Virus record (IMG/VR): IMGVR_UViG_2563366998_000008
Strand: one strand, 5' to 3'
From: a virus
Lineage: Duplodnaviria; Heunggongvirae; Uroviricota; Caudoviricetes
DNA length: 39,748 bases
Position numbers and translations under genes: made by a program. The notes under the pieces were generated by a model. That model made no database searches, had not been told where the DNA came from, and worked only from the letters and a program-made list of their open reading frames with translations. This document shows, piece by piece, positions 1 to 39,748 of the stretch (within the stretch, counting starts at the first letter, position 1; each line of letters begins with the position of its first letter).

Positions 1-393
1 ATGGCAAAAGTATTTACACCAGAAGAGCGGGAAGAAGTGAAGGCGCGCATTGTGGAATTCGTGCGCCTGAGCGGACGAGAAACTTTTCGACAACTGGCAG
101 ATAAAACGGGTGTCAGTAAGACCGCTATTCGTCGTTTATCTGGTGCGCTTGCGGCCAGTGGTGATGTCTGGCTCTCTGGTTGCGGGGTATTTCCATCAGA
201 GCAGGCGTATCGCGTATGGCGTAAGACACCGGAGAAGGCTGCTGACCCGACACTGATTCGAAAGTTACCTGACGGAGAAATACGTCGTTACAACAGACGG
301 CAGAACATAATTTGTCGTGAGTGCCGCCAGAGCGAAGTCATGCAGCGTGTGCTGGCGTTCTATCGGGGAAACTTTCAGGAGGTGATGGAGTGA
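1..393 (+). CDS. hypothetical early-region protein with helix-turn-helix-like segment; may be 5'-truncated by the window edge
   Basis: Open frame from ATG at position 1 to TGA 391-393; HTH-like stretch ETFRQLADKTGVSKTAIRRL; tightly packed with co-directional downstream genes. Confidence 0.4.
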   Translation: MAKVFTPEEREEVKARIVEFVRLSGRETFRQLADKTGVSKTAIRRLSGALAASGDVWLSGCGVFPSEQAYRVWRKTPEKAADPTLIRKLPDGEIRRYNRRQNIICRECRQSEVMQRVLAFYRGNFQEVME

Positions 394-686
394 GGGTGAG
401 AGTTTATATTGCCGGTCCAATGACGGGATATGAAAATTTCAACCGTGAGGCGTTTCACAAGGCGGAAGAGGAACTGAAACGGGAAGGGCATACCGTCTTA
501 AACCCGGCAGTACTTCCGGACGGGCTGACACAGCCGCACTACATGGATATTTGCATGGCAATGATTCGTTGTGTGGATGCGATTTACATGCTGAATGGCT
601 GGCAGCGGTCAGCGGGCGCTAAGGCAGAGCTGGCACTGGCGGAGAAACTGGGGCATGCGGTGATTTATCAGGAGGTGGCTCAATGA
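390..686 (+). CDS. DUF4406-like (nucleoside 2-deoxyribosyltransferase-like) phage protein
   Basis: GTG 390 preceded by AGGAGG (377-382, 7-nt spacer); N-terminal VYIAGPMTG motif typical of this family; stop overlaps the next start (ATGA). Confidence 0.55.
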   Translation: MRVRVYIAGPMTGYENFNREAFHKAEEELKREGHTVLNPAVLPDGLTQPHYMDICMAMIRCVDAIYMLNGWQRSAGAKAELALAEKLGHAVIYQEVAQ

Positions 687-1144
687 GAGAGGTTAACTAT
701 GAGGCGCTTCGTGAGGCAGCACAAAACTATCAGTCGACGCTGGCGTGGTATCAGGCTATCCCGGACAGCCCAAATGCTGAACGGGATTGTGATGCGGCTC
801 TTGCTGCGTTTAAGCGTCACATCCGTCATCGGGAAGCGGATATTATCGCTGATTTGCTGGATGGACTGGAAGAAGCAAAATCACAACTCAACGAGCAGCG
901 TGAGTATTACGAAGGCGTTATCTCTGATGGGAGTAAGCGTATTGCTGAACTGGAAGCGCGGGAAGTTCAATTACCGACTCGCTACGACCTTCGATATGGA
1001 CATCCGATAAATGCAGATGAGCGACATGTCATGATACCTAAAGAAAATGGCAGTTGGCTTTACCTGATTGACCTAGAACACGCATTACGCGTCGCTGGCA
1101 TTCGCATCAAAGGAGAGGAGCATGGAAATAAAACCAGAGGATGA
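683..1144 (+). CDS. hypothetical phage protein
   Basis: ATG 683 with AGGAGG at 670-675; 153-aa ORF, translationally coupled to flanking genes. Confidence 0.5.
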   Translation: MREVNYEALREAAQNYQSTLAWYQAIPDSPNAERDCDAALAAFKRHIRHREADIIADLLDGLEEAKSQLNEQREYYEGVISDGSKRIAELEAREVQLPTRYDLRYGHPINADERHVMIPKENGSWLYLIDLEHALRVAGIRIKGEEHGNKTRG

Positions 1145-1478
1145 GTTAAGCAATATCGTTTTATTTCCGGTAAAAGAGGATGACCCTCGTAATCAGGTTA
1201 ATTTTCTTTATGAGTCATCGGAAAGACCATATTGTCATCACGCCTCTGTTCGGGTTGACGAAAAAGAGCGTCAGGTCCGCTGTAAAATCTGCGGTGCAGT
1301 TGTGGAGCCGTTTGACTGGATGCTCTCTGTGGCGAAAAGAGAAACCAGACTGGCAGATGATGTAAGGCTATTGCGCCAGGAGGAACAGGAAAGGCGGAAA
1401 AATATAGAAAAGTTAATTCAGATTGAGCGTAACGCGAAAGCGCGGATATGCAGGGCGACAAAATCCAGAACTGAATAA
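1122..1478 (+). CDS. hypothetical phage protein with Cys/His zinc-ribbon-like motifs
   Basis: ATG 1122 after AGGAGAGGAG; CHH...CKIC pattern in translation. Confidence 0.5.
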   Translation: MEIKPEDELSNIVLFPVKEDDPRNQVNFLYESSERPYCHHASVRVDEKERQVRCKICGAVVEPFDWMLSVAKRETRLADDVRLLRQEEQERRKNIEKLIQIERNAKARICRATKSRTE

Positions 1479-1573
1479 TTAAATTTAGCACTGTTAAAAA
1501 TTTTATCCTTAACCGGAGGGATTTCTGCACCCTCAGAACATCAGGAGGCCGCCCGAAAGGGCGGTAATGAAAA

Positions 1574-1981
1574 ATGACTGAATTAACAAAAGAGCAATTA
1601 ATCGAAGAAGCCAAATTAAAAATAGCGATTGCGAAATGCCACACGAATTCAGGGATGGCACGGGTAGAGGGTGAGTTATTCAAAATTGCACTGGCATCGC
1701 TAGAAGCGGAACCGATAGCGTGGAAATGCGGCGAAAACATAATCCTGTTTAATCCTGACACAGTTGAAGCATACGCAAAACGTGCGGAGATATCACCTAA
1801 ACCACTATTCGCAGCTCCACCTGTGCCGGTTGTGTCTGAAGAACTGGTTAAAGCCGTGCGCTTCTATGAAAAGGTTAAGCGTGAAAATCCGCCAGTCGAA
1901 ACCGGAGCATGGAAAGACGCTGTTGACTGGGTGCTCAAAGAGGCCTGCCAGGTTGTAAACACTGGCATCAAAGGAGACTGA
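1574..1981 (+). CDS. hypothetical phage protein (shares an AAPPVPVVSEE module with the 2345..3331 product)
   Basis: 135-aa ORF; motif LFAAPPVPVVSEE recurs in the second downstream gene. Confidence 0.5.
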   Translation: MTELTKEQLIEEAKLKIAIAKCHTNSGMARVEGELFKIALASLEAEPIAWKCGENIILFNPDTVEAYAKRAEISPKPLFAAPPVPVVSEELVKAVRFYEKVKRENPPVETGAWKDAVDWVLKEACQVVNTGIKGD

Positions 1982-1982
1982 T

Positions 1983-2348
1983 ATGGCACTGACGAAAAAA
2001 CAACGTGCAGAATTGCGCATGAAGTTTGGCGGTCGCTGTGCTTATTGCGGCTGTGAACTTGGCGAAAAGTGGCATGCAGACCATGTAAAACCGGTCATTC
2101 GTTTTAATGGAAATATGCTTCACCAGGAACGTGACGATATATCCAACATGGTTCCGGCATGCCACCCATGCAATCTGCACAAGCATTGCAGTAGCCTGGA
2201 AGACTATCGGCGAATTATCAGTGATGGTCGTCGTGAATTCCTTGCGTCCGGGAAAGGCAAAGCGCTGGTTCGTATGGGATTGGTTGAAATGAAATCTGAC
2301 CCGGTTGTGTTCTGGTTTGAAAAATATCAAGAAGGGGCTACAGCATGA
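1983..2348 (+). CDS. HNH endonuclease
   Basis: ATG 1983 after AAGGAG; CxxC ... HADHVKP ... N ... ACHPCN pattern characteristic of the HNH nuclease fold. Confidence 0.75.
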   Translation: MALTKKQRAELRMKFGGRCAYCGCELGEKWHADHVKPVIRFNGNMLHQERDDISNMVPACHPCNLHKHCSSLEDYRRIISDGRREFLASGKGKALVRMGLVEMKSDPVVFWFEKYQEGATA

Positions 2349-3331
2349 CCACTATTACCAATAAGAAACAGTATCCCAGCGAGCAATATCTTAATGAGCT
2401 TATCACCAACATAGAGTTTGCTGCAAGGGCACCAGTTGAAGTCGTGAGCGCAATGGCAGCAGAGCTACAGAAGCGGCGCGAAGCTGATAGCGCAGAACCA
2501 GTTGCTTATATTTTCAAACATCCGGCCGGGAAATTATTCTGGGCTTTAACGGATGAAAGCAATAAAGAGCAAGCGGACGTTATTCCTGTTTATGCCGCCC
2601 CTCCAGTGCCAGTAGTATCTGAAGAAAAACCAATGCCTAACCCTCTTAAAATGTACGCGGTCGATGATGTTGCCGCTATTGCAGAGGTGAGAGGCTGGAA
2701 TGCCTACCGCGCCGCCATGCTTCAGAGTCAGGGGGAAGGCAACCCTCATGTAACCCCGGCTCGCCTGCCTGGTGGTTTCACCATTGAGGATGCGAAGGTG
2801 TTACATGAAGACCTTGTACGTAGCCACATAAGCCAGGCTTTAAGTGGCGAAAAGATGAAAAAGAAAGATCGCGATGCTGATTTGCGCTGGATTCATGGCG
2901 TAATAGTTCAGGCCGCGTGGTTTGTAAAGGCATCACTGGAGCAGAATGCACTATCGGGCAACTCTCCGGTAATTCCTGGTGAGGTGTTGTCCGCAATCCG
3001 GGAGGTTGCCAGGATTCGCGCCGATTTCGATGATTTTGACGGTGACAGGCGAGGTATCGGTGATTGTCTGGATGAGGCCGAGCAAGAGCTTATCGTTACC
3101 ATTAACAAATATGCCAGTCAGTTGGCAGTAGAGCCGGTAGTACCTGATGACGTTCTGGAACAGACAGTAGCGTCGCCAGCGCTAGGTAACCAGGTTAGCG
3201 AATTAACAATGTGGGTTAAACGACTGGTCAGTCAACTGAAAAAAGCTCAGCCGGACTGCAAATTACCGGAGAAGGCGATGGATTACCTGAAACGAAATGG
3301 ACTGATAAGCGTGGAGGATGTTTTACGATGA
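2345..3331 (+). CDS. hypothetical phage protein (328 aa)
   Basis: ATG 2345 overlapping the HNH stop (ATGA); long ORF with no recognised domain; contains the AAPPVPVVSEE module. Confidence 0.55.
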   Translation: MTTITNKKQYPSEQYLNELITNIEFAARAPVEVVSAMAAELQKRREADSAEPVAYIFKHPAGKLFWALTDESNKEQADVIPVYAAPPVPVVSEEKPMPNPLKMYAVDDVAAIAEVRGWNAYRAAMLQSQGEGNPHVTPARLPGGFTIEDAKVLHEDLVRSHISQALSGEKMKKKDRDADLRWIHGVIVQAAWFVKASLEQNALSGNSPVIPGEVLSAIREVARIRADFDDFDGDRRGIGDCLDEAEQELIVTINKYASQLAVEPVVPDDVLEQTVASPALGNQVSELTMWVKRLVSQLKKAQPDCKLPEKAMDYLKRNGLISVEDVLR

Positions 3332-3451
3332 ATATTTAGACTAAAGAGTTTGTAACGCTATGTAAGTGATTTTTTCTGGTTTAGATATTTATATGTCCGG
3401 CCAAATTGAGGTGTGTTTAAATGTTATTGCACATTGATTGTAGGGGGAATA

Positions 3452-3631
3452 ATGAAAAACGCATTGCAGTTTTTGTTTGTTGCGTTCTGGTTGTTCGCAT
3501 CATGTATGCCCATCATCTTCACAGCAAGGTATATGGAAAAAATTGATGTTTTGATATTAATGTTTGGACATATAAATGCCCTTTTTTTAGGGGTGTTCAT
3601 GGCGGTCATGTGCATTGAATACTGGCGGTAA
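3452..3631 (+). CDS. possible small hydrophobic membrane protein
   Basis: Short ORF in an AT-rich intergenic region; translation is strongly hydrophobic; no clear RBS seen. Confidence 0.2.
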   Translation: MKNALQFLFVAFWLFASCMPIIFTARYMEKIDVLILMFGHINALFLGVFMAVMCIEYWR

Positions 3632-3833
3632 ATACAGCGAACGCCATTGGTTTAGTTGGATATTTACTGTGCCGGACAAAAACGGTTTGCGGGGAAATCT
3701 TAGTTAAGTAGAATAACTGCGGGTGCTTGAGGCTATCTGTCTCAGGCATGAACACCAAAAGGCAGATAGAGAAAAGCCCCAGTTAACATTACGCGTCCTG
3801 CAAGACGCTTAACATTAATCTGAGGCCATATCT

Positions 3834-3893
3834 ATGCGACACATAGAGATTAGCCTCTTACGGACCGAAAGGTCAAGGAGAAGCAGGCTATGA
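3834..3893 (+). CDS. mok-like leader uORF translationally coupled to hok
   Basis: 19-codon ORF whose TGA (3891-3893) overlaps the hok ATG (3890-3892) as ATGA. Confidence 0.3.
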   Translation: MRHIEISLLRTERSRRSRL

Positions 3894-4045
3894 AGCAGCA
3901 AAAGGCGATGTTAATCGCCCTGATCGTCATCTGTTTAACCGTCATAGTGACGGCACTGGTAACGAGGAAAGACCTCTGCGAGGTACGAATCCGAACCGGC
4001 CAGACGGAGGTCGCTGTCTTCACAGCTTACGAACCTGAGGAGTAA
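3890..4045 (+). CDS. hokD: Hok/Gef family type I toxin (HokD/RelF-like)
   Basis: 51-aa product MKQQKAMLIALIVICLTVIVTALVTRKDLCEVRIRTGQTEVAVFTAYEPEE matches the Hok family as I recall it, likely HokD/RelF; followed by hairpin and terminator. Confidence 0.85.
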   Translation: MKQQKAMLIALIVICLTVIVTALVTRKDLCEVRIRTGQTEVAVFTAYEPEE

Positions 4046-4113
4046 GAGACCAGGCGAGGGAGAAATCCCTCGCCACCTCTGATGTGGCAGGCATCCTCAA
4101 CGCACCCGCACTT

Positions 4114-4140
4114 AACCCGCTTCGGCGGGTTTTTGTTTTT
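4114..4140 (+). terminator. rho-independent terminator after hok
   Basis: Stem AACCCGC / GCGGGTT with TTCG loop followed by a T-run. Confidence 0.5.
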
Positions 4141-4261
4141 ATTTTCAACGCATTTGAAGTTCTGGACGGTGCCGGAATAGAATCAAAAATACTTAAGTAG
4201 CGCGCAGGGATAAGAGGGATGGTCCCTTAAAGGGGAGAGCTAATTATCCGGAAGGATTCTG

Positions 4262-4513
4262 ATGATGAACATCGAAGAACTGCGTAAAATTTTTTGTGAA
4301 GATGGCCTCTATGCTGTGTGCGTTGAAAATGGAAATATTGTTAGCCATTACCGCATTGTGTGTTTGCAAAAAAATGGGGCTGCGTTAATTAATTTTGTGG
4401 ATGCCCGAGTGACGGACGGATTTATCTTGCACGACGGTGAGTTTGTCACTTCATTACAGGCATTGAAAGAGATCGGAATAAAAGCTGGCTTTTCTGCTTT
4501 TTCAGAAGAATAA
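4262..4513 (+). CDS. small phage protein (83 aa), possibly Rem-like
   Basis: ATG 4262 after GGAAGGA; size and position next to hok resemble rem of the E. coli Qin prophage (from memory, unverified). Confidence 0.55.
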   Translation: MMNIEELRKIFCEDGLYAVCVENGNIVSHYRIVCLQKNGAALINFVDARVTDGFILHDGEFVTSLQALKEIGIKAGFSAFSEE

Positions 4514-4579
4514 ACTCATCTACAATCTTGCGCGGGGCTGAACTCCCGCTGAGTAACACCGTGCCACCGGAGAAAACCG

Positions 4580-4858
4580 ATGGCACGCAACGCAAAATAT
4601 TACAATCATGATAATTCGACCGTTCTTGCCCACACGCACGAGCGGTATTCTCATGCATTTAAGTCAGACTGGTACCAGCATCCCCCATGCACTGAAGAAC
4701 AGGCCGAGTGGCTAATTCAGTGCTACCGCAGACACGGATACGAGATTAAGAAAGCCCTCAGCCTCGATTATCGTCACTGGATAATCTCCGTCAGGCTCCC
4801 TTACTCCGAACGGCCACCGCGTCCGTCCCGCACATTCCAGCAACGCATCTGGAGGTAA
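4580..4858 (+). CDS. hypothetical phage protein (92 aa)
   Basis: ATG 4580 with GGAG upstream; stop immediately precedes the next GTG start. Confidence 0.5.
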   Translation: MARNAKYYNHDNSTVLAHTHERYSHAFKSDWYQHPPCTEEQAEWLIQCYRRHGYEIKKALSLDYRHWIISVRLPYSERPPRPSRTFQQRIWR

Positions 4859-4859
4859 C

Positions 4860-5147
4860 GTGCGGGTATTACTTCGACCTGTTCTGGTACCGGAACTTGG
4901 GCTGGTGGTGCTAAAACCGGGCCGTGAATCCATGCCGGTATTCCACAATACCCGGGTACTGGTGGAGCCGGAACCGAAAAGCATGCGTAATCTGTCGTCC
5001 GGGGAGGCGATGTTAATCGCCCTGATCGTCATCTGTTTAACCGTCATAGTGACGGCACTGGTAACGAGGAAAGACCTCTGCGAGGTACGAATCCGAACCG
5101 GCCAGACGGAGGTCGCTGTCTTCACAGCTTACGAACCTGAGGAGTAA
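4860..5147 (+). CDS. chimeric ORF at the duplication junction: DUF968 N-terminus fused in frame to Hok residues 7-51
   Basis: GTG 4860 with GGAGG RBS; first ~47 aa match the start of 5962..7017, remainder is ...MLIALIVICLTVIVTALVTRKDLCEVRIRTGQTEVAVFTAYEPEE. Confidence 0.5.
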   Translation: MRVLLRPVLVPELGLVVLKPGRESMPVFHNTRVLVEPEPKSMRNLSSGEAMLIALIVICLTVIVTALVTRKDLCEVRIRTGQTEVAVFTAYEPEE

Positions 5148-5363
5148 GAGACCAGGCGAGGGAGAAATCCCTCGCCACCTCAGATGTGGCAGGCATCCTC
5201 AACGCACCCGCACTTAACCCGCTTCGGCGGGTTTTTGTTTTTATTTTCAACGCATTTGAAGTTCTGGACGGTGCCGGAATAGAATCAAAAATACTTAAGT
5301 AGCGCGCAGGGATAAGAGGGATGGTCCCTTAAAGGGGAGAGCTAATTATCCGGAAGGATTCTG

Positions 5364-5615
5364 ATGATGAACATCGAAGAACTGCGTAAAATTTTTTGTG
5401 AAGATGGCCTCTATGCTGTGTGCGTTGAAAATGGAAATATTGTTAGCCATTACCGCATTGTGTGTTTGCAAAAAAATGGGGCTGCGTTAATTAATTTTGT
5501 GGATGCTCGAGTGACGGACGGATTTATCTTGCACGACGGTGAGTTTGTCACTTCATTACAGGCATTGAAAGAGATCGGAATAAAAGCTGGCTTTTCTGCT
5601 TTTTCAGAAGAATAA
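5364..5615 (+). CDS. duplicate copy of the 83-aa Rem-like protein
   Basis: Identical translation to 4262..4513. Confidence 0.55.
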   Translation: MMNIEELRKIFCEDGLYAVCVENGNIVSHYRIVCLQKNGAALINFVDARVTDGFILHDGEFVTSLQALKEIGIKAGFSAFSEE

Positions 5616-5681
5616 ACTCATCTACAATCTTGCGCGGGGCTGAACTCCCGCTGAGTAACACCGTGCCACCGGAGAAAACCG

Positions 5682-5960
5682 ATGGCACGCAACGCAAAAT
5701 ATTACAATCATGATAATTCGACCGTTCTTGCCCACACGCACGAGCGGTATTCTCATGCATTTAAGTCAGACTGGTACCAGCATCCCCCATGCACTGAAGA
5801 ACAGGCCGAGTGGCTAATTCAGTGCTACCGCAGACACGGATACGAGATTAAGAAAGCCCTCAGCCTCGATTATCGTCACTGGATAATCTCCGTCAGGCTC
5901 CCTTACTCCGAACGGCCACCGCGTCCGTCCCGCACATTCCAGCAACGCATCTGGAGGTAA
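5682..5960 (+). CDS. duplicate copy of the 92-aa hypothetical protein
   Basis: Identical translation to 4580..4858. Confidence 0.5.
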   Translation: MARNAKYYNHDNSTVLAHTHERYSHAFKSDWYQHPPCTEEQAEWLIQCYRRHGYEIKKALSLDYRHWIISVRLPYSERPPRPSRTFQQRIWR

Positions 5961-5961
5961 C

Positions 5962-7017
5962 GTGCGGGTATTACTTCGACCTGTTCTGGTACCGGAACTC
6001 GGGCTGGTGATCGTTAAACCGGGCCGTGAATCCATGCCGGTATTCCACAATACCCGGGTACTGGTGGAGCCGGAACCGAAAAGCATGCGTAATCTGTCGT
6101 CCGGGGTCGTTCCTGCCGTTCGCCAGCCGCTGGCGGAGGATAAATCATTACTGCCATTTTTCAGCGACGAACGAGTGATTCGTGCTGCTGGTGGCGCTGG
6201 CGCATTGTCTGACTGGTTACTGCGCCATGTTAAATCCTGCCAGTGGCCACACGGCGATTATCACCACAGTGAAACCGTCATTCACCGTTATGGTACCGGC
6301 GCAATGGTGTTGTGCTGGCACTGCGACAACCAGCTGCGCGACCAGACCTCCGAATCACTCGGGCAACTTGCTCACCAAAACCTGTCTGCATGGATGATTG
6401 ACGTCATACGCCATGCAATGAATGGCTCGCAGGAACGGGAATTATCGCTGGCTGAATTATCCTGGTGGGCGGTCCGCAATCAGGTGGCGGACGCGCTACC
6501 GGAAGCGGTATTACGTCGTTCGCTGGGGTTGCGTGCGGAAAAAATCCGCTCAATGTACCGTGAAAGCGACATCGTACCGGGAGAGCAGACCGCCACCAGC
6601 ATACTGAAACAGCGCACAAAAAATCTTGCGCCGCTGCCTCACGCCCACCAGCAAAACCCGCCACAGGAAAAGACGGTGGTCAGCATTGCCGTTGATCCGG
6701 AGTCACCGGCTCAGTATCTCCAGCGCCAGAAACCACAACGGGAAGAGATGCCTGTATACACGCGCTGGGTAAAAACGCAGAAATGCATGACGTGTGGCAA
6801 TCAGGCAGATGATCCGCATCACATCATTGGTCATGGACTGGGAGGGATGGGAACAAAGGCTGACGATTTGTTTGTTATTCCGCTGTGTCGTAAATGCCAT
6901 AACGAACTACACGCCGGGGTAAAAGATTTTGAAGAAAAACACGGTAGTCAGTTGTTGTTGCTGATTCGTTTTTTAATGCACGCGAGAAATTCGGGTGTTC
7001 TGAAGTGGAAAGCATAA
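5962..7017 (+). CDS. DUF968-family phage protein (YdfU-like) with C-terminal Cys/His cluster
   Basis: GTG 5962 after GGAGG; 351 aa; C-terminal CMTCGN...HHIIGHG...CRKCHNELH. Confidence 0.65.
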   Translation: MRVLLRPVLVPELGLVIVKPGRESMPVFHNTRVLVEPEPKSMRNLSSGVVPAVRQPLAEDKSLLPFFSDERVIRAAGGAGALSDWLLRHVKSCQWPHGDYHHSETVIHRYGTGAMVLCWHCDNQLRDQTSESLGQLAHQNLSAWMIDVIRHAMNGSQERELSLAELSWWAVRNQVADALPEAVLRRSLGLRAEKIRSMYRESDIVPGEQTATSILKQRTKNLAPLPHAHQQNPPQEKTVVSIAVDPESPAQYLQRQKPQREEMPVYTRWVKTQKCMTCGNQADDPHHIIGHGLGGMGTKADDLFVIPLCRKCHNELHAGVKDFEEKHGSQLLLLIRFLMHARNSGVLKWKA

Positions 7018-7386
7018 ATGACCGAACGCATAGAATTTGTTTTGCCTTACTCGCCGACGGTGAACACTTACTGGCGACGCCGTGGCAGCACATATTTTGT
7101 ATCAAAAGCCGGGGAGCGTTATCGCCGGGCAGTGGCGCTTATTGTTCGCCAGCAGCGACTGAAATTAAGCCTGTCCGGACGGCTGGCAATAAAAATTATT
7201 GCAGAGCCACCGGATAAGCGTCGTCGTGACCTGGACAATATTCTGAAAGCACCACTGGATGCGCTGACGCACGCGGGGTTGTTAATGGACGATGAGCAGT
7301 TTGATGAAATCAATATTGTACGTGGCCAGCCAGTATCTGGTGGACGGCTGGAGATAAGAATTACAGAGGTGGGTGTGCATGAATAA
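7018..7386 (+). CDS. rusA: RusA-family Holliday junction resolvase
   Basis: 122-aa product with RRRDLDN and GGRLEI motifs resembling E. coli RusA; ATG abuts the upstream stop. Confidence 0.85.
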   Translation: MTERIEFVLPYSPTVNTYWRRRGSTYFVSKAGERYRRAVALIVRQQRLKLSLSGRLAIKIIAEPPDKRRRDLDNILKAPLDALTHAGLLMDDEQFDEINIVRGQPVSGGRLEIRITEVGVHE

Positions 7387-8068
7387 CCAGTATTTACAGT
7401 TTGTTCGTGAGCAACTCATGATTGCCACTGCAGATCTCAGTGGGTCGACAAAATGCCAGCTGGAAGCCTGGCAGGAAAATGCCCTGTTCGATACAGGGCG
7501 TTACAGACGCAAAAAAATTCGTTACCGCGATGAGGTAACCGGAAAAATGATCACGCGGGATAATCCCCCGATCCAGGGTAAACAATCACTGGCGAAAGGC
7601 TCATCAATTGCGCTGGTCAGTCCTGTTGAGTTTGCAACATCATCGTGGCGGCGTGCTGTTCTGGAACTGGAAGAACATCAGAAGGCGTGGTTGTTGTGGT
7701 GTTATGGCGGAAACATTTGCTGGGAGCATCAGATCGCGATAACGCAGTGGGGGTGGAGTGAATTTAAAACTCAGTCCGGCTCCAGAAAAATTGCAGTGAA
7801 AACGCTGGAGCGTGTGAAGAAGTTGATCTGGCTGGCGGCACAGGATGTCAGAGGATGGGTTACCGGGTGTGAGGTCTACCAGAGACAGGAGCTTGCCAGA
7901 CTGTGTGGAGTTAAGCCTGATAACTGGAGCCATAATTATGCGAACTACTGGCGTGAGATGTGCGATATTTTTAAGCGCCTCGATAGAGAATCCTTGATTT
8001 GCTCCGTGAAAATAAGAGCGCAACAAAAAGCGACCTTTTCACGACGAGATATTGCAAAAGTCAATTAA
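7379..8068 (+). CDS. Q: late-gene antiterminator Q-like protein
   Basis: Position directly after rusA and before a promoter/terminator pair and the lysis genes; ATG 7379 with GAGGTGGG RBS; family assignment by context. Confidence 0.6.
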   Translation: MNNQYLQFVREQLMIATADLSGSTKCQLEAWQENALFDTGRYRRKKIRYRDEVTGKMITRDNPPIQGKQSLAKGSSIALVSPVEFATSSWRRAVLELEEHQKAWLLWCYGGNICWEHQIAITQWGWSEFKTQSGSRKIAVKTLERVKKLIWLAAQDVRGWVTGCEVYQRQELARLCGVKPDNWSHNYANYWREMCDIFKRLDRESLICSVKIRAQQKATFSRRDIAKVN

Positions 8069-8096
8069 ATCGCGTATGTTTCGTATAAATCTGATA
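8061..8096 (+). promoter_or_regulatory. candidate late promoter (PR'-like)
   Basis: TCAATT - 17 bp - TATAAA just downstream of Q and ~40 bp upstream of the terminator. Confidence 0.3.
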
Positions 8097-8133
8097 TTTT
8101 GCCGATTTTGTACGTGATGGCAAAGTAAGAAAA

Positions 8134-8158
8134 AACCACCGCCAGGTGGTTTTTTTTA
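8134..8158 (+). terminator. rho-independent terminator (tR'-like)
   Basis: AACCACC-GCCA-GGTGGTT hairpin followed by TTTTTTT. Confidence 0.6.
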
Positions 8159-8280
8159 TGTCCGAAAATCGCGTCAGTACAGTAAACGCGCTGGTGGTTG
8201 CGAATACGGGTCTTTCAGCTTGCCGGCTTTTTCGACAAGAGTTATTGGTATGTCACGTTAACCGGAAAAGGGAAAAAGAC

Positions 8281-8478
8281 ATGCTAAAACAGCAGGATAT
8301 GACAGAAGCCGCCAGAGTGGTGTTTAATGAATTAAGCGTTACCGACCCGGCGACAGTCAGGGAGATTGCACAGAATACTTACCTTTCACGCGAACGCTGC
8401 CAGTTAATACTGACCCAGCTTGTTATGGCGGGTCTGGCAGACTATCAGTTTGGTTGTTACAGACACCTTCAGTCCTGA
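8281..8478 (+). CDS. small hypothetical protein (65 aa)
   Basis: ATG 8281; alternative upstream ATG at 8158 lies inside the terminator T-run; weak hairpin plus T-run at its stop. Confidence 0.35.
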   Translation: MLKQQDMTEAARVVFNELSVTDPATVREIAQNTYLSRERCQLILTQLVMAGLADYQFGCYRHLQS

Positions 8479-8791
8479 AGGCTTTTTTATTTGTGGTAAA
8501 TGGGCGGCTGGTGGGTGTGGTGGTTGTTGCTTTCCCGTTGCTGAAAAAGAAAACGCCAGACTGTTAGCCGGGTATCAGTTAGCGGGAGAAATTTTTAAAT
8601 ACTTCACAATTCAGGCGGTTGACTGTTGTCTGGTTTGCGGGGAGTTTGTTAAAAGAAACTGGCATGGTGAATCCCCCTGTGCGGAGGGGCAATCAGCGAG
8701 TAGGTATATGGGATAATCGCGGATTCAGGTGCTGGTACTGAATTCACCGGGAGGCACCCGGCACCATGCAATGGCACATAGCGCCACTCTC

Positions 8792-8827
8792 CAGCCCCTC
8801 TCCGGAGGGGCTGTTTATATTGATTTT
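8792..8827 (+). terminator. hairpin with T-rich tail between convergent genes
   Basis: CAGCCCCTC-TCCG-GAGGGGCTG followed by TTTATATTGATTTT. Confidence 0.4.
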
Positions 8828-8847
8828 GTCAGATGTGAGTAAACTCC

Positions 8848-9183
8848 TTATGGACTTTGTTGTTTTAGCCCATAAGGACATATTTGCAGAGTGCAACGGT
8901 TATTAAAGCATTCATTCAATACGTTATCTGTATTTGTAGGGCATTCCTGGCTGTTTTTGATTAAATTCCAGAATGTTTTATTGAATGGTACTACGTTGTA
9001 AATGGTTACAGGTAGCACTTTGTTATTGAGCATGATACCTGTGTGAGTCAGTGTAAATATACTTTCAGGAGGTAAGAAAGCATCCGATTGATACCAGATT
9101 ATTAATTTTATTTTACTCCATATGACTGAAAAAGATATTCCGCATGATGGCTGGATAACTGTATCAATCACAATCCACTTCAT
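8848..9183 (-). CDS. hypothetical protein (111 aa) in an AT-rich island, opposite strand to the late operon
   Basis: Minus-strand ORF with AAGGA about 6 nt upstream of ATG; AT-rich flanks; no recognised domain. Confidence 0.45.
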
Positions 9184-9443
9184 TTAGTTTCCTTGTTTAT
9201 GCCTTGCTGGTGATGTTCTGAAAAGTATAAATGATATTTTTGATTGTAAACCATAGAGCAGAATTATTTTTCTGATGTTGTTTATTGTTTATTTAAATGC
9301 AGGGTGGTTTATATCTCGTCTTGTAGTTTATCCATGCATATCTGCTTGATGATGAGGTTTTTATTTAAGGTATGGTTTTGTGTTTTTTCTGTATTACATG
9401 TCAGGTATTTTAAAGAATCATTTTTCAGATGGTGGAAAGAACC

Positions 9444-9632
9444 ATGGCATTTAAACACTATGATGTTGTCAGGGCGGCGTCGCCGTCAGATCTTGCGGAA
9501 AAGCTGACACATAAACTGAAAGAGGGCTGGCAGCCGTTTGGTAGTCCGGTGGCCATAACCCCTTATACCCTGATGCAGGCGATTGCAGCAGAAGGTGATG
9601 TGGTGGTCAGTGGTGCAACTGAGCCGGAGTGA
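9444..9632 (+). CDS. DUF1737-like small phage protein
   Basis: MAFKHYDVVRAASPSDLAEKLTHKLKEGWQPFGSP... resembles small DUF1737 prophage proteins; alternative start at 9429. Confidence 0.55.
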   Translation: MAFKHYDVVRAASPSDLAEKLTHKLKEGWQPFGSPVAITPYTLMQAIAAEGDVVVSGATEPE

Positions 9633-9874
9633 TACTACGTCATCGTACTGGCCCGGCATTCCAGGCCATAAAAGACGGTCTGGCAGTGGGACTAAATGCA
9701 CTGACGCTGACGGATATTACCAAAAATGCAACGTATGGCGTTGAGATAGAAAGTCTGGTGCTGGAGATAAATGCACCGGCATCATCATAAAAAGTGAGCC
9801 AGTCAAATGGAAGGTATCGTTAAACTCACCGGTAGTGTCAGTGGGTCGTCTGAGACGCCTGCATGAGTTATCAG

Positions 9875-9905
9875 AGCCATCAGTACTTAACTGGTGGCTT
9901 TTTTA
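9875..9905 (+). terminator. rho-independent terminator-like hairpin upstream of the holin gene
   Basis: 9-bp stem (AGCCATCAG / CTGGTGGCT, one G-U) followed by a T-run. Confidence 0.4.
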
Positions 9906-9939
9906 TTGTTGTCAGCTTCCGGATAACGGGAGACGGGGT

Positions 9940-10155
9940 ATGTACCAGATGGAAAAAATCACAACAGGTGTGTCATACACCACGTCAGCGGTGGGAACGG
10001 GCTACTGGTTCCTGCAGTTGCTGGACAGGGTTTCCCCGTCTCAGTGGGCGGCAATAGGCGTGCTGGGGAGTCTGCTGTTTGGGCTGCTGACATATCTGAC
10101 TAACCTGTATTTCAAAATCAAAGAGGACCGGCGTAAGGCGGCGCGGGGAGAGTAA
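9940..10155 (+). CDS. S: class II holin, phage-21 S-type pinholin
   Basis: Dual-start MYQM...; translation closely resembles S21 as recalled (...[22 protein letters not shown]...[21 protein letters not shown]). Confidence 0.85.
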
Positions 10156-10156
10156 A

Positions 10157-11050
10157 GTGATGAATAAAAAATATGAACTGGTTGTTAAGGGGATAAATAA
10201 TTACGGGGATAAGGTTACTGTTACTGTGAAGTCGGAAGGTGACGGGCAAGCGTCGCTGTTGTTGCCAGATGTGGCGATTAGTCTTGACCGTACTGAAGGT
10301 GCCACGCTGGAGTTTTACGAAGCTGAGGCGAAAAAGCAGGCGAAGCAGTTTTTCATGGATGTTGCTGCCGGGTTATGTGAATGGAACGAACCGTTGCCGG
10401 AAAAGCGCCCCGTAATTTTAGAGGCGCAGGATGTGTTGATAACCTACAAAGGAAAGCTACCGGGAAGAATTACTTGTTCTCTGAAGATGCCGCCGTCAAC
10501 ACTGCGGTCAGAAAAAGATGATGTTGAATCACGTATTGAAAAACTGGAGAGCTACGTCGTTGAGCTGAATAAGAAATGGTCGATATTGGTGCCTTCTGGC
10601 GATGAAAAGCAGTTTGCTGCGTTTGACGATTATTGTCGGAAAGTGATGAGCAGAAATCTCGCAGAGTGTTTCAGTATTCATAATGATAATTTCAGTGACC
10701 CGGAATGGGAGTGTAACCGGCCATCCTTTGTTGTATCCGGTGATGCTGGGAAAATAACCATCTCAGAAAATGGGAAAGTAACACCTCCATCGCACCAGCA
10801 CAGTGAGGAGCTCATTGAATTTGCCATTGATTACCTGAAGAACAATAAAAAGCAGGGGCTGATGAAGCGCGTTGGCCGTTGCATGGGATATCTTCAGGTA
10901 GCCGCTGAGATTGAAGCGCTGGCCAGTGGTGCTGATAAGGATGCAATTGTGCGGGAGGCTCTTCTTCGTGATTTTAATACTCCACCCTTTAAAAAAGGGC
11001 CGGCTTACTGGCTTCATCCGGGGCTGACTTATCTTAAAGTGCGTATTTAG
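10157..11050 (+). CDS. hypothetical 297-aa protein inserted between holin and endolysin
   Basis: GTG 10157 / ATG 10160 directly after the holin stop; long clean ORF; no domain recognised; visibly more AT-rich than the structural genes. Confidence 0.6.
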   Translation: MMNKKYELVVKGINNYGDKVTVTVKSEGDGQASLLLPDVAISLDRTEGATLEFYEAEAKKQAKQFFMDVAAGLCEWNEPLPEKRPVILEAQDVLITYKGKLPGRITCSLKMPPSTLRSEKDDVESRIEKLESYVVELNKKWSILVPSGDEKQFAAFDDYCRKVMSRNLAECFSIHNDNFSDPEWECNRPSFVVSGDAGKITISENGKVTPPSHQHSEELIEFAIDYLKNNKKQGLMKRVGRCMGYLQVAAEIEALASGADKDAIVREALLRDFNTPPFKKGPAYWLHPGLTYLKVRI

Positions 11051-11086
11051 TGGGCCAGGGACAGCGGCTGAATATTTAATATATCC

Positions 11087-11620
11087 ATGAACACCAAAAT
11101 CAAATACGGCCTGTCGGCTGCCGTTCTGGCGCTGATTGCCGCTGGTGCGCCTGCGCCTGACATTCTCGACCAGTTTCTGGATGAAAAGGAAGGCAACCAC
11201 ACCACGGCATACCGTGATGGTGCAGGTATCTGGACCATCTGCCGTGGTGCCATCATGGTGGATGGCAAACCTGTCGTTCCGGGCATGAAGTTGTCGAAGG
11301 AAAAATGCGACCAGGTTAACGCCATTGAGCGTGATAAAGCGCTGGCGTGGGTGGAGAAAAACATCAGAGTGCCGCTGACCGAACCCCAGAAAGCGGGGAT
11401 CGCGTCATTCTGTCCGTACAACATTGGTCCCGGTAAGTGTTTCCCGTCGACGTTTTACAGACGAATTAATGCTGGTGATCGAAAAGGTGCCTGCGAAGCG
11501 ATTCGCTGGTGGATTAAGGACGGTGGCAGAGACTGCCGTATTCGTTCAAACAACTGTTACGGTCAGGTATCCCGTCGTGACCAGGAGAGCGCGCTGGCGT
11601 GCTGGGGTATCGACAGATAA
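11087..11620 (+). CDS. R: SAR endolysin (phage-21 R-type lysozyme)
   Basis: N-terminal Gly/Ala-rich signal-anchor-release segment (LSAAVLALIAAGA) plus lysozyme core resembling R21. Confidence 0.85.
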   Translation: MNTKIKYGLSAAVLALIAAGAPAPDILDQFLDEKEGNHTTAYRDGAGIWTICRGAIMVDGKPVVPGMKLSKEKCDQVNAIERDKALAWVEKNIRVPLTEPQKAGIASFCPYNIGPGKCFPSTFYRRINAGDRKGACEAIRWWIKDGGRDCRIRSNNCYGQVSRRDQESALACWGIDR

Positions 11621-11776
11621 GCAGAATATTTTGCTGAAAAATGAGGAATGGCCACGCGGGCGGATAACACGAAATCCTGCGAACTGGCGAAACGTAAGTG
11701 AATAAAAGTAAAAACCCCGTTTGTTGGCACCAAGCGAGGTTTTGTGTTTCTGACCTTGAGTAAGGCAAGGGAGAAC

Positions 11777-11959
11777 ATGGCGAAGTGTAAACGAATTCTG
11801 TTGAGGTTGACTATGAAAAATGGCCTTGAACTGAAAGCGCCTGTAACTGATGACATCAGCAGAGCACTGGCTTTTGCCATTAAGTGGGTGGCGGTCGGTG
11901 TTGCTGTGTCCCCGATGCTGTATGGGCTGGCAAAACTGGTCATTGCGTTGAAATCGTGA
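11777..11959 (+). CDS. small hypothetical protein with C-terminal hydrophobic segment
   Basis: ATG 11777 after GGGAGA; 60 aa. Confidence 0.3.
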
Positions 11960-11973
11960 AGGGAGGATTAAGC

Positions 11974-12105
11974 ATGTCAGACAAACTCATAACGCTGGCG
12001 AAGATCCTCTGTGTAATTGTCGGCATTTCATTTTCACTAATGCTGGTTGCTCTTTTTCTTTCCATGGCCTGGATGATGTTGTCTTCGTCGGGGTTGCTGG
12101 GGTGA
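11974..12105 (+). CDS. small hydrophobic membrane protein (43 aa)
   Basis: ATG 11974 after GGGAGGA; single predicted transmembrane helix; stop overlaps the Rz start. Confidence 0.35.
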
Positions 12106-12575
12106 ACATAAACCGAATGCTTTCCGCGTTTATCGTTATTCTGCTGGTGGCCTGTGGTGCGCTGTGGATGGCAACAGACCATTACCGTGATAACGCGATT
12201 ACCTACAAAGCGCAGCGCGATAACAAAGCCAGTGAACTGAAGCTGGCGAACGCAACCATTACTGATATGCAGGTGCGCCAGCGCGATGTTGCTGCGCTCG
12301 ATGCAAAATACTCGAGGGAATTAGCCGATGCGAGAGCTGAAAATGAAACTCTTCGCGCTGACGTTGCCGCTGGTCGTAAGCGCCTGCGGATCAACGCCAC
12401 CTGTCCAGGCTCCGTGCGTGAAGCCCCCACCACCTCCGGCGTGGATAATGCAACCGGCCCCCAACTGGCAGACACCGTTACACGGGATTATTTCACCCTC
12501 AGAGAGCGGCTGATGACGATGCACAAGCAACTGGAAGGGGCACAGGACTATATCCGCACTCAGTGCCTGAAATAA
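12102..12575 (+). CDS. Rz: Rz i-spanin
   Basis: N-terminal TM then ...[14 protein letters not shown]...VAAGRKRL...[10 protein letters not shown]..., matching lambda Rz; start GTG 12102 or ATG 12117. Confidence 0.85.
12328..12513 (+). CDS. Rz1: Rz1 o-spanin lipoprotein, embedded in Rz in the +1 frame
   Basis: Signal peptide with lipobox ending in Cys, then proline-rich [14 protein letters not shown]..., matching lambda Rz1. Confidence 0.8.
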
Positions 12576-12885
12576 GTTTTGTTGATGCGCCGTATCGTCG
12601 CTATATTCCCTCATTAACAGAGACCGCAGCCCGACAGGGAGACTCCTCTGCGCGAGTGTGCGGGGATAATTAAAAACGATGCACACCGGGTTTTTACCGC
12701 GTTAATGATTCGCGGGTTTATCCCGGTGCGATGGTGGAAGAAACAGGAAGCTGTATTACAGAAAGTGCTACTACTGTATCCCGATGCGATGTATGTAATG
12801 TGAGTCAGATAATGGCACAGGATGTGGTGATGTGGCAGTCTGGAACACAGGATATATTGTCAGAATAAGACCCGTAGGAATAAAA

Positions 12886-13212
12886 ATGAAAAGACGCCTT
12901 TTACTACTTTTTCTGTTATCTGTCCTGGCAGTGGGATGCTCGCAGCAAAAAGCTGATGAGCCCCGGCAATTAGTGACGGTGTATCCACGATATCCGGAAT
13001 ATGCTGCAGCAAATTATATCAAGGGGCTGGTTGAGGTTAAGTTCGATATTGGTGCTGATGGGACTGTGACACGGATCGTTTTTCTCCGCTCAGAGCCTCA
13101 TAATTTGTTTCGTGATGAAGTGGTGAAGGCCATGGCGAAATGGCGATTTGAAAAGAATCGCCCCTGTCAGGGAGTGAAGAGACAATTTATCTTTACGCCG
13201 TCACGTCCTTGA
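12886..13212 (+). CDS. lipoprotein with TonB C-terminal-like domain
   Basis: Signal peptide MKRRLLLLFLLSVLAVGC (lipobox LAVGC); mature region YPRYPEYAAANYIKGLVEVKFDIGADGTVTRIVFLRSEPHNLFRDEVVKAMAKWRFE aligns by eye to the E. coli TonB C-terminal domain. Confidence 0.7.
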   Translation: MKRRLLLLFLLSVLAVGCSQQKADEPRQLVTVYPRYPEYAAANYIKGLVEVKFDIGADGTVTRIVFLRSEPHNLFRDEVVKAMAKWRFEKNRPCQGVKRQFIFTPSRP

Positions 13213-13304
13213 TGCTTCCAGGTAGAGAGGGGCTGGACGCAGGAGAAAAATGAAAGAGCCAGCGGTTATATTTTTGTCATGGCTGACGAGGAATGATGGA
13301 AGAA

Positions 13305-13327
13305 GGCGTTGTATGCCACACAACGCC
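13305..13327. terminator. hairpin between convergent genes
   Basis: GGCGTTGT / ACAACGCC stem, T-rich downstream on the + strand. Confidence 0.35.
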
Positions 13328-13575
13328 TCACTGTTCATTTCTTCTTTTTCTCTGGTGGAACCCGATGAATAAGAGTTGCACTGGTTTCCGATGAGATGGC
13401 GATATACTCGGGCAAAGTATGCTGGCAGTTTTCCAACTGGTCAAAAATACCTGCTCTCGTCTGTTGCAATGCCTGCAGCATGCGGCGGCAATGCGCCTTG
13501 CTTTTACTAACCATCTTTCCTTCCTCTATCAGTCGCTGCGTGAACTCATCATGTAATACCAGGTAAATGCGGATG

Positions 13576-13827
13576 TTATCGGTTTTGGCTACGCAGCATA
13601 GTACAAAACGGACAGGTGCATCCCGGGACGGGGGAGGCGTCACATGTCCCTGTGATGGTTGTTCCGGGTAATGCACTGTGTGGGGCATAAAAATGTCCGA
13701 TAATTTTACTTTCTACCGCAGTTAGTTGATTCGTTGGTCCTGGTAGCACATTGGGCGAGGATTTAAATGCCAGGCAACTGAAGGATGATGTTGCAAGGGA
13801 GATAGCGAGAATATTTCTGATTTTCAT
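13576..13827 (-). CDS. possible small secreted cysteine-rich protein
   Basis: Minus-strand ATG (13825-13827) with GAGG ~9 nt upstream; N-terminal signal-peptide-like MKIRNILAISLATSSFSCLA; four Cys near the C-terminus; overlaps another minus-strand ORF (13335..13688). Confidence 0.3.
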   Translation of the reverse strand: MKIRNILAISLATSSFSCLAFKSSPNVLPGPTNQLTAVESKIIGHFYAPHSALPGTTITGTCDASPVPGCTCPFCTMLRSQNR

Positions 13828-13975
13828 TTGATGATGCCTCTGTGTGAAATGACGGTAAACGACGCACTTGTGCCGGCACATAATAGCAAGCACCATAATA
13901 GATCAGATTCGATTCTTGCTGTAAGTGATAATTATTCTCGTTTTCGGGTCCTTTCCGTCGATCCAACAGGTTACG

Positions 13976-13987
13976 GGGCGGCGACCT
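13976..13987 (+). other. cosN cohesive-end site (GGGCGGCGACCT)
   Basis: ...CGATCCAACAGGTTACG | GGGCGGCGACCTCGCGGGTTTTCGCTATTTATGAAAATTTTCCGG matches the lambda cos junction as recalled. Confidence 0.85.
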
Positions 13988-14130
13988 CGCGGGTTTTCGC
14001 TATTTATGAAAATTTTCCGGGAACCATGTCCGGTTTCTCTTCAAGTTAACTATATGAAAAATAAAAAAAGAGGTCTTCTGTGAACCGGACATGCACAAAA
14101 AATAGACATGTAAGCCGGACATGACCGGTT
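13988..14130 (+). promoter_or_regulatory. cosB region with three copies of a CCGGACATG motif
   Basis: Motif at 14023-14034 (inverted), 14083-14093 and 14114-14124, between cosN and the small terminase gene. Confidence 0.5.
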
Positions 14131-14170
14131 TTGTTGTGATTGTGAAGTGAGAGTTTTTGCGAGGTGAGGA

Positions 14171-14680
14171 GTGGCTACGCAGACTGAAGTTGCCAGGCAT
14201 TTAAGTCTGACCGATCGCCAGCTTCGCAGATTGCAGAAATTGCCGGGTGCCCCGATATCGAATAAGCGAGGGCAACTGGATCTGGATGCCTGGCGCGATT
14301 TTTACATATCGTATCTGAGAAGAAGTAAAAACGATGTGCCTGATGGCGATAGCGAAGACGACTATGAGGAGAAATTGCTTATTGCCAGATGGGAACTGAC
14401 AGCAGAACAGGCTGTTACACAGCAGTTAAAAAATGAGGTGTCAAAAGGAAAACTTATTGATACCGGGTTCTGTATTTTTGCCCTCAGCAAGCTGGCAATG
14501 GCGTTATCCAGTACGCTTGATTCCATCCCTTTATCCATGCAGCGACAGTTTCCTGATTTAACACCGCGCCATCTTGACCATCTGAAAACCCTTATTGCGA
14601 AGGGGGCAAATCAGTGTGCGCGGGCGGGGGATAAATTACCGGATTTACTCGATGAATATATCAGAGCAACAACTGAATAA
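14171..14680 (+). CDS. nu1: terminase small subunit (Nu1-like)
   Basis: GTG 14171 after GAGGTGAGGA; C-terminal ...FCIFALSKLA...LDSIPLSMQRQFPDL..RHLDHLK...LLDEYI resembles lambda Nu1. Confidence 0.85.
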   Translation: MATQTEVARHLSLTDRQLRRLQKLPGAPISNKRGQLDLDAWRDFYISYLRRSKNDVPDGDSEDDYEEKLLIARWELTAEQAVTQQLKNEVSKGKLIDTGFCIFALSKLAMALSSTLDSIPLSMQRQFPDLTPRHLDHLKTLIAKGANQCARAGDKLPDLLDEYIRATTE

Positions 14681-16580
14681 TATGATGAGTGCTGTCACAA
14701 CAGCATTACAGCCCCTGATAAGGGCATTGCCGGTGACGCCAGTTGAATGGGCTGATCAAAATTATTATCTGCCTAAAGAATCTTCATATGGTGAGGGAGA
14801 ATGGAAAACGCTGCCGTTCCAGATCGCCATCATGAACAGCATGGGGAATGATCAGATCCGGACTGTTAATCTGATTAAATCTGCCCGTGTTGGCTATACA
14901 AAGATGTTGCTGGGGGTGGTCGGGTATTTTATTGAGCATAAATCCCGAAACAGTCTGCTTTTTCAGCCCACGGATTCTGCCGCTGAAGATTTTATGAAGT
15001 CTCACGTGGAGGCGACGATTCGGGATGTGCCATGTCTGAAAGACCTTTTTCCATGGCTGGGGCGTAAACATCGTGACAATACCCTCACGCTGAAACGCTT
15101 TTCATCGGGTGTGGGTTTCTGGTGCCTGGGCGGCGCTGCCGCCAAAAACTACCGTGAAAAATCCGTGGACGTGGTCTGCTATGACGAACTTTCCTCGTTC
15201 GAACCGGATGTCGAAAAAGAGGGTTCGCCAACCCTGCTTGGGGATAAACGTATTGAGGGCTCTGTATGGCCCAAATCCATTCGCGGCTCGACGCCTAAAA
15301 TCAAAGGCACCTGCCAGATCGAAAAAGCGGCCAACGAGTCGGCGCATTTCATGCGTTTTTATGTGCCCTGCCCACACTGTGGGGAGGAGCAGTATCTGAA
15401 ATTTGGCGATGAATCCACGCCTTTTGGCCTTAAATGGGAGAAGGACAGCCCCGAAAGCGTTTTCTACCTCTGTGAACATCATGGCTGCGTGATCCATCAG
15501 TCTGAGCTTGACCAGAGCAACGGGCGGTGGATCTGTGAAAACACGGGGATGTGGACCCGTGACGGTCTGACGTTTTTCAGCGCCGCGGATAATGAAATTC
15601 CGCCGCCGCGCTCCATCACGTTCCATATCTGGACAGCGTACAGTCCGTTCACCACCTGGGTACAGATAGTCTATGACTGGCTGGATGCACTGAAAGATCC
15701 CAACGGCCTGAAAACCTTTGTGAACACCACGCTGGGCGAGACCTGGGAAGAGGCCGTGGGCGAAAAACTCGATCACCAGGTGCTGATGGATAAGGTTGTG
15801 CGTTACACGGCGGCGGTGCCTGCCCGGGTGGTTTATCTGACGGCGGGCATTGACTCGCAGCGAAACCGTTTTGAGATGTATGTCTGGGGATGGGCACCGG
15901 GAGAGGAAGCTTTTCTGGTGGATAAAATCATCATTATGGGGCGTCCTGATGAGGAAGAGACGCTGTTACGTGTGGATGCGGCGATCAACAAAAAATACCG
16001 CCATGCGGATGGCACCGAAATGACCATTTCCCGTGTCTGCTGGGACACCGGGGGGATCGATGGTGAAATCGTCTACCAGAGGTCAAAAAAACACGGTGTT
16101 TTCCGTGTGCTGCCGGTAAAAGGCGCGTCTGTCTATGGCAAGCCGGTGATCACCATGCCGAAAACCCGCAATCAGCGGGGCGTTTATCTGTGTGAAGTGG
16201 GGACGGACACCGCAAAAGAAATTCTCTATGCCCGTATGAAAGCCGAGCCCACGCCTGCGGATGAAGCCACGTCGTATGCCATCCGTTTTCCTGATGATCC
16301 GGAGATTTTTTCGCAGACAGAGGCGCAGCAACTGGTCGCGGAAGAGCTTGTGGAGAAGTGGGAAAAAGGAAAGATGCGTCTGCTGTGGGATAACAAAAAG
16401 CGGCGTAACGAAGCGCTGGACTGCCTGGTGTATGCCTACGCGGCATTACGTGTGTCCGTGCAACGCTGGCAGCTTGATCTGGCTGTACTGGCAAAATCCC
16501 GGGAAGAAGAGACGACCCGGCCAACCCTTAAAGAACTGGCAGCGAAGCTGTCCGGAGGAGTGAATGGTTACAGTCGCTGA
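14652..16580 (+). CDS. A: terminase large subunit (gpA-like)
   Basis: MNISEQQ... with VEWADQNYYLPKESSYGEGEWKTLPFQ, FWCLGGAAAKNYREKSVDV, CPHCGEEQYLKFGDE closely matching lambda gpA. Confidence 0.95.
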   Translation: MNISEQQLNNMMSAVTTALQPLIRALPVTPVEWADQNYYLPKESSYGEGEWKTLPFQIAIMNSMGNDQIRTVNLIKSARVGYTKMLLGVVGYFIEHKSRNSLLFQPTDSAAEDFMKSHVEATIRDVPCLKDLFPWLGRKHRDNTLTLKRFSSGVGFWCLGGAAAKNYREKSVDVVCYDELSSFEPDVEKEGSPTLLGDKRIEGSVWPKSIRGSTPKIKGTCQIEKAANESAHFMRFYVPCPHCGEEQYLKFGDESTPFGLKWEKDSPESVFYLCEHHGCVIHQSELDQSNGRWICENTGMWTRDGLTFFSAADNEIPPPRSITFHIWTAYSPFTTWVQIVYDWLDALKDPNGLKTFVNTTLGETWEEAVGEKLDHQVLMDKVVRYTAAVPARVVYLTAGIDSQRNRFEMYVWGWAPGEEAFLVDKIIIMGRPDEEETLLRVDAAINKKYRHADGTEMTISRVCWDTGGIDGEIVYQRSKKHGVFRVLPVKGASVYGKPVITMPKTRNQRGVYLCEVGTDTAKEILYARMKAEPTPADEATSYAIRFPDDPEIFSQTEAQQLVAEELVEKWEKGKMRLLWDNKKRRNEALDCLVYAYAALRVSVQRWQLDLAVLAKSREEETTRPTLKELAAKLSGGVNGYSR

Positions 16581-16770
16581 ACTGCAGGCGCTGCGTCAGG
16601 CGCGCCTTGATTTATTAACCGGTAAACGGGTGGTGTCTGTCCAGAAAGATGGACGAAGAATTGAATATACGGCGGCCTCTCTGGATGAGCTTAACCGTGC
16701 GATCAATGATGCTGAGTTGGTACTGGGGACAACCCGCCGTCGCCGTCGTCCGCTGGGAGTGAGGTTATGA
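16564..16770 (+). CDS. W: head-tail joining protein W
   Basis: 68 aa; ...LLTGKRVVSVQKDGRRIEYTAASL... matches lambda gpW. Confidence 0.85.
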   Translation: MVTVAELQALRQARLDLLTGKRVVSVQKDGRRIEYTAASLDELNRAINDAELVLGTTRRRRRPLGVRL

Positions 16771-18359
16771 AACGAACGCCTGTCCTGATTGATGTGAACG
16801 GCGTTCCGCTTCGGGAGAGCCTCAGCTACAACGGGGGCGGCGCAGGATTTGGCGGGCAAATGGCGGAGTGGTTGCCACCGGCGCAGAGTGCCGATGCGGC
16901 CCTGCTGCCCGCGTTGCGTCTGGGGAATGCCCGGGCAGATGATCTGGTGCGCAATAACGGGATAGCGGCCAATGCGGTGGCCCTGCATAAGGATCACATT
17001 GTCGGGCATATGTTTCTTATCAGCTACCGCCCGAACTGGCGCTGGTTGGGGATGCGGGAGACCGCGACAAAAAGTTTTGTCGATGAGGTGGAGGCGGCCT
17101 GGTCAGAATACGCAGAAGGGGTGTTTGGCGAGATCGACGTGGAAGGGAAACGCACGTTTACAGAATTTATTCGTGAAGGTGTGGGCGTTCATGCGTTTAA
17201 CGGCGAAATCTTTGTGCAGCCGGTCTGGGATCCGGAGAGCACGCAACTGTTTCGTACGCGTTTTAAAGCCGTGAGTCCGAAACGGGTGGACACGCCAGGA
17301 CATGGTATCGGGAACCGTTTTCTGCGGGCCGGGGTGGAGGTCGATCGATATGGTCGTGCCGTTGCGTACCATATCTGTGAGGATGATTTTCCGTTCTCCG
17401 GGAGTGGACGATGGGAACGGATCCCGCGTGAACTTCCCACCGGGCGTCCGGCCATGCTGCATATTTTCGAGCCGGTGGAGGACGGGCAGACCCGTGGGGC
17501 TAATCAGTTTTACAGCGTTATGGAACGGCTGAAGATGCTCGATTCCCTGCAGGCAACACAGCTTCAGTCGGCCATAGTGAAGGCGATGTATGCAGCGACG
17601 ATTGAAAGTGACCTTGATACCGAAAAGGCCTTTGAATATATCGCCGGTGCGCCGCAGGGGCAGAAGGATAATCCGCTTATTAATATTCTGGATAAGTTCT
17701 CCACCTGGTATGACACGAATAGCGTGACGCTGGGCGGTGTCAAAATTCCGCACCTTTTCCCCGGTGATGATCTGAAACTTCAGACCGCGCAGGATTCAGA
17801 CAATGGATTTTCGGCGCTTGAACAGGCGCTGCTGCGGTATATCGCCGCCGGTCTTGGCGTTTCCTACGAACAGTTGTCCCGTGATTACTCGAAGGTCAGT
17901 TATTCAAGTGCCCGCGCATCCGCCAATGAGTCGTGGCGCTATTTTATGGGGCGGCGAAAATTTATTGCGTCCCGGCTGGCCACGCAGATGTTTTCCTGCT
18001 GGCTGGAAGAGGCACTTCTTCGGGGGATTATTCGTCCGCCACGGGCACGTTTTGATTTTTATCAGGCGCGATCAGCCTGGTCACGGGCTGAGTGGATTGG
18101 AGCCGGAAGAATGGCCATTGACGGGCTCAAGGAGGTTCAGGAATCAGTGATGCGCATTGAGGCCGGACTGAGCACGTATGAGAAAGAGCTGGCGCTGATG
18201 GGCGAGGATTATCAGGACATTTTCCGCCAGCAGGTCAGGGAATCTGCAGAGCGGGAAAAAGCCGGACTCTCACGTCCGGTGTGGATAGCGCAGGCGTATC
18301 AGCAGCAGATAGCGGAGAGTCGCAGGCCGGAAGAGGAGACAACACCACGTGAGACGTAA
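16767..18359 (+). CDS. B: portal protein (gpB-like)
   Basis: 530-aa ORF in the lambda B position, overlapping W stop. Confidence 0.9.
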   Translation: MKRTPVLIDVNGVPLRESLSYNGGGAGFGGQMAEWLPPAQSADAALLPALRLGNARADDLVRNNGIAANAVALHKDHIVGHMFLISYRPNWRWLGMRETATKSFVDEVEAAWSEYAEGVFGEIDVEGKRTFTEFIREGVGVHAFNGEIFVQPVWDPESTQLFRTRFKAVSPKRVDTPGHGIGNRFLRAGVEVDRYGRAVAYHICEDDFPFSGSGRWERIPRELPTGRPAMLHIFEPVEDGQTRGANQFYSVMERLKMLDSLQATQLQSAIVKAMYAATIESDLDTEKAFEYIAGAPQGQKDNPLINILDKFSTWYDTNSVTLGGVKIPHLFPGDDLKLQTAQDSDNGFSALEQALLRYIAAGLGVSYEQLSRDYSKVSYSSARASANESWRYFMGRRKFIASRLATQMFSCWLEEALLRGIIRPPRARFDFYQARSAWSRAEWIGAGRMAIDGLKEVQESVMRIEAGLSTYEKELALMGEDYQDIFRQQVRESAEREKAGLSRPVWIAQAYQQQIAESRRPEEETTPRET

Positions 18360-19797
18360 TCTTTCACACATTATTGCCGCAGCATTCAATGAACCGCTGC
18401 TTCTGGAGCCCGCCTATGCGCGGGTTTTCTTTTGCGCGCTCGGGCGCGAGATAGGGGCAGCAAGTCTTTCGGTACCACAACAACAGGTACAGCTTGATGC
18501 TCCCGGAATGCTGGCTGAAACGGACGAGTACATGGCCGGAGGTAAACGACCGGCCCGTGTTTACCGGGTGGTGAACGGTATTGCTGTACTGCCGGTGACC
18601 GGCACGCTGGTGCACCGGCTGGGCGGTATGCGGCCATTTTCCGGAATGACAGGCTATGACGGCATTGTCGCCTGTCTTCAGCAGGCAATGGCGGATAGCC
18701 AGGTGCGGGGCGTACTGCTGGACATTGACAGTCCGGGCGGGCAGGCCGCCGGCGCGTTTGACTGCGCTGACATGATTTACCGCCTCCGTCAGCAGAAGCC
18801 GGTCTGGGCACTGTGCAATGACACTGCCTGTTCTGCAGCCATGCTGCTGGCGTCGGCCTGCTCCCGACGGCTGGTTACCCAGACATCCCGTATCGGCTCC
18901 ATTGGCGTGATGATGAGCCATGTCAGCTATGCCGGTCATCTGGCGCAGGCCGGTGTGGATATCACGCTGATTTATGCCGGGGCGCACAAGGTGGATGGCA
19001 ATCAGTTTGAAGCGTTGCCGGCAGAGGTTCGCCAGGACATGCAGCAGCGGATTGATGCGGCGCACCGGATGTTTGCCGAAAAAGTGGCGATGTATACCGG
19101 GTTGTCTGTGGATGCGGTCACGGGAACAGAGGCCGCCGTTTTTGAAGGTCAGTCCGGCATTGAGGCCGGGCTGGCGGATGAATTAATCAATGCGTCGGAT
19201 GCCATCAGTGTGATGGCCACGGCGCTGAACAGTAATGTCAGAGGAGGCACTATGCCGCAATTAACTGCAACGGAAGCCGCCGTGCAGGAGAACCAGCGAG
19301 TGATGGGGATCCTGACATGCCAGGAAGCGAAAGGACGTGAACAGCTTGCCACGATGCTGGCAGGGCAACAGGGCATGAGCGTTGAACAGGCCCGGGCGAT
19401 TCTGGCCGCGGCGGCACCGCAGCAGCCGGTGGCATCCGCGCAGAGTGAAGCCGATCGCATTATGGCGTGTGAAGAAGCGAACGGTCGTGAACAACTGGCG
19501 GCTGCACCACTGGCGGATGCCGGGCCCTCACTTCGTGATCAGATCATGGCCCTGGATGAGGCAAAAGGGGCAGAAGCGCAGGCTGAAAAACTGGCGGCCT
19601 GCCCGGGAATGACCGTGGAGAACGCCCGGGCTGTGCTGGCTGCGGGATCAGGTAAGGCCGAACCGGTCTCTGCATCCACAACCGCCCTGTTTGAACATTT
19701 CATGGCGAATCATTCACCGGCAGCGGTGCGGGGTGGCGTGTCACAGACGTCAGCAGACGGTGATGCGGACGTGAAAATGCTCATGGCCATGCCATGA
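18349..19797 (+). CDS. C: prohead protease / scaffold (gpC-like, S49/ClpP-like) with Nu3-like C-terminal scaffold region
   Basis: GTG 18349 overlapping the B stop; S49-like core (GVLLDIDSPGG...); C-terminal Ala/Gln-rich internal repeats. Confidence 0.8.
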   Translation: MRRNLSHIIAAAFNEPLLLEPAYARVFFCALGREIGAASLSVPQQQVQLDAPGMLAETDEYMAGGKRPARVYRVVNGIAVLPVTGTLVHRLGGMRPFSGMTGYDGIVACLQQAMADSQVRGVLLDIDSPGGQAAGAFDCADMIYRLRQQKPVWALCNDTACSAAMLLASACSRRLVTQTSRIGSIGVMMSHVSYAGHLAQAGVDITLIYAGAHKVDGNQFEALPAEVRQDMQQRIDAAHRMFAEKVAMYTGLSVDAVTGTEAAVFEGQSGIEAGLADELINASDAISVMATALNSNVRGGTMPQLTATEAAVQENQRVMGILTCQEAKGREQLATMLAGQQGMSVEQARAILAAAAPQQPVASAQSEADRIMACEEANGREQLAAAPLADAGPSLRDQIMALDEAKGAEAQAEKLAACPGMTVENARAVLAAGSGKAEPVSASTTALFEHFMANHSPAAVRGGVSQTSADGDADVKMLMAMP

Positions 19798-19833
19798 AGT
19801 CAGTGCTGACCATCAATATGAGGTTTTAACAAA

Positions 19834-20181
19834 ATGGTGACGAAAACCATCACTGAACAGCGTGCGGAAGTACGTATTTTTGCCGGTAATGATCCGGCTC
19901 ATACCGCCACAGGCAGCAGCGGGATTTCTTCCGCAACACCGGCTCTGACGCCCCTGATGCTGGATGAAGCCACCGGGAAACTGGTGGTCTGGGATGGACA
20001 GAAAGCCGGTAGTGCGGTTGGCATACTGGTACTGCCGCTTGAAGGCACAGAGACAGCGCTGACGTATTACAAGTCGGGAACCTTTGCGACGGAGGCAATC
20101 CACTGGCCTGAAAGTGTGGATGAACACAAAAAGGCAAATGCCTTTGCCGGCACAGCCCTGAGTCACGCGGCTCTGCCGTAA
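19834..20181 (+). CDS. D: head decoration protein (gpD-like)
   Basis: ...NDPAHTATG...TPLMLD...KLVVWDG...YYKSGTF...AFAGTA matches lambda gpD. Confidence 0.85.
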   Translation: MVTKTITEQRAEVRIFAGNDPAHTATGSSGISSATPALTPLMLDEATGKLVVWDGQKAGSAVGILVLPLEGTETALTYYKSGTFATEAIHWPESVDEHKKANAFAGTALSHAALP

Positions 20182-20204
20182 CACGTTATCAGGCCACCAT
20201 GGTG

Positions 20205-20930
20205 GCCTGACTGATTGTGCACAGAAAACCCCCAGCTAGGCTGGGGGTTCCGGAAAGCTTTCAGCTTTGAGCCAGTTATTAAAACCCCTTTTGATTTGTT
20301 AAAACACCTTGCGGTCTGGCAACTGCAAGTGTCAAACAAGAAATCAAAAGGGGGTCCCAATGGGGAACGAAAAGAGCTTAGCGCACACCCGATGGAACTG
20401 TAAATATCACATAGTTTTTGCGCCAAAATACCGAAGACAGGTGTTCTACAGAGAGAAGCGTAGAGCAATAGGCAGTATTTTGAGAAAGCTGTGTGAGTGG
20501 AAAAGCGTACGGATTCTGGAAGCTGAATGCTGTGCAGATCATATCCATATGCTTGTGGAGATCCCGCCTAAAATGAGCGTATCCGGGTTTATGGGATATC
20601 TGAAAGGGAAAAGCAGTCTGATGCTTTACGAGCAGTTTGGTGATTTGAAATTCAAATACAGGAACAGGGAGTTCTGGTGCAGAGGGTACTACGTCGATAC
20701 AGTGGGTAAGAACACGGCGAAGATACAGGATTACATAAAGCACCAGCTTGAAGAGGATAAAATGGGAGAGCAGTTATCGATTCCCTATCCGGGCAGCCCG
20801 TTTACGGGCCGTAAGTAACGAAGTTGGATGCAAATGTCAGATCGTGTGCGCCTGTTAGGGCGCGGCTGGTAAGAGAGCCTTATAGGCGCATTTGAAAAAC
20901 CTCCGGCTATGCCGGAGGATATTTATTTTC
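20205..20930 (+). mobile_element. IS200-family insertion sequence (boundaries approximate, +/- 30 bp)
   Basis: Y1 transposase gene flanked by subterminal perfect hairpins (CCCCCAGC-TAGG-CTGGGGG near the left end; CTCCGGC-TAT-GCCGGAG near the right); enlarges the D-E gap to 769 bp. Confidence 0.75.
20360..20818 (+). CDS. tnpA: IS200/IS605-family Y1 (HUH) transposase TnpA
   Basis: MGNEKSLAHTRWNCKYHIVFAPKYRR...HIHMLVEIPPK...YLKGKSS characteristic of IS200 TnpA. Confidence 0.9.
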   Translation: MGNEKSLAHTRWNCKYHIVFAPKYRRQVFYREKRRAIGSILRKLCEWKSVRILEAECCADHIHMLVEIPPKMSVSGFMGYLKGKSSLMLYEQFGDLKFKYRNREFWCRGYYVDTVGKNTAKIQDYIKHQLEEDKMGEQLSIPYPGSPFTGRK

Positions 20931-20950
20931 TGAATGAAAGGAACTGATTT

Positions 20951-21979
20951 ATGGGATTGTTTACGACCCGCCAGTTACTCGGTTATACCGAACAAAAAGT
21001 TAAATTCCGTGCGCTATTTCTGGAGCTGTTTTTCCGCCGTACGGTGAATTTCCACACCGAAGAGGTGATGCTGGACAAAATTACCGGAAAAACGCCGGTG
21101 GCGGCCTATGTCTCCCCGATCGTTGAAGGAAAAGTGCTGCGCCATCGTGGTGGTGAAACCCGCGTGTTGCGTCCGGGCTACGTCAAGCCGAAACACGAAT
21201 TTAATTACCAGCAGGCGGTTGAGCGCCTTCCTGGTGAAGATCCATCTCAACTGAATGATCCGGCTTACCGCCGTCTGCGTATCATTACCGATAACCTCAA
21301 ACAGGAAGAGCACGCCATTGTCCAGGTGGAAGAAATGCAGGCGGTAAATGCTGTGTTGTATGGCAAATACACCATGGAAGGAGACCAGTTCGAGAAAATT
21401 GAGGTCGATTTTGGCAGGTCGACGAAGAATAACATCACTCAGGGTAGTGGTAAGGAGTGGTCAAAACAGGATCGTGACACGTTCGATCCTACACATGATA
21501 TTGACCTCTACTGCGACCAGGCCAGCGGTCTTGTGAATATTGCCATTATGGACGGTACCGGCTGGCGTCTTCTGAATGGTTTTAAGCTGTTCCGCGAAAA
21601 ACTGGATACCCGTCGCGGTTCAAATTCTCAACTCGAAACGGCAGTGAAAGATCTGGGCGCAGTGGTGTCCTTCAAGGGGTATTACGGCGATCTGGCCATT
21701 GTGGTGGCGAAAACGTCTTATATAGCAGAAGACGGTATCGAAAAACGTTATCTTCCAGATGGCATGCTGGTTCTGGGGAATACTGCTGCAGATGGGATCC
21801 GTTGTTACGGTGCCATTCAGGATGCTCAGGCGTTGTCCGAAGGTGTGGTGGCCTCTTCCCGTTATCCGAAACACTGGCTGACGGTAGGGGATCCCGCCCG
21901 TGAATTTACCATGACGCAGTCCGCGCCGCTGATGGTGTTGCCGGACCCGGATGAGTTTGTGGTGGTACAGGTGAAATAA
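20951..21979 (+). CDS. E: major capsid protein (gpE-like)
   Basis: Extensive similarity to lambda gpE (YVSPIV.G.V...PGYVKPKHE, DTRRGSNS.LETAVKDLG, TMTQSAPLM). Confidence 0.95.
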   Translation: MGLFTTRQLLGYTEQKVKFRALFLELFFRRTVNFHTEEVMLDKITGKTPVAAYVSPIVEGKVLRHRGGETRVLRPGYVKPKHEFNYQQAVERLPGEDPSQLNDPAYRRLRIITDNLKQEEHAIVQVEEMQAVNAVLYGKYTMEGDQFEKIEVDFGRSTKNNITQGSGKEWSKQDRDTFDPTHDIDLYCDQASGLVNIAIMDGTGWRLLNGFKLFREKLDTRRGSNSQLETAVKDLGAVVSFKGYYGDLAIVVAKTSYIAEDGIEKRYLPDGMLVLGNTAADGIRCYGAIQDAQALSEGVVASSRYPKHWLTVGDPAREFTMTQSAPLMVLPDPDEFVVVQVK

Positions 21980-22030
21980 TCCGTGAGCGGGGGCGAAATG
22001 CCCCCGTGTCTTTTTTCACAGGGGGCTGAT

Positions 22031-22405
22031 ATGGCAACGAAAGAGCAAAATCTGAAACGGCTTGATGAACTGGCCCTGATTCTGGGGCGTGAGCCGGATA
22101 TATCCGGGAGTGCCGCAGAGATAGCGCAGCGGGTGGCAGAATGGGAAGAGGAAATGCAGTCATCCGGCGATGATGTACAGGTTATGAATATGGATATCCG
22201 GGAGCGGGAAACCGCGGCTCATGATGTTCGTGAGGAAACATCCGGCGCGTTAACGCGCATCAGAGTTCTGACCTGCCTCCATCTCTGTGGCGTTGATGGT
22301 GAAACGGGGGAATCCGTTGAGCTTGCGGATGTTGGTCGGGTGATTCTGATTATGTCCTCAGATGCAAAAACACACGTTGATGGTGGAATGGCTGTTTATG
22401 CGTGA
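22031..22405 (+). CDS. FI: DNA packaging protein FI-like
   Basis: Position between E and FII; acidic small protein; ATG 22031. Confidence 0.65.
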   Translation: MATKEQNLKRLDELALILGREPDISGSAAEIAQRVAEWEEEMQSSGDDVQVMNMDIRERETAAHDVREETSGALTRIRVLTCLHLCGVDGETGESVELADVGRVILIMSSDAKTHVDGGMAVYA

Positions 22406-22751
22406 TTTTCAGAATGCCTTTGATGCCGCCCTTGCCGGGGTGGACAGTACGATTGTTGAAGTGATGGGGATCCGTGCGCAGTTCACCTCCGGAGCACAAC
22501 GTGGCGGCGAAGTTCAGGGGGTTTTTGACGATCCGGAGTCGCTGGGTTTTGCCGGTGGCGGGGTCCGTATTGAAGGAAGCAGCCCGTCATTATTTGTGCG
22601 GACGGATACGGTGCGTGCCGTGCGGCGTGGTGACACGCTGACCATTAACGGCGAGATGTTCTGGGTGGATCGTGTTTCTCCGGATGACGGGGGAAGCTGT
22701 TATCTCTGGCTCAACCGTGGGCAACCACCCGCTGTTAACCGGCGACGATAA
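22398..22751 (+). CDS. FII: head-tail joining protein FII
   Basis: MRDFQNAFDAAL...VFDDPES...GVRIEGSSPSLFVRTD...FWVDRVSPDDGGSCYLWL matches lambda FII. Confidence 0.85.
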   Translation: MRDFQNAFDAALAGVDSTIVEVMGIRAQFTSGAQRGGEVQGVFDDPESLGFAGGGVRIEGSSPSLFVRTDTVRAVRRGDTLTINGEMFWVDRVSPDDGGSCYLWLNRGQPPAVNRRR

Positions 22752-22766
22752 ACGCAGGGGGAAATT

Positions 22767-23300
22767 ATGGCGATAAAAGGGCTTGATCAGGCGATTGATA
22801 ATCTGAGCCGGGTTCGTAAAAACGCCATTCCGGCGGCTTCAGCAATGACGATTAACCGCGTGGCCACAACGGCGATTAATCAGTCTTCATCACAGGTTGC
22901 CCGGGAGACAAAGGTACGCCGGAAACTGGTTAAGGAACGGTCCAGACTGAAACGGGCGACGGTCAGAAATCCGAACGCAAAAATTATCGTTAACCGCGGT
23001 GATCTTCCAGTGATTAAGCTGGGGATCAGGATGCTGGGCCGTCGTCCGAACAGCATACTTAAAGCCGGTCAGCATCGGTATCAGCGGGCATTCATTCAGC
23101 GATTAAAAAACGGTCGCTGGCATGTCATGCAGCGTGTGGCCGGGAAAAACCGTTACCCTATTGATGTGGTGAAAATCCCGATGGCGGCCCCACTGAAACA
23201 GGCGTTTGATGAGAATGTTGACCGTATCCGGCGTGAACGCCTGCCCGGAGAACTGGCATCCGCGCTGAAACAACAACTGAGGATTGCGATAAAACGATGA
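22767..23300 (+). CDS. Z: tail completion protein Z
   Basis: MAIKGLDQAIDNLSR...QVARETKVRRKLVKER.RLKRATV...NGRWHVMQRVAGKNRYPIDVVKIPMA matches lambda gpZ. Confidence 0.85.
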   Translation: MAIKGLDQAIDNLSRVRKNAIPAASAMTINRVATTAINQSSSQVARETKVRRKLVKERSRLKRATVRNPNAKIIVNRGDLPVIKLGIRMLGRRPNSILKAGQHRYQRAFIQRLKNGRWHVMQRVAGKNRYPIDVVKIPMAAPLKQAFDENVDRIRRERLPGELASALKQQLRIAIKR

Positions 23301-23692
23301 AACACACTGATATCCGTGCTGCAGTGCTGGATGCACTCGAGCAGCATGAACACGGGGCGACGCTGTTTGATGGTCGCCCCGTTGTTTTTGACGAAGAGGA
23401 TTTTCCTGCGATCGCGGTTTATCTGACGGATGCAGAGTATACCGGTGAAGAGCTGGATGCAGATACCTGGCGGGCCACACTGCATATTGAGGTGTTTTTA
23501 CCGGCACAGGTACCGGATTCAGAGCTTGATCAGTGGATGGAAAGCCGGATTTATCCGGCGATGACTGCGATCCCGGCACTGGCAGGACTGATTACCACGA
23601 TGGTTACGCAGGGCTATGAGTATCGTCGTGATGACGATATGGCGTTATGGAGCTCTGCGGATCTGACTTATTCCATTACATACGAGATGTGA
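23297..23692 (+). CDS. U: tail terminator protein U
   Basis: [15 protein letters not shown]...[24 protein letters not shown]...DLTY.ITYEM matches lambda gpU. Confidence 0.9.
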
Positions 23693-23699
23693 GGACGAT

Positions 23700-24449
23700 A
23701 TGGCAACACCAAATCCCCTGGAGCCGGTAAAAGGTGCCGGTACCACTCTGTGGGTTTACAACGGCAAGGGTGATGCTTATGCAAACCCGTTGTCAGACGC
23801 TGACTGGCAGCGACTGGCTAAGGTGAAGGATCTGACGCCGGGCGAGATGACGGCAGAATCCTACGATGATAACTACCTGGATGATGAAGACGCAGACTGG
23901 ACCGCGACCGGGCAGGGGCAGAAATCTGCAGGTGATACCAGTTTTACGCTGGCCTGGAAACCGGGAGAGGAAGGTCAGAAAGGGCTTATAGGCTGGTTTG
24001 AAAGCGGCGATGTCCGGGCCTATAAAATCCGTTTTCCGAATGGCACGGTGGATGTGTTTCGTGGCTGGGTCAGCAGTATCGGTAAGGCCGTGACGGCGAA
24101 AGAAGTGATCACCCGCACGGTGAAAGTCACTAACGTGGGTAAACCTTCTGTAGCGGAAGAACGCAGCAAAATTACGCCGGTCAGTGCGATTAAGGTGACG
24201 CCGACATCCGGTACGGTGGCAAAAGGGAAAACAACCACCCTGACCGTTACTGTGGAACCGGAAAATGCAACGGATAAGACATTCAGGGCGATTTCCGCCG
24301 ATCCATCAAAAGCCACCATTAGCGTGAAAGATATGACGATTACTGTGACGGGGGTTAAGGATGGAAAAGTCAGCATCCCTGTGATTTCCGGTAATGGTCA
24401 GTTTGCTGCGGTGGCTGAAATTACCGTTAATAATGTGCCGGGTAGCTAA
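23700..24449 (+). CDS. V: major tail protein V with C-terminal Ig-like domain
   Basis: Position and size; C-terminal Big_2-like repeat region typical of lambda gpV. Confidence 0.9.
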
Positions 24450-24467
24450 AGAGCTGAGAGATAAGCG

Positions 24468-24899
24468 ATGTTCCTGAAAACAGAACAATTTGAATATAAC
24501 GGTGTATCCGTCACGCTTTCTGAGCTGTCTGCGCTGCAGCGTATTGAGCATCTTGCCCTCCTGAAACGGCGGGCAGAAGAGGCTGAAGCCAGCGGCAACC
24601 TGCAGGTGAGTGTGGAAGATCTTGTCAGAACCGGCGCGTTTCTGGTGGCGATGTCCCTGTGGCATAACCATCCACAGAAAACGCAGTCACCGTCAATGAA
24701 TGAGGCCGTGATGAAGATAGAGCAGGAAGTGCTCACCACCTGGCCTGCTGATGCCATTGCCCGGGCGGAAGACGTGGTGTTGCGTCTGTCCGGGATGATC
24801 GAAGCTGTTCGTCCGGATACTGATATTACTGAAGTGGCGAAAAATAACACGCTGACTGATGATGATTTTTCTGCGGGAAAGTCTTCGACGGTGAGCTGA
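24468..24899 (+). CDS. G: tail assembly chaperone G
   Basis: Position after V; slippery heptamer G_GGA_AAG near the 3' end (24875-24881). Confidence 0.85.
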   Translation: MFLKTEQFEYNGVSVTLSELSALQRIEHLALLKRRAEEAEASGNLQVSVEDLVRTGAFLVAMSLWHNHPQKTQSPSMNEAVMKIEQEVLTTWPADAIARAEDVVLRLSGMIEAVRPDTDITEVAKNNTLTDDDFSAGKSSTVS

Positions 24900-25339
24900 A
24901 CTTTGCCCTCAGACTGGCGCGTGAGATGGGGAGACCCGACTGGCGCGCCATGCTTGCCGGGATGACATCCACCGAATATGCCGACTGGCACCGTTTTTAC
25001 CGCACGCATTATTTTCAGGATACCCAGCTGGATATGCATTTTTCCGGGCTGACGTACGCTGTACTCAGCCTGTTTTTTTGCGATCCGGATATGCATCCCT
25101 CTGATTTCAGTCTGCTTGTCCCCCGGCATGAGGAAGAGCAGGTGGAGAGGCCGGATGAGGACAAAATGCTGATGCAGAAAGCGGCAGGACTTGCCGGAGG
25201 CGTCCGGTTCGGTGGGGACGGAGGGGGCGATATTTTATCGTCTGCGGATGTGGCGGATGTCATGGTGGATGATGCCGCATTAATGATGGCTTCAGCGGGG
25301 ATTCCGGGAGGTGTGAGATATGTCCCAGCCGGTTGGTGA
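24468..25339 (+). CDS. T: G-T tail assembly chaperone produced by -1 programmed frameshift at 24875-24881
   Basis: GGGAAAG in the G frame; the -1 frame continues GKVFDGELNFAL.LAREMGRPDWRAMLAGM...HRFY..HYF to TGA 25337-25339, matching lambda G-T. Confidence 0.75.
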
Positions 25340-27881
25340 TCTTGTTATTGACCTGAGTCTGGATGCGGTCCGTTTCGATGAGCAGATGAGCCGGGTAAGG
25401 CGTCATTTTTCAGGTCTGGATACTGACGCCAGAAAAACCGCAACTGTCGTTGAGCAGGGGCTGAGCCACCAGGCGCTGGCTGCACAAAAAGCAGGGATTT
25501 CCGTCGGGCAGTATAAAGCGGCCATGCGAACCCTGCCCGCACAGTTTACGGATATCGCCACGCAGCTTGCCGGTGGTCAGAATCCCTGGCTGATCCTGCT
25601 GCAACAGGGCGGTCAGGTGAAGGACTCCTTCGGCGGGATGATCCCCATGTTCAGGGGGCTTGCCGGTGCGATCACCCTGCCGATGGTCGGGGTCACCTCG
25701 CTGGCGGTGGCGACAGGTGCGCTGGTGTACGCCTGGTACCAGGGAGATTCCACGCTTTCAGCGTTTAATAAAACCCTGGTTCTTTCCGGTAATCAGTCCG
25801 GACTGACTGCCGATCGCATGCTGACGCTCTCCAGAGCCGGACAGGCCGCAGGGCTGACGTTTAACCAGGCGAGTGAGTCACTGGCAGCCATGGTGAATGC
25901 CGGTGTGCGTGGTGGTGAACAGTTTGATGCCATCAACCAGAGTGTCGCGCGTTTTGCTTCTGCATCCGGTGTGGAGGTGGACAAGGTTGCAGAGGCTTTC
26001 GGAAAACTGACCACTGACCCGACGTCGGGGCTGATTGCGATGGCGAAGCAGTTCCATAACGTGACGGCGGAGCAGATTGCGTATGTTGCTCAGTTGCAGC
26101 GTTCCGGCGATGAAACCGGGGCATTGCAGGCGGCGAACGAGGCCGCAACGAAAGGGTTTGATGACCAGACCCGCCGCCTGAAAGAGAACATGGGCACGCT
26201 GGAGACCTGGGCAGACAGGACAGCGCGGGCATTCAAATCCATGTGGGATGCGGTGCTGGATATTGGTCGTCCTGATACCGCGCAGGAGATGCTGATTAAG
26301 GCAGAGGCTGCGTTTAAGAAAGCAGACGACATCTGGAATCTGCGCAAGGATGATTATTTTGTTAACGATGAAGCGCGGGCGCGTTACTGGGATGATCGTG
26401 AAAAGGCCCGTCTTGCGCTTGAAGCCGCCCGAAAGAAGGCTGAGCAGCAGACTCAACAGGACAAAAATGCGCAGCAGCAGAGCGATACCGAAGCGTCACG
26501 GCTGAAATATACCGAAGAGGCGCAGAAGGCTTACGAACGGCTGCAGACGCCGCTGGAGAAATATACCGCCCGTCAGGAAGAACTGAACAAGGCACTGAAA
26601 GACGGGAAAATCCTGCAGGCGGATTACAACACGCTGATGGCGGCGGCGAAAAAGGATTATGAAGCGACGCTGAAAAAGCCGAAACAGTCCGGCGTGAAGG
26701 TGTCTGCGGGCGATCGTCAGGAAGACAGTGCTCATGCTGCCCTGCTGACGCTTCAGGCAGAACTCCGGACGCTGGAGAAGCATGCCGGAGCGAATGAGAA
26801 AATCAGCCAGCAGCGCCGGGATTTGTGGAAGGCGGAGAGTCAGTTCGCGGTACTGGAGGAGGCGGCGCAACGTCGCCAGCTGTCTGCACAGGAGAAATCC
26901 CTGCTGGCGCATAAAGATGAGACGCTGGAGTACAAACGCCAGCTGGCTGCACTTGGCGACAAGGTTACGTATCAGGAGCGCCTGAACGCGCTGGCGCAGC
27001 AGGCGGATAAATTCGCACAGCAGCAACGGGCAAAACGGGCCGCCATTGATGCGAAAAGCCGGGGGCTGACTGACCGGCAGGCAGAACGGGAAGCCACGGA
27101 ACAGCGCCTGAAGGAACAGTATGGCGATAATCCGCTGGCGCTGAATAACGTCATGTCAGAGCAGAAAAAGACCTGGGCGGCTGAAGACCTGCTTCGCGGG
27201 AACTGGATGGCAGGCCTCAGGTCCGGCTGGAGTGAGTGGGAAGAGAGTGCCACGGACAGTATGTCGCAGGTAAAAAGTGCTGCCACGCAGACCTTTGATG
27301 GTATTGCACAGAATATGGCGGCGATGCTGACCGGCAGTGAGCAGAACTGGCGCAGCTTCACCCGCTCCGTGCTGTCCATGATGACAGAAATTCTGCTGAA
27401 GCAGGCAATGGTGGGGATTGTCGGGAGTATCGGCAGCGCTATTGGCGGGGCTGTTGGTGGTGGCGCATCCGCGTCAGGCGGTACAGCCATTCAGGCAGCT
27501 GCGGCGAAATTCCATTTTGCGACCGGAGGATTTACGGGAACCGGCGGCAAATATGAGCCAGCGGGGATTGTCCACCGCGGGGAGTTTGTCTTCACGAAGG
27601 AGGCAACCAGCCGGATTGGTGTCGGGAACCTGTACCGCCTGATGCGGGGCTATGCGGAAGGGGGGTATGTGGGTGCTGCCGGAAGTCCGGCGCAGATGCG
27701 GCGGGCCGAAGGCATTAATTTTAATCAGAACAATCACGTGGTGATTCAGAACGACGGTATCAACGGACAGGCCGGGCCGCAGCTGATGAAAGCGGTGTAT
27801 GAGATGGCCCGTAAAGGTGCGCAGGATGAGCTCCGGCTGCAGTTGCGTGATGGCGGTCTGTTATCGGGGAGCGGGCGATGA
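25320..27881 (+). CDS. H: tail tape measure protein (gpH-like)
   Basis: 853-aa ORF at the lambda H position, coiled-coil/Ala-rich, overlapping T stop and M start. Confidence 0.95.
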   Translation: MSQPVGDLVIDLSLDAVRFDEQMSRVRRHFSGLDTDARKTATVVEQGLSHQALAAQKAGISVGQYKAAMRTLPAQFTDIATQLAGGQNPWLILLQQGGQVKDSFGGMIPMFRGLAGAITLPMVGVTSLAVATGALVYAWYQGDSTLSAFNKTLVLSGNQSGLTADRMLTLSRAGQAAGLTFNQASESLAAMVNAGVRGGEQFDAINQSVARFASASGVEVDKVAEAFGKLTTDPTSGLIAMAKQFHNVTAEQIAYVAQLQRSGDETGALQAANEAATKGFDDQTRRLKENMGTLETWADRTARAFKSMWDAVLDIGRPDTAQEMLIKAEAAFKKADDIWNLRKDDYFVNDEARARYWDDREKARLALEAARKKAEQQTQQDKNAQQQSDTEASRLKYTEEAQKAYERLQTPLEKYTARQEELNKALKDGKILQADYNTLMAAAKKDYEATLKKPKQSGVKVSAGDRQEDSAHAALLTLQAELRTLEKHAGANEKISQQRRDLWKAESQFAVLEEAAQRRQLSAQEKSLLAHKDETLEYKRQLAALGDKVTYQERLNALAQQADKFAQQQRAKRAAIDAKSRGLTDRQAEREATEQRLKEQYGDNPLALNNVMSEQKKTWAAEDLLRGNWMAGLRSGWSEWEESATDSMSQVKSAATQTFDGIAQNMAAMLTGSEQNWRSFTRSVLSMMTEILLKQAMVGIVGSIGSAIGGAVGGGASASGGTAIQAAAAKFHFATGGFTGTGGKYEPAGIVHRGEFVFTKEATSRIGVGNLYRLMRGYAEGGYVGAAGSPAQMRRAEGINFNQNNHVVIQNDGINGQAGPQLMKAVYEMARKGAQDELRLQLRDGGLLSGSGR

Positions 27882-28207
27882 AAACATTTCGCTGGAAAGT
27901 GAAGCCGGATATGGAGGTGAACTCGCAGCCATCGGTGCGTGAAGTGCGTTTTGGTGACGGGTACTCACAGCGTATGGCGGCAGGGCTGAATGCTGACCTG
28001 AAAACATACAGGGTGACGCTTTCCGTGACCCGGGAGGAGGCCCGGCATCTGGAAGCGTTCCTGGCAGAGCACGGTGGCTGGAAGGCATTTTTGTGGAAGC
28101 CACCCTATGCATACCGGCAGATAAAGGTGATCTGTGCCGGGTGGTCTGCGCGGGTCGGGATGTTGCGCGTTGAGTTCAGCGCGGAGTTTAAGCAGGTGGT
28201 GAACTGA
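27878..28207 (+). CDS. M: tail tip protein M
   Basis: 109 aa at the lambda M position. Confidence 0.9.
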   Translation: MKTFRWKVKPDMEVNSQPSVREVRFGDGYSQRMAAGLNADLKTYRVTLSVTREEARHLEAFLAEHGGWKAFLWKPPYAYRQIKVICAGWSARVGMLRVEFSAEFKQVVN

Positions 28208-28905
28208 TGCAGGATATTCACGAAGAAAGTCTGAACGAGTCGGTTAAGTCAGAGCAGTCACCGCGGGTGGTACTCTGGGAAATCGACCTGACGGTGCAGG
28301 GCGGTGAGCGGTATTTTTTCTGCAATGAGCTGAATGAAAAAGGGGAGCCGGTGACCTGGCAGGGGCGTGAATATCAGGCGTACCCGATTGAGGGGAGTGG
28401 CTTTGAGATGAGCGGGAAGGGCAGCAGTGCCAGACCGTCGCTGACGGTGTCCAATCTGTTCGGTCTGGTCACCGGGATGGCGGAAGACCTGCAGAGTCTG
28501 GTGGGGGCCACGGTGGTCCGCCGCCGGGTGTATGCCCGTTTTCTGGATGCGGTGAATTTCGTTGCGGGCAATCCGGAGGCCGACCCGGAGCAGGAGCTGA
28601 CGGACCGGTGGGTGGTGGAGCAGATGTCAGCGCTGACAGCCATGACGGCCTCGTTTGTGCTGGCCACACCGACCGAGACGGACGGGGCGCTGTTTCCCGG
28701 TCGTATCATGCTGGCGAACACCTGTATGTGGACCTACCGCTCTGATGAGTGTGGTTACACGGGCGGGGCTGTGGCGGATGAGTTCGATAAACCCACCACG
28801 GATATCCGTAAGGACAGATGCAGCAAGTGCATGCGCGGGTGTGAACTGCGCAGGAATGTCGGCAATTTTGGCGGTTTCCTTTCCATTAATAAACTTTCGC
28901 AGTAA
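28207..28905 (+). CDS. L: tail tip protein L
   Basis: 232 aa with C-terminal Cys cluster typical of gpL. Confidence 0.9.
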   Translation: MQDIHEESLNESVKSEQSPRVVLWEIDLTVQGGERYFFCNELNEKGEPVTWQGREYQAYPIEGSGFEMSGKGSSARPSLTVSNLFGLVTGMAEDLQSLVGATVVRRRVYARFLDAVNFVAGNPEADPEQELTDRWVVEQMSALTAMTASFVLATPTETDGALFPGRIMLANTCMWTYRSDECGYTGGAVADEFDKPTTDIRKDRCSKCMRGCELRRNVGNFGGFLSINKLSQ

Positions 28906-28915
28906 ATCCCGGTTT

Positions 28916-29659
28916 ATGACACAGACTGAATCAGCGATTCTGGCACATGCCCGGCGGTGTGCGCCTGCGGAGTCGTGCGGCTTCGTGATAAGCACGCCGG
29001 AGGGGGAGTGGTATATCCCTTGTGTGAATATTTCCGCGGAGCCGGAGGCGTATTTTCGTATCGCACCGGAAGACTGGCTGCGGGCAGAGATGCAGGGGGA
29101 GATTGTGGCACTGGTCCACAGTCATCCCGGTGGGCTGCCCTGGCTGAGCGAGGCTGACCGGCGGCTGCAGATAAAAAGCGCACTGCCCTGGTGGCTGGTC
29201 TGCCGGGGTGACATTCACAAATTCCGCTGTGTGCCACATCTGACGGGACGGCGCTTTGAGCACGGGGTGACGGACTGTTACACGCTGTTCCGGGATGCTT
29301 ATCATCTGGCGGGGACTGAAATGCCGGATTTTCATCGCGAGGATGACTGGTGGCGCAACGGCCAGAACCTTTACCTGGACAATATGGCGGTCACCGGCTT
29401 TTACCGGGTGCCCCTGTCCTCTGCACAGGCGGGCGATATTCTGCTGTGCTGCTTTGGTGCTTCGGTACCGAACCATGCCGCCATTTACTGCGGTAACGGT
29501 GAGCTGCTTCACCATCTGCCTGAACAACTGAGTAAACGGGAGAGGTATTCCGAAAAATGGCAACGACGAACGCATTCTGTCTGGCGTCACCGCCACTGGC
29601 ACGCATCTGCCTTCACGGGGATTTACAACGATTTGGCCGCCGCCTCAGCCTGTATGTGA
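28916..29659 (+). CDS. K: tail tip assembly protein K (JAB/MPN + NlpC/P60 domains)
   Basis: ATG 28916 just after the L stop; HSHP JAMM-like motif and DCYTLF / NHAAIY NlpC/P60-like motifs; 3' end overlaps I by 103 nt. Confidence 0.85.
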   Translation: MTQTESAILAHARRCAPAESCGFVISTPEGEWYIPCVNISAEPEAYFRIAPEDWLRAEMQGEIVALVHSHPGGLPWLSEADRRLQIKSALPWWLVCRGDIHKFRCVPHLTGRRFEHGVTDCYTLFRDAYHLAGTEMPDFHREDDWWRNGQNLYLDNMAVTGFYRVPLSSAQAGDILLCCFGASVPNHAAIYCGNGELLHHLPEQLSKRERYSEKWQRRTHSVWRHRHWHASAFTGIYNDLAAASACM

Positions 29660-30237
29660 ACACGGCAGCGGAAGCCATTCGCGCCCTGTCGATGCAGATG
29701 CCGGGCTTTCGCCGTCAGATGAACGAAGGCTGGTACCAGATACGTATTGCCGGTGATGACACGGCACCGGAGGCGGTGTACGCCCGTCTTCACGAACAGC
29801 TGGGTGAGGGAACGGTCATCCACATTGTGCCGCGACTGGCCGGGGCCGGAAAGGGTGGACTGCAGATTGTGCTGGGGGCGGCAGCCATCGTGGGCTCTTT
29901 CTTCACGGCCGGTGCCTCGATGGCGTTATGGGGTACAGCCCTGAGTGCCGGCGGTTTTTCTGCCACCACAATGCTGTTTTCACTGGGTGCCAGCATGATA
30001 CTGGGCGGTGTGGCCCAGATGCTGGCCCCGAAGGCAAAAACACCGGATTACCGCGCAACGGATAACGGCAGACAGAACACGTACTTTTCCTCGCTGGATA
30101 ACATGATTGCCCAGGGGAACCCGATGCCGGTGCCTTACGGGGAAATGCTGGTTGGCTCCCGCCGTATATCCCAGGACATCAGCACCCGTGATGAAGGCGG
30201 GGGCGGAAAGGTCGTGGTTATCGGGCGGCAGGGGTAA
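29557..30237 (+). CDS. I: tail tip assembly protein I
   Basis: ATG 29557 after GGGAGAGG; N-terminus and Gly/Ala-rich hydrophobic middle match lambda gpI. Confidence 0.85.
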   Translation: MATTNAFCLASPPLARICLHGDLQRFGRRLSLYVNTAAEAIRALSMQMPGFRRQMNEGWYQIRIAGDDTAPEAVYARLHEQLGEGTVIHIVPRLAGAGKGGLQIVLGAAAIVGSFFTAGASMALWGTALSAGGFSATTMLFSLGASMILGGVAQMLAPKAKTPDYRATDNGRQNTYFSSLDNMIAQGNPMPVPYGEMLVGSRRISQDISTRDEGGGGKVVVIGRQG

Positions 30238-30243
30238 AAAGAA

Positions 30244-30283
30244 TAAAAAAATCCCGCAGTGATCGCGGACAGGAACTGCGGGA
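30244..30283 (-). terminator. rho-independent terminator oriented for the minus strand
   Basis: TCCCGCAG ... CTGCGGGA hairpin whose T-run is on the minus strand (A-run 30244-30250 on +). Confidence 0.5.
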
Positions 30284-30341
30284 GAGTTACGAAGATTAAG
30301 TGTAAGGAATTATTCTTATATCACGACAAAAAAATTAACGC
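30245..30341 (-). ncRNA. candidate small RNA (~95 nt), predicted from promoter and terminator only
   Basis: Minus-strand sigma70-like promoter (-35 TTCACA at 30370-30375, 16-bp spacer, -10 TATAAT at 30348-30353) followed ~60 nt downstream by the minus-strand terminator; no ORF in between. Confidence 0.3.
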
Positions 30342-30347
30342 AGAGAA

Positions 30348-30375
30348 ATTATACGCGCCACAGTCAGTTTGTGAA
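30348..30375 (-). promoter_or_regulatory. candidate sigma70 promoter on the minus strand
   Basis: TTCACA - 16 bp - TATAAT read on the minus strand. Confidence 0.4.
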
Positions 30376-30445
30376 AATGTGAAGATATTCAGAATTTTTA
30401 TGCCATTACCGGTTTTAACCAACAGGATTATCGGTGGGCATGAAA

Positions 30446-30482
30446 GAAAACCCCGGTATCTGCTGATACCGGGGTTTCTCTT
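30446..30482. terminator. bidirectional rho-independent terminator
   Basis: 13-bp perfect stem (30448-30460 / 30465-30477) with 4-nt loop, A-tract upstream and T-tract downstream. Confidence 0.6.
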
Positions 30483-30580
30483 TAGCATGGCAGAAATGTG
30501 TTTCATGCTTTTCGGGCGAAGGATATCCGACTTCTGTACGGAATGGCAAGTGGCGGTTAATTTATTCAGGGGAAGGCTGT

Positions 30581-33500
30581 ATGGGAAAAGGTGGCGGTAA
30601 GGCACACACGCCTCGTGAGGCGAAGGATAATCTCAAATCCACGCAGATGATGAGCGTGATTGATGCGATTGGTGAGGGACCGATAGAAGGTCCGGTGAAG
30701 GGACTGCAGAGTATCCTGGTGAACAAAACCCCGCTGACGGACACGGACGGTAATCCCGTGATACACGGTGTGACGGCGGTCTGGCGCGCCGGGGAGCAGG
30801 AGCAGACACCACCGGAAGGCTTTGAGTCCTCCGGTGCTGAAACCGGACTGGGCGTGGAAGTGACGAAGGCAAAACCGGTGACGCGCACCATTACGTCCGC
30901 GAACATTGACCGCCTGCGGGTTACCTTCGGGGTGCAGTCACTGGTGCAGACCACGTCAAAGGGCGACCGTAATCCTTCCTCTGTCCGGATTCTGATTCAG
31001 TTACAGCGTAATGGCCGCTGGGTGACGGAAAAGGATGTCACCATTAACGGCAAGACCACCTCGCAGTTCCTGGCCTCGGTGATTCTGGATAATCTGCCTC
31101 CCCGGCCCTTTAACATCCGGATGGTCAGGGAGACGGCGGACAGCACCACGGACCAGCTGCAGAATAAGACGCTGTGGTCGTCATACACCGAAATCATCGA
31201 TGTGAAACAGTGCTACCCGAACACGGCCATTGTGGGGCTGCAGGTGGATGCGGAGCAGTTCGGCGGCCAGCAGATGACGGTGAACTACCATATCCGCGGT
31301 CGCATCATCCAGGTGCCGTCAAACTATGACCCGGAAAAACGCACGTACAGTGGTATCTGGGACGGCAGTCTGAAACCGGCATACAGCAACAACCCGGCCT
31401 GGTGCCTGTGGGACATGCTGACTCACCCGCGCTACGGCATGGGAAAACGTCTGGGGGCGGCGGATGTGGACAAGTGGGCGCTGTATGCCATCGGGCAGTA
31501 CTGCGACCAGACGGTCCCGGATGGTTTCGGGGGGACCGAGCCGCGGATGACCTTTAATGCGTACCTGGCACAACAGCGTAAGGCGTGGGACGTTCTCAGT
31601 GATTTCTGCTCTGCGATGCGCTGTATGCCGGTATGGAACGGCCAGACGCTGACGTTCGTTCAGGACCGTCCGTCGGATGTGGTGTGGCCGTACACCAACA
31701 GCGATGTGGTGGTGGATGATAACGGCGTGGGTTTCCGCTACAGCTTCAGTGCCCTGAAGGACCGGCACACGGCAGTGGAGGTGAATTACACCGACCCGCA
31801 GAACGGCTGGCAGACCTCCACGGAACTGGTGGAAGACCCGGAAGCCATACTGCGCTACGGACGCAACCTGCTGAAGATGGACGCGTTCGGCTGTACCAGC
31901 CGCGGTCAGGCCCACCGTGCCGGGCTGTGGGTGATAAAGACCGAACTGCTGGAAACGCAGACGGTGGATTTCACGCTCGGGTCACAGGGGCTGCGTCACA
32001 CACCCGGTGACATCATTGAAATCTGTGATAACGACTATGCCGGGACCATGACCGGCGGACGTGTCCTGTCCATCGATGCCGCCAGCCGTACCCTGACGCT
32101 GGACCGGGAGGTGACACTGCCGGAGACCGGCACGGCCACTGTTAATCTGATTAACGGCAGCGGTAAGCCGGCGAGCGTGGCCATCACCGCACACCCCGCG
32201 CCTGACCGGATACAGGTCAGCACCCTGCCGGATGGTGTGGAGACATACGGTGTGTGGGGACTCTCCCTGCCGTCACTGCGTCGTCGCCTGTTCCGCTGTG
32301 TCTCCATCCGGGAAAACACGGACGGCACCTTTGCCATCACGGCGGTGCAGCACGTACCTGAAAAAGAAGCCATCGTGGATAACGGGGCCCGCTTTGAGCC
32401 GCAGTCAGACACCCTGAACAGCGTTATCCCACCGGCAGTGCAGCACCTGACGGTGGAGGTGAGCGCAGCTGACGGCCAGTATCTGGCGCAGGCTAAATGG
32501 GACACGCCGCGGGTGGTGAAGGGCGTGCGCTTCAGTCTGCGCCTGACCAGTGGTAAGGGAACGGATGCCAGACTGGTGACCACCGCCATCACCGCAGACA
32601 CGGAGCACCGTTTCAGCGGCCTGCCACTGGGGGAATACACCCTGACGGTGCGGGCCATTAACAGCTACGGCCAGCAGGGCGAACCTGCGACCACCACCTT
32701 CCGGATTGCCGCACCGGCAGCACCGTCGCGGATTGAGCTGACGCCGGGGTATTTTCAGATAACGGCGGTCCCGCGTCTTGCGGTGTATGACCCGACGGTA
32801 CAGTTTGAATTCTGGTTCTCAGAAAAACGCATCACGAACACGGCACAGGTGGAAAAATCTGCCCGTTATCTGGGGACCGGCAGTCAGTGGACTGTCCAGG
32901 GGAGCCGGATTAAGCCGGGGACGGATTTCTGGTTTTACGTGCGAAGCGTCAACCTGGTGGGAAAATCTGCTTTTGTGGAAGCCAGCGGGCAGCCCAGCAA
33001 TGATGGTGAAGGGTATCTGGAAATTTTCCGGGGGCTGATAGATGAGACGCTTCTGGGCCAGGCACTGAAAGAGCGCATTGATGCTTCAGCGCTGCGTACG
33101 GAGGTCACGCAACTGGAAGAAGACATCCGTCAGCGGATGGACACGGATATCGCAGAAGTGACCCGGAAAATCGGGAAGGCGGAAAACAGCCTCACGCAGC
33201 TGGTTGCGAAAAAGAATGAGGACCAGACACTGGCCATCGCGCAGGTGAGCCAGAAAGTGGACCGGGTGAGCAGTGAAATCTCACAGACTGTCAGCCAGGG
33301 GCAGTCAGAAAACGCCCGACAGATAGCACAGGTCCGCCAGTACGTGGATAAAAAAGGGAGTGAAATTACCTCGACCACGGATAAAAAGCTGGGTGACCAG
33401 GCCGTGACCATACAGCAAATCCAGCGGGTTCAGTCAGACACGCGCAATGAGCTGAATGCCATGTATATGCTGAAGGTGCAGAAAACAAAAAACGGTATTC

Positions 33501-34273
33501 CCTATGTGGCCGGGATTGGTGCGGGGATTGAGGATGTTGATGGTCAGACCCTGAGTAACATTCTGCTGCAGGCCGATCGCATTGCGATGATTACCCCGGA
33601 GAATGGCAACACCACGCCGCTGTTTGTGGCGCAGGGGAATCAGCTGTTCATGAACGACGTGTTCCTGAAGCGACTGTTTGCGGTGAGCATCACGTCATCC
33701 GGCAATCCTCCTACGTTTTCCCTGACGCCGGATGGCAGGCTGACAGCCCGCAATGCGGATATCAGTGGAGCCATCACGGCGAATACCGGCACGCTCAATA
33801 ATGTCACCATTAACGAGAACTGTGTCATCAGAGGGAAACTGTCTGCAAACCAGATTGAAGGCGATCTCGTTAAAACAGTGGGTAAGGCTTTCCCCCGTGA
33901 CTCCCGTGCACCGGAGCGTTGGCCATCAGGAACCATTACCGTCAGGGTTTATGACGATCAGCCGTTTAACCGGCAGATTGTTATTCCGGCGGTGGCTTTC
34001 AGCGGTGCCAGACATGAGCGGGAGAACAGCGATACTTATTCGTCATGCCGCCTGATAGTACGGAAAAACGGTGCTGAAATTTATAACCGTACCGCGCTGG
34101 ATAATACGCTGATTTACAGTGGTGTTATTGATATGCCTGCTGGTCGCGGCCACATGACGCTGGAGTTTTCTGTATCAGCATGGTGGGTAAATGGCTGGTA
34201 TCCCACAGCAAGTATCAGCGATTTGCTGGTTGTTGTGATGAAGAAAGCCACTGCAGGCATCACGATTAGCTGA
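30581..34273 (+). CDS. J: tail tip / host specificity protein J
   Basis: 1230-aa ORF with extensive similarity to lambda gpJ across N-terminal and central regions; ATG 30581 with GGGGAAGG RBS. Confidence 0.95.
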
Positions 34274-34291
34274 ATTTTATAACCCCAATAC

Positions 34292-34318
34292 GGGCGCCAG
34301 AAATGGCGCCTTTTTTAT
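34292..34318 (+). terminator. rho-independent terminator after J
   Basis: GGCGCC-AGAAAT-GGCGCC hairpin followed by TTTTTT. Confidence 0.7.
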
Positions 34319-34340
34319 TGCAGAAAAGCGAGAGGTAATT

Positions 34341-34940
34341 ATGCGTAAAGTTTGTGCAGCCATTTTGTCCGCAGCCATCTGTCTGTCCGTATCCGGTGCG
34401 CCTGCATGGGCGTCTGAACATCAGCCCACACTGAGCGCGGGGTATCTTCATGCCCGTACGAACGCTCCCGGCAGCGATAATCTGAACGGGATTAACGTGA
34501 AATACCGTTATGAGTTTACGGACGCGCTGGGGCTGATTACGTCCTTCAGTTATGCCAATGCTGAGGATGAGCAAAAAACGCACTACAGCGATACCCGCTG
34601 GCATGAAGATTCCGTGCGTAACCGCTGGTTCAGCGTGATGGCGGGGCCGTCTGTACGCGTGAATGAATGGTTCAGCGCGTATGCGATGGTGGGTGTGGCT
34701 TACAGCCGTGTGTCGACTTTCTCCGGGGATTATCTCCGCGTAACTGACAACAAGGGGAAAACGCACGATGTGCTGACCGGAAGTGATGACGGTCGCCACA
34801 GCAACACGTCTCTGGCGTGGGGGGCTGGCGTGCAGTTTAACCCGACCGAATCCGTAACCATTGACCTTGCTTATGAAGGTTCCGGTAGTGGCGACTGGCG
34901 AACGGATGCATTTATTGTTGGTATCGGATACCGTTTCTGA
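34341..34940 (+). CDS. lom: Lom-like outer membrane beta-barrel protein (Ail/Lom/OmpX family)
   Basis: Signal peptide, INVKYRYE, SVMAGP, AYAMVGVA and C-terminal DLAYEGSGSGDWRTDAFIVGIGYRF matching lambda Lom. Confidence 0.85.
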   Translation: MRKVCAAILSAAICLSVSGAPAWASEHQPTLSAGYLHARTNAPGSDNLNGINVKYRYEFTDALGLITSFSYANAEDEQKTHYSDTRWHEDSVRNRWFSVMAGPSVRVNEWFSAYAMVGVAYSRVSTFSGDYLRVTDNKGKTHDVLTGSDDGRHSNTSLAWGAGVQFNPTESVTIDLAYEGSGSGDWRTDAFIVGIGYRF

Positions 34941-35044
34941 CAACAGACGCCGATTTATCTTCTGTAAATATTGTTATGATACGCAGGTTCATCCACCTTA
35001 TGGGGTGAACTGCGTTTGAGGAAACGTAAAGTTACACTGTCCTG

Positions 35045-35078
35045 AAGCCCGTGGCGTCACTGCTGCGGGCTTTTTTTA
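35045..35078 (+). terminator. terminator-like hairpin after lom
   Basis: AAGCCCG ... CGGGCTT stem followed by TTTTTTT. Confidence 0.45.
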
Positions 35079-35091
35079 TTGGTGGAAAAGT

Positions 35092-38000
35092 ATGACAGTA
35101 AAAATTTCTGGCGTGCTTAAAGATGGCACAGGAAAACCAGTACAGAACTGCACCATTGTGCTGAAGGCCAGACGAACCAGCAGCACGGTGGTGGTGAACA
35201 CGGTGGCCTCTGAAAATCCGGATGAAGCCGGACGTTACAGCATGGATGTTGAGCATGGCCAGTACAGCGTCACCCTGCTGGTTGAAGGTTTTCCGCCTTC
35301 ACATGCCGGGACCATTACCGTCTATGAAGGTTCCAGACCAGGTACGCTGAATGATTTTCTCGGTGCCATGACGGAGGATGATGTCCGACCGGAGGCACTG
35401 CGCCGCTTTGAGCAGATGGTGGAAGAGGTGTCACGTAACGCCTCCGCGGTTGCACAGAATACGGCAGCCGCGAAAAAATCAGCCAGCGATGCCAGTGCAT
35501 CAGCCAGCGAGGCGGCAACTCATGCAACCGATGCTGCAGCCTCAGCACGTGCCGCCAGCACGTCAGCCGGACAGGCCGCGTCGTCGGCTCAGTCAGCGTC
35601 TTCCAGCGCAGGAACGGCATCGACAAAGGCCCGTGAAGCAGCAAAAAGTGCTGCTGCTGCAGAGTCATCAAAAAGCGCGGCAGCTACCAGCGCCAGTGCC
35701 GCGAAAACGTCAGAAACGAATGCCGCAGCATCACAAAAATCGGCAGCCACTTCTGCATCCACAGCGACCATGAAGGCGTCAGAAGCTGCCACCTCGGCAC
35801 GGGGTGCGGCGGCCTCAAAAGAGGCAGCGAAATCTTCAGAAACGAATGCATCATCAAGTGCCAGTAGTGCAGCTTCCTCGGCAACGGCGGCAGGAAATTC
35901 CGCGAAGGCGGCAAAAACGTCCGAGACGAACGCTAAGTCTTCTGAAACAGCAGCGGGACAGAGCGCCTCAGCTGCGGCAGGTTCAAAAACAGCGGCTGCA
36001 TTATCTGCCAGTGCCGCGTCAACAAGTGCCGGGCAGGCCTCAGCCAGTGCCACCGCCGCCGGAAAATCGGCAGAAAGCGCCGCATCATCCGCTTCAACAG
36101 CCACAACGAAGGCTGGCAAAGCCACTGAGCAAGCCACTGCAGCAGCGAGGTCTGCTTCTGCAGCAAAAACCTCTGAAACAAATGCAAAGACTTCAGCAGA
36201 CAATGCTGCTTCCTCTAAGGCGGCAGCCGCATCGTCAGCCAGTTCAGCGGCGTCATCGGCATCATCTGCGTCTGCTTCAAAAGATGAGGCGACCAGACAA
36301 GCGTCAGCAGCGAAAGGTAGTGCCACGACAGCAACAACGAAAGCATCAGAGGCGGCAGGCAGTGCGACGGCTGCATCTCAGAGCAAAGTTGCTGCTGAAT
36401 CCGCGGCAACGCGCGCCGAGACAGCAGCAAAACGGGCAGAGGATATTGCATCCGCCGTGGCGCTGGAGGATGCGAGCACGACGAAAAAGGGGATAGTACA
36501 GCTCAGCAGTGCAACAAACAGCACCAGTGAAAAGCTGGCGGCAACGCCAAAGGCAGTTAAAACTGTTAAAGATAGTTCAGTTCAAAAAACTGGCGACACA
36601 ATGGGAGGGCAGTTAAAAATCAGCACGATAAATGCTCTTCGAATATTCAACCAAGCCTTTGGCCTTATTTTTAGGCGTTCCGAAGATCATCTTCATCTTA
36701 TTCCGACTAATGAAGGGGAGGGGGAAAATGGAGACATCGGTTCATTAAGACCATTCTCTATAAACTTAAGATCAGGGTTGGTGTCCATCGGTAATGGACT
36801 AAAAGTTGGTGGTAGTGTTACTGGTAATTTGACCGGAAACGCAGATACTGCGACCAAGATCAAGACAGCACGTAAGATTGGGGGCGTGGCATTTGATGGA
36901 TCGGCAGATATCAACTTGCCTGGAGTCAACGCTACCGGTAATCAAAACACTACAGGTAATGCTGCGACCGCCACGAAACTTCAGGCAGCCAGAACGATTA
37001 ACGGTGTGTCATTTGATGGTAGTGCAAATATCACATTGACCCCTTCAAATATTGGGGCATTGGCATTAACTGGAGGGACTCTTTCAGGTGGTTTAACTGC
37101 TGCTGGTGAGGTTATTTCAAGGTCAGCAAATGGTCTGCGTATTGCCTATGGCAACTATGGATTCTTTATCCGAAATGATGGATCAAACACATATTTTATG
37201 TTGACAGATTCGGGTAACAGTCTTGGTACGCACAATAGCTTAAGGCCGTTTATAATTAGTAACCATACTGGCAATGTTACAATTGCAACTAAATTAAACG
37301 CGAGTGGTGGTATCACTGGATCTTTATCGGGTAATGCAAGCACAGCAACCAAATTGCAAACTGCAAGGACAATTAACGGCGTAAAATTTGACGGCTCGGC
37401 AAATATTGAAGCGTTTCCGCCAGGTGTTCCGCTGCCGTGGCCATCAGATACACCACCTGCAGGTTATGCGATCATGCAGGGGCAGACGTTTGATAAGGCA
37501 GCATATCCGAAACTGGCTATTGCCTATCCTTCAGGTGTTATTCCAGATATGCGCGGCTGGACAATCAAGGGCAAACCCGCCAGTGGCCGGGCCGTATTGT
37601 CTCAGGAACAGGACGGCATAAAATCGCACACCCACAGCGCCAGCGCATCCAGTACGGATTTGGGGACGAAAACCACATCGTCGTTTGATTACGGCACTAA
37701 ATCCACGAATAACACCGGGGCGCATACGCACAGTCTGAGTGGCTCTACGGGGTCTGCCGGTGTTCATACTCATGGTAATGGTATTCGTTGGCCAGGAGGC
37801 GGCGGTTCTGCGTTAGCATTTTATGATGGCGGTGGGTTCACTTATGTCCAGAATTCACAGTATCAAGTAAGCCCGGAGACTTCTTCCTATAGATCGTATT
37901 ATCAACGTATTCAGACACAGTCAGCAGGTGCTCATACCCACTCGCTGTCTGGTACTGCAGCAAGTTCTGGCGCACATGCACATACTGTAGGTATTGGTGC

Positions 38001-38118
38001 GCATACGCACTCCGTTGCGATTGGTTCACATGGACACACCATCACCGTTAACGCTGCGGGTAACGCGGAAAACACCGTCAAAAACATCGCATTTAACTAT
38101 ATTGTGAGGCTTGCATAA
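35092..38118 (+). CDS. stf: side tail fiber protein (Stf-like)
   Basis: N-terminus [22 protein letters not shown]... matches lambda Stf; long Ala/Ser/Thr-rich repeat region; C-terminal His-rich GAHTHS repeats. Confidence 0.9.
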
Positions 38119-38702
38119 TGGCATTCAGAATGAGTGAACAAGCACGGACCATAAAAATTTATAATCTGCTGGCCGGAACTAATGAATTTATTGGTGAAGG
38201 TGACGCATATATTCCGCCTCATACAGGTCTGCCAGCAAACAGTACCGATATTGCACCACCAGATATTCCTGCTGGCTTTGTGGCTGTTTTCAACAGTGAT
38301 GAGGCATCGTGGCATCTCGTTGAAGACCATCGGGGGAAAACGGTTTATGACGTAGCGTCAGGGGACGAGTTATTTATTTCTGAACTCGGTCCGTTACCGG
38401 AAAATGTTACCTGGTTATCGCCGGAAGGGGAGTTTCAGAAGTGGAACGGCACAGCCTGGGTGAAGGATACGGAAGCAGAAAAACTGTTCCGGATCCGGGA
38501 GGCGGAAGAAACAAAAAACAACCTGATGCAGGTAGCCAGTGAGCATATTGCGCCGCTTCAGGATGCTGCAGATCTGGAAATTGCAACGGAGGAAGAAACC
38601 TCATTGCTGGAAGCCTGGAAAAAGTATCGGGTGTTGCTGAACCGTGTTGATACATCAACTGCACCTGATATTGAGTGGCCTACGAACCCTGTCAGGGAGT
38701 AA
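38118..38702 (+). CDS. tfa: tail fiber assembly protein (Tfa)
   Basis: 194 aa; start overlaps stf stop (TAATG); typical Tfa C-terminus. Confidence 0.9.
38538..38702 (+). repeat. tfa 3' segment, direct repeat copy A
   Basis: ~165 bp, roughly 85-90% identical by eye to 39587..39748. Confidence 0.8.
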
Positions 38703-38756
38703 TCATTGGGATTATGCCGCAGCACGTCTTAAGCAAGAACGTGCTGCGGTTGGATG

Positions 38757-39413
38757 CTATTTTTTCCCTGAAGCGGAAAACATTACTACAGTACCTTGAA
38801 CCTTGGTTTTAACATTCTCGAAATGCTCTGAGAGTATATGTGTTAAGCCTTCTTCGGAATCTTTTGTGTTTGAAAAGATGCCTTTCTGATTGTAAATGCG
38901 CATCAGTTTTTGACCGAAGCTATTGTGCACAACTCCATCGCCAAGAATTGTGGCTCCGTATAGAGTTCCATCGTCAGTTAAGGCCTGCGCCGCATTGCGT
39001 ATTACACAGCTTTTTGTAGATATATTTCCAGGCAGGCAGTGAAGAAGGTAAAACATGGAAATGGAATCAAATTGACCATGTAACGCCGCGGGATAAGGTT
39101 CAAAAACATCATGGCTAATTTTATGTTTAATTTTTGATTCCCCAGCCCTTGTAGATGCCGCGTTCAGGCTAGCTTCGTTCAAATCCATTAAAGATATCAG
39201 ACTACTCTCAGGTACGTGAGTAAGGTAAAACCCAGTTCCAACACCAATATCCAGATGGTTGTTACCTACATGTTCCAGAAAGTGTGGAAGAAGGTGTTCC
39301 TTTGTAGGACATCCCCATGCAAGCCGATTTGATACTCCCAAAACCCACCAGTCATAAAGCTTTAGGGTAAGTGGTGTGTAAATTTTAGCCCCATCATCTG
39401 TGTTTTTTTTCAT
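38757..39413 (-). CDS. class I SAM-dependent methyltransferase
   Basis: Minus-strand ORF; HLDIGVGTGFY glycine-rich SAM-binding motif and downstream acidic motif LMDLNE; AT-rich relative to neighbours; likely start at the second ATG (39411-39413) with GGTGA upstream. Confidence 0.7.
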   Translation of the reverse strand: MKKNTDDGAKIYTPLTLKLYDWWVLGVSNRLAWGCPTKEHLLPHFLEHVGNNHLDIGVGTGFYLTHVPESSLISLMDLNEASLNAASTRAGESKIKHKISHDVFEPYPAALHGQFDSISMFYLLHCLPGNISTKSCVIRNAAQALTDDGTLYGATILGDGVVHNSFGQKLMRIYNQKGIFSNTKDSEEGLTHILSEHFENVKTKVQGTVVMFSASGKK

Positions 39414-39481
39414 TGATTTCACCATGTTATAGTTTTATTTGTGAATTAAATCAATTATGGCGATGAATTACAAGGGGTTAA

Positions 39482-39748
39482 ATGCTGCCGCAGCATAGCG
39501 ATATTGAAATAGCCTGGTATGCTTCGATACAGCAGGAGCCGAATGACTGGAAGACCGTCACCACACAGTTCCACATCCAGGAATTCAGTGAGTATATTGC
39601 GCCACTGCAGGATGCTGTAGATCTGGAAATCGCAACGGCGGAAGAAAGATCGTTGCTGGAGGCATGGAATAAATATCGGGTATTGTTGAATCGTGTTGAT
39701 ACATCAACTGCACCTGATATTGAGTGGCCGACTTCACCTGCAGAGTAA
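39482..39748 (+). CDS. short Tfa-like protein (C-terminal Tfa domain only, 88 aa)
   Basis: ATG 39482 after AAGGGG; C-terminal ~50 aa nearly identical to the C-terminus of the tfa product; stop at window end. Confidence 0.55.
39587..39748 (+). repeat. tfa 3' segment, direct repeat copy B
   Basis: Imperfect direct repeat of 38538..38702, flanking the methyltransferase gene. Confidence 0.8.

What the first reader, a model, noticed from the sequence alone, without database searches (positions are those of the whole stretch)
20182..20950. IS200 element inserted between head genes D and E, co-oriented with the late operon
Seen in sequence: the D-E gap is 769 bp and contains an IS200-type Y1 transposase gene (20360..20818) flanked by stable perfect hairpins. 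Established knowledge: IS200 ends carry terminator-like stem-loops. Inference: the insertion may be polar on E (major capsid) and everything downstream unless Q-modified polymerase reads through, so the prophage could be attenuated for particle production despite intact structural genes. An additional perfect palindrome AGGCCACCATGGTGGCCT lies at 20191-20208.
Basis: partly seen in the sequence, partly recalled or inferred. Interest (0 to 1): 0.5.

Follow-up and report, generated by a model that had tools for sequence, protein, structure and literature searches.

The report
IS200C insertion between prophage head genes
This is an ordinary, intact copy of the common insertion sequence IS200C sitting between the decoration and major capsid genes of a lambda-like E. 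coli prophage, just after a native DNA hairpin of the type this element usually inserts behind, and it probably does not cripple the phage.

Summary
A 711-bp IS200C (window 20217-20927, + strand) lies in the gap between the head decoration gene (D/shp) and the major capsid gene (E/gene 7), co-oriented with the late operon. An empty allele with 100% identical flanks exists in many E. coli genomes and in all 21 isolated phages that carry this head module. The transposase is intact, and the 5' region matches Rfam STnc490.

The "additional palindrome" (20190-20209) is native phage DNA and probably explains the position. Across 42 distinct IS200 junctions, 37 have a terminator-like hairpin plus T-rich tail directly against the left end, and all 39 junctions with a scorable hairpin end in TT. 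The D-E site fits this pattern: hairpin, then ACTGATT, then the IS. The association with terminators is already published as a statistical observation.

The polarity idea is untested, and the evidence leans against it:
- The prophage encodes a Q antiterminator.
- The late operon already holds strong native terminator-like hairpins, one of them directly after E.
- E keeps its ribosome-binding site.
- All late genes are full length.
- Two deposited phage genomes carry the same IS inside the tR2-like terminator of the early rightward operon.

This is a known element with a known kind of placement, so interest is low.

The parts
19834..20181 (+). Head decoration gene (lambda D / phage 21 shp homologue), intact, directly upstream of the insertion
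   Evidence: PF02924 E=3e-25. 100% identical to RefSeq WP_000256814.1. The head module is of phage 21 shp/gene 7 type.
20190..20209 (+). Native phage hairpin CAGGCCACCATGGTGGCCTG; proposed target structure for the IS
   Evidence: Present in the empty allele with identical flanks. Folds at -17.4 kcal/mol, z=-4.0. A variant with CGCG at the centre occurs in other occupied alleles.
20210..20216 (+). Target tail ACTGATT, 7 nt between the hairpin and the IS left end, ending in TT
   Evidence: All 39 junctions with a scorable hairpin end in TT. In 36 of 39 the distance from the G+C stem to the junction is 6-9 nt.
20217..20927 (+). IS200C, 711 bp, from GTGCAC to GGAGGATATTTATT
   Evidence: Empty versus occupied alignment. 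The right end is common to 28 distinct junctions. A tandem IS-IS junction TATT|GTGC occurs in L049. An exact empty/occupied pair exists at the lom-stf site. 100% identical copies occur in other genomes.
20227..20249 (+). Left-end hairpin (IS nt 11-33), corresponding to the published bidirectional terminator that shields tnpA from outside transcription
   Evidence: Fold at -18.7 kcal/mol. First helix of the Rfam STnc490 model. Role taken from Ellis et al. 2015, PMC4513863.
20227..20350 (+). tnpA 5' leader / art200 (STnc490) region
   Evidence: Rfam RF01405, 146.4 bits against a gathering score of 56, E=2e-31, full length 1-124.
20285..20353 (+). Stem-loop that sequesters the tnpA ribosome-binding site (IS nt 69-137)
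   Evidence: Fold at -34.8 kcal/mol, z=-5.2. Matches the published nt 69-138.
20360..20818 (+). tnpA, 152-aa Y1 HUH transposase, intact
   Evidence: PF01797 E=3.8e-38. Aligns with solved TnpA structures 2ec2, 2a6m and 2vhg, with the HIH motif and the C-terminal Tyr conserved. 100% identical to WP_000526135.1.
20900..20918 (+). Right-end hairpin CCTCCGGCTATGCCGGAGG; terminator-like on both strands
   Evidence: Terminator scan. Fold at -15.9 kcal/mol, z=-3.6.
20919..20927 (+). Right-end tail ATATTTATT, 9 nt from the hairpin to the IS end
   Evidence: Point at which 28 distinct right junctions diverge.
20928..20928 (+). One extra T at the right junction relative to the empty allele (which T of the run is arbitrary)
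   Evidence: The window, L002 and L068 have TT before CTGAATG. L069 and L070 have one T, the number expected from the empty allele once the left junction is accounted for.
20939..20942 (+). Ribosome-binding site of the major capsid gene, intact, 12 nt downstream of the IS
   Evidence: Read from the sequence. Annotated as the RBS at the homologous position in phage 21 record M81255.
20951..21979 (+). Major capsid gene (lambda E / phage 21 gene 7 homologue), intact
   Evidence: PF03864 E=3e-63. Full-length alignment to the RefSeq protein at 99.7%.
7379..8068 (+). Q antiterminator gene of the same prophage (context for read-through)
   Evidence: 100% identical to the L003 protein, which matches PF06323 at E=2e-82.
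21987..22007 (+). Native terminator-like hairpin directly after E (context: the late operon already needs read-through)
   Evidence: Terminator scan: 9-bp stem, 7 G-C pairs, T-rich tail.

Best explanation
This is an intact IS200C, a member of the IS200 group of the IS200/IS605 family. It has a single tnpA gene for a Y1 HUH transposase, subterminal hairpins and no terminal inverted repeats. It inserted into the 57-bp spacer between the decoration and major capsid genes of a lambdoid prophage with a phage 21-type head.

Shown:
- It is an insertion relative to an otherwise identical empty allele.
- It is 711 bp long.
- Its left end lies 7 nt after a native G+C-rich hairpin, next to a tail that ends in TT.
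- Nearly all other IS200 copies sampled have the same kind of junction: a hairpin, then 6-9 T-rich nt ending in TT, then the IS.

Inferred:
- Like IS608, the element moved as single-stranded DNA and integrated 3' of a short T-rich sequence. That sequence would be recognised by the A-rich bases (GAAAA) that sit 5' of both of its own hairpins.
- A hairpin followed by a T-rich tail is favoured as a target because it resembles the element's own right end (hairpin + ATATTTATT).
- The insertion has little effect on the phage. Late transcription from a Q-modified, termination-resistant polymerase should pass the IS hairpins as it must pass the native ones, and E keeps its own ribosome-binding site.
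- In the lysogen, tnpA stays silent through the left-end terminator, the stem-loop that hides its ribosome-binding site, and the antisense RNA art200.
For: Identity of the element:
- Pfam Y1_Tnp E=3.8e-38.
- HUH motif and catalytic Tyr aligned to solved TnpA structures.
- Rfam STnc490 at 146 bits.
- Hairpins and the leader stem-loop at the published positions.
- RefSeq names the identical protein an IS200C transposase.

It is an insertion:
- The empty allele has a 57-bp gap and 100% identical flanks.
- All 21 close phage-record matches to this junction (95-97% identity) are empty.
- This junction type occurs in 1868 genomes and is occupied in 9.

Ends of the element:
- A common right end across 28 junctions.
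- A tandem junction TATT|GTGC in L049.
- An exact empty/occupied pair at the lom-stf terminator.

Target pattern:
- 37 of 42 junctions pass a strict terminator-like test, against 0.4% of random positions.
- Only 9.5-14% of random T-rich pentamers have such a hairpin.
- Spacing is 6-9 nt in 36 of 39, and 39 of 39 end in TT.
- The association is published: PMC13548323.

Likely tolerance by the phage:
- Q gene present.
- Native + strand terminator-like hairpins at 8792-8813, 9873-9901 and 21987-22007.
- All late genes full length.
- IS200C sits co-oriented inside the tR2-like terminator between ren and ninB in two deposited phage genomes.
- Q makes polymerase read through terminators (abstract of bioRxiv 10.1101/651190).
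Against: - No expression or particle data exist for this prophage.
- IS200 was discovered as a polar insertion (hisD984), and its left-end hairpin is reported to block incoming transcription. Some reduction of E relative to D is therefore plausible.
- The D-E target lacks a true T-run (ACTGATT), so it is an atypical member of the target class and failed my strict terminator test.
- The hairpin preference could partly reflect survival of harmless insertions rather than true targeting.
- None of the 21 isolated phages with this head module carries the IS at D-E. That is also what one would expect if the insertion were harmful, although the site is rarely occupied anyway (9 of 1868 genomes).
- I did not verify that Lambda_ev058 and PhiR63_2 were sequenced from virions.
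Confidence: 0.85

Rival explanations
1. Polar insertion. The left-end and right-end terminator hairpins of IS200 stop a substantial share of late transcripts before E. Capsid and all downstream genes would then be under-expressed, and the prophage would make few or no particles despite intact genes.
For: IS200 was first found as a polar hisD insertion, and its left-end hairpin is described as a bidirectional terminator that protects against incoming transcription. The right-end hairpin plus ATATTTATTTT scores as terminator-like 32 nt before the E start. No isolated phage with this head module carries the IS at D-E. The site is occupied in only 9 of 1868 genomes that have the junction.
Against: The Q antiterminator is present and intact. 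The late operon already contains native hairpins of equal or greater strength, including one directly after E, so tail genes could not be expressed without read-through. The same IS is carried co-oriented upstream of Q in two deposited phage genomes. IS-bearing prophages have no decayed late genes.
Confidence: 0.15
2. The hairpin association is survivorship rather than targeting. IS200C would insert at any T-rich single-stranded site, and only copies that land just past terminators, where they disrupt nothing, persist long enough to be sequenced. On this view the D-E hairpin is coincidental.
For: Terminator-proximal intergenic positions are among the least harmful places in a compact phage genome. 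The published analysis treats the pattern as a niche property and not as a cleavage specificity.
Against: The spacing is narrow (6-9 nt from the G+C stem in 36 of 39 junctions), and every junction ends in TT. Non-coding T-rich pentamers have a hairpin only 14% of the time. The element's own right end has the same layout, and a second copy has inserted exactly at it. The same nucleotide position is used in at least three flank haplotypes and in two different prophages.
Confidence: 0.2
3. Co-opted element. The IS is kept because it benefits the prophage or the host. It might tune the D:E expression ratio through partial termination, or supply the Hfq-binding RNAs art200 and 5'tnpA.
For: IS200-derived RNAs regulate host genes in Salmonella (PMC5435999). 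The insertion is found with several flank haplotypes and in two different prophages.
Against: Fewer than 0.5% of prophages with this junction carry it. The element is identical to mobile copies elsewhere and shows no site-specific changes. Host genomes already hold other IS200C copies that make the same RNAs.
Confidence: 0.04

Closest known systems
IS200 / IS200C (IS200 group of the IS200/IS605 family; Salmonella and E. coli)
   Same: Size of about 707-711 bp and a single 152-aa Y1 transposase. Left-end terminator hairpin at about nt 11-34, stem-loop over the ribosome-binding site at nt 69-138, and the STnc490/art200 region. No inverted repeats. Identical protein and DNA occur in many E. coli genomes.
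   Different: Only the location differs. The copy here has one extra T at the right junction.
IS200C inside the tR2-like terminator (ren-ninB) of Escherichia phages Lambda_ev058 and PhiR63_2
   Same: The same element (100% and 98.6% identity), co-oriented with an antiterminated phage operon. It is inserted 8 nt after a G+C-rich hairpin, at ...TTTTTATT|.
   Different: That site is in the early rightward (N-dependent) operon and is a true hairpin plus T-run terminator. The D-E hairpin is followed by ACTGATT.
IS608 / ISDra2 (mechanistic models of the family)
   Same: HUH/Y1 TnpA, subterminal hairpins, and insertion 3' of a short sequence without target duplication. The bases 5' of each hairpin foot (GAAAA here) are complementary in character to the T-rich cleavage sites; this last point is my inference from the IS608 model.
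   Different: There is no tnpB. The preferred target appears to include an adjacent hairpin, which is not part of the IS608 tetranucleotide rule.
Bacterial group IIC introns
   Same: They home to positions just after intrinsic-terminator or attC stem-loops, which are recognised as structure (background in PMC7923331).
   Different: They are retroelements with a ribozyme and reverse transcriptase. The chemistry and proteins are unrelated.
Published survey of IS niches (ISME J 2026, PMC13548323)
   Same: It reports terminator-like sequences strongly over-represented immediately upstream of ISs, most strongly for IS200/IS605.
   Different: It is statistical and family-wide, and it reads the pattern as limiting transposase expression. 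In the passages I read, it does not give the junction-level pattern (6-9 nt, TT end, resemblance to the right end) seen here.

Membership tests
IS200/IS605 family, IS200 group | Y1 (HUH, single catalytic Tyr) transposase TnpA | tested here: met
   PF01797 at 130.7 bits against a cut-off of 23. Aligns to solved TnpA structures at E=4e-23 to 1e-14. The motif DHIHMLV aligns to DHIHLFV, and the Tyr in DYIKHQ aligns to that in KYIEEQ.
IS200/IS605 family, IS200 group | Subterminal hairpins at both ends and no terminal inverted repeats | tested here: met
   Left-end hairpin at 20227-20249 and right-end hairpin at 20900-20918. By inspection, the ends GTGCACAGAAAA... and ...GGATATTTATT are not reverse complements of each other.
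IS200/IS605 family, IS200 group | Insertion without target-site duplication, 3' of a short specific sequence | tested here: inconclusive
   The lom-stf site and the L069/L070 alleles of the D-E site show an exact 711-bp insertion with no duplication. The window copy has one extra T, which could be slippage in a T-run or a 1-nt duplication. All junctions follow ...TT.
IS200/IS605 family, IS200 group | tnpA alone (no tnpB), element of about 0.7 kb | tested here: met
   711 bp. The only ORF with a family match is tnpA.
IS200 proper (IS200C) | Leader architecture: terminator hairpin at nt 12-34, stem-loop at nt 69-138 over the ribosome-binding site, art200/STnc490 region | tested here: met
   Hairpin at IS nt 11-33 and stem-loop at nt 69-137. 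RF01405 full-length match at 146 bits. Published layout in PMC4513863.
IS200 proper (IS200C) | Near-identity to copies named IS200C | tested here: met
   100% DNA identity over 712 nt to copies annotated as IS200C in at least 10 RefSeq genomes. The protein is identical to WP_000526135.1.
IS200/IS605 family | Single-strand 'peel and paste' transposition through a circular intermediate | not testable with these tools
   Only indirect evidence: a tandem right-end/left-end junction with no extra bases in L049.
Intrinsic (Rho-independent) terminator: the native D-E hairpin | G+C-rich stem-loop immediately followed by a U-run | tested here: not met
   The stem is strong, but in the empty allele the tail is ACUGAUUUCUG. 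The site is not called by the terminator scan and fails the test of at least 5 T in 8. It is a hairpin, not a canonical terminator.
Polar insertion mutation | Reduced expression of genes downstream in the same operon | not testable with these tools
   Needs RNA or protein measurement after induction. Only circumstantial arguments are available.

The most novel reading that the evidence does not exclude
IS200C may actively home to structures made of a hairpin plus a T-rich tail because they mimic its own right end. Copies that land in antiterminated phage operons (the late operon here, the early rightward operon at tR2 in other phages) would then gain a conditional switch. In the lysogen, tnpA is doubly insulated. 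On induction, N- or Q-modified polymerase overrides the left-end terminator and floods the cell with tnpA transcript, just when replicating phage DNA offers abundant single-stranded targets and the element is about to be packaged. Transposition and horizontal spread would thus be coupled to the phage lytic cycle.
Probability: 0.12. Interest if true: 0.5.

Novelty: already known. Interest (0 to 1): 0.15.

Why it matters
Mostly for annotation. The gap between the two head genes is a mobile element, not phage sequence, and prophage-intactness calls should not count it as a lesion without evidence.

It is also a clean natural example of the IS200 placement pattern, because empty and occupied alleles with identical flanks both exist. 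That makes this locus convenient for two experiments:
- Does Q-dependent antitermination neutralise the IS200 terminators?
- Is the hairpin preference true targeting or only survivorship?

None of this changes current understanding.

Tried and rejected
- Native phage "moron" instead of an insertion: rejected by the empty allele.
- IS ends at the gap borders 20182/20950: rejected. The ends are 20217/20927.
- One insertion event or several at this site: I compared the IS and its flanks among five occupied alleles. The window and L070 differ at 5 of 711 positions in the IS but at only 5 of 1950 in the flanks, and they differ in the junction T count. L069 and L070 share the IS (1 of 711 differences) but differ at 69 of 1050 positions in E. 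The pattern fits recurrent insertion and/or recombination, and I could not separate the two.
- Outward promoter that could drive E: no promoter-like site in 19500-21500.
- Automatic naming of genes that flank IS200 in viral contigs, using a simple longest-ORF rule: too noisy to tabulate. It picked a spurious antisense ORF over D. I used only clear cases (lom-stf, tape measure, ren-ninB).
- Literature: Odaert et al. 1998 on IS1541 insertion sites is not held. Searches for the paper describing Lambda_ev058 found nothing. That these phage records come from virions therefore rests on the record type and my recollection, not on a source I read.
- Orientation relative to replication (lagging-strand template bias of the family): not tested.

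Full report
**What is in the window**

The window is a lambdoid prophage read from its replication region to its tail fibres. It is collinear with, and 98.7-99.96% identical to, a prophage next to potB in E. coli EC190329. In the region of the finding:
- A lambda D-type decoration gene lies at 19834-20181.
- A lambda E-type major capsid gene lies at 20951-21979.
- They are separated by 769 bp that hold a 152-aa ORF at 20360-20818 on the same strand. This ORF matches the IS200-like Y1 transposase family at E=3.8e-38.
- The head module is that of phage 21, where the two genes are called shp and gene 7.

- Left: 20227-20249, 10-bp stem.
- Right: 20900-20918, 8-bp stem, z=-3.6.
- The palindrome is a 20-nt perfect palindrome at 20190-20209 (z=-4.0, no shuffle folds as well).

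Rfam's STnc490 family, which covers the IS200 leader, matches 20227-20350 at 146 bits against a threshold of 56.

**It is an insertion, and its ends can be fixed**

Many complete E. coli genomes carry the same D and E genes with 100% identical flanks and only a 57-bp spacer. Alignment of empty and occupied alleles shows 712 extra bases after ...GGCCTGACTGATT.

I compared the right junctions of all IS200 copies collected. These came from 62 viral contigs found with the left-end hairpin as a pattern, two phage records and five E. coli loci. They share sequence up to ...GGAGGATATTTATT and diverge after it.

Two further results confirm these ends:
- One contig (L049) has two copies in tandem joined as TATT|GTGC with nothing between them.
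- The lom-stf spacer of this same window (GCGGGC, seven T, then ATTGG) is the exact empty form of a site occupied in contig L024. The sum there works only if the element is GTGCAC...TATT with no duplication.

The element is therefore 20217-20927, 711 bp. The copy in the window has one extra T at its right junction. Two other E. coli strains with the IS at the same site lack that T.

**Identity**

- The transposase aligns over its whole length with solved TnpA structures, with the His-hydrophobic-His motif and the C-terminal tyrosine in place.
- It is identical to the RefSeq protein annotated as the IS200C transposase.
- The left-end hairpin falls at element positions 11-33. A strong stem-loop (z=-5.2) covers positions 69-137 and ends just before the start codon. 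Ellis et al. 2015 place a bidirectional terminator at nt 12-34 and a stem-loop over the ribosome-binding site at nt 69-138. They also describe the antisense RNA art200 (formerly STnc490) across the same leader (PMC4513863).
- Copies 100% identical over all 712 nt occur in other genomes. IS200C-like sequence is found in 3100 of 5426 complete E. coli genomes, with a median of 2 places and up to 35.

This is an ordinary, apparently functional IS200C.

**The palindrome is the phage's own and probably explains the position**

The palindrome is present in the empty allele. The IS left end lies 7 nt after it.

I examined 42 distinct left junctions:
- 37 have a stem of at least 6 bp with at least 3 G-C pairs, ending within 10 nt of the junction and followed by a T-rich tail. 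Only 0.4% of random positions in the same contigs meet this test.
- Among the 39 junctions with a scorable hairpin, every one ends in TT.
- In 36 of those 39, the distance from the G+C stem to the junction is 6-9 nt.
- T-richness alone does not explain this. Only 9.5% of random TTTTT/TTATT/TGATT sites, and 14% of such sites outside long ORFs, have a comparable hairpin.

The element's own right end has the same layout: a hairpin followed by the 9 nt ATATTTATT. Both of its hairpins are preceded by GAAAA. By analogy with IS608, these bases could be the guide that pairs with a T-rich cleavage site. That step is inference.

The D-E site is a slightly atypical member of the class. It has a strong hairpin, correct spacing and a TT end, but its tail is ACTGATT and not a T-run.

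The general association is already published. A survey of IS niches found terminator-like sequences over-represented immediately upstream of ISs, most strongly for IS200/IS605 (bioRxiv 10.1101/2025.07.22.666184 and ISME J 2026, PMC13548323). I cannot exclude that part of the pattern reflects survival of harmless insertions. The narrow spacing and the tandem junction argue for real targeting.

**How common is this particular insertion**

- The D-E junction of this type occurs in 1868 of 5426 genomes (2920 places).
- It is occupied by the IS in nine genomes.
- It is empty in all 21 close phage-record matches to this junction (95-97% identity).
- The occupied alleles include at least three D haplotypes, two hairpin-centre variants, two IS variants and two junction forms.
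- In strain NMBU-W13E19 the IS-bearing head module belongs to a different prophage. That prophage is integrated at ompW, not next to potB, and has a different antiterminator gene and early region.

This fits repeated use of one hot spot and/or exchange of head modules by recombination. The data do not separate the two.

**Is it polar?**

This cannot be tested here.

- IS200 was discovered as a polar hisD mutation, and its left-end hairpin is reported to stop incoming transcription.
- The right-end hairpin with its T-rich tail looks like a terminator 32 nt before the E start.

Against it:
- The prophage has an intact Q antiterminator gene at 7379-8068. Q converts polymerase to a form that reads through terminators (abstract of bioRxiv 10.1101/651190).
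- The late operon already holds strong + strand terminator-like hairpins at 8792-8813, 9873-9901 and, directly after E, 21987-22007. Tail genes could not be expressed without read-through there.
- The ribosome-binding site of E is intact, 12 nt beyond the IS.
- Every late gene from the terminase to the tail fibre is full length.
- Two records deposited as complete phage genomes, Lambda_ev058 and PhiR63_2, carry the same IS in the same orientation inside the tR2-like terminator between ren and ninB. That position is upstream of Q in the N-antiterminated operon.

From general knowledge of lambda genetics, not checked here, polarity of IS insertions in lambda operons is suppressed by antitermination.

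I judge a near-neutral insertion more likely than an attenuating one. A modest reduction of E expression remains possible.

**Verdict**

This is a known element in a known kind of place, already annotated as IS200C at this same site in nine RefSeq genomes. The polarity hypothesis is reasonable but is probably offset by Q-dependent read-through. The palindrome is the native target structure, not an unrelated extra feature.

The most novel reading I cannot exclude is that copies in antiterminated phage operons use induction as a conditional switch for transposase expression. I give it low probability.

Noticed in passing
window 3903-5004 and 5005-6106: A perfect 1102-bp tandem duplication relative to the near-identical prophage in EC190329. 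It duplicates the hokD-rem-hypothetical region. The junction at 5004/5005 joins the first 48 codons of the DUF968 gene to hokD from about codon 5, so a DUF968-HokD chimeric reading frame may exist. It could be real or an assembly artefact.
   Followed up: partly
window about 19495-19502 (within the S49 protease/scaffold gene 18349-19797): An in-frame 57-nt (19-aa) deletion relative to the RefSeq alleles. It lies in a region of repeated EAxGREQLA-like motifs. The protein is 482 aa instead of 501 aa.
   Followed up: partly
window 35047-35080 (lom-stf spacer): A hairpin GCCCGTGGCGTCACTGCTGCGGGC followed by seven T is unoccupied here. The identical site carries an IS200 in viral contig L024. The homologous lom-stf terminator of a related phage type is occupied in eight further contigs (the L011/L025 group).
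   Followed up: partly
window 21987-22007: A strong terminator-like hairpin (9-bp stem, 7 G-C pairs, T-rich tail) lies 8 nt after the major capsid stop codon, inside the late operon. It looks like another potential IS200 target and is unoccupied.
   Followed up: no
L049 (IMGVR_UViG_2814123192_000002), about 3444-4863 on the reverse strand: Two IS200-like copies (about 87% identical to the window copy) in direct tandem. The right end of one abuts the left end of the next with no intervening base.
   Followed up: partly
L053 (IMGVR_UViG_2534681672_000003), about 3611-4321: An IS200C lies immediately upstream of a different E-type major capsid gene, but antisense to that operon. Its left flank has only a weak hairpin. 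This is one of the few junctions that does not fit the hairpin pattern.
   Followed up: no
window 22767-23300: The tail-completion (Z-like) gene is 14 aa shorter than, and only 87% identical to, the EC190329 allele, while neighbouring genes are 100% identical. This is a local mosaic patch.
   Followed up: no
window 38537-38680 and 39586-39729: Direct repeats (about 89% identical) of a tail-fibre-assembly gene fragment flank a reverse-strand SAM-dependent methyltransferase gene (38760-39425) at the prophage end.
   Followed up: no
L004/L005 (tR2 site) and the window versus L069/L070 (D-E site): At two independent sites, occupied alleles differ by exactly one T at the right IS junction. This suggests slippage in the junction T-run or a 1-nt variation in where strand transfer occurs.
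   Followed up: partly

What the first reader, a model, noticed from the sequence alone, without database searches (positions are those of the whole stretch)
30238..30580. Non-lambda insert between tail genes I and J with a candidate antisense small RNA and two terminators
Seen in sequence: I and J are separated by 343 AT-rich bp (my recollection is that they are nearly adjacent in lambda). It contains no convincing protein ORF, a near-consensus sigma70 promoter on the minus strand (TTCACA-16 bp-TATAAT, 30348-30375), a minus-strand intrinsic terminator ~60 nt downstream (hairpin 30252-30283 plus U-run), and a strong bidirectional terminator (13-bp stem, 30446-30482) just before the J RBS. Inference: a ~95-nt prophage sRNA expressed in the lysogen, and/or a terminator insulating J from non-antiterminated transcription.
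Basis: partly seen in the sequence, partly recalled or inferred. Interest (0 to 1): 0.6.

Follow-up and report, generated by a model that had tools for sequence, protein, structure and literature searches.

The report
PasB small-RNA gene between tail genes
The extra DNA between tail genes I and J carries a copy of pasB, a prophage small regulatory RNA already found by experiment in pathogenic E. coli, followed by an uncharacterised piece with a strong terminator hairpin, so the finding is real but largely known.

Summary
The I-J gap is 343 bp with 42% GC. Phage lambda has 60 bp there.

The I-proximal half (30238-~30410) is a pasB-family small-RNA gene on the minus strand:
- promoter TTCACA-16-TATAAT
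- predicted start 30341
- hairpin 30253-30282 and a U7 tail ending at 30245, giving about 97 nt

PasB of EPEC E2348/69 lies at the same I-J position on the same strand. It is 83 nt, was confirmed by Northern blot, is destabilised without Hfq, and has 37 RIL-seq partners. The window copy is a divergent allele, 74% identical, with the same promoter, 5' end and terminator. After a coordinate correction, the Hfq-bound RNAs EcOnc22/23/24 of O157 Sakai also map onto PasB homologues.

The J-proximal half (~30411-30580) is a separate mosaic module, nearly invariant in 1,446 E. coli genomes. It carries a 13-bp hairpin that looks like a terminator on both strands. Spacers without this module carry an unrelated plus-strand terminator at the same place, with one compensatory pair.

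Verdict: a real sRNA gene of a known family, so novelty is low. The targets of this allele and the role of the terminator are unknown. Related prophages carry tandem arrays of up to four PasB-like cassettes, all sharing a conserved operator-like dyad.

The parts
30245..30341 (-). Predicted primary transcript of the pasB-family sRNA, 97 nt. The 5' end equivalent to the published PasB 5' end would be 30328, giving 84 nt.
   Evidence: Start inferred 7 nt after the -10 hexamer. The 3' end is the end of the U7 run. Homologous to PasB of E2348/69 at the same I-J position, 74% identity.
30348..30375 (-). Sigma-70-type promoter: -35 TTCACA (30375-30370), 16-bp spacer, -10 TATAAT (30353-30348).
   Evidence: 11 of 12 match. 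The core ATAAT of the -10 and the downstream CTGCGTTA are invariant in 12 homologues retrieved by BLAST, down to 75% identity.
30375..30396 (-). Operator-like dyad AATTCTGAATATCTTCACATTT (TCTGA-N6-TCACA), overlapping and upstream of the -35, centred about -44.5 from the predicted start.
   Evidence: The half-sites are invariant while the 6-nt spacer varies among homologues and among tandem cassettes. It matches 14 of 16 outer positions of the CRP consensus, which I recalled from memory. No factor was tested.
30245..30282 (-). Rho-independent terminator of the sRNA: stem 30275-30282 with 30253-30260, U7 tail 30251-30245.
   Evidence: The stem is conserved and the loop length varies from 4 to 16 nt among 47 variants. 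The stem never varies, so there is no covariation evidence.
30283..30327 (-). Single-stranded body of the sRNA: an A-rich AAG-AAU-AAU stretch, then UCCUUA and AAUCUUC, the candidate seed.
   Evidence: AUCUU is invariant and UCCUU nearly so across variants. The region is mostly unpaired in the fold. Seed function is inferred only.
30411..30580 (.). Separate mosaic module (called module B here) between the pasB promoter and J.
   Evidence: Absent from E2348/69 and many other spacers. At least 99% identical in 1,442 of the 1,451 matching records, which come from 1,446 E. coli genomes, whichever pasB allele sits next to it.
30448..30477 (.). 13-bp GC-rich hairpin flanked by an A-tract and a U-tract: terminator-like on both strands.
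   Evidence: -32.2 and -28.7 kcal/mol, z about -7. One related locus has a clean 47-bp deletion of it between TTTCT repeats (L084).
30441..30549 (-). Speculative second minus-strand unit: weak promoter TTGCCA-18-TATCCT (30549..30520), start near 30513, ending at the hairpin's U-tail near 30441. About 72 nt.
   Evidence: Promoter matches 9 of 12. The fold is -31.9 kcal/mol, mostly from the hairpin. There is no conservation test, because the module is invariant, and no expression data.
30566..30583 (+). J ribosome-binding region (GGGGAAGG) and ATG start codon at 30581.

Best explanation
The I-proximal half of the gap is a self-contained small-RNA gene of the PasB family, inserted antisense to the tail operon.

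Host RNA polymerase with sigma-70 starts at the TTCACA/TATAAT promoter and stops at the hairpin and U7 terminator a few bases beyond the I stop codon. This gives an RNA of about 97 nt, possibly trimmed to about 84 nt. The RNA has the build of an Hfq-dependent base-pairing RNA: a U7 tail, an internal U-run, an A-rich stretch, and an unpaired UCCUUA...AAUCUUC region. It most likely acts in the lysogen by pairing with messenger RNAs made elsewhere in the genome, with the help of Hfq.

Shown by published experiments on homologues: expression, size, dependence on Hfq, and many RNA partners. Inferred here: that this divergent allele behaves the same way, where its seed lies, and where it starts.

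The J-proximal half is a different, nearly invariant module. Its 13-bp hairpin most likely acts as an intrinsic terminator. In a lysogen it would stop stray rightward transcription before J, and antiterminated late transcription would read through it. It may also stop leftward transcripts before they reach the pasB promoter.
For: - Same locus, strand and architecture as PasB of E2348/69. The I gene ends at 1466255, PasB runs 1466343->1466261 on the opposite strand, and J starts at 1466496. The alignment shows a shared promoter, 5' end and terminator.
- PasB was validated by Northern blot. It drops log2 -6.8 (activating condition) and -2.4 (non-activating) in a hfq deletion. It ranks 15th by RIL-seq interactions, with 37 partners including ler, perB, bfpB, bfpI, ftsZ and galE.
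- O157 Sakai EcOnc22/23/24 are about 85 nt on Northern blots and destabilised without hfq. They lie in the I-J gaps of prophages Sp15, Sp14 and Sp11. With a shift of about +128 nt between sequence versions, they fall on the PasB-homologue body. The shift was calibrated on AgvB1 and on StxS/EcOnc15.
- The pasB module is found in 1,848 of 5,426 complete E. coli genomes, always between I and J in the loci inspected. There are 47 distinct variants that keep the terminator stem and AUCUU.
- Rfam has no family for it, and the gap has no protein-family hit.
- For the terminator: hairpin energies. Other spacers carry a non-homologous plus-strand hairpin with a T-run at the same place, 99.2% paired, with one CG/UA/UG compensatory pair.
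Against: - No expression data exist for this exact allele, which differs from E2348/69 PasB in about a quarter of positions, mostly in the body where a seed would lie.
- The published 5' end, taken from RNA-seq coverage, lies 15 nt downstream of the start predicted from the promoter. So either the RNA is processed or my start is wrong.
- The terminator stem never varies, so structure is supported by conservation and loop indels only.
- The EcOnc22-24 mapping depends on an inferred coordinate shift.
- No target of any PasB has been validated individually and no phenotype is known.
- For the module B hairpin, nothing shows on which strand it acts, if any. The module is invariant, so comparison cannot test it.
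Confidence: 0.85

Rival explanations
1. PasB works mainly in cis. It is perfectly complementary to the I-J intercistronic stretch of the late tail transcript. It would pair with that transcript, from this prophage or an incoming relative with the same spacer, and trigger cleavage or block J expression. Conversely, the late transcript would soak up PasB on induction.
For: The only strong duplex partner of the RNA within the window is its own antisense strand. The gene always sits antisense inside the tail operon, directly after I. Alleles are swapped between otherwise identical flanks, which would fit allele-specific recognition.
Against: RIL-seq in EPEC recovered PasB mainly with RNAs made elsewhere, in lysogens where the late operon is silent. 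Perfect complementarity to the opposite strand is automatic for any antisense-oriented gene. No data on late mRNA processing exist.
Confidence: 0.12
2. The module B hairpin is the terminator of a second small RNA gene lying upstream of pasB on the same strand: promoter TTGCCA-18-TATCCT, start near 30513, end near 30441. The gap would then hold two tandem sRNA genes.
For: - Related prophages hold 2 to 4 tandem PasB-like cassettes in this gap.
- The hairpin has a U-tail on the minus strand.
- A 9-of-12 promoter lies at the right distance.
- The predicted 72-nt RNA has a hairpin plus terminator build.
- The stretch after the hairpin (CCCACCGATAATCC) resembles junctions between cassettes (CCACCGATATCC).
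Against: - The promoter is weak and lacks the conserved dyad and 5' GCGUUA of the cassette family.
- The similarity to the junctions is short, and MAFFT did not align it that way.
- No Hfq-CRAC peak in the Sakai list maps to such a module, although I did not establish whether Sakai carries the module.
- The module is invariant, so conservation is uninformative.
Confidence: 0.22
3. The gap is inert mosaic filler left by recombination between phages. The promoter and hairpins are chance matches or relics without function in this host.
For: An 11-of-12 promoter match is expected about 0.6 times per window by chance. The gap is a clear mosaic joint.
Against: Homologues are transcribed and bound by Hfq in two pathotypes. 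The promoter, 5' end, AUCUU and terminator are kept across alleles that differ by 25% elsewhere. The hairpin z-scores are about -7.
Confidence: 0.03
4. The gap encodes a small protein, one of the 113-, 94-, 44- or 20-aa reading frames. One phage record (ASU11) annotates such a frame as a hypothetical protein.
For: Open frames exist. One deposited phage record annotates a hypothetical protein over the region.
Against: No significant Pfam or PHROG match. The frames cross the module boundary and the hairpin. Homologues differ by 2-, 5- and 14-nt indels and by whole-module replacement.
Confidence: 0.02

Closest known systems
PasB (pathogenicity-associated sRNA B) of EPEC O127:H6 E2348/69, prophage PP6. 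Pearl Mizrahi et al. 2021, PMC8550237. Distribution survey by Zhu, Shabalina and Storz 2026, bioRxiv 10.64898/2026.05.13.724894.
   Same: - Same position (between tail genes I and J) and same antisense orientation.
- Same promoter with TATAAT, same 5' GCGUUA, same terminator CCCGCAG...CUGCGGGAU7, similar length.
- IS009 lies within 10 kb, as the survey reports for PasB flanks.
   Different: - The RNA is only 74% identical. The differences cluster in the body, including a 5-nt longer terminator loop.
- The survey used a word size of 28 and more than 75% query coverage within Escherichia. The longest exact word I counted by eye as shared with the 83-nt query is about 24 nt, so this allele was probably not counted. 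That is my inference.
- E2348/69 lacks module B and has a different plus-strand terminator before J.
EcOnc22/23/24, Hfq-CRAC sRNA candidates of EHEC O157:H7 Sakai prophages Sp15, Sp14 and Sp11 (Tree et al. 2014, PMC4104026, Table S2).
   Same: They lie in I-J gaps on the strand antisense to the tail operon. They are about 85 nt on Northern blots and destabilised without hfq. The Sakai sequence is a PasB-family cassette.
   Different: The mapping onto the RNA body needs a version shift of about +128 nt that I inferred. The Sakai alleles differ in the body (GCAUUACUUUUUUGAUGCCUGAAAAAUAACUCCAUAACG...). Neither paper links EcOnc22-24 to PasB. Their targets are listed as unknown.
Anti-sRNAs AgvB and AsxR, and PasA/PasC/PasD: small RNAs carried as extra genes downstream of the late promoter PR' in lambdoid prophages.
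   Same: Short Hfq-binding RNAs with their own promoter and terminator, carried as add-on genes in lambdoid prophages and expressed in the lysogen.
   Different: They sit at a different site (PR'/lysis region, not the tail operon) and have no sequence similarity. The Rfam AgvB and AsxR models do not hit the gap. The window does carry STnc100, a relative of PasD, at 8633-8822.
Intrinsic terminators inside Q-antiterminated late operons of lambdoid phages (established knowledge of lambda Q antitermination).
   Same: A GC-rich hairpin plus U-tract lying within the late transcription unit. Q-modified polymerase would be expected to read through it.
   Different: Lambda itself has only 60 bp and no such element between I and J. 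Whether this hairpin terminates anything has not been tested.

Membership tests
PasB sRNA family | Encoded between tail assembly gene I and tail tip gene J of a lambdoid prophage, on the strand opposite the tail operon, ending just past the I stop codon. | tested here: met
   Window: I stop at 30237, RNA 3' end at 30245, J start at 30581. E2348/69: I ends at 1466255, PasB 3' end at 1466261, J starts at 1466496.
PasB sRNA family | Sequence homology to PasB of E2348/69. | tested here: met
   The alignment shows a shared promoter, 5' GCGUUA, AUCUU and terminator. Overall 74% identity. The Northern probe matches 20 of 23 bases. It is a divergent allele, not a near-identical copy.
PasB sRNA family | Own sigma-70 promoter and Rho-independent terminator, giving an RNA of about 80-100 nt. 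| tested here: met
   11-of-12 promoter and hairpin plus U7 tail. Predicted length 97 nt, or 84 nt if the 5' end matches the published one.
PasB sRNA family | Expressed in the lysogen, stabilised by Hfq, and found in Hfq-mediated RNA-RNA chimeras. | not testable with these tools
   Shown only for E2348/69 and, by inference, for the Sakai homologues.
Any Rfam 15 family | Covariance-model score at or above the family's gathering threshold. | tested here: not met
   No hit in 30100-30700 at gathering threshold. The best sub-threshold hits score 15-20 bits against thresholds of 40-315. PasB is not in Rfam.
AgvB/AsxR anti-sRNAs | 51-60 nt with a conserved 3' 42 nt, in convergent pairs at the insertion site downstream of PR'. 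| tested here: not met
   Different location and no model hit.
Rho-independent terminator (hairpin 30448-30477) | Stable GC-rich stem-loop directly followed by a U-rich tract on the transcribed strand. | tested here: met
   13-bp stem, -32.2 and -28.7 kcal/mol, tails UUUCUCUUU (plus) and UUUUCUUUC (minus). Both tails are interrupted by C. Termination itself is not testable here.
Hfq class II sRNA (U-tail plus A-R-N repeats binding the distal face; Schu et al. 2015, recalled from memory) | 3' U-tail together with internal A-R-N repeats. | tested here: inconclusive
   AAG-AAU-AAU in the window allele and AAC-AAA-AAC-AAC in E2348/69, upstream of the candidate seed, plus a U7 tail. This is a sequence pattern only.
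CRP-activated promoter | TGTGA-N6-TCACA site centred at -41.5 or at -61.5 and further upstream in steps of about 10 bp. | tested here: inconclusive
   TCTGA-N6-TCACA with the half-sites conserved and the spacer variable, but centred near -44.5, and a key G is replaced in the left half-site. A Cra-like reading (TGAATA|TCTTCA) fits about as well. PasB is higher in overnight static LB than in DMEM, which is compatible with CRP control but does not single it out.

The most novel reading that the evidence does not exclude
The I-J gap of lambdoid prophages is a dedicated growth site for a modular sRNA cassette family, of which PasB is one member. Each cassette of about 220 bp has the same operator-like dyad (TCTGA-N6-TCACA), the same promoter and 5' GCGUUA, a variable body and its own terminator. 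Prophages carry one to four of them in tandem, so a single host or phage factor could switch on a set of sRNAs with different seeds. In the window, module B would be a second, unrelated sRNA unit. The conserved plus-strand terminator before J would keep this lysogen-active island from driving J. None of this is in the two PasB papers, which describe PasB as a single-copy gene with few variants.
Probability: 0.3. Interest if true: 0.5.

Novelty: already known. Interest (0 to 1): 0.22.

Why it matters
It shows that a reader working from raw sequence alone can pick out a real, experimentally supported prophage sRNA gene. For biology the gain is modest.

- PasB has no known function, and this allele is the commonest in my sample (35 of 140 pasB instances). 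It is present unchanged in more than 600 complete E. coli genomes, many from extraintestinal infections, including the reference strain ATCC 25922. That gives a convenient non-EPEC system for finding its targets.
- Two observations suggest the family is larger and more modular than published: the pasB module is in 1,848 of 5,426 genomes, and it occurs as tandem arrays with a shared operator-like site.
- A terminator kept before J by non-homologous replacement hints at selection to insulate J and the downstream lysogeny-expressed genes.

Tried and rejected
- Rfam at gathering and permissive thresholds: nothing for the gap.
- AgvB/AsxR identity: rejected on location and model scores.
- Protein-coding reading of the gap: no significant Pfam or PHROG hit, and the frames are broken in homologues.
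- Duplex scan of the sRNA body against both strands of the whole window. The best hit other than its own antisense strand was -34.7 kcal/mol, inside the range of shuffled queries (-31.8 to -40.6), so no target in the window stands out.
- Plus-strand promoter diverging from pasB that would use the hairpin as its terminator: none found by the scan or by eye.
- EcOnc54 of Sakai Sp6 as a possible I-J RNA: it lies in a different inserted gene block between tail genes L and K.
- EcOnc51 as an anchor for the coordinate shift: ambiguous. It fits the PasA homologue with no shift and a second terminator-bearing unit with +128. I relied on AgvB1 and StxS instead.
- Homology of module B to junctions between cassettes: only a short motif, and MAFFT aligned it differently. 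Kept as a weak lead.
- Covariation in the PasB terminator: the stem is invariant, so no test was possible.
- Ascertainment caveat: the 47-variant set was fished with a pattern that fixes TTCACATTT, ATAAT and CTGC[AG]TTA. Their invariance in that set is by construction. The independent evidence is the BLAST-retrieved set.

Full report
**1. The observation**

The window is a lambdoid prophage with its late operon on the plus strand. Gene I (29557-30237) and gene J (30581-34273) are separated by 343 bp. The gap has 41.7% GC, against 60.6% for I and 57.8% for J. In lambda the same gap is 60 bp.

The minus-strand promoter TTCACA-16-TATAAT at 30375..30348 matches 11 of 12 consensus positions. It is the only match at that stringency in the whole window. 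Shuffled sequence gives 0.6 such matches, so the promoter alone proves nothing.

About 60 nt downstream of the predicted start (30341) is a hairpin, CCCGCAGU/ACUGCGGG (30253-30282), followed by seven U (30251-30245). It ends 8 nt from the I stop codon.

Further towards J is a 13-bp hairpin (30448-30460 with 30465-30477). It folds at -32.2 and -28.7 kcal/mol on the two strands, z about -7, and has U-rich tracts on both sides.

The mechanical reading frames in the gap have no significant Pfam or PHROG match.

**2. What it is: the I-proximal half is pasB**

Rfam has no family for the gap. A literature search led to PasB, one of five prophage sRNAs found by RIL-seq in EPEC E2348/69 (PMC8550237). 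Table S6 of that paper places PasB on the minus strand of NC_011601.1 at 1466343->1466261, 83 nt, between E2348C_1436 and E2348C_1437. The RefSeq record shows these are the tail assembly gene I (ends 1466255) and gpJ (starts 1466496). That is the same place and the same strand as in the window.

The Northern probe AATCCCGCAGTGATCGCGGAGCT matches the window terminator at 20 of 23 bases. An alignment shows the promoter, the first transcribed bases (GCGUUA) and the terminator shared. The body differs, and overall identity is 74%.

In EPEC, PasB was seen on Northern blots and is stronger in overnight static LB than in DMEM. It falls by log2 -6.8 and -2.4 in a hfq deletion. It has 37 RIL-seq partners; the seven mRNA partners listed for the activating condition are bfpB, bfpI, ftsZ, galE, ler, perB and rplX.

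**3. A second, older sighting**

Table S2 of Tree et al. 2014 (PMC4104026) lists EcOnc22, 23 and 24 in Sakai prophages Sp15, Sp14 and Sp11. They are homologous to each other, about 85 nt on Northern blots, and destabilised without hfq. In NC_002695.2 all three fall inside I-J gaps, on the strand antisense to the tail operon, at the same relative position.

The 2014 coordinates refer to an older sequence version. I calibrated the shift in two ways:
- On AgvB1, located with the Rfam model, the shift is about +137.
- On StxS/EcOnc15, using the 3' end of the tR' terminator upstream of stx1A, it is +123 to +130.

With about +128, the Hfq peaks land on the body of the PasB-family RNA of these prophages. 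This step is an inference. With no shift, the peaks would lie upstream of the pasB promoter, where there is no terminator that could give an 85-nt RNA. A 2021 review lists the targets of EcOnc22-24 as unknown. Neither PasB paper makes the link.

**4. Distribution and conservation**

- The pasB half of the gap is in 1,848 of 5,426 complete E. coli genomes, up to nine places per genome, at 60-100% identity.
- The exact window allele (at least 99% identity) is in 633 records, including ATCC 25922 and APEC BEN2908.
- All nine loci I fetched from this search lie between I and J.
- A pattern scan of one genome per species found it only in E. albertii and in a 460-nt contig labelled Parendozoicomonas, probably a contaminant. 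This agrees with the 2026 survey, which found Pas sRNAs only in Escherichia and Shigella.
- IMG/VR gave at least 120 loci.
- Among 12 homologues retrieved by BLAST, the core ATAAT of the -10, the CTGCGTTA at the start, AUCUU in the body, and the stem and U-tail of the terminator are invariant. The rest varies.
- Forty-seven distinct variants show terminator loops of 4 to 16 nt around an unchanged stem.

That pattern fits a promoter, a terminator and a short functional core. The stem offers no covariation, and the 47-variant set was fished with a pattern that fixes three of these motifs.

The 2026 survey searched Escherichia with word size 28 and more than 75% coverage, and reports only a few nucleotide differences among PasB variants. 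The window allele shares no 28-nt word with the 83-nt query, so it was probably missed.

**5. How it most likely works**

The RNA has a U7 tail, an internal U-run and an A-rich stretch with A-R-N spacing (AAG-AAU-AAU). It also has a largely unpaired UCCUUA...AAUCUUC region.

This is the build of an Hfq-dependent base-pairing RNA. UCCUU is complementary to Shine-Dalgarno sequences. I therefore expect it to repress translation of messages made elsewhere, in the lysogen. This is inferred. No PasB target has been validated individually. A duplex scan of the window found nothing above shuffled controls except the RNA's own antisense strand.

The published 5' end lies 15 nt downstream of the start I predict, at the end of the U-run. 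This suggests processing or an imprecise coverage estimate.

Upstream of the -35 is a dyad, TCTGA-N6-TCACA. Its half-sites are invariant while the spacer varies. It resembles a CRP site (14 of 16 outer consensus positions, from memory) but sits near -44.5, which is not a canonical position. A Cra-like reading fits about as well. No factor is established.

**6. The J-proximal half**

From about 30411 the window shares sequence with O157 prophages but not with E2348/69. This module is at least 99% identical in 1,442 of the 1,451 matching records, from 1,446 genomes. It stays the same whether the neighbouring pasB allele is the window type or the 82%-identical O157 type, so 30410 is a recombination joint.

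Spacers without the module carry a different hairpin, CAGGCA(Y)CC...GG(R)UGCCUG, followed by UUGUUUUU on the plus strand only. It is 99.2% paired in 12 variants. One pair changes on both sides (CG, UA and a UG intermediate). Two further pairs vary to wobble (G-U or U-G) pairs that work only in the plus-strand RNA. One variant has a C-A mismatch at the loop end that would favour the minus strand instead.

A plus-strand terminator just before J is therefore kept by two unrelated sequences.

The window hairpin also has a minus-strand U-tail, and a weak promoter (9 of 12) lies 72 nt upstream of that tail. A second minus-strand RNA is therefore possible. I give it about 0.2.

**7. Seen in related loci**

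Some prophages carry two, three or four tandem PasB-like cassettes, about 220 bp each, in the I-J gap. Each has the dyad, a -10, GCGUUAC-like first bases, a variable body and its own terminator. The published survey describes PasB as single-copy per prophage.

**8. Verdict**

However, the element is a member of a family already described from experiments (PasB 2021, and probably EcOnc22-24 in 2014). Novelty is low. Still open are the targets and regulator of this common allele, the function of the conserved terminator before J, and the cassette arrays.

Noticed in passing
L053 (606-1530, minus), L107, L112; L106; L011 and L016: The I-J gaps of some IMG/VR prophages and of E. coli JNE170426 hold 2, 3 or 4 tandem PasB-like cassettes with a period of about 220 bp. 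Each has the TCTGA-N6-TCACATTT dyad, a -10, a variable body and its own terminator. Some use a different terminator (CUCCCGU...ACGGGAG), and some have a degenerate -10.
   Followed up: partly
window 30375-30396 (minus strand), and all homologues: A dyad, TCTGA-N6-TCACA, lies just upstream of and overlapping the -35. The half-sites are invariant and the spacer varies. It is CRP-like (or Cra-like) but centred near -44.5. It is also part of a direct repeat, TTCACA-N2-TTCACA.
   Followed up: partly
L002 3432-3462 and homologues (alignment A4): Spacers lacking module B have a plus-strand terminator before J, with a CG/UA/UG compensatory pair and a T-run on the plus strand only.
   Followed up: yes
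L084 (IMG/VR), equivalent to window 30445-30491: One related locus has a clean 47-bp deletion that removes the 13-bp hairpin, flanked by the direct repeat TTTCT.
   Followed up: no
L011, L024, L112: just upstream of the J ribosome-binding site: A 7-nt unit (GACATCA on the J strand) is present in 1 to 3 tandem copies directly before the J Shine-Dalgarno sequence in the spacers that lack module B. Its copy number varies between loci.
   Followed up: no
window 3721-3892, 8633-8822, 20227-20350, 38461-38659: The window holds four other Rfam RNA families, all on the plus strand: sok antitoxin, STnc100 (a relative of PasD), STnc490 and IS009. IS009 is the family the 2026 survey reports as typical of PasB flanks.
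   Followed up: no
L013 (NZ_FWPT01000051.1, 460 nt): A 460-nt contig in an assembly labelled Parendozoicomonas haliclonae carries a PasB-family locus identical in type to the E. coli ones. It is most likely contamination of that assembly.
   Followed up: no
L140 (Sakai NC_002695.2 2237200-2238000), positions about 385-486, plus strand: Directly downstream of the PasA homologue in Sp12 lies a second unit with a TTGACA box and a terminator (AGCCAGCG...CGCUGGCU plus a U-run). With the +128 shift, EcOnc51 maps on this unit rather than on PasA itself. It may correspond to the 236-nt minor PasA form.
   Followed up: partly
Sakai coordinates in PMC4104026 Table S2 compared with NC_002695.2: The published EcOnc coordinates are shifted by about +123 to +137 nt relative to the current RefSeq version between 1.94 and 2.93 Mb. 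Anyone mapping them onto NC_002695.2 will land next to the true features, not on them.
   Followed up: partly

Follow-up and report, generated by a model that had tools for sequence, protein, structure and literature searches.

Cargo loci behind tail-fibre genes are found in lambdoid prophages of EHEC, EPEC and Shigella and in the Gifsy phages of Salmonella. The closest described counterpart of the locus studied here, the tfaD–ybcY–tfaX arrangement of the DLP12 prophage, is already known, being annotated in reference E. coli K-12 and carried by most E. coli. The K-12 ybcY/tfaX spacer contains promoter hexamers identical to those reported below; they were mapped by SELEX with RpoD holoenzyme, and the site is flagged for H-NS (PMC3946193). 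Deletion of K-12 ybcY leaves Hha toxicity unaltered (PMC2408971), and in the literature searched on ybcY (b0562), tfaX and methyltransferase morons we found no study of function.

The stretch of DNA analyzed, below called the window, comprises 39,748 nt of IMG/VR virus record IMGVR_UViG_2563366998_000008. Its positions 38264–39728 are 97% identical at the nucleotide level to NC_000913.3 581659–583121 (K-12 tfaD-ybcY'-tfaX), collinear, and with the same gene order and strands, a correspondence that had escaped the earlier note on this DNA. The region is likely to form the cargo-bearing end of the right arm in a lambda-like prophage and to represent an intact version of K-12 DLP12 tfaD-ybcY-tfaX, with ybcY being a moron and the repeat around it, a joining scar. 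The two loci differ in several respects: ybcY is intact here, whereas K-12 ybcY (b0562) is a pseudogene with a 2-bp deletion at its start; tfa is full length here, whereas K-12 tfaD (b0561) has a foreign 5' end; the tfaX ORF has 88 aa here, whereas K-12 tfaX (b0563) ends at 61 aa; and our copy belongs to a complete-looking prophage and lies at its potB end, while the K-12 one is at argU/ompT. The ybcY promoter hexamers are the same in both. The features of the region, in window coordinates, are the following.

38118-38702, plus strand: full-length tfa, coding for a 194-aa tail fibre assembly chaperone, lambda Stf/Tfa type (full Caudo_TAP match, E 1.9e-44)
38526-38683, plus strand: direct repeat copy 1, coding for the conserved Tfa C-terminal domain (158 nt, 87% identical to copy 2)
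38716-38750, unstranded: strong hairpin just 3' of the tfa stop (fold -28.6 kcal/mol on the plus strand and -25.4 on the minus strand, z -3.7 and -3.9)
38752-39586, unstranded: cargo ("moron") unit made up of ybcY with its promoter region and of codons 1-35 of a divergent phrog_3893-family gene (from Citrobacter homology and lambda divergence at 38751)
38757-39413, minus strand: ybcY, class I SAM-dependent methyltransferase, 218 aa, or 222 aa from the alternative ATG at 39425 (motif HLDIGVGTGFY, Pfam)
39426-39454, minus strand: predicted sigma-70 promoter of ybcY (TTGATT at 39454-39449, 17 nt, TATAAC at 39431-39426)
39482-39748, plus strand: short ORF (K-12 tfaX), 88 aa (phrog_3893 N-terminus and Caudo_TAP C-terminus)
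39482-39586, plus strand: first 35 codons of this ORF, the 5' end of a phrog_3893-family gene and not Tfa sequence (phrog_3893 match, residues 3-37)
39575-39732, plus strand: direct repeat copy 2, in the 3' part of tfaX (158 nt, 87% identical to copy 1)
39587-39748, plus strand: tfa 3' remnant joined in frame, comprising the final 53 codons with the stop (match to Caudo_TAP profile positions 75-131, E 6e-25)

Much of this agrees with the earlier note, which had described a minus-strand SAM methyltransferase with the HLDIGVGTGFY motif after tfa, followed by a short plus-strand ORF, all at or near the positions given here; a direct repetition of the tfa 3' end around the methyltransferase, starting at 38538 and 39587 at the protein level, as we also find; and a duplication of the Tfa C-terminus in the C-terminus of the short ORF. 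The note had also called the methyltransferase DNA AT-rich; its GC content is indeed lower (0.40–0.43 over ybcY vs. 0.47–0.51 over tfa), but the difference is modest. The repeat copies align without gaps at a spacing of 1049, and the match of copy 2 to lambda tfa (blastn E 7e-51) shows that the repeat is no chance likeness.

Window positions 37981–38751 are 92.5% identical to lambda 21836–22608. This homology stops at 38751, right after the hairpin, which marks a module boundary; lambda there has ea47, on the same strand as ybcY, and a second copy of the hairpin follows ea47 at lambda 24161–24202. In most relatives repeat copy 2 continues through the second hairpin, the equivalent of window 38526–38751, and at this hairpin relatives return to lambda-like sequence (lambda 24161–24219). 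As lambda has ea47 between the two flanks, the change is a replacement, with no clean empty site. Similar to the lambdoid morons (lom, bor, and the ea47 position of the lambda b region), ybcY is a single extra gene of lower GC content, with its own promoter, at a module boundary, its site being exactly at the end of lambda homology. It differs from them in that it encodes an enzyme, shows no evident canonical terminator, and came with pieces of two other genes in the insertion.

The hairpin, stable also on the minus strand, lies 3' of the ybcY stop and lacks a U-run, and the terminator scan found no canonical intrinsic terminator at 38716–38750 on either strand. The Rfam model IS009 matches 38461–38659 (225 bits), inside the tfa coding sequence; this family appears to model the protein-coding tfa and not a gene for RNA. 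The other Rfam matches, CssrB and mir-875 on the hairpin, are below threshold, and no RNA gene was accepted.

The promoter hexamers make it probable that, in the lysogen, ybcY transcription starts at a sigma-70 promoter of its own; the promoter sequence is kept in Citrobacter. As the –10 hexamer abuts the first ATG (39425), the start at 39413 is favoured. Given the H-NS flag on the K-12 spacer, ybcY may be silent in laboratory conditions.

The locus is an ordinary one, its unique part being present in 3838 of the 5426 complete E. coli genomes examined (71%), with about 4900 copies in all and at most four per genome. Copies 98–99.7% identical to it are found in the isolated or induced phages 204576, PhiR26_1, PhiR30_1, 2G7b and ev243, positioned between tfa and the hydrolase/ompT/int end. 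This distribution, in genomes and in isolated phages (2G7b, ev243, PhiR26_1), indicates that ybcY is phage cargo and not a core gene, as proposed in the earlier note, which had also considered an ordinary methyltransferase of a conserved chromosomal locus: the chromosomal homologues (Enterobacter, Salmonella, Pseudomonas and others) are only 50–69% identical and have no adjoining tfa. In UPEC 536 ybcY is intact beside ompT inside a decayed DLP12 remnant (int'-'tfa-ybcY-ompT), and in ATCC 25922, which has an identical locus, the next gene is potB, 232 bp past the window end. No invertase is therefore found beyond the window, where the note had advised to look for one; moreover, the repeats are direct and positions 34000–39748 contain no inverted repeats, so that the region does not have the structure of an invertible segment of the Gin/Pin/Cin type.

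Among the relatives, ybcY is constant at 97–100% identity and the variable part is the upstream fibre module, seen in four unrelated arrangements, with homology to the window beginning at 38557, 38582, 38605 or 38711–38717, that is, at least four joints. In some relatives an IpaH-like LRR-NEL effector gene separates tfa from ybcY, in line with the suggestion of the earlier note that this is a known region for cargo behind tail-fibre genes. The genomic position is the same as that of the EHEC/EPEC/Shigella and Gifsy cargo loci; unlike the cargo there, ybcY did not qualify as encoding a secreted effector in any test applied, and it is far commoner, given its presence in most complete genomes. 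An E. albertii homologue sits among NleG/OspG effector genes. Some relatives (for example L089) have an inverted arrangement of two tfa genes upstream.

The ybcY family is chromosomal and widespread in Gammaproteobacteria. A Citrobacter prophage remnant is 92% identical to the window over 38745–39568 only, with unrelated flanks on both sides. In the scan of species-representative loci, pieces of tfa or phrog_3893 adjoin only Escherichia/Shigella-type copies at least 99% identical (8 of 80 loci, two of these on contigs of non-enteric metagenome bins), and we infer that ybcY entered Escherichia lambdoid phages once.

The short ORF tfaX is a chimera. Its residues 31–87 match Caudo_TAP profile positions 75–131 of 131 (E 6e-25), while residues 1–37 belong to phrog_3893 and the N-terminal fibre-binding domain is absent, so that the 88-aa product does not qualify as a Tfa protein; comparison of Tfa proteins with tfaX residues 1–26 yielded no match. 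Beside the Citrobacter ybcY there is a full-length 80-aa gene matching phrog_3893 over 1–78/79 (E 7.6e-38), and other full-length homologues are present in HK225, mEp390, HK140 and phages of Klebsiella, Erwinia and Cronobacter. In PHROGs, tfaX-type ORFs form a family of their own, phrog_2341, of exactly 88 aa. About 61 of 82 sampled copies are intact and about 19 are disrupted by stops, frameshifts or a replaced 3' end; as this sample was picked for intact ybcY, it is no fair comparison of tfaX and ybcY decay. A DinI fragment annotated by PGAP in strain CRE1493 on the minus strand (equivalent of 39500–39579) was rejected, its translation showing no convincing DinI and no Pfam match; the plus-strand phrog_3893 reading is well supported and preferred.

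The enzyme class was approached via profiles, motifs and a structural model. Pfam classification, advised in the earlier note, gives four families above the gathering scores: Methyltransf_12 (37.5 bits, cut-off 30), Methyltransf_23 (29, cut-off 27), Methyltransf_25 (27.7, cut-off 27) and Methyltransf_11 (24.6, cut-off 21.2). Motif I, DIGVGTG, occupies residues 55–61 of the 218-aa YbcY, and D55, G57, G59 and G61 are invariant in 24 homologues, whose alignment has 66 invariant columns. The model predicts a single compact domain with the alternating beta/alpha fold of methyltransferases. The only PDB sequence matches are JH acid methyltransferase, UbiG, ToxA and PE N-methyltransferase; Foldseek ranks a bacterial phosphatidylethanolamine N-methyltransferase first, and there are weak sequence matches to PmtA, UbiG and RquA; the BFVD fold search with YbcY yielded nothing specific and no NCBIfam equivalog reached its cut-off (CpaM, RquA and PmtA score 16–18 bits vs. 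cut-offs of 175–390). YbcY shares the Rossmann methyltransferase fold and the N-terminal helical lid with UbiG/UbiE/Coq5, bacterial PmtA, JH acid methyltransferase and natural-product C/N/O-methyltransferases, which are also its best sequence and fold matches, but at only 12–20% identity. YbcY is a class I SAM-dependent methyltransferase that resembles those acting on small molecules or lipids; the latter class is assigned by exclusion, as the structural matches are generic and none stands out (TM about 0.6). Its target would be a host metabolite, quinone, lipid head group or xenobiotic, and not DNA. Genomic context gives no clue to the substrate, as no gene is shared across genera: clustering of ORFs within 3.5 kb of the gene in the 80 loci reveals synteny only within Pseudomonas. 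A role in defence was rejected, the PADLOC score being 12.8 bits, below match level.

The repeat could be read differently, as the two tfa 3' copies might serve as portable homology, with homologous recombination between phages adding the methyltransferase, removing it or exchanging it, essentially the mechanism proposed in the earlier note. The repeats are real and direct; the C-terminal domain, which is what Tfa proteins conserve, provides homology that many phages share; three tfaX-type bases inside the repeat of K-12 tfaD could be a short gene-conversion patch; and the cargo behind tfa varies by phage, with ea47 in lambda and an IpaH-like effector in others. However, a hybrid tfa query representing the product of repeat-by-repeat deletion found none in the 5426 complete genomes (the best full-length match was 95.8%, an ordinary tfa giving 94.5%), and the phage collection holds no full-length Tfa having a tfaX-type C-terminus above 77% protein identity. 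Moreover, the right-hand copy starts at an illegitimate joint within another gene, a phrog_3893-family one, and the left-hand copy is cut variously by fibre-module replacement in relatives with ybcY constant. We consider such exchange unlikely, and the repeats look like a recombination scar rather than cassette ends. Even more improbable is that the scar has acquired a function, with the 88-aa TfaX made as a free Tfa C-terminal oligomerisation domain acting on fibre assembly, either hindering the Tfa of competitors or helping the resident one. Roughly three quarters of the sampled copies have an intact ORF, which has its own 88-aa family, and the K-12 SELEX table has a promoter-like site for tfaX (PMC3946193); against this stand the disrupted copies, which include K-12 and phage 2G7b, its loss in UPEC 536, where ybcY is kept, and the absence of the fibre-binding domain. 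In work on Mu Tfa the C-terminal domain is reportedly the conserved part, thought to drive multimerisation, which we take as support for a functional TfaX.

With regard to ybcY itself, we regard it as highly improbable that the product is an orphan phage DNA methylase, directed against restriction or setting an epigenetic mark in the lysogen. Orphan DNA methylases are frequent in phages and ybcY does encode a SAM-dependent methyltransferase, but the Pfam families N6_Mtase, N6_N4_Mtase, DNA_methylase and MethyltransfD12 are unmatched, the 218-aa sequence has neither a (D/N/S)PP(Y/F/W) nor a PCQ motif, the compact single-domain model shows no target-recognition domain, and PADLOC is empty. Further, the 50–60 best fold matches listed and the sequence neighbours are small-molecule, lipid and a few tRNA methyltransferases, none of them for DNA, and the homologues are stand-alone chromosomal genes in many genera. 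It is doubtful, if less so, that ybcY is a functionless passenger in E. coli, common only because it travels with prophages that do well and with the DLP12 remnant next to ompT. The K-12 pseudogene shows that ybcY is dispensable there, the protein database contains truncated forms (P0027, P0097), and the literature searched reports no ybcY phenotype; on the contrary, dN/dS is 0.21 vs. the Citrobacter copy and 0.11 vs. the Salmonella copy, ybcY is intact in the remnant reduced to int'-'tfa-ybcY-ompT, and the protein cluster at 100% identity has 6589 member sequences. Judged by these ratios of 0.1–0.2, ybcY is under purifying selection. As doubtful as the passenger reading is the idea that it is a domesticated lysogenic-conversion enzyme, kept by selection in E. 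coli, with an envelope lipid or a quinone as methyl acceptor or with a role in the detoxification of a small xenobiotic; its presence in 71% of complete genomes, its persistence in the decayed remnant and the matches to phosphatidylethanolamine N-methyltransferase, PmtA, UbiG and RquA are in line with it.

Taking ybcY as a moron and the repeat as a joining scar, the order of events was probably as follows. A stand-alone, somewhat AT-rich gene opposing the late operon would have been added as a moron, and codon 35 of the neighbouring phrog_3893-family gene would have been joined, illegitimately and in frame, to the 53 codons at the end of another tfa, most simply by unequal crossover between two phage genomes. 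The product would be tfa – hairpin – ybcY – 'tfa, with the chimeric tfaX ORF probably a dispensable remnant. Afterwards, upstream fibre modules were probably exchanged repeatedly, which truncated the first tfa copy at varying points, while ybcY was kept.

The importance of the finding is small, as the arrangement is annotated in a reference genome and common in E. coli. Still, ybcY is a conserved, uncharacterised enzyme gene on common prophages, and thus a sensible target for work on E. coli genes of unknown function; if it is indeed a domesticated conversion enzyme, membrane properties or resistance would be altered in lysogens. The locus is also a clear example of cargo fixation in lambdoid phages, in which an illegitimate in-frame joint produced the chimeric tfaX ORF, and upstream fibre modules differ among relatives, with joints at differing points of the old tfa 3' end.

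The final 5 kb of the window are the right-arm late region of a lambda-like prophage, and the features at this end are as follows.

30581–34273, J
34341–34940, lom
35092–38118, side tail fibre gene (stf), 1008 aa
38118–38702, tfa, 194 aa, a full Caudo_TAP protein (E 1.9e-44)
38716–38750, stable hairpin 3' of tfa (–28.6 kcal/mol on the plus strand, –25.4 on the minus strand; z close to –3.8)
38757–39425, minus strand, methyltransferase ORF (ybcY) containing HLDIGVGTGFY, with Pfam matches
39482–39748, plus strand, short ORF (tfaX), 88 codons, residues 31–87 matching the C-terminal half of Caudo_TAP (E 6e-25)
38526–38683 and 39575–39732, direct repeat, 158 nt, 87% identity, gap-free

An earlier note had described a minus-strand methyltransferase in AT-rich DNA, bracketed by direct repeats of the tfa 3' end, and a short plus-strand ORF duplicating the Tfa C-terminus, and all of these are borne out: the methyltransferase passes the gathering scores of Pfam families Methyltransf_12, _23, _25 and _11, its GC content is 0.40–0.43 vs. 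0.47–0.51 in tfa, the short ORF matches Caudo_TAP, and the aligned repeats begin, at the protein level, at 38538/39587 as noted. A 45-aa RefSeq “hypothetical protein” (WP_001309429.1, 38675–38812, plus strand), reading across the tfa stop codon and hairpin into the 3' end of ybcY on the opposite strand, is probably a spurious gene call. Upstream, copies of a T-rich 20-nt direct repeat, GCCTTTTTTATTGCAGAAAA (80% identity), are located just 5' of lom (34308–34327) and just 5' of stf (35069–35088), bracketing the lom moron, and the Ala/Ser-rich N-terminal third of stf (35467–36192) contains five 33-nt units (62–100% identical), which are repetitive coding sequence of the fibre shaft.

The region is the already annotated tfaD–ybcY–tfaX arrangement, found in most E. 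coli. In the DLP12 cryptic prophage of E. coli K-12 MG1655, tfaD (b0561), ybcY (b0562, a minus-strand pseudogene) and tfaX (b0563) are arranged in the same order, and this stretch is 97% identical to 38264–39728 of the window, but in K-12 the start of ybcY has a deletion of 2 bp, and tfaX ends early at a premature stop. The methyltransferase gene is named “YbcY” in the annotation of phage PhiR26_1, and PHROGs families exist for both proteins (phrog_2132, 218 aa; phrog_2341, 88 aa). Among 5426 complete E. coli genomes, 1499 cover at least 80% of the 1649-bp tfa–ybcY–tfaX stretch (ATCC 25922 is one of those with 100% identity), and the unique part (38752–39574) is present in 3838 genomes at 4887 places, all with at least 95% identity and at most four copies per genome. 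No functional study of ybcY or tfaX was found in our literature search; ybcY is mentioned as the ompT neighbor in UPEC strains (PMC6854850), and its deletion in K-12 left Hha toxicity unaltered (PMC2408971). This analysis adds that tfaX arose as a chimera, delimits the cargo unit, describes how the fibre modules around it turn over, and excludes a DNA-methylase role.

As potB begins 232 bp past the window end in ATCC 25922, the region is the attR-proximal prophage end, and the alternative to phage cargo, raised in the earlier note, is a core methyltransferase at a conserved chromosomal locus. Stand-alone chromosomal homologs occur in Enterobacter, Salmonella, Klebsiella, Yersinia, Erwinia, Proteus, Pasteurellaceae, Pseudomonas, Xanthomonadales and Oxalobacteraceae, but these are only 50–69% identical, and isolated or induced phages (204576, PhiR26_1, PhiR30_1, PhiR29_1, 2G7b, ev243) carry ybcY at 98–99.7% identity. 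In PhiR26_1 and 2G7b, the two phages inspected, the gene is flanked by the fibre genes on one side and a hydrolase/ompT block on the other, and in 2G7b int follows this block. Hence, the cargo claim holds for this copy, and ybcY is still inside the phage, not core. In a scan of 80 loci (one genome per species) no ybcY neighbor is conserved across genera, and tfa or phrog_3893 pieces adjoin eight loci, only Escherichia/Shigella-type copies at least 99% identical, including two on contigs assigned to non-enteric metagenome bins. Contigs L102 and L112, on which E. coli ybcY is 99–100% identical and accompanied by parts of tfa, are placed in bins named Bacillus sp. and Planococcaceae, very likely by binning contamination. 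Most simply, Escherichia lambdoid phages captured a chromosomal gene once.

The short ORF, tfaX, is a chimera. Its residues 3–37 match phrog_3893 (a 79-aa family), residues 1–26 are matched by no Tfa protein, and the fibre-binding half of Tfa is absent. In a Citrobacter prophage remnant, ybcY (90% identical) has as its neighbor a full-length gene (80 aa) that shares its first 35 codons with tfaX, matches phrog_3893 end to end (E 7.6e-38) and has full-length relatives in HK225, mEp390, HK140 and phages of Klebsiella, Erwinia and Cronobacter. E. coli and Citrobacter have 38745–39568 in common at 92% identity and nothing on either side; lambda is 92.5% identical to the window up to 38751 and then continues into minus-strand ea47. 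Based on this common stretch, the lambda divergence point, and the phrog_3893 start of the short ORF, the cargo unit, that is, ybcY, its promoter region and 35 codons of the phrog_3893-family gene, occupies approximately 38752–39586. On the right the unit ends where codon 35 of that gene is fused, illegitimately but in frame, to the 3'-terminal 53 codons of a second tfa, which in most relatives continues through its own hairpin, corresponding to 38526–38751 of the window at 88–89% identity. Unequal crossover between two phage genomes would suffice to account for both the joint and the second tfa copy. At three bases K-12 tfaD (sequence L004, about 7975–8005, compared with 38577–38604 of the window) is tfaX-like, unlike the tfa of the window, which may reflect either a short tract of gene conversion between the repeats or an old polymorphism. 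About 61 of about 82 sampled tfaX copies are intact at 86–89 aa, and about 19 have stops, frameshifts or a replaced 3' end, K-12 and 2G7b included; as the sample was selected for intact ybcY, these counts show dispensability only. In UPEC 536, tfaX is lost, and ybcY is intact next to ompT.

YbcY homologs start at the second ATG (39413, 218 aa). The promoter sequence TTGATT–17–TATAAC (39454–39426), whose –10 hexamer abuts the first ATG, is conserved in Citrobacter, and the same hexamers constitute a site in the K-12 ybcY/tfaX spacer from genomic SELEX with the RpoD holoenzyme, with an H-NS flag (PMC3946193). Conservation in the family is strong (66 invariant columns among 24 sequences), and dN/dS is 0.21 relative to the Citrobacter copy and 0.11 relative to a Salmonella copy. 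The structural model is confident (pLDDT 89.4), and PDB sequence searches yield only juvenile hormone acid methyltransferase, UbiG, ToxA, and PE or phosphoethanolamine N-methyltransferases. We conclude that YbcY is a predicted small-molecule or lipid methyltransferase; in our judgment, a metabolite or xenobiotic is the somewhat favored substrate, a lipid or quinone is unlikely, a protein or RNA equally so, and DNA highly improbable. The DNA-methylase candidate was rejected, as YbcY has no DNA-methylase family match, DPPY- or PCQ-type motif or target-recognition domain, and PADLOC reports nothing.

In lambda (NC_001416) the post-tfa hairpin occurs twice, around 22570–22608 and 24161–24202, bracketing ea47 much like ybcY in the window, and it may mark module boundaries generally in the lambda b region. 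A sub-threshold Rfam match to the Shigella sRNA CssrB covers this hairpin (38686–38748, 32.6 bits vs. gathering 76, E 2.8e-4), and the same prophage element may be the source of CssrB. Rfam family IS009 (RF02111) matches both tfa 3' copies, at 38461–38659 (225 bits, above the gathering score) and 39505–39708 (109 bits, below it); as both matches are on the coding strand within the Tfa coding sequence, IS009 probably models conserved tfa coding DNA, not an sRNA.

The earlier note further proposed that the cassette was acquired or exchanged through the repeats. In 80 IMG/VR prophage contigs and several phages, unbroken homology around ybcY either extends into tfa and stf or begins at one of four points: at 38557, downstream of a 1259-aa fibre gene whose product, judged by eye from its C-terminal sequence, holds its own intramolecular chaperone domain; at 38582, downstream of a 2G7b-type fibre set, with an abrupt joint 18 bp past an unrelated 99-aa ORF; at 38605, downstream of a Mu/P1-like pair of opposed tfa genes; and at 38711–38717, where an IpaH-like LRR-NEL effector is found between a different tfa and ybcY. 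In contig L089 (2700989363_000008, 7266–9435), two opposed tfa and two opposed fibre C-terminal ORFs, resembling the Mu/P1 invertible segment, lie directly 5' of the tfa remnant and ybcY, with no invertase gene in the 460 bp between the opposed genes. The effector gene in the tfa/ybcY interval of a group of relatives (L070, contig 2562617057_000009, 6973–8616) encodes a 547-aa IpaH/SspH-like E3 ligase with LRR and NEL, and an E. albertii ybcY homolog is located amid NleG and OspG effector genes and cdtA. About 4 kb past tfaX, positions 1–470 of contigs L071 and L079 contain another tfa and, in the same orientation, the 3' end of another ybcY, which suggests a PhiR26_1-like prophage in tandem with a DLP12-type remnant. 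A search of the 5426 complete E. coli genomes with the sequence expected from recombination across the repeats returned no hybrid tfa; the best full-length match was 95.8% identical (ordinary tfa, 94.5%). Thus, the proposed interpretation is partly supported: phage cargo behind tfa stands, and exchange through the repeats is unlikely. The variable part among relatives is the fibre module, not the methyltransferase, and, given this variation and the lack of hybrid tfa, we read the repeats as scars at a busy module boundary rather than the ends of a hopping cassette.
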